Part shown: positions 1 through 64,000 of the stretch, one piece after another
Position numbering within the stretch: position 1 is the stretch's first letter
Layout: each line of letters opens with the position of its first letter
Assembly: GCF_003334405.1 (NCBI RefSeq)
Contig: NZ_QOWM01000004.1
Reading direction: 5' to 3' (one strand)
DNA from: Escherichia coli
GTDB lineage: Bacteria; Pseudomonadota; Gammaproteobacteria; Enterobacterales; Enterobacteriaceae
Length of the DNA stretch: 64,000 bases
Made by a program: the position numbers and the translations under genes
Notes under the pieces: model-generated
What the model was told of the DNA's origin: nothing
The model's database searches: none
The model's input: the letters and a program-made list of their open reading frames with translations, nothing else

Positions 1-1282
1 CCACCTGACGTTCTGGCTCTGTCGCCTGCGCACCCAGCGCCTGCGGCATGGCGTTAGCCATCGAACCGTGGTTAAACGAACCTAACAGGCGACGCTTGCC
101 GTTCATTTTTAGATAACGTGCCGCCCACACCGTTGGCGTACCAACGTCACAGGTGAAAATAGCGTCATCGGCGGCAAAATGACTAATTTGCTGCGCCAGA
201 TATTGCGGGTGAATGGCTTTCTCGCTCGGTTTAGCTAAATCGTCCAGCCCTTTGCGGGCGTCGCGGTAATCTTCCAGCGCTTTATCCAGAAACTTGCGAT
301 CGGCTTTTTCTTCCACCAATGGAAGCAATGCACGCAGAGTCGACTTGATATCGCCGACCAGTGCCATATCCACCTTGCTGTGAGCGCCGATGCTGGCTGG
401 GTTGATATCAATCTGAATGATTTTGGCATCGGTCGGGTAGAAGGCGCGGTAGGGAAATTGCGTGCCGAGTAGCACTAACGTGTCGGCGTTCATCATGGTA
501 TGGAAACCTGACGAGAAGCCGATTAACCCGGTCATTCCAACATCATACGGATTATCGTATTCGACATGTTCTTTACCGCGCAGGGCATGAACAATAGGCG
601 CTTTAATTTTCCCGGCAAACTCAACTAACTCTTTATGCGCCCCCGCGCAGCCGCTGCCACACATCAGGGCGATATTGCTGGAATAACGCAGCAGTTGCGC
701 CAGTTTGCGTAACTCTTCTTCTTCCGGCGTCACGACTGGTTGTGGCGCATGATACCAGTGCATGGTTGCCCCTTCTGGCGCAGGTTTTAACGCCACGTCG
801 CCTGGTAACACGACAACCGAAACGCCACGGTTAAGCACCGCTTTGCGCATGGCAATCGCCAGTACTTGTGGGATCTGCTCCGGGCTGGAAACCAGCTCGC
901 AATAGTGACTACATTCGCGGAATAGCTCTTGTGGGTGGGTTTCCTGGAAATAGCCGCTGCCAATTTCGCTGGAGGGAATATGAGCGGCAATCGCCAGTAC
1001 CGGAACGTGATTGCGGTGGCAATCGAACAGGCCGTTGATTAAGTGCAGGTTGCCGGGGCCGCACGATCCGGCGCAGACCGCCAGTTCTCCGCTAAGTTGT
1101 GCTTCAGCGCCAGCGGCAAAGGCCGCCACTTCTTCGTGGCGGGTGGACATCCACTCGATGGTGCCCATGCGATTAAGACTGTCACTAAGACCGTTCAGAG
1201 AGTCGCCTGTGACTCCCCAGATGCGTTTCACCCCTGCCGATTCGAGTGTTTTGGCGATATAAGCTGCAACCGTTTGTTTCAT
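1..1282 (-). CDS. poxB: Pyruvate oxidase (ubiquinone-dependent), N-terminal ~427 codons; 3' end lies beyond the window start
   Basis: Reverse-complement translation from ATG at 1280-1282 begins [14 protein letters not shown], which I recognise as PoxB; the frame stays open to position 1; position directly downstream of hcr matches K-12 order. Confidence 0.88.
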
Positions 1283-1414
1283 GGTTCTCCATCTCCTGAA
1301 TGTGATAACGGTAACAAGTTTAGTTCATCTGACGGAGGGGGAAGGGATGGGAGAGAAAGGAGGCACTAACGGTTAAATAGCCCGATGAAAGGAATATCAT
1401 CGGGCATAAGGCGA

Positions 1415-2383
1415 TTATGCGAGAACCAAATCCCCCTGCGGATGGCAGGAGCAGGCCAGTACGTAACCTTCAGCGATTTCGGCGTCGGTCAGCGTCATTG
1501 TGCTGCTCACCGTATATTCACCGGAAACCACTTTTGTCTTACAGCAGCCGCAAACACCCGCACGGCAGGCAGCGACAACCGGAACGTTATTGCTTTCCAG
1601 CGCCTCCAGTAGCGTGGTGCCAACCGGGGCGTAAAATTCTCGTGCCGGTTGCAGTTTGGTGAATTTCAGACCGCTGGTCGCCGCTTCTGCTACTGGGGTG
1701 AAGAATTTCTCTTTAAAGAAACGCGTCACGCCGAGCGCTTTCACTTCCTGCTCTACCCAATCCATATACGGAGCCGGGCCGCAGGTCATCACGGTACGTG
1801 AAGCTAAGTCAGGTACACCTGCCAGCAGTTCGCGAGTGAGACGACCAGCGATAAAGCCTTCGGTAACGTTATTTTCTGCCACCAGCGTTACCGGATAGTT
1901 ACGCCACTCATCGGCGAAAATAACATCCTGCGGCGTACGCACGTTGTAGATCACCCGCACATCGGCCTGTGGACGGTTCTTCGCAAGCCAGCGACGCATC
2001 GACATAATCGGCGTGACGCCGCAGCCTGCCGCCAGCAACAGGAATTTATCTTCTGCTTTATCGTCGCAGGTAAATTCCCCCATCGCGTCCGAAAGCCAGA
2101 GATAATCACCGCGTTTTACATCGCGCGTCAGCCACTGGGTGCCGACACCGTCATCAATCCGCCGCACGGTCAGGGTGATATATTCACTCACGCCTGGCGT
2201 GGAGGAAATGGTGTAAGCACGCAGCGTTTCCGCTGAGTTTCGCACGCTGACCAGTGCATATTGCCCGGCGCGATATGGGTAGTAATCGTGGCAAATCAGG
2301 GAAATCGTCCACACATCCGGCGTTTCTTGCGTAATGTGATGAACCTGCATCCGCCACGGGCATTGATTCGTTGGCATCGTCAT
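1415..2383 (-). CDS. hcr: NADH oxidoreductase partner of hybrid-cluster protein (FAD/NAD-binding, C-terminal 2Fe-2S ferredoxin Cys cluster)
   Basis: ORF 1415..2389; trimmed to the conserved MTMPTNQCPW start; C-terminal CRAGVCGCCK motif; 11-bp gap after the hcp stop, consistent with an hcp-hcr operon. Confidence 0.9.
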   Translation of the reverse strand: MTMPTNQCPWRMQVHHITQETPDVWTISLICHDYYPYRAGQYALVSVRNSAETLRAYTISSTPGVSEYITLTVRRIDDGVGTQWLTRDVKRGDYLWLSDAMGEFTCDDKAEDKFLLLAAGCGVTPIMSMRRWLAKNRPQADVRVIYNVRTPQDVIFADEWRNYPVTLVAENNVTEGFIAGRLTRELLAGVPDLASRTVMTCGPAPYMDWVEQEVKALGVTRFFKEKFFTPVAEAATSGLKFTKLQPAREFYAPVGTTLLEALESNNVPVVAACRAGVCGCCKTKVVSGEYTVSSTMTLTDAEIAEGYVLACSCHPQGDLVLA

Positions 2384-2394
2384 CGACAAACTCC

Positions 2395-4047
2395 TTACGC
2401 GCTCAACAGTTGCTTCATGTCTTCTTCAACAGTGGTGATAGAACGCAGGCCGAATTTCTCGTTCAGCACCGCCAGCAGGTCTGGTGTCAGGAAACCAGGT
2501 GCAGTCGGGCCGGTGACGATATTTTTCACGCCCAGAGAAAGCAGCGTCAGCAGAATGACGATCGCTTTCTGTTCAAACCAGGAGAGCACCAGCGACAGCG
2601 GCAGATCGTTGACACCGCAGCCCAGTTTCTCTGCCAGAGTGACAGCCAGAATAATCGCTGAGTAAGCATCGTTACATTGACCTGCATCTACCAGACGCGG
2701 CAGACCTTCGATATCGCCAAACTCAAGTTTGTTAAAGCGATATTTACCACAGGCGAGGGTCAGGATCAGGCAGTCATCCGGCACGCTGGTGGCGAAATCG
2801 GTGAAGTAGTGGCGCTCGCCGCGTGCGCCGTCACAGCCACCAAGCAGGAAGATATGACGCAGTTTTTCACGGCTCACCAGATCAATCAGCGTATCAGCAG
2901 CGCCAAGCAGCGTCTGGCGACCAAAACCCACGGTGATAAGGTGCGGAATTTCGCTGTACGGGAAGCCTGCCATCTGTTGCGCCTGGGTGATAACCGCAGA
3001 GAAATCATCACCGTCCAGATGACGCACGCCAGGCCAGCCAACAATGCTGCGGGTCCAGATACGATCGTCATAAGCGCCTACGGTTGGGTCGATGATGCAG
3101 TTCGAGGTCATCACGATGGGGCCAGGGAAACGAGCGAACTCCACTTGCTGATTCTGCCAGCCGCTGCCGTAGTTACCGACCAGATGCTTGAATTTACGCA
3201 GCTCCGGGTAGCCATGCGCAGGCAGCATTTCGCCGTGGGTGTAGACATTAACGCCCGTGCCTTCGGTCTGTTCCAGCAGGTTGTAGAGATCTTTGAGATC
3301 GTGACCGGAAATCAGAATGCATTTACCCGCCGTCGCTTTGACGTTGACCTGGGTTGGCGTCGGGTGACCGTATTTACCGGTTTCGCCTGCATCCAGAATG
3401 CTCATCACTTTGAAGTTCATCTGGCCGATTTCCATTGAACACTCAAGAAGCGCGTTCATATCGGCAGGCCAGGTCCCCAGCCACGCCATGATTTTATGGT
3501 ACTGGGCATAAATATCGTTGTCGTATTGACCGAGAACATGCGCGTGTTCCATATAGGCCGCCGCACCTTTCAGGCCATACAGGCACAGCAGACGCAGGCC
3601 GAGAATGTTTTCGCCAATCGCCGCTTTATCTTTGTTAGGGGTAAATTCTGCTGCCTGACGTTGCAGCTCGCCGAGATCGTCGCTCACCAGTTGCAGGTCA
3701 GCCATCGGGTTATCGACGCGCGCGTTGGCATCTACAGCCAGGCATTGCGCTTTCAGCGCCTCGCGCAGGGCAATCGCTTCACGAGCGTAGCCGACAATAC
3801 GCGGAGAATCGAAGTTAACGTTGGTCAGGGTTGAGAAAAAGGCACGTGGCGCGAAGCTGTCAACATCGTGGTTGATGATGCCGTATTCACGCGCTTTTAC
3901 CGCCCAGGCAGAAAGCCCTTGCAGCGCCGCGATGAGTAAATCCTGAAGGTCAGAAGTTTCCGCCGTTTTACCACACATCCCCTGCGCGTATGAGCAGCCG
4001 TTTCCTGCCGGAGTACGGATAGTTTGTTCACATTGCACACAAAACAT
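2395..4047 (-). CDS. hcp: Hybrid-cluster protein / hydroxylamine reductase
   Basis: ORF 2395..4053; N-terminus MFCVQCEQT with the Cys-rich cluster motif; ATG at 4045-4047 preceded by an AGGTG Shine-Dalgarno on the minus strand. Confidence 0.9.
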
Positions 4048-4143
4048 GATCACACCTTTTAAAGTTATATTTAATATACATGTTTAAGGTTAAGACGCTT
4101 AACGCGGGGATAAAAGGGATTTTTCATGCAACTTTAAGGGAGA

Positions 4144-4157
4144 TTGATTTAGCGCAA
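4144..4157 (-). promoter_or_regulatory. Candidate FNR half-site-pair upstream of hcp (minus-strand reading TTGCG-CTAA-ATCAA)
   Basis: 8/10 match to the FNR consensus TTGAT-N4-ATCAA about 100 bp upstream of the hcp start; hcp is known to be anaerobically induced. Confidence 0.4.
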
Positions 4158-4190
4158 TTTTGGCGGCAGGGATCTACCGCCAGAGAGGTA

Positions 4191-5090
4191 TTACGCAGAG
4201 AAAAAGGCGATGAGGATCGGCACTAACAGGCTAAGAATAAAACCGTGAACAATTGCCGCCGGGACCATATCCAGCCCGCCAGTACGTTGAAGAACGGGCA
4301 GGGTGAAATCCATTGATGTGGCACCGCATAAGCCCAGTGCAGTAGAGCGGCTGCGGCGAATCAGCCCAGGGATCAACATAATAGCAATCAGTTCACGGGC
4401 CAGATCATTAAAAAACGCCGCGCTCCCGATTACCGGACCAAAAGATTCGGTCAATAAAATACCGGAAAGAGAATACCAGCCGAAACCGGAGGCCATTGCC
4501 AGCGCGGTATTGATGGGGAGATCAAGAATAAAGGCGTTAATTAAACCACCAATTAATGAACTGACAACCACCACCACGGCGACAATCATTCCCCGGCGAT
4601 TAAGGACAATCTGCTTTAAGGTCATGCCATTATTGCGCAACTGAATACCAACGAGGAAAAGTAGCAAAATTAACGTGTATTCACTGGCTTCGGTCGCGTG
4701 TTGTAAGAAAGCCAGTCCACTTAGACCAATGGCAAAACCAATCACTACTACGCCGCACAGTTTTAGCGACTCCAGCGCCATCGCAATACGCGACGGGAGT
4801 TTTTCTTGCTGATGGTGGTTGCGCCACGGCAGGCCTCGCTCCAGCCACATCAGGGCGGCAATATTACACAGTAAAATAACGGTAATACTGACGGCAGAAT
4901 AATGCAGAATCGCCAACAGGTTACTGGCGAGGTTATCGAGAAACGCCAGACTGATACCCATAAAAAAGAGAATAAGGTAAACCATCCAGCTTAATAGCTG
5001 ATTAATAACTTTTAACGCAGCTTGTTGGCGAAGCGGAATGAGGTAACCCACAATCAGGGGAACCAGAATGATTAACAGCCCAGAAAACAT
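4191..5090 (-). CDS. lysO: Lysine exporter, inner-membrane protein
   Basis: ORF 4191..5138; trimmed to the MFSGLLIILVPLIVGYL start (ATG at 5088-5090); highly hydrophobic multi-helix protein; position between hcp and aqpZ. Confidence 0.82.
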   Translation of the reverse strand: MFSGLLIILVPLIVGYLIPLRQQAALKVINQLLSWMVYLILFFMGISLAFLDNLASNLLAILHYSAVSITVILLCNIAALMWLERGLPWRNHHQQEKLPSRIAMALESLKLCGVVVIGFAIGLSGLAFLQHATEASEYTLILLLFLVGIQLRNNGMTLKQIVLNRRGMIVAVVVVVSSLIGGLINAFILDLPINTALAMASGFGWYSLSGILLTESFGPVIGSAAFFNDLARELIAIMLIPGLIRRSRSTALGLCGATSMDFTLPVLQRTGGLDMVPAAIVHGFILSLLVPILIAFFSA

Positions 5091-5302
5091 GAAAACCCAG
5101 TCCTTGCAAAGATGAAGTCGAAATGCGCGATGACACACTACTGAAAGCGGAAGGACGAGTAAAGTTGCAATTAAAAGGAAATGTTATGCATAAGGAGCAG
5201 TAGAGTATTCGTTTTCATTTAAAGATATTCTTGCGCTTTAATTACAAACTGCACCGATGTTGGTGGCGTCAAAATCGCCGAGGCGTTCCCTGAAGGCCGG
5301 GG

Positions 5303-5511
5303 CAGCCCACATGGATGTGGGCTGAGGGCGCGTTTTACAGGGATGTTACCTCGCGCCCGACCCGGTAGCCGTAAGGGATAAGCCGAGGGCACCGCGCAGC
5401 GGCGATTTTGTTCGCCAGAGCCCGGGGGTGCAGGGGGCGGCGGCGATTGGCCGCCCCCTGCGCGCTCCTTGCGCCAGTGGCAATATGTTGCTTAGCTCAT
5501 GAAAGGAGCGC
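5303..5511. repeat. GC-rich cluster of four consecutive palindromes / stem-loops in the lysO-aqpZ intergenic region
   Basis: Perfect inverted repeats read directly: cagcccacat-gg-atgtgggctg (5303-5324); gggcgcg/cgcgccc (5326-5358); gcagggggcggc-ggcgattg-gccgccccctgc (5430-5461, 12-bp stem); gcgctcctt/aaggagcgc (5462-5511). Confidence 0.5.
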
Positions 5512-5545
5512 AACAAGATGATGAATCAACATATAACAACATCTT

Positions 5546-5575
5546 AAAAAAAGGCCTGACATTACGCCAGGCCTT
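5546..5575 (-). terminator. Rho-independent terminator downstream of aqpZ
   Basis: 8-bp stem aaggcctg/caggcctt (5551-5558 / 5568-5575) followed on the minus strand by a U-run (plus-strand A7 at 5546-5552); starts 10 bp after the aqpZ stop. Confidence 0.7.
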
Positions 5576-5584
5576 CTGCGTTAA

Positions 5585-6280
5585 TTAATCACGCTTTTCC
5601 AGCAGGGTCCGGTAAATCAGACCACCGATAATGCCGCCGACAATTGGCACCACCCAGAAGAACCACAGTTGTTCTAATGCCCAGCCGCCCTGGAAGATAG
5701 CAACCGCGGTGCTGCGCGCCGGGTTAACAGAAGTGTTAGTCACCGGAATACTAATTAAGTGAATCAGGGTTAAGGCCAGACCAATAGCGATCGGCGCAAA
5801 ACCTGCCGGCGCGAATTTGTCGGTTGCGCCGTGGATCACCAACAGGAAACCTGCACTCAATACCAGTTCAACTACCAGCGCGGAAAGCATGGAATAACCG
5901 CCTGGTGAATGCTCGCCATAACCGTTAGAAGCAAAACCGCTGGCTGCCGCGTCAAAACCCGTTTTACCACTGGCAATTAAATACAGCAGCGCCGCTGCAA
6001 CAATACCGCCGACAACCTGGGCAATTACGTAGCCAACGACTTCTTTTGCCGGAAAACGTCCGCCAGCCCATAAACCAATAGTGACCGCCGGGTTAAAATG
6101 ACCACCAGAAATATGACCAACAGCAAAGGCCATCGTCAGAACGGTCAGACCGAACGCCAACGCCACGCCGGCAAAACCAATGCCTAATTCCGGGAAGCCT
6201 GCGGCCAGTACAGCACTACCACAGCCACCAAAAACAAGCCAGAAAGTACCAAAACATTCAGCTGCTAATTTTCTGAACAT
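5585..6280 (-). CDS. aqpZ: Aquaporin Z water channel
   Basis: ORF 5585..6286; start [19 protein letters not shown]; two NPA motifs (GGHFNPAVT and NTSVNPAR); GAGGTG Shine-Dalgarno before ATG at 6278-6280. Confidence 0.92.
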
Positions 6281-6705
6281 ATCCACCTCAATTAAAAATT
6301 GACCCTGTGAAAAATATGGTCGTTTTATAGGGTCGTCGTAAAAAAGTGACGACGGAAATAATGCGCGGCTATTTTAAAAACGAAGGCGAGTCATTCACCA
6401 GATAAATAAATCCAGTAAATTTGATTTAGGGCAACAGCGGGTTGCCCCATATAGTCATTTGTCTGATTGACAGTGTAGTGCACGCAAAAGATTTAATCCT
6501 TTAGGCGTAATAAAAAATAATTTATCATGCTAATTATTTGATTTTGTTGTTTTTGCAGACTTATCAGCAAGAGGGAGTATAACGCGATTATTCGCTCATT
6601 TTTCAGACATTTGCCATGCTTAAATGTGATGTCATCACGTATTAGCAAGGCCTTTCCCGTTATACTGCCAGCGTAAAGGATAAGTCACATATTTCTGGAG
6701 GGGAT

Positions 6706-8364
6706 ATGATTCTTGAGCGCGTTGAAATTGTGGGTTTTCGCGGTATCAACCGTTTGTCGTTGATGCTGGAACAAAACAACGTCCTGATTGGGGAGAACGC
6801 GTGGGGTAAATCCAGCTTGCTGGACGCCTTAACTCTGCTGCTATCGCCAGAATCAGATCTCTACCATTTTGAGCGCGACGATTTCTGGTTCCCGCCGGGA
6901 GATATCAACGGGCGAGAACATCATCTGCATATTATTTTGACCTTCCGCGAATCGCTGCCAGGCCGACATCGGGTTCGCCGTTATCGGCCGCTGGAAGCGT
7001 GCTGGACGCCATGCACCGATGGCTATCACCGTATTTTTTATCGTCTGGAAGGGGAGAGTGCGGAAGACGGCAGCGTGATGACACTGCGCAGTTTTCTCGA
7101 TAAAGACGGACATCCGATTGATGTCGAGGATATTAACGATCAGGCACGCCATCTGGTGCGTTTAATGCCGGTGCTGCGCTTGCGTGATGCCCGTTTTATG
7201 CGCCGTATTCGTAACGGCACGGTGCCAAATGTCCCTAATGTGGAAGTCACCGCGCGCCAGCTCGATTTCCTCGCCCGTGAGTTATCCTCACATCCGCAAA
7301 ATCTCTCTGATGGGCAGATTCGTCAGGGACTTTCCGCAATGGTACAGCTGCTTGAGCATTATTTCTCTGAGCAGGGGGCCGGACAGGCGCGATATCGTTT
7401 AATGCGGCGGCGAGCCAGCAATGAGCAACGAAGCTGGCGCTATCTGGATATCATCAACCGGATGATTGACCGACCTGGTGGGCGCTCGTATCGGGTTATT
7501 TTGCTCGGCCTATTTGCTACTTTGTTGCAGGCAAAAGGCACATTGCGACTGGATAAAGACGCCCGTCCATTGTTGCTGATCGAAGATCCAGAAACCCGTT
7601 TACACCCCATTATGCTTTCAGTTGCCTGGCATCTGTTGAATCTTCTGCCATTGCAGCGCATTGCCACCACCAACTCGGGTGAGTTGCTTTCGTTAACGCC
7701 GGTAGAGCATGTTTGCCGACTGGTACGTGAGTCCTCGCGCGTTGCCGCCTGGCGTCTGGGGCCGAGTGGCTTGAGTACCGAAGATAGCCGACGCATATCC
7801 TTTCACATTCGTTTTAACCGTCCGTCATCGCTGTTTGCACGCTGCTGGTTGCTGGTGGAAGGGGAAACGGAAACCTGGGTTATCAATGAACTGGCGCGTC
7901 AGTGCGGACATCATTTTGATGCCGAAGGGATCAAGGTCATTGAGTTTGCCCAGTCCGGGCTAAAGCCACTGGTTAAATTTGCCCGCCGAATGGGGATTGA
8001 ATGGCATGTACTGGTCGATGGCGATGAAGCAGGGAAGAAATATGCCGCTACGGTACGCAGCCTGTTGAATAACGATCGGGAAGCCGAACGAGAACATTTA
8101 ACGGCGTTACCGGCGCTGGATATGGAACATTTTATGTATCGCCAGGGATTTTCCGATGTGTTCCACCGCATGGCGCAAATCCCGGAAAATGTACCGATGA
8201 ATCTACGCAAAATTATCTCGAAAGCGATCCATCGCTCTTCCAAACCCGATCTTGCCATTGAAGTGGCAATGGAGGCAGGACGTCGTGGTGTGGACTCCGT
8301 ACCGACGCTGCTGAAAAAAATGTTCTCACGCGTGCTGTGGCTGGCGCGCGGTCGCGCGGATTAA
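6706..8364 (+). CDS. ybjD: OLD-family ATP-dependent nuclease homologue (N-terminal ABC-type ATPase, C-terminal TOPRIM)
   Basis: 552-aa ORF; P-loop GENAWGKSSLLDA near the N-terminus; TOPRIM-like acidic motifs CWLLVEGETE and HVLVDGDEAG in the C-terminal third. Confidence 0.85.
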   Translation: MILERVEIVGFRGINRLSLMLEQNNVLIGENAWGKSSLLDALTLLLSPESDLYHFERDDFWFPPGDINGREHHLHIILTFRESLPGRHRVRRYRPLEACWTPCTDGYHRIFYRLEGESAEDGSVMTLRSFLDKDGHPIDVEDINDQARHLVRLMPVLRLRDARFMRRIRNGTVPNVPNVEVTARQLDFLARELSSHPQNLSDGQIRQGLSAMVQLLEHYFSEQGAGQARYRLMRRRASNEQRSWRYLDIINRMIDRPGGRSYRVILLGLFATLLQAKGTLRLDKDARPLLLIEDPETRLHPIMLSVAWHLLNLLPLQRIATTNSGELLSLTPVEHVCRLVRESSRVAAWRLGPSGLSTEDSRRISFHIRFNRPSSLFARCWLLVEGETETWVINELARQCGHHFDAEGIKVIEFAQSGLKPLVKFARRMGIEWHVLVDGDEAGKKYAATVRSLLNNDREAEREHLTALPALDMEHFMYRQGFSDVFHRMAQIPENVPMNLRKIISKAIHRSSKPDLAIEVAMEAGRRGVDSVPTLLKKMFSRVLWLARGRAD

Positions 8365-9353
8365 CCGCGAAACATCGTGGCCATTTGTGGCTGAATAGCG
8401 TCGAGCATCTCATAGCGCCGACGGTATTCAGCCCGTTTTTTACTGGCGATTTCGGCAATCTCTTTTCGTGCTATCTGTGCTGGAAGGCGGTAATGGCGTT
8501 CAGCATCACATACGCCGCCAACCGATTCCCAGAAAGCGTTGTAATCAGCGTGGATCTTGCCTTCTTTATCGCGATAACGCAGGCTGCGGTAAATATGCGT
8601 TTCATTGCTGACGGCAATAATCTGCTCTACCTGCAAACGTTGGGCAAACAGACAGGCCGCTTCCATCACGAGGCGTTTGGGAAATAGCCCGTGGCAGGCT
8701 TTCGTCGCATTCTGGATTTCCTGATGTGGAATTTCCCATTTTGCGCCTTGCAGTCCGCCAATAAACATCGTTCTTTTCCCCTGATATTCACACAGGGTAA
8801 ACGTGATCTCTGCCAGAGGAATACCTTCGCTGTTGCGGAACAGGATTGTGCTGTCACCTTCTTTATCCATTGAGATCATCATGGTCAGCTCAAGCGTGAA
8901 CTGCTCGCCGTTTTTGCCTTCCAGCTTCGCCAGTTGCAGCCCGGGGGTATTCAAATATAAGCTGAATTCTTCCGCCGACATACATTCGCGGAGTAACGCA
9001 TAATGGTAACGTAACGCCTCCAGCAATTGCTTACGGCTAAGATTCGCCGCAAGGTAAGGGCGATGCAGACGCACAGGCAGTCGCGGCTGGCGCGTTAACA
9101 ATACATTGAGATTAGGCCAGTGGGAAAGTTCGTTCATCCACTCAACGCTTAAACGCGGCATAATCAACGAGCGCAGCAAAAATTTCTGGCGAAAACTACG
9201 GCGATGCCAGAATTTACCCGGCCGACACTGTCCACGTGCCAGACTAAGAAAAAGTGACAGGCTGCTGAGAGATTCAGATGGCGTAAAGGTCCGTTCAGTT
9301 AGCTGCGACATATTCATGAAATCAATGGTTATACATGGCGTCGATTTCACCAT
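8361..9353 (-). CDS. ybjX: VirK/DUF535-family protein
   Basis: 330-aa ORF convergent with ybjD and overlapping its stop by 4 bp; divergent from macA; identified from position and remembered annotation. Confidence 0.75.
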   Translation of the reverse strand: MVKSTPCITIDFMNMSQLTERTFTPSESLSSLSLFLSLARGQCRPGKFWHRRSFRQKFLLRSLIMPRLSVEWMNELSHWPNLNVLLTRQPRLPVRLHRPYLAANLSRKQLLEALRYHYALLRECMSAEEFSLYLNTPGLQLAKLEGKNGEQFTLELTMMISMDKEGDSTILFRNSEGIPLAEITFTLCEYQGKRTMFIGGLQGAKWEIPHQEIQNATKACHGLFPKRLVMEAACLFAQRLQVEQIIAVSNETHIYRSLRYRDKEGKIHADYNAFWESVGGVCDAERHYRLPAQIARKEIAEIASKKRAEYRRRYEMLDAIQPQMATMFRG

Positions 9354-9467
9354 TGCGTATCTTAACCAAACATCAATAGTGTGATTACTAACGTAAATTT
9401 TAGGGTTTTGTTGATATTTCGTTGAAGTTAATGACCCGGATTGGCATATGGAGTATTCAGAAAATTT

Positions 9468-10583
9468 ATGAAAAAGCGGAAAACCGTGAAGAAGCGTTAC
9501 GTTATTGCGCTGGTGATAGTCATCGCCGGACTGATTACGTTATGGAGAATTCTTAACGCACCCGTGCCGACTTATCAGACGCTGATTGTGCGCCCCGGTG
9601 ATTTACAGCAAAGCGTGCTGGCGACCGGAAAGCTGGACGCGCTGCGTAAGGTTGATGTGGGCGCGCAGGTCAGCGGTCAGTTGAAAACTCTGTCGGTGGC
9701 GATTGGCGATAAAGTAAAAAAAGACCAGCTTTTAGGGGTTATTGATCCTGAACAGGCTGAAAACCAGATTAAGGAGGTCGAAGCAACGCTGATGGAGCTA
9801 CGTGCGCAGCGGCAGCAGGCGGAAGCGGAGCTGAAACTGGCGCGGGTGACGTATTCCCGTCAGCAACGTCTGGCACAAACGAAGGCTGTTTCACAGCAGG
9901 ATCTCGACACCGCCGCGACGGAGATGGCTGTGAAACAGGCGCAAATTGGCACCATTGACGCGCAAATCAAGCGCAATCAGGCTTCTCTCGATACGGCTAA
10001 AACCAATCTCGATTACACTCGCATCGTTGCCCCGATGGCCGGGGAAGTCACGCAAATCACCACTCTGCAAGGCCAGACGGTGATTGCCGCACAACAAGCA
10101 CCGAACATTCTGACGCTGGCAGATATGAGCACCATGCTGGTAAAAGCGCAGGTTTCTGAAGCGGATGTAATCCACCTGAAGCCGGGGCAAAAAGCCTGGT
10201 TTACGGTGCTTGGCGATCCACTGACGCGCTACGAGGGGCAAATCAAGGATGTACTACCGACGCCGGAAAAGGTTAACGACGCTATTTTCTATTACGCCCG
10301 TTTTGAAGTCCCCAACCCCAATGGTTTGCTGCGGCTGGATATGACTGCGCAAGTGCATATTCAGCTCACCGATGTGAAAAATGTGCTGACGATCCCTCTG
10401 TCGGCGTTAGGCGATCCGGTTGGCGATAATCGTTATAAAGTCAAATTGTTGCGTAATGGTGAAACACGCGAGCGTGAAGTGACGATTGGCGCACGTAACG
10501 ATACCGATGTTGAGATTGTCAAAGGGCTTGAAGCGGGCGATGAAGTGGTGATTGGTGAGGCCAAACCAGGAGCTGCACAATGA
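9468..10583 (+). CDS. macA: Macrolide efflux periplasmic adaptor (membrane fusion protein)
   Basis: ORF 9441..10583 starts at an upstream TTG; trimmed to ATG at 9468 ([18 protein letters not shown]); coiled-coil region; stop overlaps the macB start (ATGA at 10580-10583). Confidence 0.9.
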
Positions 10584-12526
10584 CGCCTTTGCTCGAATTA
10601 AAGGATATTCGTCGCAGCTATCCTGCCGGTGATGAGCAGGTTGAGGTGCTGAAGGGCATCAGCCTCGATATTTATGCGGGTGAGATGGTCGCGATTGTTG
10701 GCGCTTCGGGTTCCGGTAAATCGACCCTGATGAATATTCTCGGCTGTCTGGATAAGGCCACCAGCGGCACCTATCGCGTCGCCGGTCAGGATGTTGCCAC
10801 GCTGGACGCCGATGCGCTGGCGCAACTGCGCCGCGAGCATTTCGGCTTTATTTTCCAGCGTTACCATTTGCTTTCGCATTTAACCGCCGAGCAGAACGTT
10901 GAAGTACCCGCCGTCTATGCTGGTCTTGAGCGGAAACAGCGACTGCTTCGTGCCCAGGAGTTGCTGCAACGGCTGGGGCTGGAAGACCGTACAGAGTATT
11001 ATCCGGCACAGCTTTCGGGTGGTCAGCAACAGCGCGTCAGCATCGCGCGGGCATTGATGAACGGTGGTCAGGTAATTCTTGCCGATGAACCAACCGGCGC
11101 ACTGGACAGCCATTCTGGCGAAGAGGTGATGGCGATCCTGCATCAGCTGCGCGATCGTGGGCATACGGTGATTATCGTCACCCACGATCCGCAGGTCGCT
11201 GCTCAGGCCGAGCGGGTGATCGAAATTCGCGACGGCGAAATTGTGCGCAATCCTCCCGCCATTGAAAAAGTGAATGTTACTGGCGGGACGGAACCTGTTG
11301 TCAACACGGTGTCTGGCTGGCGGCAGTTTGTCAGCGGTTTTAACGAGGCGCTGACGATGGCATGGCGGGCGCTGGCAGCGAATAAAATGCGTACTTTACT
11401 GACCATGCTGGGGATTATTATCGGTATTGCGTCGGTGGTTTCCATTGTCGTGGTGGGTGACGCCGCCAAACAAATGGTGCTGGCGGATATTCGTTCTATT
11501 GGTACGAATACTATTGATGTCTATCCCGGGAAAGATTTTGGCGATGACGATCCGCAATATCAGCAGGCGCTGAAGTACGACGACTTAATCGCCATCCAAA
11601 AACAACCGTGGGTCGCCTCAGCCACACCTGCCGTCTCGCAAAACCTGCGCCTGCGTTATAACAATGTTGATGTTGCTGCCAGTGCCAATGGCGTGAGCGG
11701 CGATTATTTTAATGTCTATGGCATGACCTTCAGTGAAGGAAACACCTTTAATCAGGAGCAGCTGAACGGTCGTGCGCAGGTCGTGGTTCTCGACAGTAAT
11801 ACTCGCCGCCAGCTTTTCCCCCATAAAGCAGATGTGGTTGGCGAGGTGATTCTGGTCGGCAATATGCCCGCCAGAGTCATTGGTGTGGCGGAAGAAAAAC
11901 AGTCGATGTTTGGTAGCAGTAAAGTGCTGCGTGTCTGGCTACCTTACAGCACGATGTCCGGGCGAGTTATGGGCCAGTCGTGGCTTAACTCCATTACTGT
12001 CAGGGTGAAAGAAGGATTTGACAGCGCCGAGGCGGAACAGCAACTCACGCGTTTACTTTCACTGCGCCACGGAAAGAAGGATTTCTTTACCTGGAACATG
12101 GACGGCGTCTTGAAAACTGTTGAAAAGACCACACGTACTTTACAACTGTTTCTGACGCTGGTGGCGGTGATTTCGCTGGTGGTGGGCGGTATTGGTGTAA
12201 TGAATATTATGCTGGTGTCAGTGACCGAGCGGACGCGGGAAATTGGCATTCGCATGGCTGTAGGTGCGCGAGCAAGCGATGTTTTGCAACAGTTCCTGAT
12301 CGAAGCCGTACTGGTTTGCCTGGTCGGTGGCGCGTTGGGAATAACACTGTCACTGTTAATTGCTTTCACCTTGCAGCTTTTCTTACCCGGCTGGGAGATT
12401 GGTTTTTCACCGTTGGCGCTGCTGCTGGCGTTTCTCTGCTCGACGGTCACCGGGATTTTATTTGGCTGGTTACCCGCACGAAATGCGGCACGACTGGATC
12501 CAGTAGATGCTCTGGCACGAGAGTAA
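10580..12526 (+). CDS. macB: Macrolide ABC exporter (N-terminal ATPase, C-terminal FtsX-like permease)
   Basis: 648-aa ORF; Walker [13 protein letters not shown] signature LSGGQQQRV; Walker B ILADEPT; hydrophobic C-terminal helices. Confidence 0.92.
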
Positions 12527-12536
12527 TTTTTGAGAT

Positions 12537-12567
12537 AAAAATGCCAGCCGATCGGGCTGGCATTTTG
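12537..12567. terminator. Bidirectional rho-independent terminator shared by macB (+) and cspD (-)
   Basis: Perfect 9-bp stem atgccagcc/ggctggcat (12541-12563) flanked by an A-run upstream and a T-run downstream. Confidence 0.75.
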
Positions 12568-12598
12568 CCTTTAGGATGTACACAATGAGACAGAAGAG

Positions 12599-12823
12599 CT
12601 ATGCGACTGCCGCTTCTACTTCGACGGGCACAATAACACTGGCGTGATTGCCTTTTGGCCCCTGGTGGACATCAAACTGAACGGATTGTCCAGCTTTTAG
12701 CGTTCTGTAACCATCCATCTGAATGGTGGAATAATGAGCGAAAATATCTTCGCCGCCGCCTTCAGGGCAGATGAAACCAAACCCTTTGGCATTGTTGAAC
12801 CACTTAACAGTACCCTTTTCCAT
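12599..12823 (-). CDS. cspD: Cold-shock-domain protein CspD (stationary-phase replication inhibitor)
   Basis: ORF 12599..12853 trimmed to MEKGTVKWFNNAKGFGFI (ATG at 12821-12823); RNP1-like KGFGFI motif. Confidence 0.92.
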   Translation of the reverse strand: MEKGTVKWFNNAKGFGFICPEGGGEDIFAHYSTIQMDGYRTLKAGQSVQFDVHQGPKGNHASVIVPVEVEAAVA

Positions 12824-13145
12824 GCTTCGACATCCTTCGCAAATCTTATACAAGTAAGATGGAATAAACCGGGGTCAGAGAGGGGGCTGTTCAAAACCTC
12901 GCCAACTCTAGAAATACAATTTAGAGAATTAGGGCGAGCCGTCAAGCATTTGACAGGGGACAAGGGGCAGGTATGAATCAAAAATTTGAAGCAGTTAACG
13001 CTATTGACAGGAATGTGACAGATGTCGCTGATGCCAACGATAGATGATAGTTATCTATCATGTGGAGTAGATTGGTCAGGCAAATAAGCTCTTGTCAGCG
13101 GCAGGGCGTTCTGCCGATAACCGTAACCGAAGATGATAACTGACA

Positions 13146-13466
13146 ATGGGTAAAACGAACGACTGGCTGGACTTTGATCAACTGGCGGAAGAAAAAGTTC
13201 GCGACGCGCTAAAACCGCCATCTATGTATAAAGTGATATTAGTCAATGATGATTACACTCCGATGGAGTTTGTTATTGACGTGTTACAAAAATTCTTTTC
13301 TTATGATGTAGAACGTGCAACGCAATTGATGCTCGCTGTTCACTACCAGGGGAAGGCCATTTGCGGAGTCTTTACCGCCGAGGTTGCAGAAACCAAAGTG
13401 GCGATGGTGAACAAGTACGCGAGGGAGAATGAGCATCCATTGCTGTGTACGCTAGAAAAAGCCTGA
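13146..13466 (+). CDS. clpS: ClpAP adaptor for N-end-rule substrates
   Basis: 106-aa [21 protein letters not shown]; immediately upstream of clpA. Confidence 0.93.
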
Positions 13467-13496
13467 ATGCAGGCATAAAAATTGGGGGAGGTGCCT

Positions 13497-15773
13497 ATGC
13501 TCAATCAAGAACTGGAACTCAGTTTAAATATGGCTTTCGCCAGAGCGCGCGAGCACCGTCATGAGTTTATGACCGTCGAGCACTTGTTACTGGCGCTGCT
13601 CAGTAACCCATCTGCCCGGGAGGCGCTGGAAGCGTGTTCTGTGGATTTGGTTGCGCTCCGTCAGGAACTGGAAGCCTTTATTGAACAAACCACACCCGTT
13701 CTGCCTGCCAGTGAAGAGGAGCGCGACACACAGCCGACGCTGAGTTTTCAGCGTGTACTGCAACGTGCGGTCTTCCATGTCCAGTCCTCCGGTCGCAATG
13801 AGGTTACCGGTGCAAACGTTCTGGTCGCTATCTTTAGCGAACAGGAGTCGCAGGCGGCATATCTGTTGCGTAAACATGAAGTCAGCCGTCTCGATGTGGT
13901 GAACTTTATCTCTCATGGCACGCGTAAAGACGAGCCGACACAGTCTTCTGATCCTGGCAGCCAGCCAAACAGCGAAGAACAAGCTGGTGGGGAGGAACGT
14001 ATGGAGAATTTCACGACGAACCTGAATCAGCTTGCGCGCGTGGGCGGAATCGACCCACTGATTGGTCGTGAGAAGGAGCTGGAGCGTGCTATTCAGGTTC
14101 TCTGCCGTCGCCGTAAAAACAACCCGCTGCTGGTGGGGGAATCTGGTGTCGGTAAAACCGCGATTGCGGAAGGTCTTGCCTGGCGAATTGTTCAGGGCGA
14201 TGTGCCGGAAGTGATGGCTGACTGTACGATTTACTCTCTCGATATCGGTTCTCTGTTAGCGGGCACAAAATATCGCGGCGACTTTGAAAAACGTTTTAAA
14301 GCGTTGCTCAAGCAGCTGGAGCAGGACACTAACAGCATCCTGTTTATTGATGAGATCCACACCATTATCGGTGCGGGTGCAGCGTCTGGTGGTCAGGTCG
14401 ATGCGGCTAACCTAATCAAACCGTTGCTCTCCAGCGGTAAAATTCGTGTAATTGGTTCGACAACCTATCAGGAGTTCAGCAACATTTTCGAGAAAGACCG
14501 TGCTCTGGCGCGTCGCTTCCAGAAAATTGATATTACTGAACCGTCGATCGAAGAAACTGTTCAAATCATCAATGGCCTGAAACCGAAGTATGAAGCGCAC
14601 CACGACGTGCGTTATACCGCAAAAGCGGTGCGTGCGGCGGTAGAGCTGGCGGTGAAATACATTAACGATCGTCATCTGCCGGATAAAGCCATTGATGTTA
14701 TCGACGAAGCGGGCGCTCGCGCACGCCTGATGCCGGTAAGCAAACGCAAGAAAACCGTTAATGTGGCGGATATTGAGTCCGTGGTGGCCCGTATTGCACG
14801 CATTCCAGAGAAGAGTGTTTCTCAGAGTGATCGTGATACCCTGAAAAACCTCGGCGATCGCTTGAAAATGCTGGTCTTCGGTCAGGATAAAGCCATTGAG
14901 GCGCTGACTGAAGCCATTAAGATGGCGCGTGCAGGTTTAGGTCACGAACATAAACCGGTTGGTTCGTTCCTGTTTGCCGGCCCTACCGGGGTCGGGAAAA
15001 CAGAGGTGACGGTACAGCTTTCGAAAGCTTTGGGCATTGAGCTTCTGCGCTTTGATATGTCCGAGTATATGGAACGCCATACCGTCAGCCGTCTTATTGG
15101 TGCGCCTCCGGGATACGTTGGTTTTGATCAGGGCGGTTTGCTGACTGATGCGGTCATCAAGCATCCACATGCGGTGCTGCTGCTGGACGAAATCGAGAAA
15201 GCGCACCCGGACGTGTTCAATATTCTGTTGCAGGTGATGGATAACGGTACGCTGACCGATAACAACGGACGCAAAGCAGACTTCCGTAACGTGGTGCTGG
15301 TGATGACCACCAACGCCGGGGTACGGGAAACTGAGCGCAAATCCATTGGTCTTATCCACCAGGATAACAGCACCGATGCGATGGAAGAGATCAAGAAGAT
15401 CTTTACACCGGAATTCCGTAACCGTCTCGACAACATTATCTGGTTTGATCATCTGTCAACCGACGTGATCCATCAGGTGGTGGATAAATTCATCGTCGAG
15501 TTGCAGGTTCAGCTGGATCAGAAAGGTGTTTCTCTGGAAGTGAGCCAGGAAGCGCGTAACTGGCTGGCCGAGAAAGGTTACGACCGGGCAATGGGCGCTC
15601 GTCCGATGGCGCGTGTCATCCAGGACAACCTGAAAAAACCGCTCGCCAACGAACTGCTGTTTGGTTCGCTGGTGGACGGCGGTCAGGTCACCGTCGCGCT
15701 GGATAAAGAGAAAAATGAGCTGACTTACGGATTCCAGAGTGCACAAAAGCACAAGGCGGAAGCAGCGCATTAA
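13497..15773 (+). CDS. clpA: ATP-dependent Clp protease ATPase/unfoldase subunit ClpA
   Basis: ORF 13482..15773 trimmed to ATG at 13497 ([14 protein letters not shown]) with a GGGGGAGGTG Shine-Dalgarno; two AAA+ modules with Walker A GESGVGKT and GPTGVGKT. Confidence 0.93.
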
Positions 15774-15797
15774 TCTGATTGTTAGGTAGGTTGGTCA

Positions 15798-15834
15798 AGT
15801 CCGTAATCTCGAAAGAGGTTACGGACTTTTTGTT
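15798..15834 (+). terminator. Rho-independent terminator downstream of clpA
   Basis: Stem gtccgtaa(tctc)/(gag)ttacggac (15799-15826) followed by TTTTTGTTT. Confidence 0.72.
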
Positions 15835-15985
15835 TATGGGGTGGAGGAGGTTCAGACCCTTTTTTTAATGATGATGGTAAGTTGTTGATAATTAGTGCTG
15901 CGGGAAGGTAAGGATAAAAAAGGGTGCTGCAGGAGAATGGGATGGTTTTGCTTTATTAACAACGGGCTAAACGTGTAGTATTTGA

Positions 15986-16073
15986 GTTCACTGCCGTACA
16001 GGCAGCTTAGAAATTCACAGGTAACATACTCCACCCGCCCACCATGTTCACTGCCGTACAGACAGATAAAATG
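15986..16073 (+). CRISPR. Orphan type I-F CRISPR remnant: two 28-bp repeats (second degenerate) flanking one 32-bp spacer; no cas genes in the window
   Basis: Repeat 1 at 15986-16013 is GTTCACTGCCGTACAGGCAGCTTAGAAA, the type I-F repeat as I recall it; spacer 16014-16045 is ttcacaggtaacatactccacccgcccaccat; repeat 2 at 16046-16073 is gttcactgccgtacagacagataaaatg; location between clpA and serW fits the known CRISPR3/4 site. Confidence 0.8.
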
Positions 16074-16075
16074 CG

Positions 16076-16105
16076 AAAAAAAAGCTCGCACTTTCGTACG
16101 AGCTC
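16076..16105 (-). terminator. Rho-independent terminator downstream of serW
   Basis: Minus-strand hairpin agctcg-(10 nt loop)-cgagct followed by a U8 run (plus-strand A8 at 16076-16083). Confidence 0.6.
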
Positions 16106-16116
16106 TTCTTTAAATA

Positions 16117-16204
16117 TGGCGGTGAGGGGGGGATTCGAACCCCCGATACGTTGCCGTATACACACTTTCCAGGCGTGCTCCTTCAGCCACTCGGACACCT
16201 CACC
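16117..16204 (-). tRNA. serW: tRNA-Ser (anticodon GGA), 88 nt with long variable arm
   Basis: Reverse complement reads GGTGAGGTGTCCGAGTGGCTGAAGGAGCACGCCTGGAAAGTG...GGTTCGAATCCCCCCCTCACCGCCA; encoded CCA end; T-loop GGTTCGAAT. Confidence 0.95.
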
Positions 16205-16457
16205 AAATTGTTTTGCTACCAAACCTCATGGGTGGCAACGGGGCGCTACTATAGGGAGTTGGAGTAAAACGGTCAAGAAGAATTTTAATGATAATTATTG
16301 TTTGCTCATACTGTAAACAAGTTGTGCAGTATATCTACATCGAGACAAGTTACGGACTTATACTTCCAAAGTACTTCATACATATCACAAAATAAAAAGG
16401 CCGGTTAAACCGACCTTTTACTCGTTCTTTCTCTTCGCCCATCAGGCGGTAAAACAA

Positions 16458-16679
<222 letters not shown>

Positions 16680-16960
16680 ATCCTCTGGGGTATCACTACC
16701 GTAATTTGAACCGGCAAGATAATGCCGAAGTTCTGTAAATAAGTAAAGATTTGCGCGCTAAATCGCAACAAACAGGTTCGGCACATTACTCCGAAAACAC
16801 ACGGCTAAGCCGCACCAAAAGCGCAACGTATAAGGGAGCGGTGAGATAAACGATGGGCGTTACCTGACGCGAAAAATTCCTTATCGGCAGCGGGGTAATG
16901 AGCGTAACCAACTCTGCGACCGCAATTATAACACTCTGGGGAGAAATGTGCCGAAAACAT

Positions 16961-17665
16961 TCATTCTTGTGGTGAAAACAAGCATCGTGGTACCCAGAAA
17001 TTATTCGGCAATCGTCCGAGGCGCATTTGATTGAGATAATTAAGGTAATCCCGGCGGGGAATTTCGCAGGCACCAAGCGATGCTGTGTGATCGTTAAGGA
17101 CCTGGCAGTCGATAAGCTTACCGCCATGACCGATAAATTCCTCACAGAATACCAGAAGCGCCGTTTTAGACGCATTTTCCATCCGGCTGAACATGGACTC
17201 GCCACAAAATAGCGTTCCCTGGGCCACGCCGTACATACCGCCGACAAGCTCATCTTCACGCCAGACTTCAATGGAGTGGGCATGGCCGAGTTCGTGAAGG
17301 CGATGGTAGGCTTCGACCACGCCACGCGTGATCCAGGTTCCTTCTTCGCGATCGCTGGCACAGCCTTCAATGACCTGACCAAAAGCGTAATTCATCGTGA
17401 CACGATAGGGCGAGCGTTTATGAAATCGCTTCATACTACGGCTGATATGCAGTGATTCTGGCCATAGCACCGCGCGGGGATCGGGCGACCACCAGAGGAT
17501 GGGGTCGCCTGGAGAAAACCACGGAAAAATACCACGCTGGTAAGCCATTAACAGGCGCGCAGGGCTAAGATCGCCCCCAAGTGCCAGCAGGCCGTTAGGC
17601 TCACGTAATGCGCCTTCCGGGGAAGGGAAGGCTATTGAATGGCGAGAAAGCTGAACCAGGCGCAT
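16961..17665 (-). CDS. aat: Leucyl/phenylalanyl-tRNA--protein transferase
   Basis: 234-aa ORF; position between infA and cydC. Confidence 0.9.
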
Positions 17666-17706
17666 GACCGCAAAACTCCACGCAAGTCGGATCGTTCAAT
17701 AATAGC

Positions 17707-19428
17707 TTACAAACCCTGCTTGAACTGGTAATAACGCCCCTGTCTGGCAAGCAGTTCTGCGTGAGTACCTTGCTCAATAATTTGCCCGTTGTCCATCACT
17801 ATTATTTGTTGGAAACGAGAGAGTCCGCGAAGTCGATGGGTGACCATTAACACCGTTTTCTCACGCATCATTTCTGCAAGCAATTCAAGGATCTGGCTTT
17901 CGGTTGTGGCATCTAAGCCTTCGGTAGGTTCATCCAGCAACACCAGTGGCGCATCATGTAACAGCGCACGGGCGATAGCCAGACGGCGCAGTTCACCACC
18001 GGAGAGCTGGCGTCCGCCTTCACCTAACCAACTGTTGAGACCTGCATCCTCGAGCAGCTTTTCCAGGCCAACGCGACGCAAGATCTCCGACAGAGCCTCA
18101 TCACTACTGCCAGGCGAGGCGAGTAAAAGATTATCACGCAGCGTGGCGCTAAACAGATGCACTCGCTGAGGAACAACGCTGATGGTCTGTCGTAGAGCCG
18201 CTTCATTCAGGCTGGCTATGGGGCTATCGTTAAGCAAAATCTCGCCCTGTTGCGGGTCCCATGCGCGGGTCAGCAGTTGTAACAGTGTTGATTTGCCGCA
18301 TCCGGTTCGCCCGAGAATCGCTATATGTTCCCCGGCGTTTACCTGAAGAGAAATCCCTTTAAGTGCCTGTTGAGATTGCTCCGGATAAGTGAACTGAACA
18401 TCCCGTAACGTCAGCGAAACGCGATCGGCAACACGAGTTTGGGTATCAGGAAAGGTGACCTCCGGTTTTTGATCCGTTAAGTCAGAGATACGTACGGCAG
18501 AGGCAATGACTTGCCCCAGATGCTGAAATGCACCCGTTACTGGTGCCAGTGCTTCAAACGCGGCTAACGCGCAGAAGACAAACAGGGCAATTAACGCGCC
18601 GGGTTGAGCATTGCCGCCAACGCCGCCAGACGCCATCCACAGCATCAGGATCACCGCTAACGCGCCAATGAGCAGCATTATCGCTTGCGACAATGCGGTC
18701 AGTTCAGATTGACGGCGTTGCGCTTCCAGCCATTGAATTTCTGTATTCTCTAGTTGCGTGCGATAACGATCGCTGGCACCAAAAATGGTCAGCTCAGCTT
18801 GCCCTTGCAGCCAGGCCGTCAGTTGTTGGCGATACTGTCCGCGAAGATGAGTCAGATTTTGCCCGGTGCTTTTTCCCGCACGATAAAACAGCGGTGGCAT
18901 CAGGAAAAGCGTCAGTAACATAATGCCGCCCAGCGTAAAGGCGAGGGTGAAATCAAGGAAACTTAACCCGATTGTCACCACCATAATCACCACAAAAGCG
19001 CCCACCAGCGGCGAGATAACGCGCAGGTAAAGATGATCGAGCGTATCAACATCCGCCACCACGCGATTGAGCAATTCGCCCTGACGATAGCGCGCCAGTC
19101 CGGCAGGGGAGAGGGGCAGCAATTTGCTGAAGGTGTAAATGCGCAGATGCTGCAACACGCGGAAAGTCGCGTCGTGACTTACCAGACGTTCAAAATAGCG
19201 CCCGGCAGTACGGGTGATTGCTGCGCCACGCACGCCCGCAGCGGGTAGCATATAGTTGAAGCTGTACAGTCCGGCAACCCCCGCAACCGCTGAGGCCGAG
19301 AGGAACCAGCCGGAAAGTGTCAACAGACCGATACTGGCGAGCAGCGTCACAATTGCCAGCACAATACCAAGACTTAACATCCATTTATGACGTTTATACA
19401 GTGCCAGATAGGGTAGCAAAGCGTGCAT
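17707..19428 (-). CDS. cydC: Cysteine/glutathione ABC exporter subunit (fused permease-ATPase) needed for cytochrome bd assembly
   Basis: 573-aa ORF; N-terminal transmembrane domain; Walker A GRTGCGKST; ABC signature LSGGELRRLAIARAL; directly abuts cydD. Confidence 0.9.
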   Translation of the reverse strand: MHALLPYLALYKRHKWMLSLGIVLAIVTLLASIGLLTLSGWFLSASAVAGVAGLYSFNYMLPAAGVRGAAITRTAGRYFERLVSHDATFRVLQHLRIYTFSKLLPLSPAGLARYRQGELLNRVVADVDTLDHLYLRVISPLVGAFVVIMVVTIGLSFLDFTLAFTLGGIMLLTLFLMPPLFYRAGKSTGQNLTHLRGQYRQQLTAWLQGQAELTIFGASDRYRTQLENTEIQWLEAQRRQSELTALSQAIMLLIGALAVILMLWMASGGVGGNAQPGALIALFVFCALAAFEALAPVTGAFQHLGQVIASAVRISDLTDQKPEVTFPDTQTRVADRVSLTLRDVQFTYPEQSQQALKGISLQVNAGEHIAILGRTGCGKSTLLQLLTRAWDPQQGEILLNDSPIASLNEAALRQTISVVPQRVHLFSATLRDNLLLASPGSSDEALSEILRRVGLEKLLEDAGLNSWLGEGGRQLSGGELRRLAIARALLHDAPLVLLDEPTEGLDATTESQILELLAEMMREKTVLMVTHRLRGLSRFQQIIVMDNGQIIEQGTHAELLARQGRYYQFKQGL

Positions 19429-21195
19429 TTAAATCTCCTCCTGACGATGGGCCAGTAATGTGGCGAATGGGCCACCAGCCACACTTAATTCCGCGTAACG
19501 TCCTTGCTCAATAATCCGGCCATCCTGCATAACCCAAATGACATCCCAGTCAGCAAGATCTTCTAACTGGTGGGTGACCATTAACGTTGTCTGGCGCAGA
19601 GAGGCGGCATTCAGCGCCTCCATTACGCGCTGTTCACTGTGAGCATCAAGGCTGGCAGCGGGTTCATCCAACAGTAATAGCGAACAGGGATTTAGTAACG
19701 CACGGGCCACCGCCACGCGCTGCGCCTGCCCCACGGAAAGGCGGGCAGCCTGGTCGCCAACAGGCGTATCAACGCCTTGTGGGAGGAGCGGTAGAAACTC
19801 GCTGACCCAGGCGTTATCCAGCGCTGCTTGTAATTCTTGTTCGCTGGCATCAGGTCGCGCCAGTAGTACGTTATCCCGCAATGTTGCTGCCGGTAATTGT
19901 GGGTTTTGCCCAACCCAGGAGAGATGTTTACGCCATGATTCTGGTGATAAATCGCGTAATTCTATCCCGTTGATTCGTAGCGATCCCTGATATGAGAGAA
20001 AACCAGAAAGCGCGTTCAGCAGTGAGCTTTTACCTGAACCGCTGCGACCAACCAACACCGCACGTTGGCCTGCTGGCAAAGTAAAGTTCAGCGGTCCGGC
20101 CAGCGTTTTACCTTCCGGCGACGTGATAAACAGCTCCTCGGCCTCAATGGTCACCGGATCGGTCGATGCTAATTCCGCCTCACCACGTTGCGGATGGGCG
20201 AGCGGGGTTTCCATAAACGTTTTCAGACTGTCAGCTGCGCCAACAGCCTGGGCTTTAGCATGATAAAACGTACCGAGATCGCGTAATGGCTGGAAAAACT
20301 CTGGCGCAAGGATCAGGGCCAGAAAACCCGCAGCCAGCGTCACACCGGTATCGTAGTGACCAAAATCCAGCTCGCCGAGATAGGAAAAACCAAAGTAGAC
20401 CGCCACCAGAGCAATTGACAGCGAGGTAAAAAATTCGAGAATGCCGGAGGATAAAAACGCCAGCCGTAGCACTTCCATTGTCCGTTGGCGGAAATCTTCC
20501 GAAGCAGAACGAATACTTTCAATTTCAGCTTCACCACGACCAAAAATACGCAATGTTTCCATGCCGCGCAGGCGATCGAGGAAATGCCCACTTAAGCGAG
20601 CAAGAGCGAGAAAGTTACGTCGGTTAGCATCGGCAGCCCCCATTCCAACCAGCGCCATAAACAACGGAATTAACGGTGCAGTGCCCAGCAGAATGAGCGC
20701 CGCAGCCCAGTTAGAGGGGAAGATTGCCACCACAATCAGCAACGGCACCGACACTGCCAGCGCCATTTGCGGCAGATAGCGTGCATAGTAATCATGCATA
20801 TCGTCAATTTGCTCGAGTACCAGCGTCGCCCAGCTCCCCGCAGGTTTACCCTGAATCCACGCTGGCCCTGCTTGTTGCAGACGGTCGAGAACCTGACGGC
20901 GGATGGCAAAGCGGATATGCTGCCCGGCGTGATAACCCACCCGTTCGCGTAACCAGACCACCCATGCGCGCAGTACAAAGGTCAGAACCAGTAACGTAAA
21001 GGGAAGCAGCAGGGCTTCACGGGGAATATTCTCCATAATCATATGTTGCAGAATTCGCGCCATGAACCAGGCCTGGGCAATGATCAATATGCCGCTCACA
21101 AAGCCCAGCAGACGAGAAATATTCAGCCAACGTTGGGAGATGACGCTTTGCTGTTTTAACCAGCGGGTTAACTCTTTTTGACGAGATTTATTCAT
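19429..21195 (-). CDS. cydD: Cysteine/glutathione ABC exporter subunit, partner of CydC
   Basis: 588-aa ORF; Walker [25 protein letters not shown] signature. Confidence 0.9.
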   Translation of the reverse strand: MNKSRQKELTRWLKQQSVISQRWLNISRLLGFVSGILIIAQAWFMARILQHMIMENIPREALLLPFTLLVLTFVLRAWVVWLRERVGYHAGQHIRFAIRRQVLDRLQQAGPAWIQGKPAGSWATLVLEQIDDMHDYYARYLPQMALAVSVPLLIVVAIFPSNWAAALILLGTAPLIPLFMALVGMGAADANRRNFLALARLSGHFLDRLRGMETLRIFGRGEAEIESIRSASEDFRQRTMEVLRLAFLSSGILEFFTSLSIALVAVYFGFSYLGELDFGHYDTGVTLAAGFLALILAPEFFQPLRDLGTFYHAKAQAVGAADSLKTFMETPLAHPQRGEAELASTDPVTIEAEELFITSPEGKTLAGPLNFTLPAGQRAVLVGRSGSGKSSLLNALSGFLSYQGSLRINGIELRDLSPESWRKHLSWVGQNPQLPAATLRDNVLLARPDASEQELQAALDNAWVSEFLPLLPQGVDTPVGDQAARLSVGQAQRVAVARALLNPCSLLLLDEPAASLDAHSEQRVMEALNAASLRQTTLMVTHQLEDLADWDVIWVMQDGRIIEQGRYAELSVAGGPFATLLAHRQEEI

Positions 21196-21317
21196 TGCAC
21201 GCTTAGCAGGTGAGTTATCAGAATTATTTGCAGAGCAATGTTACAACGGGGAAAAAATAAAGGCGACCCATAGTCGCATGGTGTCGCCTTCTTTACTTTT
21301 GTTACTGATTTGTAAAA

Positions 21318-22400
<1,083 letters not shown>

Positions 22401-22827
22401 TCAAATTCTCCCGTCATTATCACCTCTGCTACTTAAATTTCCCGCTTTATAAGCCGATTAAATGATGAATAAACGCCCCTGTTAATGAATATCTGGCATG
22501 TTGTACTAAAAATCGATGTTTTGCTTTGACAATCCCCTGGTGTTTTGCGAAAACATTCGAGGAAGAAAAAAAACAGTATTCTTATATGCGCATAACCATG
22601 CATGTAAATACCATGTTTACCGTGCTAGTGAAATCTACGTATGGCGTGGACAGACGCCATTCGTGATGTCGATAGCTGCCACAAGGCAACGGTCTTCTCA
22701 CCGTAGACCCAGGCATTGCGCGCCGTGAATCTTCATGATTTCGGTCTATCGTGACGGGTAGCGACTCTGAACAGTGATGTTTCAGGGTCAGACAGGAGTA
22801 GGGAAGGAATACAGAGAGACAATAATA

Positions 22828-23322
22828 ATGGTAGATAGCAAGAAGCGCCCTGGCAAAGATCTCGACCGTATCGATCGTAACATTCTTAATGAGTTGCAAA
22901 AGGATGGGCGTATTTCTAACGTCGAGCTTTCTAAACGTGTGGGACTTTCCCCAACGCCGTGCCTTGAGCGTGTGCGTCGGCTGGAAAGACAAGGGTTTAT
23001 TCAGGGCTATACGGCGCTGCTTAACCCCCATTATCTGGATGCATCACTTCTGGTATTCGTTGAGATTACTCTGAATCGTGGCGCACCGGATGTGTTTGAA
23101 CAATTCAATACCGCTGTACAAAAACTTGAAGAAATTCAGGAGTGTCATTTAGTATCCGGTGATTTCGACTACCTGTTGAAAACACGCGTGCCGGATATGT
23201 CAGCCTACCGTAAGTTGCTGGGGGAAACCCTGCTGCGTCTGCCTGGCGTCAATGACACACGGACATACGTTGTTATGGAAGAAGTCAAGCAGAGTAATCG
23301 TCTGGTTATTAAGACGCGCTAA
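22828..23322 (+). CDS. lrp: Leucine-responsive regulatory protein (global regulator)
   Basis: ORF 22774..23322 trimmed to ATG at 22828 (MVDSKKRPGKDLDRIDRNILNELQKDGRISNVELSKRVGLSPTPC); HTH plus RAM domain; long upstream leader. Confidence 0.95.
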   Translation: MVDSKKRPGKDLDRIDRNILNELQKDGRISNVELSKRVGLSPTPCLERVRRLERQGFIQGYTALLNPHYLDASLLVFVEITLNRGAPDVFEQFNTAVQKLEEIQECHLVSGDFDYLLKTRVPDMSAYRKLLGETLLRLPGVNDTRTYVVMEEVKQSNRLVIKTR

Positions 23323-23456
23323 CACGGAACAGGTGCAAAATCGGCGTATTTTGATTACACTCCTGTTAATCCATACAGCAACAGTACTGGGGTAACCTGG
23401 TACTGTTGTCCGTTTTAGCATCGGGCAGGAAAAGCCTGTAACCTGGAGAGCCTTTC

Positions 23457-26400
23457 TTGAGCCAGGAATACACTGAAGACAAAGAAGTCACATTGACAAA
23501 GTTAAGTAGCGGCCGCCGCCTTCTGGAGGCGTTGCTGATCCTTATTGTCCTGTTTGCCGTCTGGTTGATGGCTGCCTTACTAAGCTTTAACCCTTCGGAC
23601 CCCAGCTGGTCGCAAACGGCCTGGCATGAACCTATCCATAATTTAGGTGGGATGCCCGGTGCGTGGTTGGCAGATACGCTGTTCTTTATTTTTGGCGTGA
23701 TGGCTTACACCATTCCCGTCATTATTGTCGGCGGTTGTTGGTTTGCCTGGCGTCATCAGTCCAGCGACGAATACATTGATTATTTTGCCGTTTCGCTACG
23801 CATCATTGGCGTTTTGGCGCTCATCCTTACCTCCTGTGGTCTGGCGGCAATCAACGCTGACGATATCTGGTATTTTGCCTCCGGTGGCGTCATTGGCAGC
23901 TTACTAAGCACTACGCTACAACCACTGCTACACAGTAGCGGGGGAACTATTGCGCTGCTCTGCGTTTGGGCAGCGGGCCTGACGTTGTTCACCGGTTGGT
24001 CATGGGTGACCATTGCTGAAAAACTCGGCGGCTGGATTTTAAACATTCTCACCTTCGCCAGTAATCGTACCCGTCGCGATGATACCTGGGTCGATGAAGA
24101 TGAGTATGAAGACGACGAAGAGTATGAAGATGAAAATCACGGCAAACAGCATGAATCACGCCGTGCCCGTATTCTTCGCGGCGCGCTAGCGCGTCGTAAA
24201 CGGTTGGCGGAAAAATTCATTAATCCGATGGGGCGGCAAACAGACGCTGCGTTGTTCTCCGGTAAGCGGATGGATGATGACGAAGAGATTACCTACACTG
24301 CACGCGGTGTGGCTGCCGACCCGGACGACGTCCTATTTTCGGGCAATCGTGCAACGCAGCCAGAATATGACGAATACGATCCATTATTAAACGGTGCGCC
24401 AATTACCGAACCTGTCGCTGTAGCAGCTGCTGCTACCACGGCGACACAAAGCTGGGCTGCGCCGGTTGAACCTGTGACTCAGACGCCGCCTGTTGCCTCT
24501 GTTGATGTTCCACCTGCGCAACCTACAGTAGCCTGGCAGCCTGTACCGGGTCCACAAACGGGAGAGCCGGTTATTGCTCCTGCACCGGAAGGTTACCCAC
24601 AGCAGTCACAATATGCGCAGCCTGCAGTGCAATATAATGAGCCGCTGCAACAACCAGTACAGCCGCAGCAGCCGTATTATGCACCTGCAGCTGAACAACC
24701 TGCGCAACAGCCGTATTATGCCCCTGCGCCAGAACAACCGGTGGCAGGTAACGCCTGGCAAGCCGAAGAGCAGCAATCCACTTTTGCTCCACAGTCTACA
24801 TACCAGACTGAGCAAACTTATCAGCAGCCAGCCGCTCAGGAGCCGTTGTACCAACAGCCGCAACCCGTTGAACAGCAGCCTGTTGTGGAGCCTGAACCCG
24901 TTGTAGAAGAGACAAAACCCGCGCGTCCGCCGCTTTACTACTTTGAAGAAGTTGAAGAGAAGCGAGCCCGTGAACGTGAACAACTTGCGGCCTGGTATCA
25001 ACCGATTCCAGAACCGGTTAAAGAACCAGAACCGATCAAATCTTCGCTGAAAGCACCTTCTGTTGCAGCAGTACCTCCAGTAGAAGCCGCTGCCGCTGTT
25101 TCCCCGCTGGCATCTGGCGTGAAAAAAGCGACACTGGCGACGGGGGCTGCCGCAACCGTTGCCGCGCCAGTCTTCAGTCTGGCAAATAGCGGTGGACCGC
25201 GTCCTCAGGTCAAAGAGGGGATTGGTCCGCAGTTGCCACGACCGAAACGTATCCGCGTGCCAACTCGTCGTGAACTGGCGTCTTACGGTATTAAGCTGCC
25301 CTCACAGCGTGCGGCGGAAGAAAAAGCCCGTGAAGCCCAGCGCAATCAGTACGATTCTGGCGATCAGTACAACGATGATGAAATCGATGCGATGCAGCAG
25401 GATGAACTGGCACGTCAGTTCGCCCAGACACAGCAGCAACGCTATGGCGAACAGTATCAACATGATGTGCCCGTAAACGCAGAAGATGCAGATGCTGCGG
25501 CAGAGGCTGAACTGGCTCGTCAGTTTGCGCAAACTCAACAACAACGTTATTCCGGCGAACAACCGGCTGGGGCGAATCCGTTCTCGCTGGATGATTTTGA
25601 ATTTTCGCCAATGAAAGCGTTGCTGGATGATGGTCCACACGAACCGTTGTTTACGCCAATTGTTGAACCTGTACAGCAGCCGCAACAACCGGTTGCACCG
25701 CAGCAGCAATATCAGCAGCCGCAACAACCAGTTCCGCCGCAGCCGCAGTATCAGCAGCCACAACAGCCGGTTGCGCCGCAGCCACAATATCAGCAGCCGC
25801 AACAACCGGTTGCGCCACAGCAGCAATATCAGCAGCCGCAACAACCGGTTGCGCCGCAGCAGCAGTATCAGCAGCCACAACAGCCAGTTGCGCCACAACC
25901 GCAGGATACCCTGCTTCATCCGCTGTTGATGCGTAATGGCGACAGCCGTCCGTTGCATAAACCGACGACGCCGCTGCCTTCTCTGGATTTGCTGACACCG
26001 CCGCCGAGCGAAGTGGAGCCGGTAGATACCTTTGCGCTTGAACAAATGGCTCGCCTGGTGGAAGCGCGTCTGGCTGATTTCCGTATTAAAGCCGATGTCG
26101 TCAATTACTCTCCGGGGCCGGTTATCACTCGCTTTGAATTGAACCTGGCACCGGGCGTAAAAGCGGCGCGCATTTCTAACTTGTCACGGGACCTTGCCCG
26201 TTCACTTTCGACGGTGGCGGTGCGTGTCGTTGAAGTTATTCCTGGCAAACCCTATGTAGGTCTGGAGTTACCGAATAAAAAACGACAAACCGTTTATCTG
26301 CGCGAAGTTTTGGATAACGCCAAATTCCGCGATAATCCGTCGCCATTAACCGTGGTGCTGGGTAAAGATATCGCCGGTGAGCCGGTGGTTGCCGATCTGG

Positions 26401-27446
26401 CGAAAATGCCGCACTTGTTGGTTGCGGGGACTACCGGTTCCGGTAAATCTGTCGGTGTGAACGCGATGATCCTGAGCATGCTTTATAAAGCACAGCCAGA
26501 AGATGTGCGTTTCATCATGATCGACCCGAAAATGCTGGAGCTTTCGGTTTATGAAGGCATTCCGCATCTGTTAACGGAAGTCGTTACTGATATGAAAGAT
26601 GCCGCCAACGCGCTGCGCTGGTGTGTTAACGAGATGGAGCGTCGGTATAAACTGATGTCTGCGCTGGGTGTGCGTAATCTGGCGGGTTATAACGAAAAAA
26701 TTGCTGAAGCCGATCGCATGATGCGTCCGATTCCAGACCCGTACTGGAAGCCGGGTGACAGTATGGATGCCCAGCATCCGGTGCTGAAAAAAGAACCATA
26801 CATTGTGGTGTTGGTTGACGAATTTGCCGACCTGATGATGACGGTAGGTAAAAAAGTGGAAGAGCTGATAGCACGTCTGGCGCAAAAAGCCCGTGCCGCG
26901 GGTATCCACCTCGTACTGGCAACTCAGCGTCCATCGGTTGATGTTATTACTGGTCTGATTAAAGCGAATATTCCGACCCGTATCGCCTTTACCGTATCCA
27001 GTAAGATTGACTCACGTACCATTCTTGATCAGGCTGGCGCGGAATCACTGCTGGGTATGGGGGATATGCTCTACTCTGGGCCGAACTCCACGTTGCCGGT
27101 ACGTGTCCATGGTGCTTTTGTTCGCGATCAGGAAGTTCATGCCGTGGTGCAGGACTGGAAAGCGCGTGGTCGCCCACAGTATGTTGATGGCATCACCTCC
27201 GACAGCGAAAGCGAAGGTGGTGCGGGTGGTTTCGATGGCGCTGAAGAACTGGATCCGTTGTTCGATCAGGCGGTGCAGTTTGTCACTGAAAAACGCAAAG
27301 CGTCAATTTCTGGCGTACAGCGTCAGTTCCGCATTGGTTATAACCGTGCAGCGCGTATTATCGAACAGATGGAAGCGCAGGGGATTGTCAGCGAACAGGG
27401 GCACAACGGTAATCGTGAAGTGCTGGCCCCACCGCCGTTTGACTAA
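23457..27446 (+). CDS. ftsK: DNA translocase FtsK (N-terminal membrane domain, Pro/Gln-rich linker, C-terminal RecA-like motor and gamma domain)
   Basis: 1329-aa ORF; the only in-frame start giving the recognised MSQEY... N-terminus is TTG at 23457-23459; Walker A GTTGSGKS; long PQ-rich linker. Confidence 0.9.
25674..25907 (+). repeat. About six tandem copies of a 39-bp (13-aa [13 protein letters not shown]) in-frame repeat inside the ftsK linker
   Basis: Translation reads [13 protein letters not shown] / [13 protein letters not shown] / [13 protein letters not shown] / ... in direct succession; the DNA units are near-identical. Confidence 0.85.
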
Positions 27447-27604
27447 CTAATGCATCGTATGCCGGATAAGGCGCGGTAGCGTCGCATCCGGCACTCTATC
27501 AACTGAAAATTCAGTATTTTCTTCTTTCCTCAAGCTGATTATTAGCCTGGAATAGAGAGTAGAGGGAACTCCCGATCGGGAGTGACGTAATTTGAGGAAT
27601 AATG

Positions 27605-28216
27605 ATGAAAAAAATTGCCATCACCTGTGCATTACTCTCAAGCTTAGTAGCAAGCAGCGTTTGGGCTGATGCCGCAAGCGATCTGAAAAGCCGCCTGGAT
27701 AAAGTCAGCAGCTTCCACGCCAGCTTCACACAAAAAGTGACTGACGGTAGCGGCGCGGCGGTGCAGGAAGGTCAGGGCGATCTGTGGGTGAAACGTCCAA
27801 ACTTATTCAACTGGCATATGACACAACCTGATGAAAGCATTCTGGTTTCTGACGGTAAAACACTGTGGTTCTATAACCCGTTCGTTGAGCAAGCTACGGC
27901 AACCTGGCTGAAAGATGCCACCGGTAATACGCCGTTTATGCTGATTGCCCGCAACCAGTCCAGCGACTGGCAGCAGTACAATATCAAACAGAATGGCGAT
28001 GACTTTGTCCTGACGCCGAAAGCCAGCAATGGCAATCTGAAGCAGTTCACCATTAACGTGGGACGTGATGGCACAATCCATCAGTTTAGCGCGGTGGAGC
28101 AGGACGATCAGCGCAGCAGTTATCAACTGAAATCCCAGCAAAATGGGGCTGTGGATGCAGCGAAATTTACCTTCACCCCGCCGCAAGGCGTCACGGTAGA
28201 TGATCAACGTAAGTAG
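27605..28216 (+). CDS. lolA: Periplasmic lipoprotein chaperone LolA
   Basis: ORF from 27602 (ATGATG); second ATG chosen to give [21 protein letters not shown] signal peptide. Confidence 0.9.
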
Positions 28217-28226
28217 AGGCACCTGA

Positions 28227-29570
28227 GTGAGCAATCTGTCGCTCGATTTTTCGGATAATACTTTTCAACCTCTGGCCGCGCGTATGCGGCCAGAAAATTT
28301 AGCACAGTATATCGGCCAGCAACATTTGCTGGCTGCGGGGAAGCCGTTGCCGCGCGCTATCGAAGCCGGGCATTTACATTCTATGATCCTCTGGGGGCCG
28401 CCGGGTACCGGCAAAACAACTCTCGCTGAAGTGATTGCCCGCTATGCGAACGCTGATGTGGAACGTATTTCTGCCGTCACCTCTGGCGTGAAAGAGATTC
28501 GCGAGGCGATCGAGCGCGCCCGGCAAAACCGCAATGCAGGTCGCCGCACTATTCTTTTTGTTGACGAAGTTCACCGTTTCAACAAAAGCCAGCAGGATGC
28601 ATTTCTGCCACATATTGAAGACGGCACCATCACTTTTATTGGCGCAACCACTGAAAACCCGTCGTTTGAGCTTAATTCGGCACTGCTTTCCCGTGCCCGT
28701 GTCTATCTGTTGAAATCCCTGAGTACAGAGGATATTGAGCAAGTACTAACTCAGGCGATGGAAGACAAAACCCGTGGCTATGGTGGTCAGGATATTGTTC
28801 TGCCAGATGAAACACGACGCGCCATTGCTGAACTGGTGAATGGCGACGCGCGCCGGGCGTTAAATACGCTGGAAATGATGGCGGATATGGCCGAAGTCGA
28901 TGATAGCGGTAAGCGGGTCCTGAAGCCTGAATTACTGACCGAAATCGCCGGTGAACGTAGCGCCCGCTTTGATAACAAAGGCGATCGCTTTTACGATCTG
29001 ATTTCCGCACTGCATAAGTCGGTACGTGGTAGCGCACCCGATGCGGCGCTGTACTGGTATGCGCGAATTATTACCGCTGGTGGCGATCCGTTATATGTCG
29101 CGCGTCGCTGTCTGGCGATTGCGTCTGAAGACGTCGGTAATGCCGATCCACGGGCGATGCAGGTGGCAATTGCGGCCTGGGATTGCTTTACTCGCGTTGG
29201 CCCGGCGGAAGGTGAACGCGCCATTGCTCAGGCGATTGTTTACCTGGCCTGCGCGCCAAAAAGCAACGCTGTCTACACTGCGTTTAAAGCCGCGCTGGCC
29301 GATGCTCGCGAACGCCCGGATTATGACGTGCCGGTTCATTTGCGTAATGCGCCGACGAAATTAATGAAGGAAATGGGCTACGGGCAGGAATATCGTTACG
29401 CTCATGATGAAGCAAACGCTTATGCTGCCGGTGAGGTTTACTTCCCGCCGGAAATAGCACAAACACGCTATTATTTCCCGACAAACAGGGGCCTTGAAGG
29501 CAAGATTGGCGAAAAGCTCGCCTGGCTGGCTGAACAGGATCAAAATAGCCCCATAAAACGCTACCGTTAA
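28227..29570 (+). CDS. rarA: Replication-associated recombination protein A (AAA+ ATPase)
   Basis: 447-aa ORF with GTG start at 28227; Walker [10 protein letters not shown]; Walker [10 protein letters not shown]. Confidence 0.9.
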
Positions 29571-29639
29571 TGTTATCGTTGCGGTAATGTTGTTACTGTA
29601 TCCCTGTGGTCGCAGGCTGTGGCCACATCTCCCATTTAA

Positions 29640-30953
<1,314 letters not shown>

Positions 30954-30973
30954 TACCCAATTTTTCTGAATCT

Positions 30974-30999
30974 AAAAAGCGCCTGCGGGCGCTTTTTTT
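30974..30999 (+). terminator. Rho-independent terminator downstream of serS
   Basis: agcgcc-tgcg-ggcgct hairpin followed by T7. Confidence 0.75.
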
Positions 31000-31191
31000 G
31001 TCTCCCTTTGATACCGAACAATAATTACTCCTCACTTACACGTAATACTACTTTCGAGTGAAAATCTACCTATCTCTTTGATTTTCAAATTATTCGATGT
31101 ATACAAGCCTATATAGCGAACTGCTATAGAAATAATTACACAATACGGTTTGTTACTGGAATCAATCGTGAGCAAGCTTGAGTGAGCCATT

Positions 31192-33636
31192 ATGAAAACG
31201 AAAATCCCTGATGCGGTATTGGCTGCTGAGGTGAGTCGCCGTGGTTTGGTAAAAACGACAGCGATCGGCGGCCTGGCAATGGCCAGCAGCGCATTAACAT
31301 TACCTTTTAGTCGGATTGCGCACGCTGTCGATAGCGCCATTCCAACAAAATCAGACGAAAAGGTTATCTGGAGCGCCTGTACAGTTAACTGTGGTAGTCG
31401 CTGCCCGCTACGTATGCACGTCGTGGACGGTGAAATCAAATATGTCGAAACGGACAATACCGGCGATGACAATTACGACGGCCTGCACCAGGTTCGCGCC
31501 TGCCTGCGTGGGCGTTCCATGCGTCGCCGTGTCTACAATCCGGACCGCCTGAAATATCCGATGAAACGAGTCGGGGCGCGCGGTGAAGGCAAATTCGAGC
31601 GCATTAGCTGGGAAGAAGCCTACGACATCATCGCGACCAATATGCAGCGCCTGATCAAAGAGTACGGCAACGAGTCTATCTATCTGAACTATGGCACCGG
31701 TACGCTGGGCGGCACCATGACCCGCTCCTGGCCGCCGGGAAATACCCTGGTCGCGCGGCTGATGAACTGCTGCGGCGGCTATCTGAACCATTACGGCGAC
31801 TACTCCTCCGCGCAAATTGCGGAAGGTTTGAACTATACCTACGGCGGCTGGGCAGATGGCAACAGCCCGTCGGATATCGAAAACAGTAAGCTGGTAGTGC
31901 TGTTTGGTAATAACCCTGGCGAAACGCGAATGAGTGGCGGTGGGGTGACTTACTATCTTGAACAGGCACGCCAGAAATCTAATGCCCGCATGATCATCAT
32001 CGATCCGCGCTATACCGACACCGGTGCCGGGCGCGAAGATGAGTGGATCCCTATTCGTCCGGGAACAGATGCCGCACTGGTTAACGGTCTGGCGTACGTC
32101 ATGATCACTGAAAACCTGGTGGATCAGGCATTCCTCGATAAATATTGCGTTGGCTACGATGAGAAAACCCTGCCAGCCAGTGCGCCGAAAAATGGCCACT
32201 ATAAAGCTTATATTCTGGGTGAAGGGCCAGATGGCGTGGCTAAAACGCCGGAATGGGCCTCGCAAATCACTGGTGTTCCGGCAGACAAAATCATCAAATT
32301 GGCTCGTGAAATCGGTAGTACCAAACCGGCGTTTATCAGCCAGGGATGGGGCCCGCAGCGTCACGCTAACGGTGAAATCGCAACCCGTGCTATCTCGATG
32401 CTGGCGATTCTGACCGGTAACGTTGGTATTAACGGAGGCAACAGCGGCGCGCGTGAAGGTTCATACAGCTTACCGTTTGTCCGTATGCCGACCTTGGAAA
32501 ACCCGATCCAGACCAGCATTTCGATGTTTATGTGGACCGATGCCATTGAACGTGGCCCGGAAATGACGGCGCTGCGTGATGGTGTACGCGGGAAAGATAA
32601 GCTGGATGTGCCGATCAAAATGATCTGGAACTATGCCGGTAACTGCCTGATTAACCAGCATTCTGAAATCAACCGTACCCATGAAATCCTTCAGGATGAT
32701 AAGAAGTGCGAGCTGATTGTGGTTATCGACTGCCACATGACCTCATCGGCGAAATATGCTGACATCCTGCTGCCTGACTGCACCGCTTCCGAACAGATGG
32801 ACTTTGCGCTGGATGCATCCTGCGGGAATATGTCTTACGTGATTTTCAACGATCAGGTGATTAAACCGCGCTTTGAATGTAAGACCATCTATGAAATGAC
32901 CAGCGAACTGGCAAAACGTCTTGGCGTTGAGCAACAGTTTACTGAAGGCCGTACCCAGGAAGAGTGGATGCGGCATCTGTATGCCCAGTCGCGGGAAGCG
33001 ATTCCTGAACTGCCAACGTTTGAAGAGTTCCGCAAGCAGGGGATCTTTAAAAAGCGCGACCCACAAGGGCATCACGTTGCTTATAAAGCCTTCCGTGAAG
33101 ATCCGCAGGCAAACCCACTGACTACGCCATCGGGCAAAATTGAGATTTATTCGCAGGCGCTGGCTGACATTGCCGCTACCTGGGAATTGCCTGAAGGCGA
33201 TGTGATCGATCCACTGCCGATCTACACGCCGGGCTTTGAAAGTTATCAGGATCCGCTGAACAAACAGTATCCGCTGCAGCTTACAGGTTTCCACTATAAA
33301 TCTCGCGTTCACTCAACTTACGGCAACGTTGATGTGCTGAAAGCGGCTTGCCGTCAGGAAATGTGGATCAACCCGCTTGATGCCCAAAAACGCGGTATCC
33401 ACAACGGCGATAAAGTCAGGATCTTTAACGATCGTGGTGAGGTTCATATTGAGGCGAAAGTGACGCCACGAATGATGCCGGGTGTGGTCGCACTGGGTGA
33501 AGGTGCCTGGTATGACCCGGATGCAAAACGTGTCGATAAGGGTGGTTGTATTAACGTACTGACCACTCAACGTCCGTCTCCTCTCGCTAAGGGGAATCCG
33601 TCACATACAAACCTTGTTCAGGTTGAAAAGGTGTAA
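31192..33636 (+). CDS. dmsA: DMSO reductase catalytic subunit (molybdopterin, Tat-exported)
   Basis: 814-aa ORF; twin-arginine signal SRRGLVKTTAIGGLAMA; Cys-rich CTVNCGSRCPLRMH cluster motif. Confidence 0.95.
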   Translation: MKTKIPDAVLAAEVSRRGLVKTTAIGGLAMASSALTLPFSRIAHAVDSAIPTKSDEKVIWSACTVNCGSRCPLRMHVVDGEIKYVETDNTGDDNYDGLHQVRACLRGRSMRRRVYNPDRLKYPMKRVGARGEGKFERISWEEAYDIIATNMQRLIKEYGNESIYLNYGTGTLGGTMTRSWPPGNTLVARLMNCCGGYLNHYGDYSSAQIAEGLNYTYGGWADGNSPSDIENSKLVVLFGNNPGETRMSGGGVTYYLEQARQKSNARMIIIDPRYTDTGAGREDEWIPIRPGTDAALVNGLAYVMITENLVDQAFLDKYCVGYDEKTLPASAPKNGHYKAYILGEGPDGVAKTPEWASQITGVPADKIIKLAREIGSTKPAFISQGWGPQRHANGEIATRAISMLAILTGNVGINGGNSGAREGSYSLPFVRMPTLENPIQTSISMFMWTDAIERGPEMTALRDGVRGKDKLDVPIKMIWNYAGNCLINQHSEINRTHEILQDDKKCELIVVIDCHMTSSAKYADILLPDCTASEQMDFALDASCGNMSYVIFNDQVIKPRFECKTIYEMTSELAKRLGVEQQFTEGRTQEEWMRHLYAQSREAIPELPTFEEFRKQGIFKKRDPQGHHVAYKAFREDPQANPLTTPSGKIEIYSQALADIAATWELPEGDVIDPLPIYTPGFESYQDPLNKQYPLQLTGFHYKSRVHSTYGNVDVLKAACRQEMWINPLDAQKRGIHNGDKVRIFNDRGEVHIEAKVTPRMMPGVVALGEGAWYDPDAKRVDKGGCINVLTTQRPSPLAKGNPSHTNLVQVEKV

Positions 33637-33646
33637 GGAGTAACCG

Positions 33647-34264
33647 ATGACAACCCAGTATGGATTTTTTATTGATTCCAGCCGTTGCACCGGTTGCAAA
33701 ACCTGCGAGCTGGCCTGTAAAGACTACAAAGATTTGACGCCAGAAGTCAGCTTCCGCCGCATTTATGAATATGCTGGCGGCGACTGGCAGGAAGATAACG
33801 GTGTCTGGCACCAGAACGTGTTTGCCTACTATCTGTCGATTTCATGTAACCACTGCGAAGATCCGGCTTGTACTAAAGTCTGCCCGAGCGGTGCGATGCA
33901 TAAACGTGAAGATGGTTTTGTTGTGGTCGATGAAGATGTGTGCATTGGCTGCCGCTACTGCCATATGGCTTGCCCGTATGGCGCACCGCAATATAACGAA
34001 ACGAAAGGCCATATGACCAAATGCGATGGTTGTTATGACCGTGTTGCGGAGGGTAAAAAGCCGATCTGTGTTGAATCTTGTCCGCTGCGGGCGCTGGATT
34101 TCGGCCCTATCGACGAGCTGCGTAAAAAACATGGCGATCTGGCGGCCGTTGCGCCGTTGCCGCGAGCTCACTTTACCAAACCGAATATTGTGATCAAACC
34201 CAATGCCAATAGCCGCCCGACCGGGGATACCACTGGCTATCTGGCAAACCCGAAGGAGGTGTGA
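33647..34264 (+). CDS. dmsB: DMSO reductase Fe-S subunit (four 4Fe-4S clusters)
   Basis: 205-aa ORF with four Cys-cluster motifs (CTGCKTCELAC, CNHCEDPACTKVC, CIGCRYCHMAC, CDGC...CVESC). Confidence 0.95.
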   Translation: MTTQYGFFIDSSRCTGCKTCELACKDYKDLTPEVSFRRIYEYAGGDWQEDNGVWHQNVFAYYLSISCNHCEDPACTKVCPSGAMHKREDGFVVVDEDVCIGCRYCHMACPYGAPQYNETKGHMTKCDGCYDRVAEGKKPICVESCPLRALDFGPIDELRKKHGDLAAVAPLPRAHFTKPNIVIKPNANSRPTGDTTGYLANPKEV

Positions 34265-34265
34265 G

Positions 34266-35129
34266 ATGGGAAGTGGATGGCATGAATGGCCGCTGATGAT
34301 CTTCACGGTCTTCGGGCAATGTGTAGCAGGTGGTTTTATCGTTCTGGCTTTGGCGCTGCTCAAAGGCGACCTGCGAGCAGAAGCCCAGCAGCGTGTTATC
34401 GCCTGCATGTTTGGTTTATGGGTGCTGATGGGCATTGGCTTTATCGCCTCTATGCTCCATCTTGGTTCACCAATGCGCGCTTTTAACTCGCTCAACCGGG
34501 TAGGGGCTTCAGCACTCAGTAACGAAATCGCCAGCGGTTCGATCTTTTTTGCCGTAGGCGGCATCGGCTGGTTGCTGGCAATGCTGAAAAAGCTGTCACC
34601 GGCATTGCGTACGCTGTGGCTGATAGTGACGATGGTTCTTGGCGTCATCTTTGTCTGGATGATGGTGCGTGTGTATAACAGCATTGATACCGTTCCGACC
34701 TGGTACAGCATCTGGACGCCGATGGGCTTCTTCCTGACGATGTTTATGGGCGGCCCGTTACTGGGTTACCTGTTGTTGAGTCTGGCTGGCGTCGATGGCT
34801 GGGCGATGCGTCTGCTGCCAGCAATTTCTGTACTGGCACTGGTAGTGAGTGGCGTGGTGTCAGTGATGCAGGGCGCAGAGCTGGCGACTATTCATAGTTC
34901 TGTGCAGCAGGCCGCAGCGCTGGTGCCGGACTATGGTGCGCTGATGTCCTGGCGGATCGTGCTTTTGGCCGTTGCCCTGTGCTTGTGGATTGCACCACAG
35001 CTAAAAGGTTATCAGCCTGCGGTTCCGCTACTTTCTGTATCATTCATTCTGCTTCTGGCAGGGGAATTAATCGGTCGCGGCGTATTCTATGGTTTGCATA
35101 TGACCGTGGGGATGGCCGTCGCAAGCTAA
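34266..35129 (+). CDS. dmsC: DMSO reductase membrane anchor subunit
   Basis: ORF 34203..35129 trimmed to ATG at 34266 (MGSGWHEWPLMIFTVFGQ); polytopic hydrophobic protein. Confidence 0.9.
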   Translation: MGSGWHEWPLMIFTVFGQCVAGGFIVLALALLKGDLRAEAQQRVIACMFGLWVLMGIGFIASMLHLGSPMRAFNSLNRVGASALSNEIASGSIFFAVGGIGWLLAMLKKLSPALRTLWLIVTMVLGVIFVWMMVRVYNSIDTVPTWYSIWTPMGFFLTMFMGGPLLGYLLLSLAGVDGWAMRLLPAISVLALVVSGVVSVMQGAELATIHSSVQQAAALVPDYGALMSWRIVLLAVALCLWIAPQLKGYQPAVPLLSVSFILLLAGELIGRGVFYGLHMTVGMAVAS

Positions 35130-35163
35130 TCATAACAACCGGGGTTTCGGCCCCGGTTCTCTT

Positions 35164-35790
35164 TTATTTCTGCTTCGTTAACGTGTCATAACTGGTCATC
35201 AAATTACGATAATCAGGAATGTGGTTAGAGAACAACGTCGCCAGTCCTTCAATATCATTACGCCAGTCGCGATGCAGCTCGCACGCCACGCCGAACCATG
35301 TCATCAATTGCGCACCAGCTTGCGACAAGCGATCCCATGCCGAATGCCGGGTAATTTCATTAAAGGTCCCTGACGCGTCAGTCACGACAAAGACGTCAAA
35401 CCCTTCTTCAATGGCTGAAAGCGCCGGGAATGCCACGCAAACTTCGGTTACCACACCGGCAATAATTAACTGTTTTTTACCTGTCGCTTTGACAGCTTTT
35501 ACAAAATCTTCGTTATCCCAGGCGTTAATATTTCCCGGGCGAGCAATGTAAGGTGTATCGGGGAATTGTGCTTTCAGTTCTGGAACTAATGGGCCGTTAG
35601 GACCGGTTTCAAAACTGGTGGTAAGAATAGTTGGTAAGTTGAAATACTTAGCCAGGTCACCCAGCGCCAGCACGTTATTTTTAAACTTATCGGGTTCGAT
35701 ATCCCGTACAAGGGAAAGTAAACCAGCCTGGTGATCAACAAGCAAAACGGCAGCATCATTTTTATCAAGACGAACATACGGTTTGGTCAT
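35164..35790 (-). CDS. ycaC: Isochorismatase-family hydrolase
   Basis: 208-aa ORF MTKPYVRLDKNDAAVLLVDHQAG, isochorismatase-like fold signature. Confidence 0.85.
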   Translation of the reverse strand: MTKPYVRLDKNDAAVLLVDHQAGLLSLVRDIEPDKFKNNVLALGDLAKYFNLPTILTTSFETGPNGPLVPELKAQFPDTPYIARPGNINAWDNEDFVKAVKATGKKQLIIAGVVTEVCVAFPALSAIEEGFDVFVVTDASGTFNEITRHSAWDRLSQAGAQLMTWFGVACELHRDWRNDIEGLATLFSNHIPDYRNLMTSYDTLTKQK

Positions 35791-36103
35791 CCTCTTCTCC
35801 TTTCGAGAGTCAGTGGTACGTCTGAAATCGATCAGACGCGATGCATTGCTCTGAAAGCATAGACGGGAAATATGAGTTTGCTGTGACCATGAAATTTTTC
35901 GACTGAACGAAGCGTATGAAATTTGTGTTAGTTCAATAAAAACAATCAGATGAGACTAATCATCTCTTCAGCATTAGCGTTATGAATGAGTAATATAAAT
36001 CGATAATACCGCCGCTGGGATATCGCGTATTTTCACCCATTGACAATGTTTTTGGCGGTGGCATGATGCGCATGAAATTTGAACTTCCTCACGGTTTTAA
36101 TTC

Positions 36104-37252
36104 ATGTCCACGTATACCCAGCCTGTCATGCTTTTGCTGTCTGGCCTGCTTTTGTTGACTCTGGCGATTGCGGTGTTAAATACACTCGTGCCGCTTTGGC
36201 TCGCCCAGGAACACATGTCCACATGGCAGGTAGGCGTTGTCAGCTCATCCTATTTTACCGGCAACCTTGTCGGTACATTGCTGACAGGGTATGTCATTAA
36301 GCGCATTGGCTTTAACCGCAGCTATTATCTGGCCTCCTTCATTTTTGCCGCTGGCTGTGCCGGCCTTGGCCTGATGATTGGATTCTGGAGCTGGTTGGCT
36401 TGGCGTTTTGTCGCGGGCGTCGGCTGTGCCATGATTTGGGTGGTTGTTGAGAGCGCGCTGATGTGCAGTGGGACGTCACGTAACCGTGGGCGTTTGCTTG
36501 CTGCGTATATGATGGTTTATTACGTGGGAACGTTTTTAGGCCAGTTACTGGTCAGCAAAGTTTCAACCGAGCTGATGTCCGTATTGCCGTGGGTTACAGG
36601 TTTGACGTTGGCAGGGATCTTACCGCTGTTGTTTACGCGTGTGCTGAATCAGCAGGCTGAAAACCATGATTCGACGTCAATTACGTCAATGCTAAAACTC
36701 CGTCAGGCGCGGCTTGGCGTGAATGGCTGCATTATCTCAGGAATCGTTCTGGGATCTCTATATGGCCTGATGCCGCTGTACCTCAATCACAAAGGGGTGA
36801 GCAATGCCAGCATTGGTTTCTGGATGGCGGTACTGGTCAGTGCGGGTATCCTTGGACAATGGCCGATTGGACGTCTGGCGGATAAGTTTGGTCGACTGCT
36901 GGTGTTGCGTGTTCAGGTCTTTGTCGTCATTCTCGGCAGTATCGCGATGCTTAGCCAGGCGGCGATGGCCCCAGCGTTATTCATCCTCGGTGCCGCTGGC
37001 TTTACGCTATATCCGGTGGCGATGGCATGGGCTTGCGAGAAAGTTGAACATCATCAACTGGTGGCGATGAACCAGGCCTTACTGTTGAGCTATACTGTGG
37101 GAAGTCTGCTTGGCCCGTCATTTACCGCTATGCTAATGCAGAATTTCTCCGATAATTTATTGTTTATCATGATCGCCAGCGTATCGTTTATCTATTTGCT
37201 GATGCTGCTGCGCAACGCCGGTCATACGCCGAAACCCGTTGCTCACGTGTAA
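36104..37252 (+). CDS. ycaD: MFS transporter, substrate unknown
   Basis: 382-aa hydrophobic ORF with about 12 predicted helices; position. Confidence 0.82.
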
Positions 37253-37461
37253 ATGAATTCAAGCAGAGTGTGAACTTACTGTTTCACACTCTGCTTTTTT
37301 GTTTCTTCTATCTGACTTGCTTTATTCCAAATTTTATTCGTTTAAAAATAAAATGTGCAGCAGGTTATAATTTTGCATTTCGCTATTTCCGCACTTCTTA
37401 TTTGCCGCGCATAATCCCTCGTTTTACAGATGCCCCTTTAATTTTGGCGAAGGATTTGTCT

Positions 37462-38892
37462 ATGGCTGGGAATGTTCAGGAAAAACAGTTGCGATGGTAC
37501 AACATTGCGCTGATGTCTTTTATCACTGTCTGGGGTTTTGGCAACGTTGTTAATAACTATGCCAACCAGGGGCTGGTGGTTGTTTTTTCATGGGTGTTTA
37601 TCTTTGCACTCTATTTCACACCTTATGCGCTAATTGTTGGTCAGTTAGGCTCGACCTTCAAAGATGGGAAGGGCGGGGTCAGTACCTGGATTAAACACAC
37701 GATGGGACCCGGACTGGCTTATCTCGCCGCGTGGACCTACTGGGTGGTGCATATTCCCTATCTGGCACAAAAACCCCAGGCAATTCTGATTGCGCTCGGT
37801 TGGGCGATGAAAGGCGACGGTTCGCTAATCAAAGAATATTCAGTCGTAGCGTTACAGGGGTTAACGCTGGTGCTGTTTATCTTCTTTATGTGGGTTGCTT
37901 CACGCGGTATGAAATCGCTGAAAATCGTCGGTTCTGTGGCAGGGATTGCTATGTTTGTTATGTCGCTCCTGTATGTGGCGATGGCGGTAACCGCGCCTGC
38001 AATTACTGAAGTGCATATTGCGACCACAAACATTACCTGGGAAACGTTCATTCCTCATATCGACTTTACCTACATTACCACTATTTCAATGCTGGTTTTC
38101 GCGGTTGGCGGAGCAGAGAAGATTTCTCCTTACGTTAATCAAACGCGCAACCCAGGAAAAGAATTTCCAAAAGGGATGTTATGCCTGGCGGTGATGGTTG
38201 CGGTTTGTGCCATTCTGGGCTCGCTGGCGATGGGGATGATGTTTGATTCGCGTAATATCCCGGATGACTTAATGACCAACGGTCAGTATTACGCCTTTCA
38301 GAAGCTGGGCGAGTATTACAACATGGGTAATACTTTAATGGTGATTTACGCCATTGCGAATACCCTGGGACAAGTAGCGGCGCTGGTATTCTCGATTGAT
38401 GCCCCGCTTAAAGTGCTATTAGGTGATGCTGACAGCAAATATATTCCAGCCAGTTTATGTCGTACCAACGCTTCTGGTACGCCCGTTAATGGCTATTTTC
38501 TGACCCTGGTACTGGTGGCGATTCTGATTATGCTGCCGACTCTCGGCATTGGTGATATGAACAATCTCTATAAATGGCTGTTGAACCTTAATTCGGTAGT
38601 GATGCCGCTGCGTTATTTATGGGTATTTGTTGCATTTATTGCAGTCGTTCGCTTGGCGCAGAAATATAAACCAGAATATGTCTTTATTCGTAATAAGCCT
38701 CTGGCAATGACCGTCGGGATTTGGTGTTTTGCCTTTACCGCCTTTGCCTGTTTGACGGGGATCTTCCCGAAAATGGAAGCCTTCACTGCAGAGTGGACCT
38801 TCCAGTTGGCGCTGAATGTTGCAACGCCGTTTGTGCTGGTAGGATTAGGACTGATATTCCCGCTGCTGGCGCGTAAAGCGAATAGTAAATAA
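37462..38892 (+). CDS. ycaM: APC-superfamily amino-acid transporter (putative)
   Basis: ORF 37270..38892 trimmed to ATG at 37462 (MAGNVQEKQLRWYNIALMSF); polytopic membrane protein. Confidence 0.8.
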   Translation: MAGNVQEKQLRWYNIALMSFITVWGFGNVVNNYANQGLVVVFSWVFIFALYFTPYALIVGQLGSTFKDGKGGVSTWIKHTMGPGLAYLAAWTYWVVHIPYLAQKPQAILIALGWAMKGDGSLIKEYSVVALQGLTLVLFIFFMWVASRGMKSLKIVGSVAGIAMFVMSLLYVAMAVTAPAITEVHIATTNITWETFIPHIDFTYITTISMLVFAVGGAEKISPYVNQTRNPGKEFPKGMLCLAVMVAVCAILGSLAMGMMFDSRNIPDDLMTNGQYYAFQKLGEYYNMGNTLMVIYAIANTLGQVAALVFSIDAPLKVLLGDADSKYIPASLCRTNASGTPVNGYFLTLVLVAILIMLPTLGIGDMNNLYKWLLNLNSVVMPLRYLWVFVAFIAVVRLAQKYKPEYVFIRNKPLAMTVGIWCFAFTAFACLTGIFPKMEAFTAEWTFQLALNVATPFVLVGLGLIFPLLARKANSK

Positions 38893-39801
38893 TTATTGTG
38901 GTCGGTGACGCTGACTCTGGCAGATCTGACCCGTTTTTACATAATCGAGAAATGCGCGCAAGCCGCAGGACATATACTGGCGGTTTGGATAATAGATCTG
39001 GAAGCCTGGACGCTCTGTGCTCCAGTCTTCCAGTACACATTCTAAACGACCAGTATCAAGGTACTCCTTGATCTGTTCATAGAGCAGATACCCGATACCA
39101 GCACCCATCAAAACGGCCTCCAGTTCAGCATCAACATCATCCAGAATGATATTTCCTGCGACAGCAATTTCCAGCTCCTTTGCAAATTGCCAGTGGAAAG
39201 GTTTGCCGCTGGGATAACGAAAAACAACACATTGATGATTAAGCAGATCATGAGGATGGCGGGGTTTGCCATATCTTGCAAAGTACTCTGGCGTTGCTGC
39301 TACACATAATTTCACTGGCGGGCCGATCGCCACGCTGATCATATCTTTTTCGACGATGCAACTAAGTCGAACGCCAGCGTCAAAGCCCTGTTGGACGATA
39401 TCGACAAGAGAGTCGTCAGTTGTGAGCTCGACTTTAATATCAGGATATTCACGTGTGAAACCAACCAGTAAAGACATTAAAAATATACGTGCAGCTACCC
39501 GGGCGGCATTGATTTTGAGCGTTCCTGTCGGTGTCAGACGAAAATCATTCATCTCATCTAACATGATCTGAATTTCGTCGAAAGCTGGGCGCAATCGTTC
39601 ATAGAGATTAGAACCCGCTTCCGTTAACGATACGCTTCGGGTTGTCCGATTGAATAAGCGAATTTTAAGACGTTGTTCCAGTGTTTTAATACTATGGCTA
39701 ATGGCGGACGAGGATAAGCCTAACTCATCGCCCGCTGCACGAAAGCTTTGATTACGGGCCACGGCAAAGAAAGTGGCAAAGTCAGACATATTCATCCGCA
39801 T
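38893..39801 (-). CDS. ycaN: LysR-type transcriptional regulator
   Basis: 302-aa ORF; N-terminal HTH FRAAGDELGLSSSAISHSIKTLEQRL; divergent from ycaK. Confidence 0.82.
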   Translation of the reverse strand: MRMNMSDFATFFAVARNQSFRAAGDELGLSSSAISHSIKTLEQRLKIRLFNRTTRSVSLTEAGSNLYERLRPAFDEIQIMLDEMNDFRLTPTGTLKINAARVAARIFLMSLLVGFTREYPDIKVELTTDDSLVDIVQQGFDAGVRLSCIVEKDMISVAIGPPVKLCVAATPEYFARYGKPRHPHDLLNHQCVVFRYPSGKPFHWQFAKELEIAVAGNIILDDVDAELEAVLMGAGIGYLLYEQIKEYLDTGRLECVLEDWSTERPGFQIYYPNRQYMSCGLRAFLDYVKTGQICQSQRHRPQ

Positions 39802-39813
39802 TAGTGAAAATCC

Positions 39814-39832
39814 TTCATTAACTCATCCTGAA
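39814..39832. promoter_or_regulatory. Candidate LysR-type (T-N11-A) box in the ycaN-ycaK divergent promoter region
   Basis: ttca-ttaactcatcc-tgaa: 4-bp inverted repeat around an 11-bp spacer, 13 bp upstream of the ycaN start and about 70 bp upstream of ycaK. Confidence 0.35.
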
Positions 39833-39900
39833 TCATCACGTTTACAGGATTATGCCGCCTGCGTAAAGTGCGCTCCAGAACTTAACGTGGAGGTAAAATT

Positions 39901-40491
39901 ATGCAGTCTGAACGTATTTATTTGGTATGGGCCCATCCTCGTCATGATTCATTGACCGCACATATTGCTGATGCGATCCATCAGCGGGCAATGGAGCGGA
40001 AAATACAGGTGACGGAACTCGATTTATATCGGCGTAATTTCAACCCAGTGATGACGCCGGAAGATGAACCAGACTGGAAGAATATGGATAAACGTTATTC
40101 TCCAGAGGTTCATCAGCTTTATTCAGAGCTGCTTGAACATGACACGTTAGTGGTGGTTTTTCCTCTCTGGTGGTACAGCTTCCCGGCAATGCTAAAAGGA
40201 TATATTGACAGAGTATGGAATAATGGGCTGGCTTATGGAGATGGGCACAAATTACCATTCAATAAAGTTCGTTGGGTGGCGCTGGTTGGAGGAGACAAAG
40301 AATCATTTGTCCAGATGGGCTGGGAAAAAAATATAAGCGATTATTTAAAAAATATGTGCAGTTATCTTGGTATTGAAGATGCCGATGTCACTTTCTTGTG
40401 TAATACAGTGGTATTCGATGGGGAAGAACTTCACGCGAGCTATTATCAGTCGTTATTATCTCAGGTACGGGATATGGTAGATGCACTATAA
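39901..40491 (+). CDS. ycaK: Flavodoxin-like NAD(P)H oxidoreductase (quinone reductase family, putative)
   Basis: 196-aa ORF MQSERIYLVWAHPRHDSLTAHI; divergent from the LysR-type ycaN. Confidence 0.8.
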   Translation: MQSERIYLVWAHPRHDSLTAHIADAIHQRAMERKIQVTELDLYRRNFNPVMTPEDEPDWKNMDKRYSPEVHQLYSELLEHDTLVVVFPLWWYSFPAMLKGYIDRVWNNGLAYGDGHKLPFNKVRWVALVGGDKESFVQMGWEKNISDYLKNMCSYLGIEDADVTFLCNTVVFDGEELHASYYQSLLSQVRDMVDAL

Positions 40492-40572
40492 GATGTGTTA
40501 AAAACGCTGTAGCAGAATGAAGCGCGGAATAAAAAAGCGGCAACTCAATAAAGTTGCCGCTTTACGGGGAAA

Positions 40573-41313
40573 TTAGAACATTACCTTATGACCGTACTGC
40601 TCAAGAATGCCTTTCACGCGTTCCATGGTCTCTTTCTTCGGTGGTTTAACACCGTCGAGTTTGTACTCTTCACCCATTGCCACCCATTTGTGTTTGCCCA
40701 GCTCGTGGTAGGGGAGAAGCTCGATTTTCTCAACGTTGCCCATATCACGGGTAAATTCACCGAGGCGATGCGCTGAATCGTCATCGTCAGACCAGCCTGG
40801 GACAACAACGTAGCGGATCCACACCTTCACATTTTTGTTCGCCAGATATTTAGCGAACTCCAGCGTGCGGTGGTTGGAAACTCCAACCAGATTTTGGTGG
40901 ATCTCGTCGTTCATCTGTTTGAGATCGAGCATTACCAGGTCGGTTACTTCCAGCAGTTCATCAATCACCGGATCGTAACGACGAACAAAACCGTTGGTGT
41001 CCAGACAGGTATGAATGCCTTCTTTTTTGCAGGCGCGGAACCAGTCACGAACAAACTCAGCTTGCAGGATTGCTTCACCGCCGGATGCGGTAACGCCGCC
41101 GCCGGAAGCGTTCATAAAGTGGCGATAGGTCACCACTTCCTTCATCAAATCTTCAACGGTAACTTCTTTACCGCCATGCGTGTCCCAGGTGTCGCGGTTA
41201 TGACAATACAGGCAGCGCATCAGGCAGCCCTGGAAAAAGGTGATAAAGCGAATACCTGGGCCGTCTACGGTTCCACAGGATTCAAAGGAGTGAATGCGAC
41301 CAATAACTGACAT
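40573..41313 (-). CDS. pflA: Pyruvate formate-lyase activating enzyme (radical SAM)
   Basis: ORF 40573..41340 trimmed to [23 protein letters not shown] (ATG at 41311-41313); radical-SAM Cys motif. Confidence 0.93.
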
Positions 41314-41435
41314 TGCGGTGTTTCTCCAGATGTGGCCCATCTGAGGCCGTGTTGGTGCGCAGCTCGAAGGCTACGTCGAGTCTGTTTTGGCAGTCACCTT
41401 AAAGTATAGATAGCTGACAAAAAAGGCTCTCGCGC

Positions 41436-41462
41436 TAAAAAAGGCCCCACTTTCGTGGAGCC
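41436..41462 (-). terminator. Rho-independent terminator downstream of pflB
   Basis: Minus-strand hairpin (plus-strand ggccccac-tttc-gtggagcc, one mismatch) followed by a U-run (plus-strand A-run 41436-41442). Confidence 0.6.
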
Positions 41463-41504
41463 TTTATTGTACGCTTTTTACTGTACGATTTCAGTCAAAT
41501 CTAA

Positions 41505-43787
<2,283 letters not shown>

Positions 43788-43841
43788 GTAACACCTACCT
43801 TCTTAAGTGGATTTTTTATTTACTGCGTACTTCGACAACCA

Positions 43842-44699
43842 TTAATGGTGGTCGTTTTCACGCAGGTAAATGACCCAGTATGTCAACCCAACCAACAAAC
43901 CACCACCGATAATGTTGCCGATCGTAACCGGAATCAGGTTATCAGTGATGAAATTCATCACGGTCAGGTGAGAAAAATTTTCCGGTGCAGAACCGACTGC
44001 GGTCCAAAATTCCGGGGATGCGAAGTCGCGGATTACAATACCCATCGGGATCATAAACATGTTTGCGATACTGTGCTCAAAACCGCTGGCAACAAACATC
44101 GCGACCGGCAGCACCATAATGAACGCTTTGTCCATCAGGCTGCGGCCAGAATAACTCATCCATACTGCCAGACATACCATCAGGTTTGCCAGGATACCAA
44201 GACAGACGGCCTCAATAAAAGTATGGTGCACTTTGTGGTCGGCGGTTTGTAGGACGTTTAGTCCCCATTGACCATTTGCGGTCATATACTCGCCGGAAAG
44301 CCACATTAAAAGTACAAACAGCAGTGCGCCGACCAGGTTGCCAAAATAGACATTTAGCCAGTTTTTCGCCAACTGACCCCAGGTGATGCGCCCACTCGCC
44401 TTAGCAACAACAATCAACACGGTGGAAGTAAAGAGATCGGCTCCGCAGACAACACAAAGAATCAGCCCCAGAGAGAAGCAAATGCCGCCAACCAGTTTTG
44501 CCATGCCGAAGGGCATTGTGCCTGTGCCAGTGGTTGCTGTGATATAGAAGACGAATGCGATTGAGATGAAAACACCGGCGGTAATCGCCAGATAGAAAGT
44601 CTTAAGCGGATGTTTCGTTGCTTTATAGACACCCGCCTCTTCGGCCACTTTGGCCATTGCAGCAGGAAGTAAAAGATCAAAAGGGTTGTCAGCTTTCAC
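43842..44699 (-). CDS. focA: Formate channel FocA (formate-nitrite transporter family)
   Basis: ORF 43842..44873; the conserved N-terminus (V/M)KADNPFDLLLPAAMAKVAEEAG begins at a GTG at 44697-44699, so the gene initiates at GTG. Confidence 0.88.
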   Translation of the reverse strand: MKADNPFDLLLPAAMAKVAEEAGVYKATKHPLKTFYLAITAGVFISIAFVFYITATTGTGTMPFGMAKLVGGICFSLGLILCVVCGADLFTSTVLIVVAKASGRITWGQLAKNWLNVYFGNLVGALLFVLLMWLSGEYMTANGQWGLNVLQTADHKVHHTFIEAVCLGILANLMVCLAVWMSYSGRSLMDKAFIMVLPVAMFVASGFEHSIANMFMIPMGIVIRDFASPEFWTAVGSAPENFSHLTVMNFITDNLIPVTIGNIIGGGLLVGLTYWVIYLRENDHH

Positions 44700-44759
44700 A
44701 CTAACTCTCTCTTTATTAAGTCGGCGACGAGATACTAACAAAGCATTATAGATGAGAAA

Positions 44760-44773
44760 TTGATATAGATCAT
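44760..44773 (-). promoter_or_regulatory. FNR-type site (TTGAT-ATAG-ATCAT) in the focA-pflB promoter region
   Basis: 9/10 match to TTGAT-N4-ATCAA, about 65 bp upstream of the focA GTG; focA-pflB is known to be FNR-activated from promoters upstream of focA. Confidence 0.55.
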
Positions 44774-45104
44774 ATCTCGCCTGGCTTATAGGCCCGTAAC
44801 TCGCATGGTTTTTATGCAAATACGGAGTAAATATTTGATTATCCAAATAAAAATAAATTTTAAAAATTAACAAATGAGTTGAATTTTTTCCGCATCCTCC
44901 GCTAAAACAGTTAATTAAAAGGGAGCATCAGGCGAATAAAGTAACAATATCGATCGTATTTATTAAATACAAATTACCGATATTTAACCTTATAATTACA
45001 ATTATTTTATTAATGCAAATATATGTAAAGCGGGGCATTAAAAAAACGCCCCGTAATATAACTCAGACTAATCATTAAGCCTACATTGCGTAGGCTATTT
45101 GATT

Positions 45105-46865
45105 TTATTTTGCCCAGAATGCTGCTTTGGCGCGCTGCAGCTTTTCGTAGGCCTTCAACAACGACTGATGTGCAGCAAACGCGTGCAGATCGCTATCTAC
45201 CGGTTGCAGGCCGTAAAACGCCGCTTCGCCGCTCATTGCCGCACTGGCGGCTTCTACGGCATCTGCGCCGTACATGCGAACAAACGCATTCAGATATTGC
45301 AGCGGCTGGCGATCTTCTTCCTGTGCCAGTAATAACAACGTTTGCAGGCAGCGATAATAGTTGGCGCGTTCCGGACTAAATACTGATGAGTTAAACTCCA
45401 TCGTCCATTCGGTCCAGACCAGAGCCTGTTCCAGATCGCCACCAGCCAGCGCCAGCATGGCTTTTAATTCACCGATACGCAGGGTGTACCAACCGTTATC
45501 CGACCCGGTCGCCAGACCCAACAGCTCACGCACGCGGGTAAAGTCATCAAAACCTTCTTCATCCAGTTGCTCGATGAGGTTCAGGTAATCTTCTTTTTCC
45601 CACTCGCTGCCTGGTAGCGAAAGAATCGTTTCACGTAAATGGCTGCCCATACTGTTATTCGCGAGCCACAGATCTTCAGCCGGATAAATATCGGACATGC
45701 CAGGCACGATAATACGGCAAGCATAAACGCCCAGATGCTCGTAATCGGCAATATAAACTTCTTTATCTTCTTTGTTGAAGATAGCCATCAGTGTGGCGAA
45801 CTCTTCTTCCGTGGTGCCGGAGAAATTCCAGTCCACAAACGGATAATCGGCATCCTGCTTGAACAGGTCCCAGGAGATTAAACCGCTGGAATCGATAAAG
45901 TGCGTTTCGAGGTTGGTATGTTCAGCGACTTCTTCATCATCGAAGGTTGGCGGAGTAAACACATCCAAATCTTTCAGGCCACGACCTTGCAGCAGCTCGG
46001 TCACGGTACGTTCCAGTGCTACGCCAAAATCAGGATGCGCACCGAAAGAGGCAAAGCAGGTACCGTTAGCAGGATTGAACAGTACCACGCAAATCACCGG
46101 ATACTGGCCGCCAAGCGAACCGTCATAAGCGAAGATTGGGAAACCCTCCGCTTCCAGCGTTTCGATGGCTTCAACTACTGCTGGGTAACGCGCCAGCACG
46201 TCTGCCGGGATCTCTGGCAGGCTGATGCTTTCAGCAATAATGCGGTTTTTCACGTAGCGTTCGAAAACTTCAGACAATCCCTGAACGCGTGCTTCGTTGC
46301 GGGTATTACCTGCGGACATACCGTTGGAGACGTACAGGTTACCAATGATATTCATCGGAATATAAACGGTCTGATTGTCGGACTGACGCGTAAACGGCAG
46401 GCCGCAAATACCACGATCTTCGTTACCGGATTGTAGGTCAATCAGCATGCTGCCGGTCAGTTCATTCTCCGGATCATAAAACGCGCGCAGACGGTCATCG
46501 AGCAGCCCTTCTGGCACATCGTCATTTTCGGTCAGTGGGAACCATTTTTCGTTGGGATAATGCACGAACGGACCGTTGGCGATGGTTTCGCCCAGCCAGA
46601 AGTCCGCAAAAAAGTAGTTGGTTGAGAGACGCTCGAAATATTCACCGAGTGCAGAAGCCAGCGCCGCTTTCTTGGTTGCGCCTTTACCGTTGGTAAAACA
46701 CAGTGCGCACTCTTTGTCGCGAATATGTACAGACCAGACGTTAGGCACGGGATTCAGCCAGGAGGCCTCTTCAATCTGAAAGCCGAGGTCTGAAAGTTTT
46801 TGCTGGAAGCGAGCGATGGAATCTTCCAGAGCGGCATCTTTGCCGGGGATAAATGTTTGCGTCAT
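45105..46865 (-). CDS. ycaO: YcaO-domain ATP-dependent protein (linked to RimO-dependent methylthiolation of ribosomal protein S12)
   Basis: ORF 45105..46898 trimmed to MTQTFIPGKDAALEDSIARF (ATG at 46863-46865). Confidence 0.85.
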   Translation of the reverse strand: MTQTFIPGKDAALEDSIARFQQKLSDLGFQIEEASWLNPVPNVWSVHIRDKECALCFTNGKGATKKAALASALGEYFERLSTNYFFADFWLGETIANGPFVHYPNEKWFPLTENDDVPEGLLDDRLRAFYDPENELTGSMLIDLQSGNEDRGICGLPFTRQSDNQTVYIPMNIIGNLYVSNGMSAGNTRNEARVQGLSEVFERYVKNRIIAESISLPEIPADVLARYPAVVEAIETLEAEGFPIFAYDGSLGGQYPVICVVLFNPANGTCFASFGAHPDFGVALERTVTELLQGRGLKDLDVFTPPTFDDEEVAEHTNLETHFIDSSGLISWDLFKQDADYPFVDWNFSGTTEEEFATLMAIFNKEDKEVYIADYEHLGVYACRIIVPGMSDIYPAEDLWLANNSMGSHLRETILSLPGSEWEKEDYLNLIEQLDEEGFDDFTRVRELLGLATGSDNGWYTLRIGELKAMLALAGGDLEQALVWTEWTMEFNSSVFSPERANYYRCLQTLLLLAQEEDRQPLQYLNAFVRMYGADAVEAASAAMSGEAAFYGLQPVDSDLHAFAAHQSLLKAYEKLQRAKAAFWAK

Positions 46866-46994
46866 GAAAATCACTTTAGTCGTACGGAAAGCGCGCAATA
46901 ATACGGGTTTTATCTCAAAGGCGCTATCACCGCCGCCATGCCGATGAACTGTTGACTATGCTTTTAGCGGATAAACCACGTTAAGAGCATAAAA

Positions 46995-47687
46995 ATGAAG
47001 GCGTTCGATCTCCACCGTATGGCATTTGATAAAGTGCCTTTTGATTTCCTTGGCGAAGTTGCACTACGTAGTCTTTATACCTTTGTACTGGTCTTTTTGT
47101 TCCTCAAAATGACCGGAAGACGCGGTGTGCGGCAGATGTCGCTGTTTGAAGTTTTAATCATTCTGACGCTGGGATCAGCGGCGGGAGATGTGGCGTTTTA
47201 TGATGATGTGCCGATGGTCCCGGTACTTATCGTCTTTATTACTCTGGCGTTGTTATACCGCCTGGTAATGTGGTTGATGGCGCACAGTGAAAAACTGGAA
47301 GATCTTCTGGAAGGCAAGCCAGTTGTCATTATTGAAGATGGCGAGCTGGCCTGGTCGAAACTCAATAACTCCAACATGACGGAATTTGAGTTCTTTATGG
47401 AGCTACGATTGCGTGGCGTGGAGCAGCTGGGGCAGGTACGTCTGGCGATTCTCGAAACCAACGGGCAAATCAGTGTCTATTTCTTTGAAGATGACAAGGT
47501 GAAACCGGGTTTACTTATTTTACCCAGTGATTGTACGCAGCGTTACAAAGTGGTGCCGGAGTCGGCGGACTATGCCTGTATTCGTTGTAGTGAAATCATT
47601 CATATGAAAGCGGGGGAAAAACAATTATGTCCGCGCTGTGCAAATCCAGAATGGACGAAGGCAAGTCGGGCAAAACGGGTGACCTGA
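46995..47687 (+). CDS. ycaP: DUF421-family membrane protein
   Basis: 230-aa ORF with N-terminal transmembrane helices; position between ycaO and serC. Confidence 0.78.
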   Translation: MKAFDLHRMAFDKVPFDFLGEVALRSLYTFVLVFLFLKMTGRRGVRQMSLFEVLIILTLGSAAGDVAFYDDVPMVPVLIVFITLALLYRLVMWLMAHSEKLEDLLEGKPVVIIEDGELAWSKLNNSNMTEFEFFMELRLRGVEQLGQVRLAILETNGQISVYFFEDDKVKPGLLILPSDCTQRYKVVPESADYACIRCSEIIHMKAGEKQLCPRCANPEWTKASRAKRVT

Positions 47688-47885
47688 CAGTAAAAACATC
47701 GGCTTTTTGCTAATAATCCGAGAGATTCTTTTGTGTGATGCAAGCCACATTTTTGCCCTCAACGGTTTTACTCATTGCGATGTGTGTCACTGAATGATAA
47801 AACCGATAGCCACAGGAATAATGTATTACCTGTGGTCGCAATCGATTGACCGCGGGTTAATAGCAACGCAACGTGGTGAGGGGAA

Positions 47886-48974
47886 ATGGCTCAAATCTTC
47901 AATTTTAGTTCTGGTCCGGCAATGCTACCGGCAGAGGTGCTTAAACAGGCTCAACAGGAACTGCGCGACTGGAACGGTCTTGGTACGTCGGTGATGGAAG
48001 TGAGTCACCGTGGCAAAGAGTTCATTCAGGTTGCAGAGGAAGCCGAGAAGGATTTTCGCGATCTTCTTAATGTCCCCTCCAACTACAAGGTATTATTCTG
48101 CCATGGCGGTGGTCGCGGTCAGTTTGCTGCGGTACCGCTGAATATTCTCGGTGATAAAACCACCGCAGATTATGTTGATGCCGGTTACTGGGCGGCAAGT
48201 GCCATTAAAGAAGCGAAAAAATACTGCACGCCTAATGTCTTTGACGCCAAAGTGACTGTTGATGGTCTGCGCGCGGTTAAGCCAATGCGTGAATGGCAAC
48301 TCTCTGATAATGCTGCTTATATGCATTATTGCCCGAATGAAACCATCGATGGTATCGCCATCGACGAAACGCCAGACTTCGGCGCAGATGTGGTGGTCGC
48401 CGCTGACTTCTCTTCAACCATTCTTTCCCGTCCGATTGACGTCAGCCGTTATGGTGTAATTTACGCTGGCGCGCAGAAAAATATCGGCCCGGCTGGCCTG
48501 ACAATCGTCATCGTTCGTGAAGATTTGCTGGGCAAAGCGAATATCGCGTGTCCGTCGATTCTGGATTATTCCATCCTCAACGATAACGGCTCCATGTTTA
48601 ACACGCCGCCGACATTTGCCTGGTATCTATCTGGTCTGGTCTTTAAATGGCTGAAAGCGAACGGCGGTGTAGCTGAAATGGATAAAATCAATCAGCAAAA
48701 AGCAGAACTGCTATATGGGGTGATTGATAACAGCGATTTCTACCGCAATGACGTGGCGAAAGCTAACCGTTCGCGGATGAACGTGCCGTTCCAGTTGGCG
48801 GACAGTGCGCTTGACAAATTGTTCCTTGAAGAGTCTTTTGCTGCTGGCCTTCATGCACTGAAAGGTCACCGTGTGGTCGGCGGAATGCGCGCTTCTATTT
48901 ATAACGCCATGCCGCTGGAAGGCGTTAAAGCGCTGACAGACTTCATGGTTGAGTTCGAACGCCGTCACGGTTAA
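47886..48974 (+). CDS. serC: Phosphoserine / phosphohydroxythreonine aminotransferase
   Basis: 362-aa [29 protein letters not shown]. Confidence 0.96.
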
Positions 48975-49044
48975 TGCCGAAATTTTGCTTAATCCCCACA
49001 GCCAGCCTGTGGGGTTTTTATTTCTGTTGTAGAGAGTTGAGTTC

Positions 49045-61979: not shown

Positions 61980-62873
61980 ATGGAACAGCTGCGTGCCGAA
62001 TTAAGCCATTTACTGGGCGAAAAACTCAGTCGTATTGAGTGCGTCAATGAAAAAGCGGATACGGCGTTGTGGGCTTTGTATGACAGCCAGGGAAACCCAA
62101 TGCCGTTAATGGCAAGAAGCTTTAGTACGCCCGGAAAAGCCCGACAACTGGCATGGAAAACCACCATGCTGGCAAGAAGTGGGACTGTCCGTATGCCGAC
62201 TATTTATGGTGTGATGACGCATGAAGAACACCCCGGCCCCGATGTCCTGCTACTGGAGCGGATGCGTGGTGTTTCGGTGGAGGCACCAGCCCGAACACCA
62301 GAACGCTGGGAACAACTCAAAGACCAAATCGTTGAAGCCTTACTGGCCTGGCACCGTCAGGACAGTCGCGGTTGCGTCGGCGCGGTCGACAATACTCAGG
62401 AAAATTTCTGGCCCTCATGGTACCGGCAACATGTTGAAGTGCTATGGACCACGCTCAATCAGTTCAATAACACCGGTCTGACGATGCAGGATAAGCGGAT
62501 CCTGTTTCGCACTCGCGAATGTCTCCCGGCATTATTTGAAGGCTTTAACGACAATTGTGTGCTGATTCACGGTAACTTCTGTTTACGCAGCATGTTGAAA
62601 GATTCGCGCAGCGATCAGTTACTGGCGATGGTCGGGCCGGGACTAATGCTTTGGGCACCGCGAGAATACGAACTGTTCCGACTAATGGATAATTCTCTGG
62701 CGGAAGATTTGCTCTGGAGTTACCTGCAACGCGCGCCAGTGGCGGAGTCGTTCATCTGGCGGCGTTGGTTGTATGTGTTATGGGATGAAGTTGCGCAACT
62801 GGTTAATACCGGACGATTTAGTCGGCGCAACTTCGATCTGGCATCAAAATCACTCTTGCCGTGGCTCGCCTGA
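61980..62873 (+). CDS. ycbJ: Putative kinase-like protein (phosphotransferase fold)
   Basis: 297-aa ORF; position after kdsB; convergent overlap with elyC. Confidence 0.78.
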   Translation: MEQLRAELSHLLGEKLSRIECVNEKADTALWALYDSQGNPMPLMARSFSTPGKARQLAWKTTMLARSGTVRMPTIYGVMTHEEHPGPDVLLLERMRGVSVEAPARTPERWEQLKDQIVEALLAWHRQDSRGCVGAVDNTQENFWPSWYRQHVEVLWTTLNQFNNTGLTMQDKRILFRTRECLPALFEGFNDNCVLIHGNFCLRSMLKDSRSDQLLAMVGPGLMLWAPREYELFRLMDNSLAEDLLWSYLQRAPVAESFIWRRWLYVLWDEVAQLVNTGRFSRRNFDLASKSLLPWLA

Positions 62874-63629
62874 CGAACCTTTTAGCCACTGCCAGATACG
62901 GCCAAGCGTTTCATAGCCAACACGATCGCTATGCATCAACCAGACCGGAGAAGGGATTGCCCGTTCCCACGGGTTAAGCGGCGAGTCGATGGCCAACTGA
63001 TTCGCCGGGGCTGGTAGCGGATTTAACCCTTCCTGCTGAAAAAAGATCATCGCCCGCGGCAGATGTGATGCGGAGGTCACCAGCAGGAAAGGGGCGTCAC
63101 CAATCGCCTGTTTCACTGCTGCAGCTTCTTCTTCGGTATCTTTTGGCAAATCCAGGGTGATAATTTGCTCGCGCGGCACGCCCAGCGATTGCGCAACTCT
63201 GGCACCTACTTCCGCTGTACTCACCGTATTGGTTTTTGCTACGCCTCCCGTGAAGATCAGTTTTGATCCCGGATTTTCGCGCCATAAGCGAATACCTTCA
63301 TTCAGGCGTGGCAGACTGTTATTGATTAAATTAGAGCTCGGTGCCCACTGCGGGTTCCAGGTATAACCACCTCCGAGCACCACGATATAGTCCACTTTTT
63401 GCGAATTATTCCATGTCGGATAGGTGCTTTCGATGGGACGCAGCAGGCGGTCGGCTACCGGTTGCAAACTCAATAACAAGAGCGCCAGCCACCCAATGCT
63501 AATAAAAATCTTCCCGGTTTTTTGAAAACGGCTAAACCACAGCAGCGCCAGGCCAGCGCCAATAATCAACAACATCAGCGGAAGTGGCAGCAACATATTG
63601 CCAATCACTTTTTTCAGTGTAAAAAGCAT
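62850..63629 (-). CDS. elyC: Envelope biogenesis factor ElyC (DUF218)
   Basis: 259-aa ORF with N-terminal transmembrane helix (MLFTLKKVIGNMLLPLPLMLLIIGAGLALLWF). Confidence 0.8.
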   Translation of the reverse strand: MLFTLKKVIGNMLLPLPLMLLIIGAGLALLWFSRFQKTGKIFISIGWLALLLLSLQPVADRLLRPIESTYPTWNNSQKVDYIVVLGGGYTWNPQWAPSSNLINNSLPRLNEGIRLWRENPGSKLIFTGGVAKTNTVSTAEVGARVAQSLGVPREQIITLDLPKDTEEEAAAVKQAIGDAPFLLVTSASHLPRAMIFFQQEGLNPLPAPANQLAIDSPLNPWERAIPSPVWLMHSDRVGYETLGRIWQWLKGSSGEPRQE

Positions 63630-63764
63630 CCTTTCTGGTTCCTTTTTTAACCATATAGCAAGGGATCGCCAGCGATATTACACCAGACGGGTTCATTCTC
63701 GCCGTGGCTGTGACAAAATAGCGTCTTTATCAGAAAACGTCTTAGCCAACCGGTGGAGAAAGCA

Positions 63765-64000
63765 ATGCAGGATCGCAATTTTGATGATATTGCGGAAAAG
63801 TTTTCCCGTAACATTTACGGCACCACCAAAGGGCAGCTTCGACAGGCTATTCTGTGGCAGGATCTCGATCGCGTGCTGGCGGAAATGGGCCCGCAAAAAC
63901 TGCGTGTGCTGGATGCTGGCGGTGGAGAAGGGCAGACCGCAATCAAAATGGCCGAGCGTGGGCATCAGGTCATTTTATGCGATCTTTCTGCGCAGATGAT
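63765..64000 (+). CDS. cmoM: SAM-dependent tRNA methyltransferase, 5' part; continues beyond the window end
   Basis: ATG at 63765 with GGAGAA Shine-Dalgarno; MQDRNFDDIAEKFSRNIYGTTKGQLRQAILWQDL; SAM-binding VLDAGGGEG motif. Confidence 0.85.
   Translation, partial: MQDRNFDDIAEKFSRNIYGTTKGQLRQAILWQDLDRVLAEMGPQKLRVLDAGGGEGQTAIKMAERGHQVILCDLSAQM

Follow-up and report, generated by a model that had tools for sequence, protein, structure and literature searches.

A conserved dyad next to the ycaN start codon is the predicted operator of the divergent ycaN-ycaK gene pair of Escherichia coli

The divergent genes ycaN and ycaK of Escherichia coli probably form a self-contained cassette of regulator and target, in which the LysR-type protein YcaN would act on a conserved dyad located at 39801-39821, repressing its own gene and activating ycaK in a ligand-dependent fashion. 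We have analyzed a window of 64 kb (the whole stretch of DNA under study, to which all the coordinates refer) that corresponds to the ycaM-ycaN-ycaK-pflA-pflB region of E. coli K-12, with 100% identity to the K-12 records. The layout found there is that of a textbook LysR divergent module. The new part is the delimited operator, and the gain is one of annotation, not of concept. The features of the locus are given below with their coordinates and strand.

38893-39801, minus strand: ycaN, LysR-type transcriptional regulator of 302 aa (open reading frame and Pfam)
39801-39821, no strand: predicted YcaN recognition site (RBS), TTAGTGAA-N5-TTCATTAA, adjoining the ycaN start codon (dyad conservation)
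39802-39900, no strand: divergent intergenic region of 99 bp, holding the predicted operator, the ycaK promoter and both ribosome-binding sites
39811-39815, minus strand: ycaN Shine-Dalgarno AAGGA, in the dyad spacer and 9 nt before the ATG (read from the sequence)
39814-39832, no strand: TTCA-N11-TGAA box of the preliminary description, left arm in the conserved dyad, right arm specific to E. coli and Pseudocitrobacter
39825-39840, no strand: A/T-rich block between the dyad and the -35, candidate activation site (ABS) (partial column conservation)
39841-39846, plus strand: predicted ycaK -35, TTTACA (promoter scan; invariant in 12 orthologous sequences)
39849-39854, minus strand: tentative ycaN -10, CATAAT, within the 17 bp that separate the ycaK hexamers (ATTAT conserved in most orthologues)
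39864-39869, plus strand: predicted ycaK -10, TAAAGT (promoter scan; invariant in 12 orthologous sequences)
39889-39893, plus strand: ycaK Shine-Dalgarno GGAGG, 7 nt before the ATG (read from the sequence)
39901-40491, plus strand: ycaK, NAD(P)H (quinone) oxidoreductase of flavodoxin-like fold, 196 aa (open reading frame, Pfam and NCBIfam)

The K-12 records carry the annotations 'ycaN: LysR family transcriptional regulator' (from RefSeq) and 'ycaK: NAD(P)H oxidoreductase'. A preliminary description of this DNA had placed a LysR gene head-to-head with a flavodoxin-like gene across 99 bp, and the open reading frames, the Pfam and NCBIfam matches and the sequence itself agree exactly with this arrangement. 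YcaN has a LysR-type helix-turn-helix at its N-terminus (Pfam HTH_1, residues 7-63, E = 2e-20) and the LysR_substrate domain at its C-terminus (residues 91-290, E = 8e-33), within the ~300 aa length looked for in this family. Its top NCBIfam matches were to YafC (156 bits, cutoff 470) and AaeR (122 bits, cutoff 425), the nearest named LysR paralogues of E. coli. Both scores are far under the curated cutoffs, so that YcaN belongs to neither equivalog and is without a named one. Its relatives in the PDB are 3mz1, AphB and CrgA (3hhg, E = 3e-29), the last one homologous to YcaN over the full length. As for YcaK, it matches Pfam Flavodoxin_2 (4e-40) and the NCBIfam model NF007280 'NAD(P)H oxidoreductase', with 354 bits versus a cutoff of 162. 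The solved structures nearest to it are bacterial NADPH quinone reductases and mammalian NQO1 and NQO2, and as a member of this family it would carry out a flavin- and NAD(P)H-dependent two-electron reduction of quinones. Thus, YcaK resembles the NQO1/MdaB/KefF type in its domain and its nearest structures, but it has an equivalog model of its own and falls far below the cutoffs of KefF and KefG. Screening libraries have featured it as a candidate nitro-, quinone- or chromate-reductase (PMC3596305).

The pairing of both genes is conserved well beyond E. coli. The genome scan gave 11 orthologues that are 59-74% identical to YcaN (from Limnobaculum, a Caballeronia isolate, Rahnella, Cedecea, Serratia, two 'Enterobacter' isolates and Symbiopectobacterium), and all 11 had a divergent ycaK, with YcaK at 50-57% identity and a gap of ~101 bp. 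The orthologous intergenic regions in Gammaproteobacteria measured between 98 and 101 bp. Starting from the other gene the picture was the same: a divergent LysR gene was found at seven of eight YcaK homologues (45-67% identity; Gamma-, Alpha- and Betaproteobacteria), the exception being that of Edwardsiella, the most distant one at 43%. Five of these YcaK-linked LysR genes were 57-79% identical to YcaN. The genes flanking the pair differed between genera, and the orthologous loci held no conserved operon partner downstream of either ycaK or ycaN. Within E. coli the pair is accessory. At least 80% of the ycaN-ycaK locus was present in 3316 of 5426 complete genomes, and ~1060 were without any match. 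Many genomes of the species retain nothing of the pair but the final 111-113 bp of ycaN, and in them ycaM is almost directly joined to pflA, as exemplified by the joint loss of the two genes in E. coli O145:H28 RM13516 (locus L081, 4001-4111). That ycaN and ycaK are gained and lost together supports that they are a functional unit.

The intergenic regions of 14 lineages were aligned, comprising the loci of the YcaN orthologues and those of Pseudocitrobacter, Hafnia, Kluyvera, Pantoea and Gilliamella, reached by way of their YcaK homologues. The alignment consisted of sharply bounded conserved blocks, and downstream of the -10 it was saturated with substitutions and indels. The first block spans from the ycaN start codon through the dyad (39801-39821), a palindrome of 21 bp that reads TTAGTGAA-AATCC-TTCATTAA with its center at 39811. 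The arms are complementary at seven of their eight positions (P = 0.036 for shuffles with the same N5 spacer), and the core T39805-N11-A39817 is a strict T-N11-A. The TGAA and the TCA of the dyad were invariant in the 14 lineages, and the central spacer was less conserved than the arms. Besides, this was the sole good match in the 64 kb: allowing up to 3 mismatches, the surroundings of ycaC and ycaD were without any dyad-like site, and the rest of the window contained just two, both at 3 mismatches and in coding regions, one at 22071 and the other at 42015 inside pflB. For this site we infer binding by YcaN and autoregulation, together with the direction of regulation, the inducer and the transcription starts discussed below.

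The position of the dyad relative to the ycaK promoter is also fixed. The scan gave one sigma-70-like promoter on the plus strand, TTTACA-17-TAAAGT (39841-39869), with 9 of 12 matches to the hexamers and a spacer within the 16-18 bp range. In the 14-lineage alignment the TT..CA of the -35 and the TA...T of the -10 were invariant, which are the positions that matter most for sigma-70, the spacer was always of 17 bp, and neither insertions nor deletions interrupted the stretch from the dyad through the -35 to the -10. The transcription start of ycaK implied by this prediction lies at ~39876, which puts the dyad center at ~-65, the canonical position of the LysR RBS (layout in PMC2724274). As a predicted site, therefore, TTAGTGAA-N5-TTCATTAA has the T-N11-A and the location near -65 of the divergent target that would be expected from a LysR operator. 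Further downstream, the orthologues show GAG/GGA-type purine runs at the place of the ycaK Shine-Dalgarno. The A/T-rich block at 39825-39840 retains conserved columns (A39825, T39826, A39831, A39832 and T39833), and the orthologue alignments revealed no clear conserved second dyad in it. By analogy with the canonical RBS/ABS layout of LysR proteins this block is a candidate ABS, although a poorly defined one. With regard to the promoter of ycaN, CATAAT (39849-39854) can be proposed as its -10 with low confidence, and no convincing -35 for this gene was found in the intergenic region. A published analysis was likewise without a clear ycaN promoter (PMC9308461).

The preliminary description had located the recognition site elsewhere, at an inverted repeat TTCA-N11-TGAA considered as the classic LysR-type architecture. 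The string, TTCATTAACTCATCCTGAA, is certainly there at 39814-39832, the exact pattern is rare, its left arm is conserved, and the complete repeat appears also in Pseudocitrobacter, the nearest lineage. It overlaps as well the place expected for an activation site. However, its geometry is A-N11-T (the outer pair being T-N17-A) and not T-N11-A, and strict T-N11-A pairs are not scarce, with six of them within the 99 bp. Some inverted repeat with 4-bp arms and a spacer of 11 appeared in 26.8% of the dinucleotide shuffles of the intergenic region, and in 74% when spacers of 9-13 were allowed, while the exact TTCA-N11-TGAA occurs twice in the window versus 1.2 expected. In the right arm, T39829 and G39830 were identical to E. 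coli in none of the 11 orthologous loci, and in the wider set in only one of the 13 other lineages (Pseudocitrobacter, the closest relative), the remaining 12 differing in spite of a conserved recognition helix in their regulator. In addition, the center of this repeat (39823) would fall at ~-53, not at -65. That TTCA-N11-TGAA is itself the recognition box of YcaN is thus very improbable. Judging from the alignment, a true arm (TTCA, 39814-39817) would have been joined to the wrong partner, its true one being the TGAA at 39805-39808.

Another palindrome, ATCCTG-N14-CAGGAT (39825-39830 and 39845-39850), overlaps the ycaK -35 and was seen in E. coli and Pseudocitrobacter only, the other lineages having TCTCAA...ACAGAA at this position. 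We considered it as a second conserved dyad (ABS) and discarded it, with P = 0.29 in shuffles with free spacer and Pseudocitrobacter as the only lineage sharing it. It seems rather to mark where the presumed activation-site region was rewritten in this lineage, a change that would also have created the TGAA of the box just described.

The location of the 39801-39821 dyad in the 5' leader of ycaN calls for a different explanation to be weighed, namely that it is conserved for the translation of ycaN, or as an RNA hairpin holding the Shine-Dalgarno, and not as DNA bound by a protein. Indeed the spacer holds the Shine-Dalgarno, the right arm meets the start codon and the minimum-free-energy fold pairs both arms. 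Nevertheless, the fold of the leader was no better than that of shuffled sequences (z = -0.26), the consensus RNA structure amounted to only -1.7 kcal/mol, and there was no covariation, compensatory changes being absent. Conservation is higher in the arms than in the spacer bearing the Shine-Dalgarno, and a translational role does not account for the fixed, indel-free distance from the dyad to the ycaK promoter. We have rejected this hairpin or translational role as extremely unlikely.

The genome scan with YcaN also gave 69 LysR genes at ~37-44% identity to YcaN (loci L012-L080), and their divergent partners were not ycaK but cupins (17), aldo/keto reductases (11), hydrolases (8), MFS transporters (7) and others. 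Many of these ~40% identical relatives have CATTCATGAA-N5-CTCATAAG immediately next to the start codon of the LysR gene itself. The exact TGA-N7-TCA was present in 15 of 68 of them, all at the identical offset, versus 0.55 expected, and at least 11 of 16 arm matches were found in 43 of 68 versus 2.8% of shuffles, 30 of the 43 again at the identical offset. Since the same type of dyad in the same register appears next to relatives with other partner genes, it goes with the regulator rather than with the ycaK promoter. Its type and its register are thus a property of the DNA-binding domain of this LysR clade, as would be expected of an operator proper to the regulator. The YcaK-linked regulators of Chelativorans and Burkholderia gladioli (L087 and L088) have a different recognition helix (...VSLSLKQLE...) and different half-sites, in the same register.

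The clade with CATTCATGAA-N5-CTCATAAG, ~40% identical to YcaN, spans Alpha-, Beta- and Gammaproteobacteria. A second conserved element, GATTnTA-N5-CTAATC, is found in it ~27 bp from the first. A broader and rather speculative reading, which we think doubtful, is that YcaN-YcaK represents a mobile sensor and detoxifier cassette, in which a LysR clade would carry its operator in fixed register against the start codon of the regulator, with the Shine-Dalgarno in the spacer, whatever the partner enzyme (cupin, aldo/keto reductase, hydrolase or quinone reductase). If this were true, the shared operator grammar would permit the prediction of targets and binding sites for dozens of orphan LysR regulators, and a family of quinone or electrophile sensors would be indicated.

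What is established about ycaN and ycaK is the identity of the genes, the conservation of their pairing, that of the dyad, of the promoter hexamers and of the spacing, and that the dyad tracks the regulator family. The mechanism that we propose for the cassette goes further. YcaN would sit on the conserved dyad, ~65 bp upstream of the ycaK start, and would be expected to make a second, weaker contact between the dyad and the -35. Upon binding a small-molecule ligand it would switch on ycaK, activation being the likeliest form of control. Its presence on the dyad would also repress its own gene, as suggested by the dyad lying in the ycaN leader beside the start codon. The inducer could plausibly be a quinone or an electrophile related to the substrate of YcaK, a guess that derives from the nature of the target enzyme and from the precedent of CrgA. 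A thiol switch was also considered for YcaN and discarded, as no cysteine is conserved across its orthologues.

The precedent is found in Neisseria meningitidis, where CrgA works through T-N11-A sites to activate mdaB, the divergent gene of a quinone reductase, and to repress itself (PMC2724274). In addition to the homology of the regulators, both systems share a LysR gene divergent from the gene of a flavodoxin-like quinone reductase, and a T-N11-A in a short intergenic region, placed on the promoter or leader of the regulator and near the -35 of the target. They differ in the target, which is MdaB and not YcaK, and in the footprint, that of CrgA (ACTTTATAATTTAAAAGTG...TCAAATGAAATAATCAGATG) being unlike the YcaN dyad; when it was compared with the ycaN-ycaK region no similarity was found. 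CrgA has two clear sites of 30 bp plus octamers, while the YcaN locus has one clear predicted dyad. In the CrgA-MdaB type two adjacent T-N11-A sites together span the regulator promoter and the -35 of the target; here, from the dyad to the -35, the region is partly conserved, with no clear second dyad. With the regulators of the canonical LysR operators (T-N11-A RBS at ~-65 and ABS at ~-35, as in CbnR, BenM and CysB) YcaN shares HTH_1, LysR_substrate and a divergent target, and its locus shares the palindromic T-N11-A ~65 bp upstream of the predicted start and an overlap of the site with the leader of the regulator that implies autoregulation. The differences are the ill-defined ABS, the near-consensus -35 of ycaK, and the fixed register of the site at the start codon in the YcaN clade, tighter than usually described.

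The near-consensus -35 is a point against activation, being unusual for an activator-dependent promoter, and leads to the alternative that YcaN is mainly a repressor of ycaK and of itself, released by the inducer. This would fit the invariance of both the -35 and the 17-bp spacer and the low expression of ycaN and ycaK in glucose M9, and in the CrgA model the uninduced complex does repress mdaB (PMC2724274). A dyad centered at -65, on the other hand, would not block RNA polymerase by itself, and most LysR proteins with this geometry are activators. There is also the indirect evidence that a ycaN knockout showed no visible derepression of ycaK (PMC9068703). We consider the repressor alternative unlikely and retain ligand-dependent activation as the preferred mode.

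LysR proteins are usually found on their RBS even without inducer, and hence a ChIP-exo peak at ycaN/ycaK would be expected. The experiment with chromosomally tagged YcaN-8myc in glucose M9 yielded six weak peaks (signal/noise of 1.1-4.5), and none of the six was at ycaN/ycaK (PMC8464067). However, the peaks at ynjB and yihQ coincide with peaks of other regulators and the one at ung/yfiD is beside another (MG1655 coordinates 1834142, 4066578 and 2714505, respectively; PMC8464067 Dataset S4), which suggests that these three are hyper-ChIPable loci and not sites specific for YcaN. Given these overlaps and the low expression of ycaN (base mean ~65), this data set may be uninformative. As to transcription, RNA-seq of a ycaN knockout at late-exponential phase in M9 plus threonine gave 702 differentially expressed genes, among which the authors highlight the neighbors ycaC, ycaD and focA without naming ycaK, the role predicted for YcaN being given as 'unknown' (PMC9068703). 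Neither experiment included any candidate inducer, for which reason they are only weak evidence against a link between YcaN and ycaK.

These data could nonetheless be taken to mean that in E. coli ycaK escapes control by YcaN and answers to others, for instance Nac or stress regulons, that YcaN acts on different genes (ycaC, ycaD, focA or distant ones) and that the adjacency of both is merely historical. Along these lines, ycaC and ycaD are named in the knockout paper, PycaC and PycaD figure again as the targets of YcaN in a 2024 review, the knockout paper cites an EcoCyc prediction of Nac control for ycaK (PMC9068703), the local ChIP-exo peak is missing (PMC8464067), and ycaK is upregulated together with many flavoprotein genes under lethal stress. 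But the strict co-inheritance and co-loss of the pair is difficult to conciliate with a historical adjacency, ycaC and ycaD have no dyad-like site nearby (see above), and the 702 genes of the late-exponential knockout look like indirect effects. Nac sites are of the ATA-N9-TAT type, and none is visible in the 99 bp. Altogether, control of ycaK by other regulators with YcaN acting elsewhere appears quite improbable. The preliminary description had made of YcaN the dedicated regulator of ycaK. That it is a local regulator of ycaK we regard as a strong prediction from comparative genomics, given the pairing, the co-loss and the conserved dyad ~65 bp upstream of the promoter start; the word 'dedicated' is not sustained by a ChIP-exo profile without a local peak and a knockout paper that does not list ycaK among the differentially expressed neighbors.

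YcaN is among the LysR regulators of E. coli K-12 that are still listed without function or effector, and the assignment of PycaC and PycaD as its targets in the literature rests on indirect evidence. A precise predicted operator (39801-39821) together with the ycaK promoter offers a direct way in which this assignment could be corrected. The predicted operator is also a starting point toward the inducer and hence toward the physiological substrate of the NQO1-like YcaK.

Some other aspects of the locus deserve mention. The convergent genes ycaM, on the plus strand, and ycaN, on the minus strand, meet at 38892/38893 with zero intergenic bases between their stop codons, and the pair ycaM-ycaN appears in a listing of convergent 'excludons', i.e., overlapping transcripts (PMC12288877). 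No known RNA family was detected in or near the intergenic region, the only hit being a sub-threshold snoRNA match inside ycaK. A RIL-seq-based study counts 'ycaK.3UTR' (40492-40572 in the window) as an RNA partner of AceK-int, a predicted small RNA (PMC8175672). Several E. coli strains carry IS1, IS5 or IS903 insertions in the ycaN-ycaK locus. Finally, the genes appear damaged in two of the other genomes: in Symbiopectobacterium 'North America' (L011) ycaN has 242 aa and ycaK 132 aa, truncated or split, and in a Hafnia Logan assembly (L083) the LysR gene is split into open reading frames of 123 and 159 aa. Both look like recent pseudogenization, since the dyad and the promoter of the intergenic region are still intact.

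Follow-up and report, generated by a model that had tools for sequence, protein, structure and literature searches.

The stretch of Escherichia coli DNA shown above is the control region of focA-pflB, the genes for the formate channel FocA and for pyruvate formate-lyase. In the best reading, to which we give a probability of about 95%, translation of FocA begins at a GUG codon, and transcription from the promoter closest to it is activated by FNR in anaerobiosis. The window is the whole stretch of DNA that was analysed, 64 kb in length, and all positions are given in its coordinates unless stated otherwise (Table 1).

The identity of the locus was established by direct comparison with E. coli K-12 MG1655: from 43633 to 45333 the window corresponds to positions 953400-955100 of NC_000913.3 with no base differing. 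Window coordinates equal those of NC_000913.3 minus 909,767 and those of U00096.2 minus 908,990. Furthermore, an 801-nt query (44500-45300), which runs from the 5' part of focA across the entire spacer into the end of ycaO, had matches in 5,426 of 5,426 complete E. coli genomes. The genes ycaO, focA and pflB are adjacent in this order on the minus strand, with the ycaO stop codon at 45105-45107 and the start of pflB at 43787. The focA-ycaO spacer (44700-45104) measures 405 bp and has 31% GC, compared with ~50% in the flanking genes, which agrees with the AT-rich region of about 400 bp up to ycaO that the sequence-only reading had described. The encoded FocA is identical at 285 of 285 residues to PDB 3KCU and identical over its full length also to 3KCV, 9G49 and 9I3K, structures of recombinant constructs that were built on the annotation and so cannot independently prove where the native protein begins. 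This identity to solved FocA, together with the ycaO-focA-pflB synteny, places the protein in the formate-nitrite transporter family.

For comparison between species, a single scan of representative bacterial genomes was used, from which the 80 closest loci were taken. They cover ~30 genera of Enterobacteriaceae, with FocA identities of 89-100%. Usable upstream sequence was available for 79 of the 80 loci, and these are the 79 Enterobacteriaceae species compared below. A column-by-column conservation profile was computed from 76 distinct sequences.

Table 1. Features of the focA control region, in window coordinates
Feature	Position	Strand	Basis
Coding sequence of focA (285-aa formate channel), including the stop	43842-44699	-	RefSeq in E2865 and MG1655
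GTGTGA: out-of-frame GTG beginning two bases before the start codon, with TGA at once	44696-44701	-	79 of 79 species
focA GTG (GUG) initiation codon	44697-44699	-	sequence, annotation, 79 of 79 species
GAGAGAG, weak overlapping Shine-Dalgarno-like motifs	44705-44711	-	invariant in 76 distinct sequences
Predicted transcription start, FNR-dependent proximal promoter (promoter 6)	44725-44726	-	computed from the FNR site centre and the -40.5 or -41.5 distance
TAGTAT, -10 hexamer fitting the proximal FNR-dependent promoter	44732-44737	-	100% conserved; assignment predicted
TATAAT, perfect -10 hexamer, probably of the overlapping promoter 6A	44745-44750	-	100% conserved
FNR binding site TTGATATAGATCAT, 9/10 to consensus	44760-44773		sequence, Myers 2013 ChIP, conservation
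IHF-consensus match AATCAAATATTTA (WATCAANNNNTTR)	44828-44840	-	consensus search; conservation
GGAGGA, upstream SD of the published 'focA-213' 30S-binding site in the long 5' UTR	44895-44900	-	sequence, preprint
ArcA binding site, four direct repeats	44959-45012	-	Park et al. 2013; conserved repeat cores
Distal promoter, TATATT (45060-45055) and 5' end (45047), probably promoter 7	45047-45060	-	90-100% conserved

The GUG start of focA and its initiation region

On the minus strand, G44699, T44698 and G44697 are followed by AAA GCT GAC AAC CCT TTT GAT, which gives M-K-A-D-N-P-F-D, and RefSeq starts focA at this GTG both in strain E2865 and in MG1655. The GTG, with GT before it, was found in all 79 species, and its context (...GAGAGAGTTAGTGTGAAAGCTGAC...) is conserved. 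The GUG has reportedly been proven as the focA start by mutagenesis. In a 2025 preprint, a 30S toeprint at the focA start region depends on initiator tRNA (bioRxiv 10.1101/2025.04.04.647229), and the start region toeprinted in that work is the GUG at 44699-44697. The literature was also searched for native FocA N-terminal peptide data, and none were found.

The sequence around this codon suggests that initiation is weak. Mutating the weak SD adjacent to the focA start abolishes focA-lacZ expression (preprint 10.1101/2025.04.04.647229). In a study of ambiguous gtGTG/GUGUG starts, focA is listed in Table 3 among the gtGTG-starting genes, with no SD of at least 4 nt scored (NAR 2022, PMC9841429). 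The second GUG that marks this type of start site is present here as GTGTG at 44701-44697. In focA the alternative frame reads GUG-UGA and stops at once, so that no overlapping peptide is possible, and PMC9841429 makes no ambiguity prediction for focA. We propose that the initiation region may be deliberately poor, combining a GUG codon, a weak GAG-type SD and the overlapping out-of-frame GUG-UGA, and that poor initiation would serve to hold FocA far below the level of PflB, the product of the downstream gene.

The region is constrained at the nucleotide level also within the coding sequence. Identity at third positions among the 79 species reaches 99% in codons 2-8, whereas comparable codons elsewhere in focA average 69%, and focA contains no other run of four or more codons constrained in this way. 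Such constraint on codons 2-8 is expected around a real initiation region.

It is possible, though on the whole unlikely, that the overlap adds a further layer of control, in which ribosomes initiate appreciably at the upstream GUG (44701-44699), stop at the UGA and compete with initiation of FocA, acting as a built-in throttle. GTGTGA is present in every species compared, focA is among the listed gtGTG starts, and nucleotide-level constraint extends over the whole initiation region, down to the synonymous sites in codons 2-8. The GUGUGA overlap has also been remarked on before, with the suggestion that it may make initiation inefficient (supplement of bioRxiv 10.1101/2025.04.04.647229). However, a GT placed before GTG-AAA creates the TGA automatically, and since all bases within 50 nt are conserved in any case, GUGUGA is not singled out by its conservation. 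Nor does the 5' end of the proximal transcript have unusual structure: folding of its first 87 nt as RNA gave nothing beyond shuffles (z-score 0.03), and a structured initiation region was dropped as a candidate on the same ground.

A broader form of this idea starts from the extent of the conservation. In the profile of 76 distinct sequences, positions 44775-44700 are almost invariant, including TATAAT, TAGTAT and the short leader, and across ~30 genera near-invariance is seen from the FNR site to codon 8 (44775-44676), synonymous sites and GUGUGA included. This stretch is conserved beyond the needs of a promoter and a start codon. It might mark an undescribed post-transcriptional control element, either the start-stop throttle or a site for an sRNA or protein that sets the FocA:PflB ratio; we regard such an element as doubtful and give it a low probability.

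Initiation of FocA at the GUG was also weighed against a longer protein that begins at an upstream in-frame codon. The mechanical ORF list runs the focA frame to a TTG at 44873, which would give 343 aa; the E. coli frame is open back to this codon, and 59 of the 79 species have another TTG at -42 relative to the GTG. However, the position of the first in-frame stop upstream of the GTG varies from -15 to -261 among the 79 species, and in 20 of them it is found at -15, -18 or -39 and no other start codon intervenes. The upstream frame is thus not maintained across species, which rules out the extension as a conserved protein start. The extension would also run across the FNR site, the two -10 hexamers and the predicted proximal transcription start; neither TTG would be present in transcripts that begin there; and in the profile, conservation upstream of the GTG is not codon-like. 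As annotation and the published toeprint put the start at the GUG as well, a longer FocA is effectively refuted already, and very improbable.

Taken together, the annotation, the conservation of the codon in all 79 species, the upstream stops in 20 of them and the published toeprint support translation of FocA from the annotated GUG, with comparative evidence coming from this analysis and experiments from the literature. The sequence-only reading, which had placed the start at this GTG and set aside the upstream start of the ORF track, is upheld on both points: TTG 44873 is a mechanical extension in a frame that has a stop within 39 nt of the GTG in 20 of 79 species.

The FNR site and the proximal promoter

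Under anaerobiosis, FNR binds as a dimer to an imperfect inverted repeat (44760-44773), which is centred ~41 bp upstream of a predicted transcription start (~44725-44726). Read along the plus strand this 14-mer is TTGATATAGATCAT, and read in the direction of focA it is ATGATCTATATCAA, with one mismatch to TTGAT-N4-ATCAA. This is the site that had been picked out from the sequence alone as TTGAT-ATAG-ATCAT, 9/10 to consensus and about 65 bp upstream of the GTG; measured from its centre (44766.5), the distance to the first GTG base is 67.5 nt.

The same 14-mer has been published as bound. Myers et al. 2013 (PMC3688515) give it as ChIP-bound at 953750 in U00096.2, which is window 44760 (Table S6), and report an FNR ChIP-seq/chip peak at 953741/953746 in all datasets of Table S5. 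In their Table 1 two FNR sites are counted at focA, and the top-scoring one is centred at -40.5 from a known start; focA-pflB is in their Category 1, directly FNR-activated. Both the published FNR occupancy and the mapped promoter, against which the sequence-only reading had proposed to be compared, agree with it. An independent paper states that promoter 6 of focA-pflB is inhibited when FNR is inactivated, and a 2025 review gives a 10- to 12-fold induction of focA-pflB through FNR and ArcAB.

The site is conserved in a manner that fits its proposed function. In all 79 species, ATGAT-N4-(A/G)TCAA begins 74-76 nt upstream of the GTG. The second half-site is ATCAA in 76 of them, which score 9/10, and GTCAA in the other three, and the spacer occurs in seven forms (CTAT, CTAC, CCAT, CCAC, CGAT, CTGA and CCAA). 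The sole base that departs from consensus, an A where the upstream half-site should have an outer T, is conserved as well. A dimeric regulator is expected to leave just this signature at its site, half-sites that are kept around a spacer that is free to vary.

By itself, the motif is not above chance in the window; position and conservation lift it. The 64-kb window contains 3 FNR matches with one mismatch compared with 2.70 expected, and at least 3 were obtained in 52 of 100 shuffles. These matches begin at 31008, 37044 and 44760. The one at 37044 is the only intragenic match (ycaD), and the one at 31008-31021 falls between serS and dmsA, where the dmsA FNR peak has been published. Within the 405-bp focA-ycaO spacer, 44760-44773 is the single match of 8/10 or better. 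A strong FNR site for the distal promoter was sought in the spacer, where only 7/10 matches were found, and for the second FNR site counted at focA in Table 1 of Myers 2013 the spacer gave no further match of at least 8/10.

Two other readings of the 14-mer were considered. CRP sites resemble FNR sites, both being inverted repeats of related sequence and comparable overall spacing, and the 14-mer might accordingly be used mainly by CRP or another regulator of the CRP/FNR family instead of FNR. This is highly improbable, as the half-sites are TGAT/ATCA around a 4-bp spacer and not TGTGA-N6-TCACA, the FNR-antibody ChIP peak is present in all Table S5 datasets (Myers 2013, PMC3688515), and both ChIP signal and anaerobic induction are reported to be lost in the fnr mutant. 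That the 14-mer is a chance match in AT-rich DNA with no regulatory part, as its chance-level frequency in the window would allow, has next to no probability in view of the published ChIP-seq occupancy at the exact sequence, the FNR-dependent expression, half-sites kept in 79 of 79 species around a varying 4-bp spacer, and a spacing to the conserved -10 hexamer that is right for a class II site.

For the FNR-activated proximal promoter, the transcription start was computed from the site: its centre at 44766.5 and the published distance of -40.5 give 44726, and the classical -41.5 gives 44725. A start at either position makes TAGTAT, which lies 6-7 nt upstream, the fitting -10 hexamer and leaves a leader of ~26 nt. 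FNR would thereby overlap the -35 position and contact RNA polymerase as at a class II promoter, with no -35 hexamer, and the polymerase would use TAGTAT as its -10 element to make an mRNA with this short leader. The perfect TATAAT, located 13 bp upstream of TAGTAT, may serve an overlapping promoter, probably the one known as 6A; the promoter names used here (6, 6A and 7) follow secondary citations. The motif, the spacing of ~-41.5, the -10 hexamer and the conservation of the half-sites are all consistent with a class II FNR-activated promoter, and occupancy and FNR-dependent anaerobic induction are found in the literature. In addition, a sigma-70 peak at 953,695 (window 44705) is up ~7-fold anaerobically (Myers 2013 Table S2, PMC3688515).

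ArcA, IHF and the distal promoter in the upstream spacer

The AT-rich spacer also contains an ArcA multi-repeat site, an IHF-consensus match and a distal promoter at ~45047. Such elements had been anticipated from what is known of this operon, and the ArcA site with its peak and the distal promoter bear this out; the IHF site, a consensus match, is the weakest part of that expectation.

The ArcA site with four repeats is published at 953949-954002 in U00096.2, and its printed sequence is that of window 45012-44959; the ArcA ChIP peak focA2, at 953,965, lies over it (Park et al. 2013, PMC3798270). In the conservation profile, the repeat cores TGTAATT, GGTTAAA and GGTAATT stand out as conserved blocks. 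The IHF match shows conserved ATCAA and TTA with a varying spacer in the same profile, which is the expected pattern. An IHF footprint is said to have been obtained in this control region. The supplement of Myers 2013 (PMC3688515) was searched for an IHF ChIP-chip entry at the focA coordinates and none was found; H-NS regions in the same study flank the focA-ycaO spacer.

A 5' end at 954814 in NC_000913.3 (window 45047), with a leader of 348 nt, is given in the table of the preprint 10.1101/2025.04.04.647229. It lies downstream of the conserved TATATT and under a second anaerobically increased sigma-70 peak, at 954032/954040 in U00096.2 (window 45042/45050; Myers 2013, PMC3688515). The distal promoter at ~45047 is probably promoter 7. 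The long leader made from it would contain the upstream 30S-binding SD. In the uRBS 30S-seq preprint (10.1101/2025.04.04.647229), in which focA is the worked example, this 'focA-213' SD, which corresponds to GGAGGA at 44900-44895, binds 30S without tRNA and contributes ~10-fold. In most relatives a purine-rich motif is present at about -200, and exact GGAGG in 32 of 77. This upstream SD lies outside the coordinates of the sequence-only reading and was not among its claims.

The only features returned by a generic promoter/terminator scan were TTTACA-17-AATAAT (45029-45001) and a single opposite-strand hairpin; promoter-like sites were fewer than in shuffles. The scan did not pick up the FNR-dependent promoter, which has no -35 hexamer and would be expected to escape it. 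The sole Rfam match in 43700-45300, DapZ at 45023-45099, reached 25.3 bits compared with a gathering score of 56 (E = 0.09) and was discarded as a chance match.

Relation to known FNR-dependent systems

The locus is that of E. coli K-12 focA-pflB with its promoter 6 (Sawers and Bock 1989; Myers et al. 2013), and nothing differs from it. Like the class II FNR promoters of dmsA, narG, yfiD and nikA, focA has a near-consensus site ~40.5-41.5 bp upstream of the start, lacks a -35 hexamer and shows anaerobically increased sigma-70 occupancy. Unlike those promoters, focA-pflB has further upstream promoters together with ArcA and IHF inputs, and a second perfect TATAAT 13 bp upstream of the -10 element served by FNR.

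Work on this region goes back to the late 1980s. Published tables contain the exact FNR site as well as the ArcA site and the GUG start, and the GUG-UGA overlap and the upstream SD have been described too; all of these are already known. The value of the present case is one of calibration: a non-ATG start and a transcription-factor site were rightly placed from raw sequence, and a mechanical ORF extension was rightly dropped. The constraint on the initiation region fits a question that is now attracting interest, namely how FocA levels are set by the weak start of focA together with its upstream 30S-binding site.

The conserved core around the focA start

Cross-species comparison of 76-79 Enterobacteriaceae sequences showed near-invariance of the minus strand over window positions 44676-44775, a block that takes in the FNR site, the two -10 hexamers, the leader and the first eight codons of focA. 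Within codons 2-8, third-position identity among Enterobacteriaceae was 99%, versus 69% in the rest of the gene, and no second conserved run comparable to these codons was found elsewhere in focA. At the start itself, an out-of-frame GTG lies 2 bases 5' of the focA GTG and is followed immediately by TGA, forming a putative start-stop. This GTGTGA is kept in 79/79 species, and has already been pointed out at focA in the supplement of a 2025 preprint (10.1101/2025.04.04.647229).

Features of the focA control region and the dmsA upstream region
Feature	Window position	Strand	Location or source
GTGTGA, putative start-stop	44696-44701	minus	sequence
GGAGGA + ATG	44893-44900	minus	sequence
Hairpin CGGGGC-N11-GCCCCG	45031-45053	minus	downstream of ycaO stop
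Hairpin AGCCTACGCAATGTAGGCT	45078-45096	minus	downstream of ycaO stop
Anaerobic H-NS ChIP-chip region	44181-44863		published; U00096.2 953171-953853
Anaerobic H-NS ChIP-chip region	44985-45667		published; U00096.2 953975-954657
FNR one-mismatch match TTGATACCGAACAA	31008-31021	plus	serS-dmsA spacer

Protein occupancy and the long leader

The two H-NS regions take in most of the AT-rich spacer, leaving a gap at ~44864-44984, and reach into focA and ycaO (PMC3688515); the published ChIP-chip listing holds no IHF entry at the conserved IHF-consensus match (PMC3688515). The other intergenic one-mismatch FNR match in the window precedes the start codon of dmsA by 184 bp and coincides with the published dmsA FNR ChIP peak (PMC3688515).

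In the long leader of focA, GGAGGA is the published upstream SD to which 30S binds (10.1101/2025.04.04.647229). The ATG directly after it opens an 11-codon frame, MRKKFNSFVNF*, which is unlikely to be a genuine small ORF because the ATG is missing even from another E. coli, whose locus (L002) reads GGAGGATTCGG.

The ycaO 3' end and the distal promoter

Neither hairpin 3' of ycaO carries a strong U-tract. Since the distal focA 5' end (45047) lies inside the CGGGGC-N11-GCCCCG hairpin, whose left arm falls within a strongly conserved block, the ycaO terminator and the distal focA promoter appear to be interleaved. An Rfam match to DapZ over this hairpin stretch, below threshold (E = 0.09), is probably due to chance.

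The ycaO-focA spacer of another E. coli, strain KFu015 (NZ_CP147130.1, locus L084; source, river water), contains an IS1 whose 9-bp target duplication corresponds to 45029-45037, placing the insertion point in the interval that separates the ArcA site from the distal 5' end at 45047. A mouse-gut evolution study reported that adaptive IS insertions arose repeatedly upstream of focA and raised anaerobic expression (PMC5094792).

Follow-up and report, generated by a model that had tools for sequence, protein, structure and literature searches.

The ycaO gene of Escherichia coli raises the question whether a stand-alone YcaO enzyme, encoded between focA and ycaP, modifies a peptide encoded in its immediate vicinity, assists in the modification of ribosomal protein S12, or acts on another protein encoded elsewhere on the chromosome. 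The window considered here, i.e., the whole stretch of 64 kb that was analysed, is E. coli K-12 DNA. The 4 kb from 44000 to 48000 are 100% identical at the DNA level to E. coli K-12 MG1655, and a match to this stretch is present in each of the 5426 complete E. coli genomes (5426/5426).

The ycaO gene and its neighbours

According to the list of open reading frames, the ycaO frame runs from 45105 to 46898 on the minus strand. It contains an in-frame ATG at 46865, from which the translation of the minus strand yields a protein of 586 residues starting with MTQTFIPGK; the N-terminal stretch reads MTQTFIPGKDAALEDS, and the frame closes with a TAA stop codon at 45105-45107. In the RefSeq annotation, this coding sequence corresponds to WP_001295344.1 and has exactly the extent listed in Table 1. 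The coordinates proposed in a preliminary description of the locus, made from the sequence alone, are thus exact with respect to the reading frame, the translation and RefSeq, and the strand, which had been left unstated, is the minus strand.

Table 1. Features of the ycaO locus, numbered along the window.
Feature	Position	Strand	Basis
focA, formate channel, first gene of the focA-pflB operon, downstream of ycaO	43842-44699	-	NF008069, 634 bits; RefSeq
AT-rich intergenic DNA between focA and ycaO, with the conserved focA-pfl upstream regulatory region	44700-45030		Composition; column conservation
Two stable RNA hairpins, 45070-45104 and 45031-45053, just past the end of ycaO	45031-45104	-	RNA folding; inverted repeats
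ycaO coding sequence, 586 residues plus stop codon	45105-46865	-	ORF; Pfam; NF040716; PDB 4Q84; RefSeq
YcaO ATP-binding domain	residues 59-391		Pfam
C-terminal YcaO_C/TPR-like dimerisation domain	residues 407-581		Pfam
Divergent ycaO/ycaP intergenic region, 129 bp, presumed promoters	46866-46994		ORF list
ycaP, YetF/DUF421 membrane protein, divergent, upstream of ycaO	46995-47687	+	Pfam YetF_N and DUF421

The encoded protein is recognized by the Pfam models YcaO (PF02624, 4e-75, model positions 1-325 of 325) and YcaO_C (PF18381, 3.5e-65). It scores 917.2 bits with the NCBIfam equivalog NF040716 ('YcaO_for_S12'), for which the cutoff is 700 bits, over positions 1-570 of the 571 of the profile, and its 574.8 bits with TIGR00702 (cutoff 75.65) place it in the YcaO superfamily. 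A full-length match of 1356 bits links it to the crystal structures of E. coli YcaO (PDB codes 4Q84, 4Q85 and 4Q86). Compared to the E. coli enzyme EcYcaO (UniProt P75838), which these structures represent, the protein of the window is the same protein, devoid of any difference. Since the gene of the window codes for EcYcaO and not for one of its relatives, the system is already known: it is the familiar stand-alone ycaO of E. coli K-12, the textbook case on which the YcaO family was founded.

The focA and ycaP genes had been named as the neighbours of ycaO in the preliminary description, in agreement with the RefSeq annotation, which lists pflB and then pflA beyond focA. More generally, RefSeq annotates only housekeeping genes across the window, namely poxB through ftsK, dmsABC, pflAB, serC, aroA, rpsA, msbA and kdsB. 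The conservation of this arrangement was followed in 80 loci, the best 80 kept from a scan of genome contigs with a diverse alignment, all from Enterobacterales and with YcaO proteins 79-99% identical to that of the window. The gene order reads serC-(ycaP)-ycaO-focA-pflB-pflA. The focA gene follows ycaO in 74 of the 80 loci, and some of the others end near ycaO, so that their downstream flank is possibly not visible. Where the upstream flank is visible, i.e., in 77 loci, ycaP occurs beside ycaO in 43 and is lacking in 34. The YcaP protein carries in its C-terminal tail (residues ~194-218) a CxxC-X17-CxxC arrangement resembling a zinc ribbon, to which only weak Pfam zinc-finger matches were obtained. 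As an obligate partner of YcaO, ycaP was rejected, since it is missing from 34 of the 77 informative loci and from the distant loci.

These distant loci harbour four YcaO relatives sharing 67%, 54%, 53% and 48% identity with the E. coli protein, each in a different housekeeping context; near these four, no focA-pfl, DUF421, TfuA, ThiS or E1-like genes were found. As judged from this distant synteny of four loci, standing alone is characteristic of the family to which these relatives belong, and the vicinity of ycaO and focA-pfl is an accident of gene order confined to one lineage.

Elsewhere in the window, an orphan mini-CRISPR occupies positions 15986-16073 of the plus strand, between clpA and a tRNA-Ser gene (16120-16204, minus strand). 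Its first repeat, GTTCACTGCCGTACAGGCAGCTTAGAAA, is a perfect repeat of type I-F (Rfam CRISPR-DR4, 50 bits) and is followed by a 32-nt spacer and a degenerate second repeat, GTTCACTGCCGTACAGACAGATAAAATG. No cas genes occur in the 64-kb window, and this element is presumably what remains in K-12, as already known, of the I-F CRISPR locus between clpA and infA. A full-length match to the STnc130 sRNA family (RF02084) is located upstream of dmsA at 30967-31101 on the minus strand and scores 140 bits, the gathering threshold being 55. The same Rfam scan of the whole window detected nothing in or next to ycaO.

Flanking DNA and the search for partner genes

The spacer separating focA from ycaO measures 405 bp (44700-45104) and has a GC content of 38%. 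Its ycaO-proximal part contains the two hairpins of Table 1, which fold at -30.1 kcal/mol with a z-score of -5.2 relative to shuffled sequences, and the stem of the second one shows partial conservation across 64 loci of Enterobacterales. Judging from the folding of the sequence, these hairpins probably represent the transcription end of ycaO and separate this gene from focA-pfl. On the focA side, conserved blocks upstream of focA include an FNR-box-like sequence, TGATCTATATCAA, at 44760-44772, read by eye against the consensus. The FNR box has the consensus TTGAT-N4-ATCAA. Matches to sigma-70 promoter and terminator consensus sequences between 44600 and 47100 were as numerous as in shuffled sequence, and no match to the sigma-70 consensus was found in the 129-bp ycaO/ycaP spacer. 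The focA-ycaO spacer naturally attracts IS insertions; in E. coli strain KFu015, an IS1A element resides inside it (positions 1054-1751 of locus L090). Recurrent adaptive IS insertions in this intergenic region have been reported from evolution experiments in the mouse gut, and attributed to focA expression (PMC4674774).

Small open reading frames of at least 10 residues were searched for in both spacers, and their persistence was checked across the 80 Enterobacterales loci. The 129-bp ycaO/ycaP spacer offers a single frame of 10 residues, which is not conserved, and no frame of at least 20 residues confined to it. The focA-ycaO spacer contains seven frames of 10-36 residues, among which a 12-residue frame (44735-44773, minus strand) recurs in 55 of the 80 loci and a 21-residue frame (44805-44870, plus strand) in 23 of them, and a 36-residue frame (44928-45038, minus strand) occurs in E. 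coli only. In an alignment of 65 spacers, both recurring frames fall within blocks directly preceding focA whose conservation is uniform. The identities at the first, second and third codon positions amount to 0.88/0.94/0.80 for the 12-residue frame, 0.69/0.69/0.64 for the 21-residue frame and 0.46/0.41/0.42 for the 36-residue frame, compared to 0.90/0.95/0.55 for the ycaO coding sequence in the same genomes. The two recurring mini-ORFs are thus devoid of the third-position relaxation typical of real coding sequence and are by-products of conserved promoter DNA; none of the three frames is a credible gene. As candidate precursor peptides, the 12- and 21-residue frames were rejected for the same reasons, i.e., their location in focA promoter DNA and their lack of codon periodicity.

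With respect to partner enzymes, no E1-like/ThiF-like, TfuA or McbC-type dehydrogenase genes are annotated by RefSeq across the 64-kb window. The ycaK gene, coding for a NAD(P)H oxidoreductase ~5 kb away from ycaO, and a nitroreductase gene located ~5 kb from a distant YcaO homologue were considered as dehydrogenase partners, and both were rejected, since neither is adjacent, co-oriented or recurrent and thioamidation requires no dehydrogenase. The view that no partner of a RiPP system stands next to ycaO consequently holds for the whole window as regards partner genes and for both flanks as regards small frames: the search that the preliminary description had suggested disclosed no conserved, coding-like precursor-peptide frame across the 80 loci.

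The substrate of YcaO

The first clue to the substrate came from the 2.0 Å map of the E. coli ribosome published by Watson et al. in 2020 (PMC7550191), in which a backbone thioamide was recognized at Met82 of ribosomal protein uL16. YcaO was proposed in that work as the prime candidate for its formation, genetic evidence for the role in S12 modification being described as lacking (PMC7550191). Subsequently, Rice et al. (Biochemistry 2026, PMC13063428) screened EcYcaO against 4403 E. coli proteins with AlphaFold3. Only uL16, uL29 and YcaO itself reached an ipTM of at least 0.8 in this proteome-wide screen, and the loop of uL16 containing Met82 was modelled into the active site of YcaO (PMC13063428). 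Ribosomes of a ΔycaO strain lose a uL16 modification of ~16 Da, identified by HR-MS/MS as the Met82 thioamide, and co-expression of uL16 with YcaO results in complete thioamidation, whereas E202A and other ATP-site variants fail to bring it about (PMC13063428). Purified MBP-EcYcaO modifies full-length uL16 only in the presence of Na2S, MgCl2 and ATP, sulfide being a non-physiological donor in this assay (PMC13063428). The enzyme binds full-length uL16 with a Kd of 9.8 nM, nanomolar affinity being restricted to the full-length protein; peptides of 11 and 21 residues derived from uL16 are no substrates, and the folded full-length protein is needed (PMC13063428). The YcaO orthologues of Klebsiella and Pseudomonas likewise thioamidate uL16 (PMC13063428). 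In this respect, the literature shows that ycaO is necessary in vivo and that, in vitro, the purified enzyme carries out the reaction with no more than ATP, Mg2+ and sulfide. The ΔycaO strain grows like the wild type in LB and M9, and the deletion suppresses the slow growth of a ΔroxA strain in minimal medium (PMC13063428).

The protein encoded in the window displays the residues and the charge expected from an enzyme of this type. A low pI, complementary to the basic uL16, is considered diagnostic of uL16-type YcaO proteins and amounts to 4.4 for EcYcaO (PMC13063428). The window protein, with a calculated pI of 4.38 and 92 Asp and Glu residues for 42 Lys and Arg residues, falls on the uL16 side of this low-pI criterion of Rice et al. 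2026. A pI below 6 also characterizes 83 of the 90 full-length family representatives drawn from the best 150 matches among the 1.84 billion cluster representatives searched. The acidic ATP/Mg2+-binding residues E75, E78, E199 and E202 (4Q85 numbering) are all present, together with R286. In an alignment of 22 diverse YcaO relatives extending down to 34% identity, S71, E199, E202, R203 and R286 are conserved in at least 90% of the sequences, and replacement of E202 by alanine impairs the activity of EcYcaO (PMC13063428). A tblastn search of the 64-kb window for the uL16 gene (rplP), with a provisional query sequence that makes the result a lead, returned chance-level matches only. Owing to the apparent absence of the uL16 gene from the window, YcaO is considered to act in trans, the gene of its substrate being located far away. 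Nothing that can be read from the sequence of the window contradicts this function, and the ycaO product is, with high confidence, the uL16 Met82 thioamidase, which acts in trans instead of modifying a peptide encoded nearby.

The mechanism proposed for this reaction involves a homodimeric, strongly acidic YcaO which, by an ATP-dependent activation of the backbone amide, would work in trans on folded uL16, the substrate gene rplP being presumably located elsewhere on the chromosome. The broad electrostatic surface of YcaO would bind the basic uL16, and the Arg81-Met82 loop would enter the active site. By analogy to other YcaO enzymes, the Met82 carbonyl would be attacked by a sulfide equivalent, the tetrahedral oxyanion would then be O-phosphorylated by ATP, and elimination of phosphate would leave a thioamide beside the peptidyl transferase centre. 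The physiological role may consist in a tuning of translation, exerted jointly with the hydroxylation of Arg81 by RoxA.

Other explanations of the locus have to be weighed against uL16 thioamidation. The role formerly assigned to YcaO, that of an accessory to RimO in the β-methylthiolation of Asp88 of uS12, is very unlikely to be its primary one. It is conveyed by the names of NF040716 and of the RefSeq product, and PMC13063428 summarises two observations in its favour, the co-purification of YcaO with tagged uS12 and a minor decrease of the uS12 modification, from 99% to 84%, in a ΔycaO strain. However, RimO needs no other protein to modify an S12 peptide in vitro, the modification is wholly abolished in a ΔrimO strain, AlphaFold3 assigns to YcaO an ipTM of 0.31 with uS12 and 0.16 with RimO compared to 0.8 with uL16, and a direct ATP-dependent catalysis by YcaO has been demonstrated on uL16 (PMC13063428). 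The effect on S12 may be indirect, via ribosome assembly. From the preliminary description, which had linked a housekeeping role to the RimO-dependent modification of S12, the stand-alone housekeeping gene is retained, whereas the S12 function is superseded by the thioamidation of uL16 at Met82 (PMC13063428). The S12 wording of the RefSeq and NCBIfam names probably led to that assignment. The product name "S12 methylthiotransferase accessory factor" has been propagated to thousands of ycaO orthologues. The database name thus still spreads a weak inference dating from 2011, and readers relying on the annotation or on received knowledge will repeat the S12 role; the ycaO product is correctly described as a "ribosomal protein uL16 Met82 backbone thioamidase".

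The genomic surroundings of ycaO have suggested further possibilities. It is highly improbable that a neighbouring gene contributes the sulfur, the candidate being the four-Cys membrane protein YcaP whose gene shares the 129-bp region with ycaO, or that the adjacency of ycaO to focA/pfl in Enterobacterales couples thioamidation to anaerobic metabolism. A functional meaning of the ycaO-focA-pflB-pflA arrangement, for instance because the pyruvate formate-lyase system would supply YcaO with a further substrate or because of an anaerobic co-regulation, is given even less credit. This arrangement is nevertheless frequent among the Enterobacterales loci, its presence in Gammaproteobacteria has also been noted by Watson et al. 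(PMC7550191), and the only other known protein thioamide occurs in MCR, another anaerobic enzyme (PMC13063428). Against it stand the four distant family members deprived of focA-pfl nearby, the stable hairpins and the promoter-bearing 405-bp spacer interposed between ycaO and focA-pfl, the independent transcription of focA-pfl (Sawers 2005, as cited in PMC7550191), the occurrence of the uL16 thioamide in aerobically grown cells (PMC7550191) and the outcome of the AlphaFold3 screen, in which no protein other than uL16, uL29 and YcaO attained the ipTM threshold (PMC13063428). As for a small precursor peptide encoded in the flanks, which YcaO would convert into a cryptic RiPP-like azoline or thioamide product, its probability is practically negligible. 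The 405-bp spacer does contain mini-ORFs, two of which recur in other Enterobacterales, but these two overlap focA promoter DNA, their third-position identity exceeds that of the ycaO coding sequence, and no E1-like, RRE, dehydrogenase or TfuA genes are annotated in the 64-kb window. Moreover, the SagD model remains far below its cutoff, the PxPxP motif is absent from YcaO, short uL16 peptides are not accepted by EcYcaO, and the absence of a small ORF nearby has likewise been remarked upon by the authors of PMC13063428.

YcaO among the related systems

With the azoline cyclodehydratases SagD, McbD and LynD (TIGR03604), EcYcaO has in common the YcaO ATP-binding fold and the chemistry of amide O-phosphorylation. 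It differs from them by the lack of an E1-like/RRE partner, of a dehydrogenase and of a precursor peptide, and the TOMM SagD model TIGR03604 gives only 43.7 bits for the window protein, compared to a cutoff of 219.25. A PxPxP C-terminus reportedly defines the azoline-forming group of YcaO proteins. The motif occurs nowhere in the window protein, which ends with KLQRAKAAFWAK. The statement of the preliminary description that ycaO does not belong to a biosynthetic cluster is borne out by this low score, by the missing motif and by the missing partners.

The OsmC-YcaO fusions (TIGR03549) form a close sister group of E. coli YcaO, from which they differ by an additional N-terminal OsmC domain of ~147 residues containing two Cys. 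The window protein aligns with positions 148-722 only of the TIGR03549 profile and, with 681.9 bits for a cutoff of 900, stays outside this group. A single OsmC fusion, P0123 (locus L084, 7001-9190), was encountered among the YcaO relatives of 650-820 residues. This protein of 729 residues comprises the Pfam domains OsmC, YcaO and YcaO_C. The YcaO portion shares 54% identity with EcYcaO along its entire length, has a pI of 4.72 and scores 867 bits with NF040716, above the cutoff, and the OsmC domain of P0123 keeps two Cys residues, in ..SSAMCAAYF.. and ..MERCTVKR... The fusion hints, as a speculation about the family, at an OsmC-like thiol protein that would relay or protect sulfur where OsmC and YcaO are separate proteins.

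The methanogen YcaO (methanogenesis marker 1, TIGR03266; e.g., MJ1094, PDB code 6PE3), which acts on a Gly of McrA, is only distantly related to the window protein, as indicated by 39.1 bits with TIGR03266 (cutoff 365) and by a match to 6PE3 with E = 7e-4. EcYcaO differs from it by an extra C-terminal TPR-like domain of ~150 residues. The methanogen enzyme also works on short peptides, and TfuA frequently accompanies it, whereas EcYcaO needs folded full-length uL16 and works without TfuA, a protein which is not encoded in E. coli nor near any predicted uL16-type YcaO (PMC13063428). With TIGR03266 under its cutoff and no TfuA in the 64-kb window, the window protein also stands apart from the TfuA-associated thioamide-forming YcaO proteins. 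Both the E. coli and the methanogen enzymes nevertheless rely on ATP and a sulfide equivalent (PMC13063428), and both thioamidate the backbone of a protein and not a RiPP peptide.
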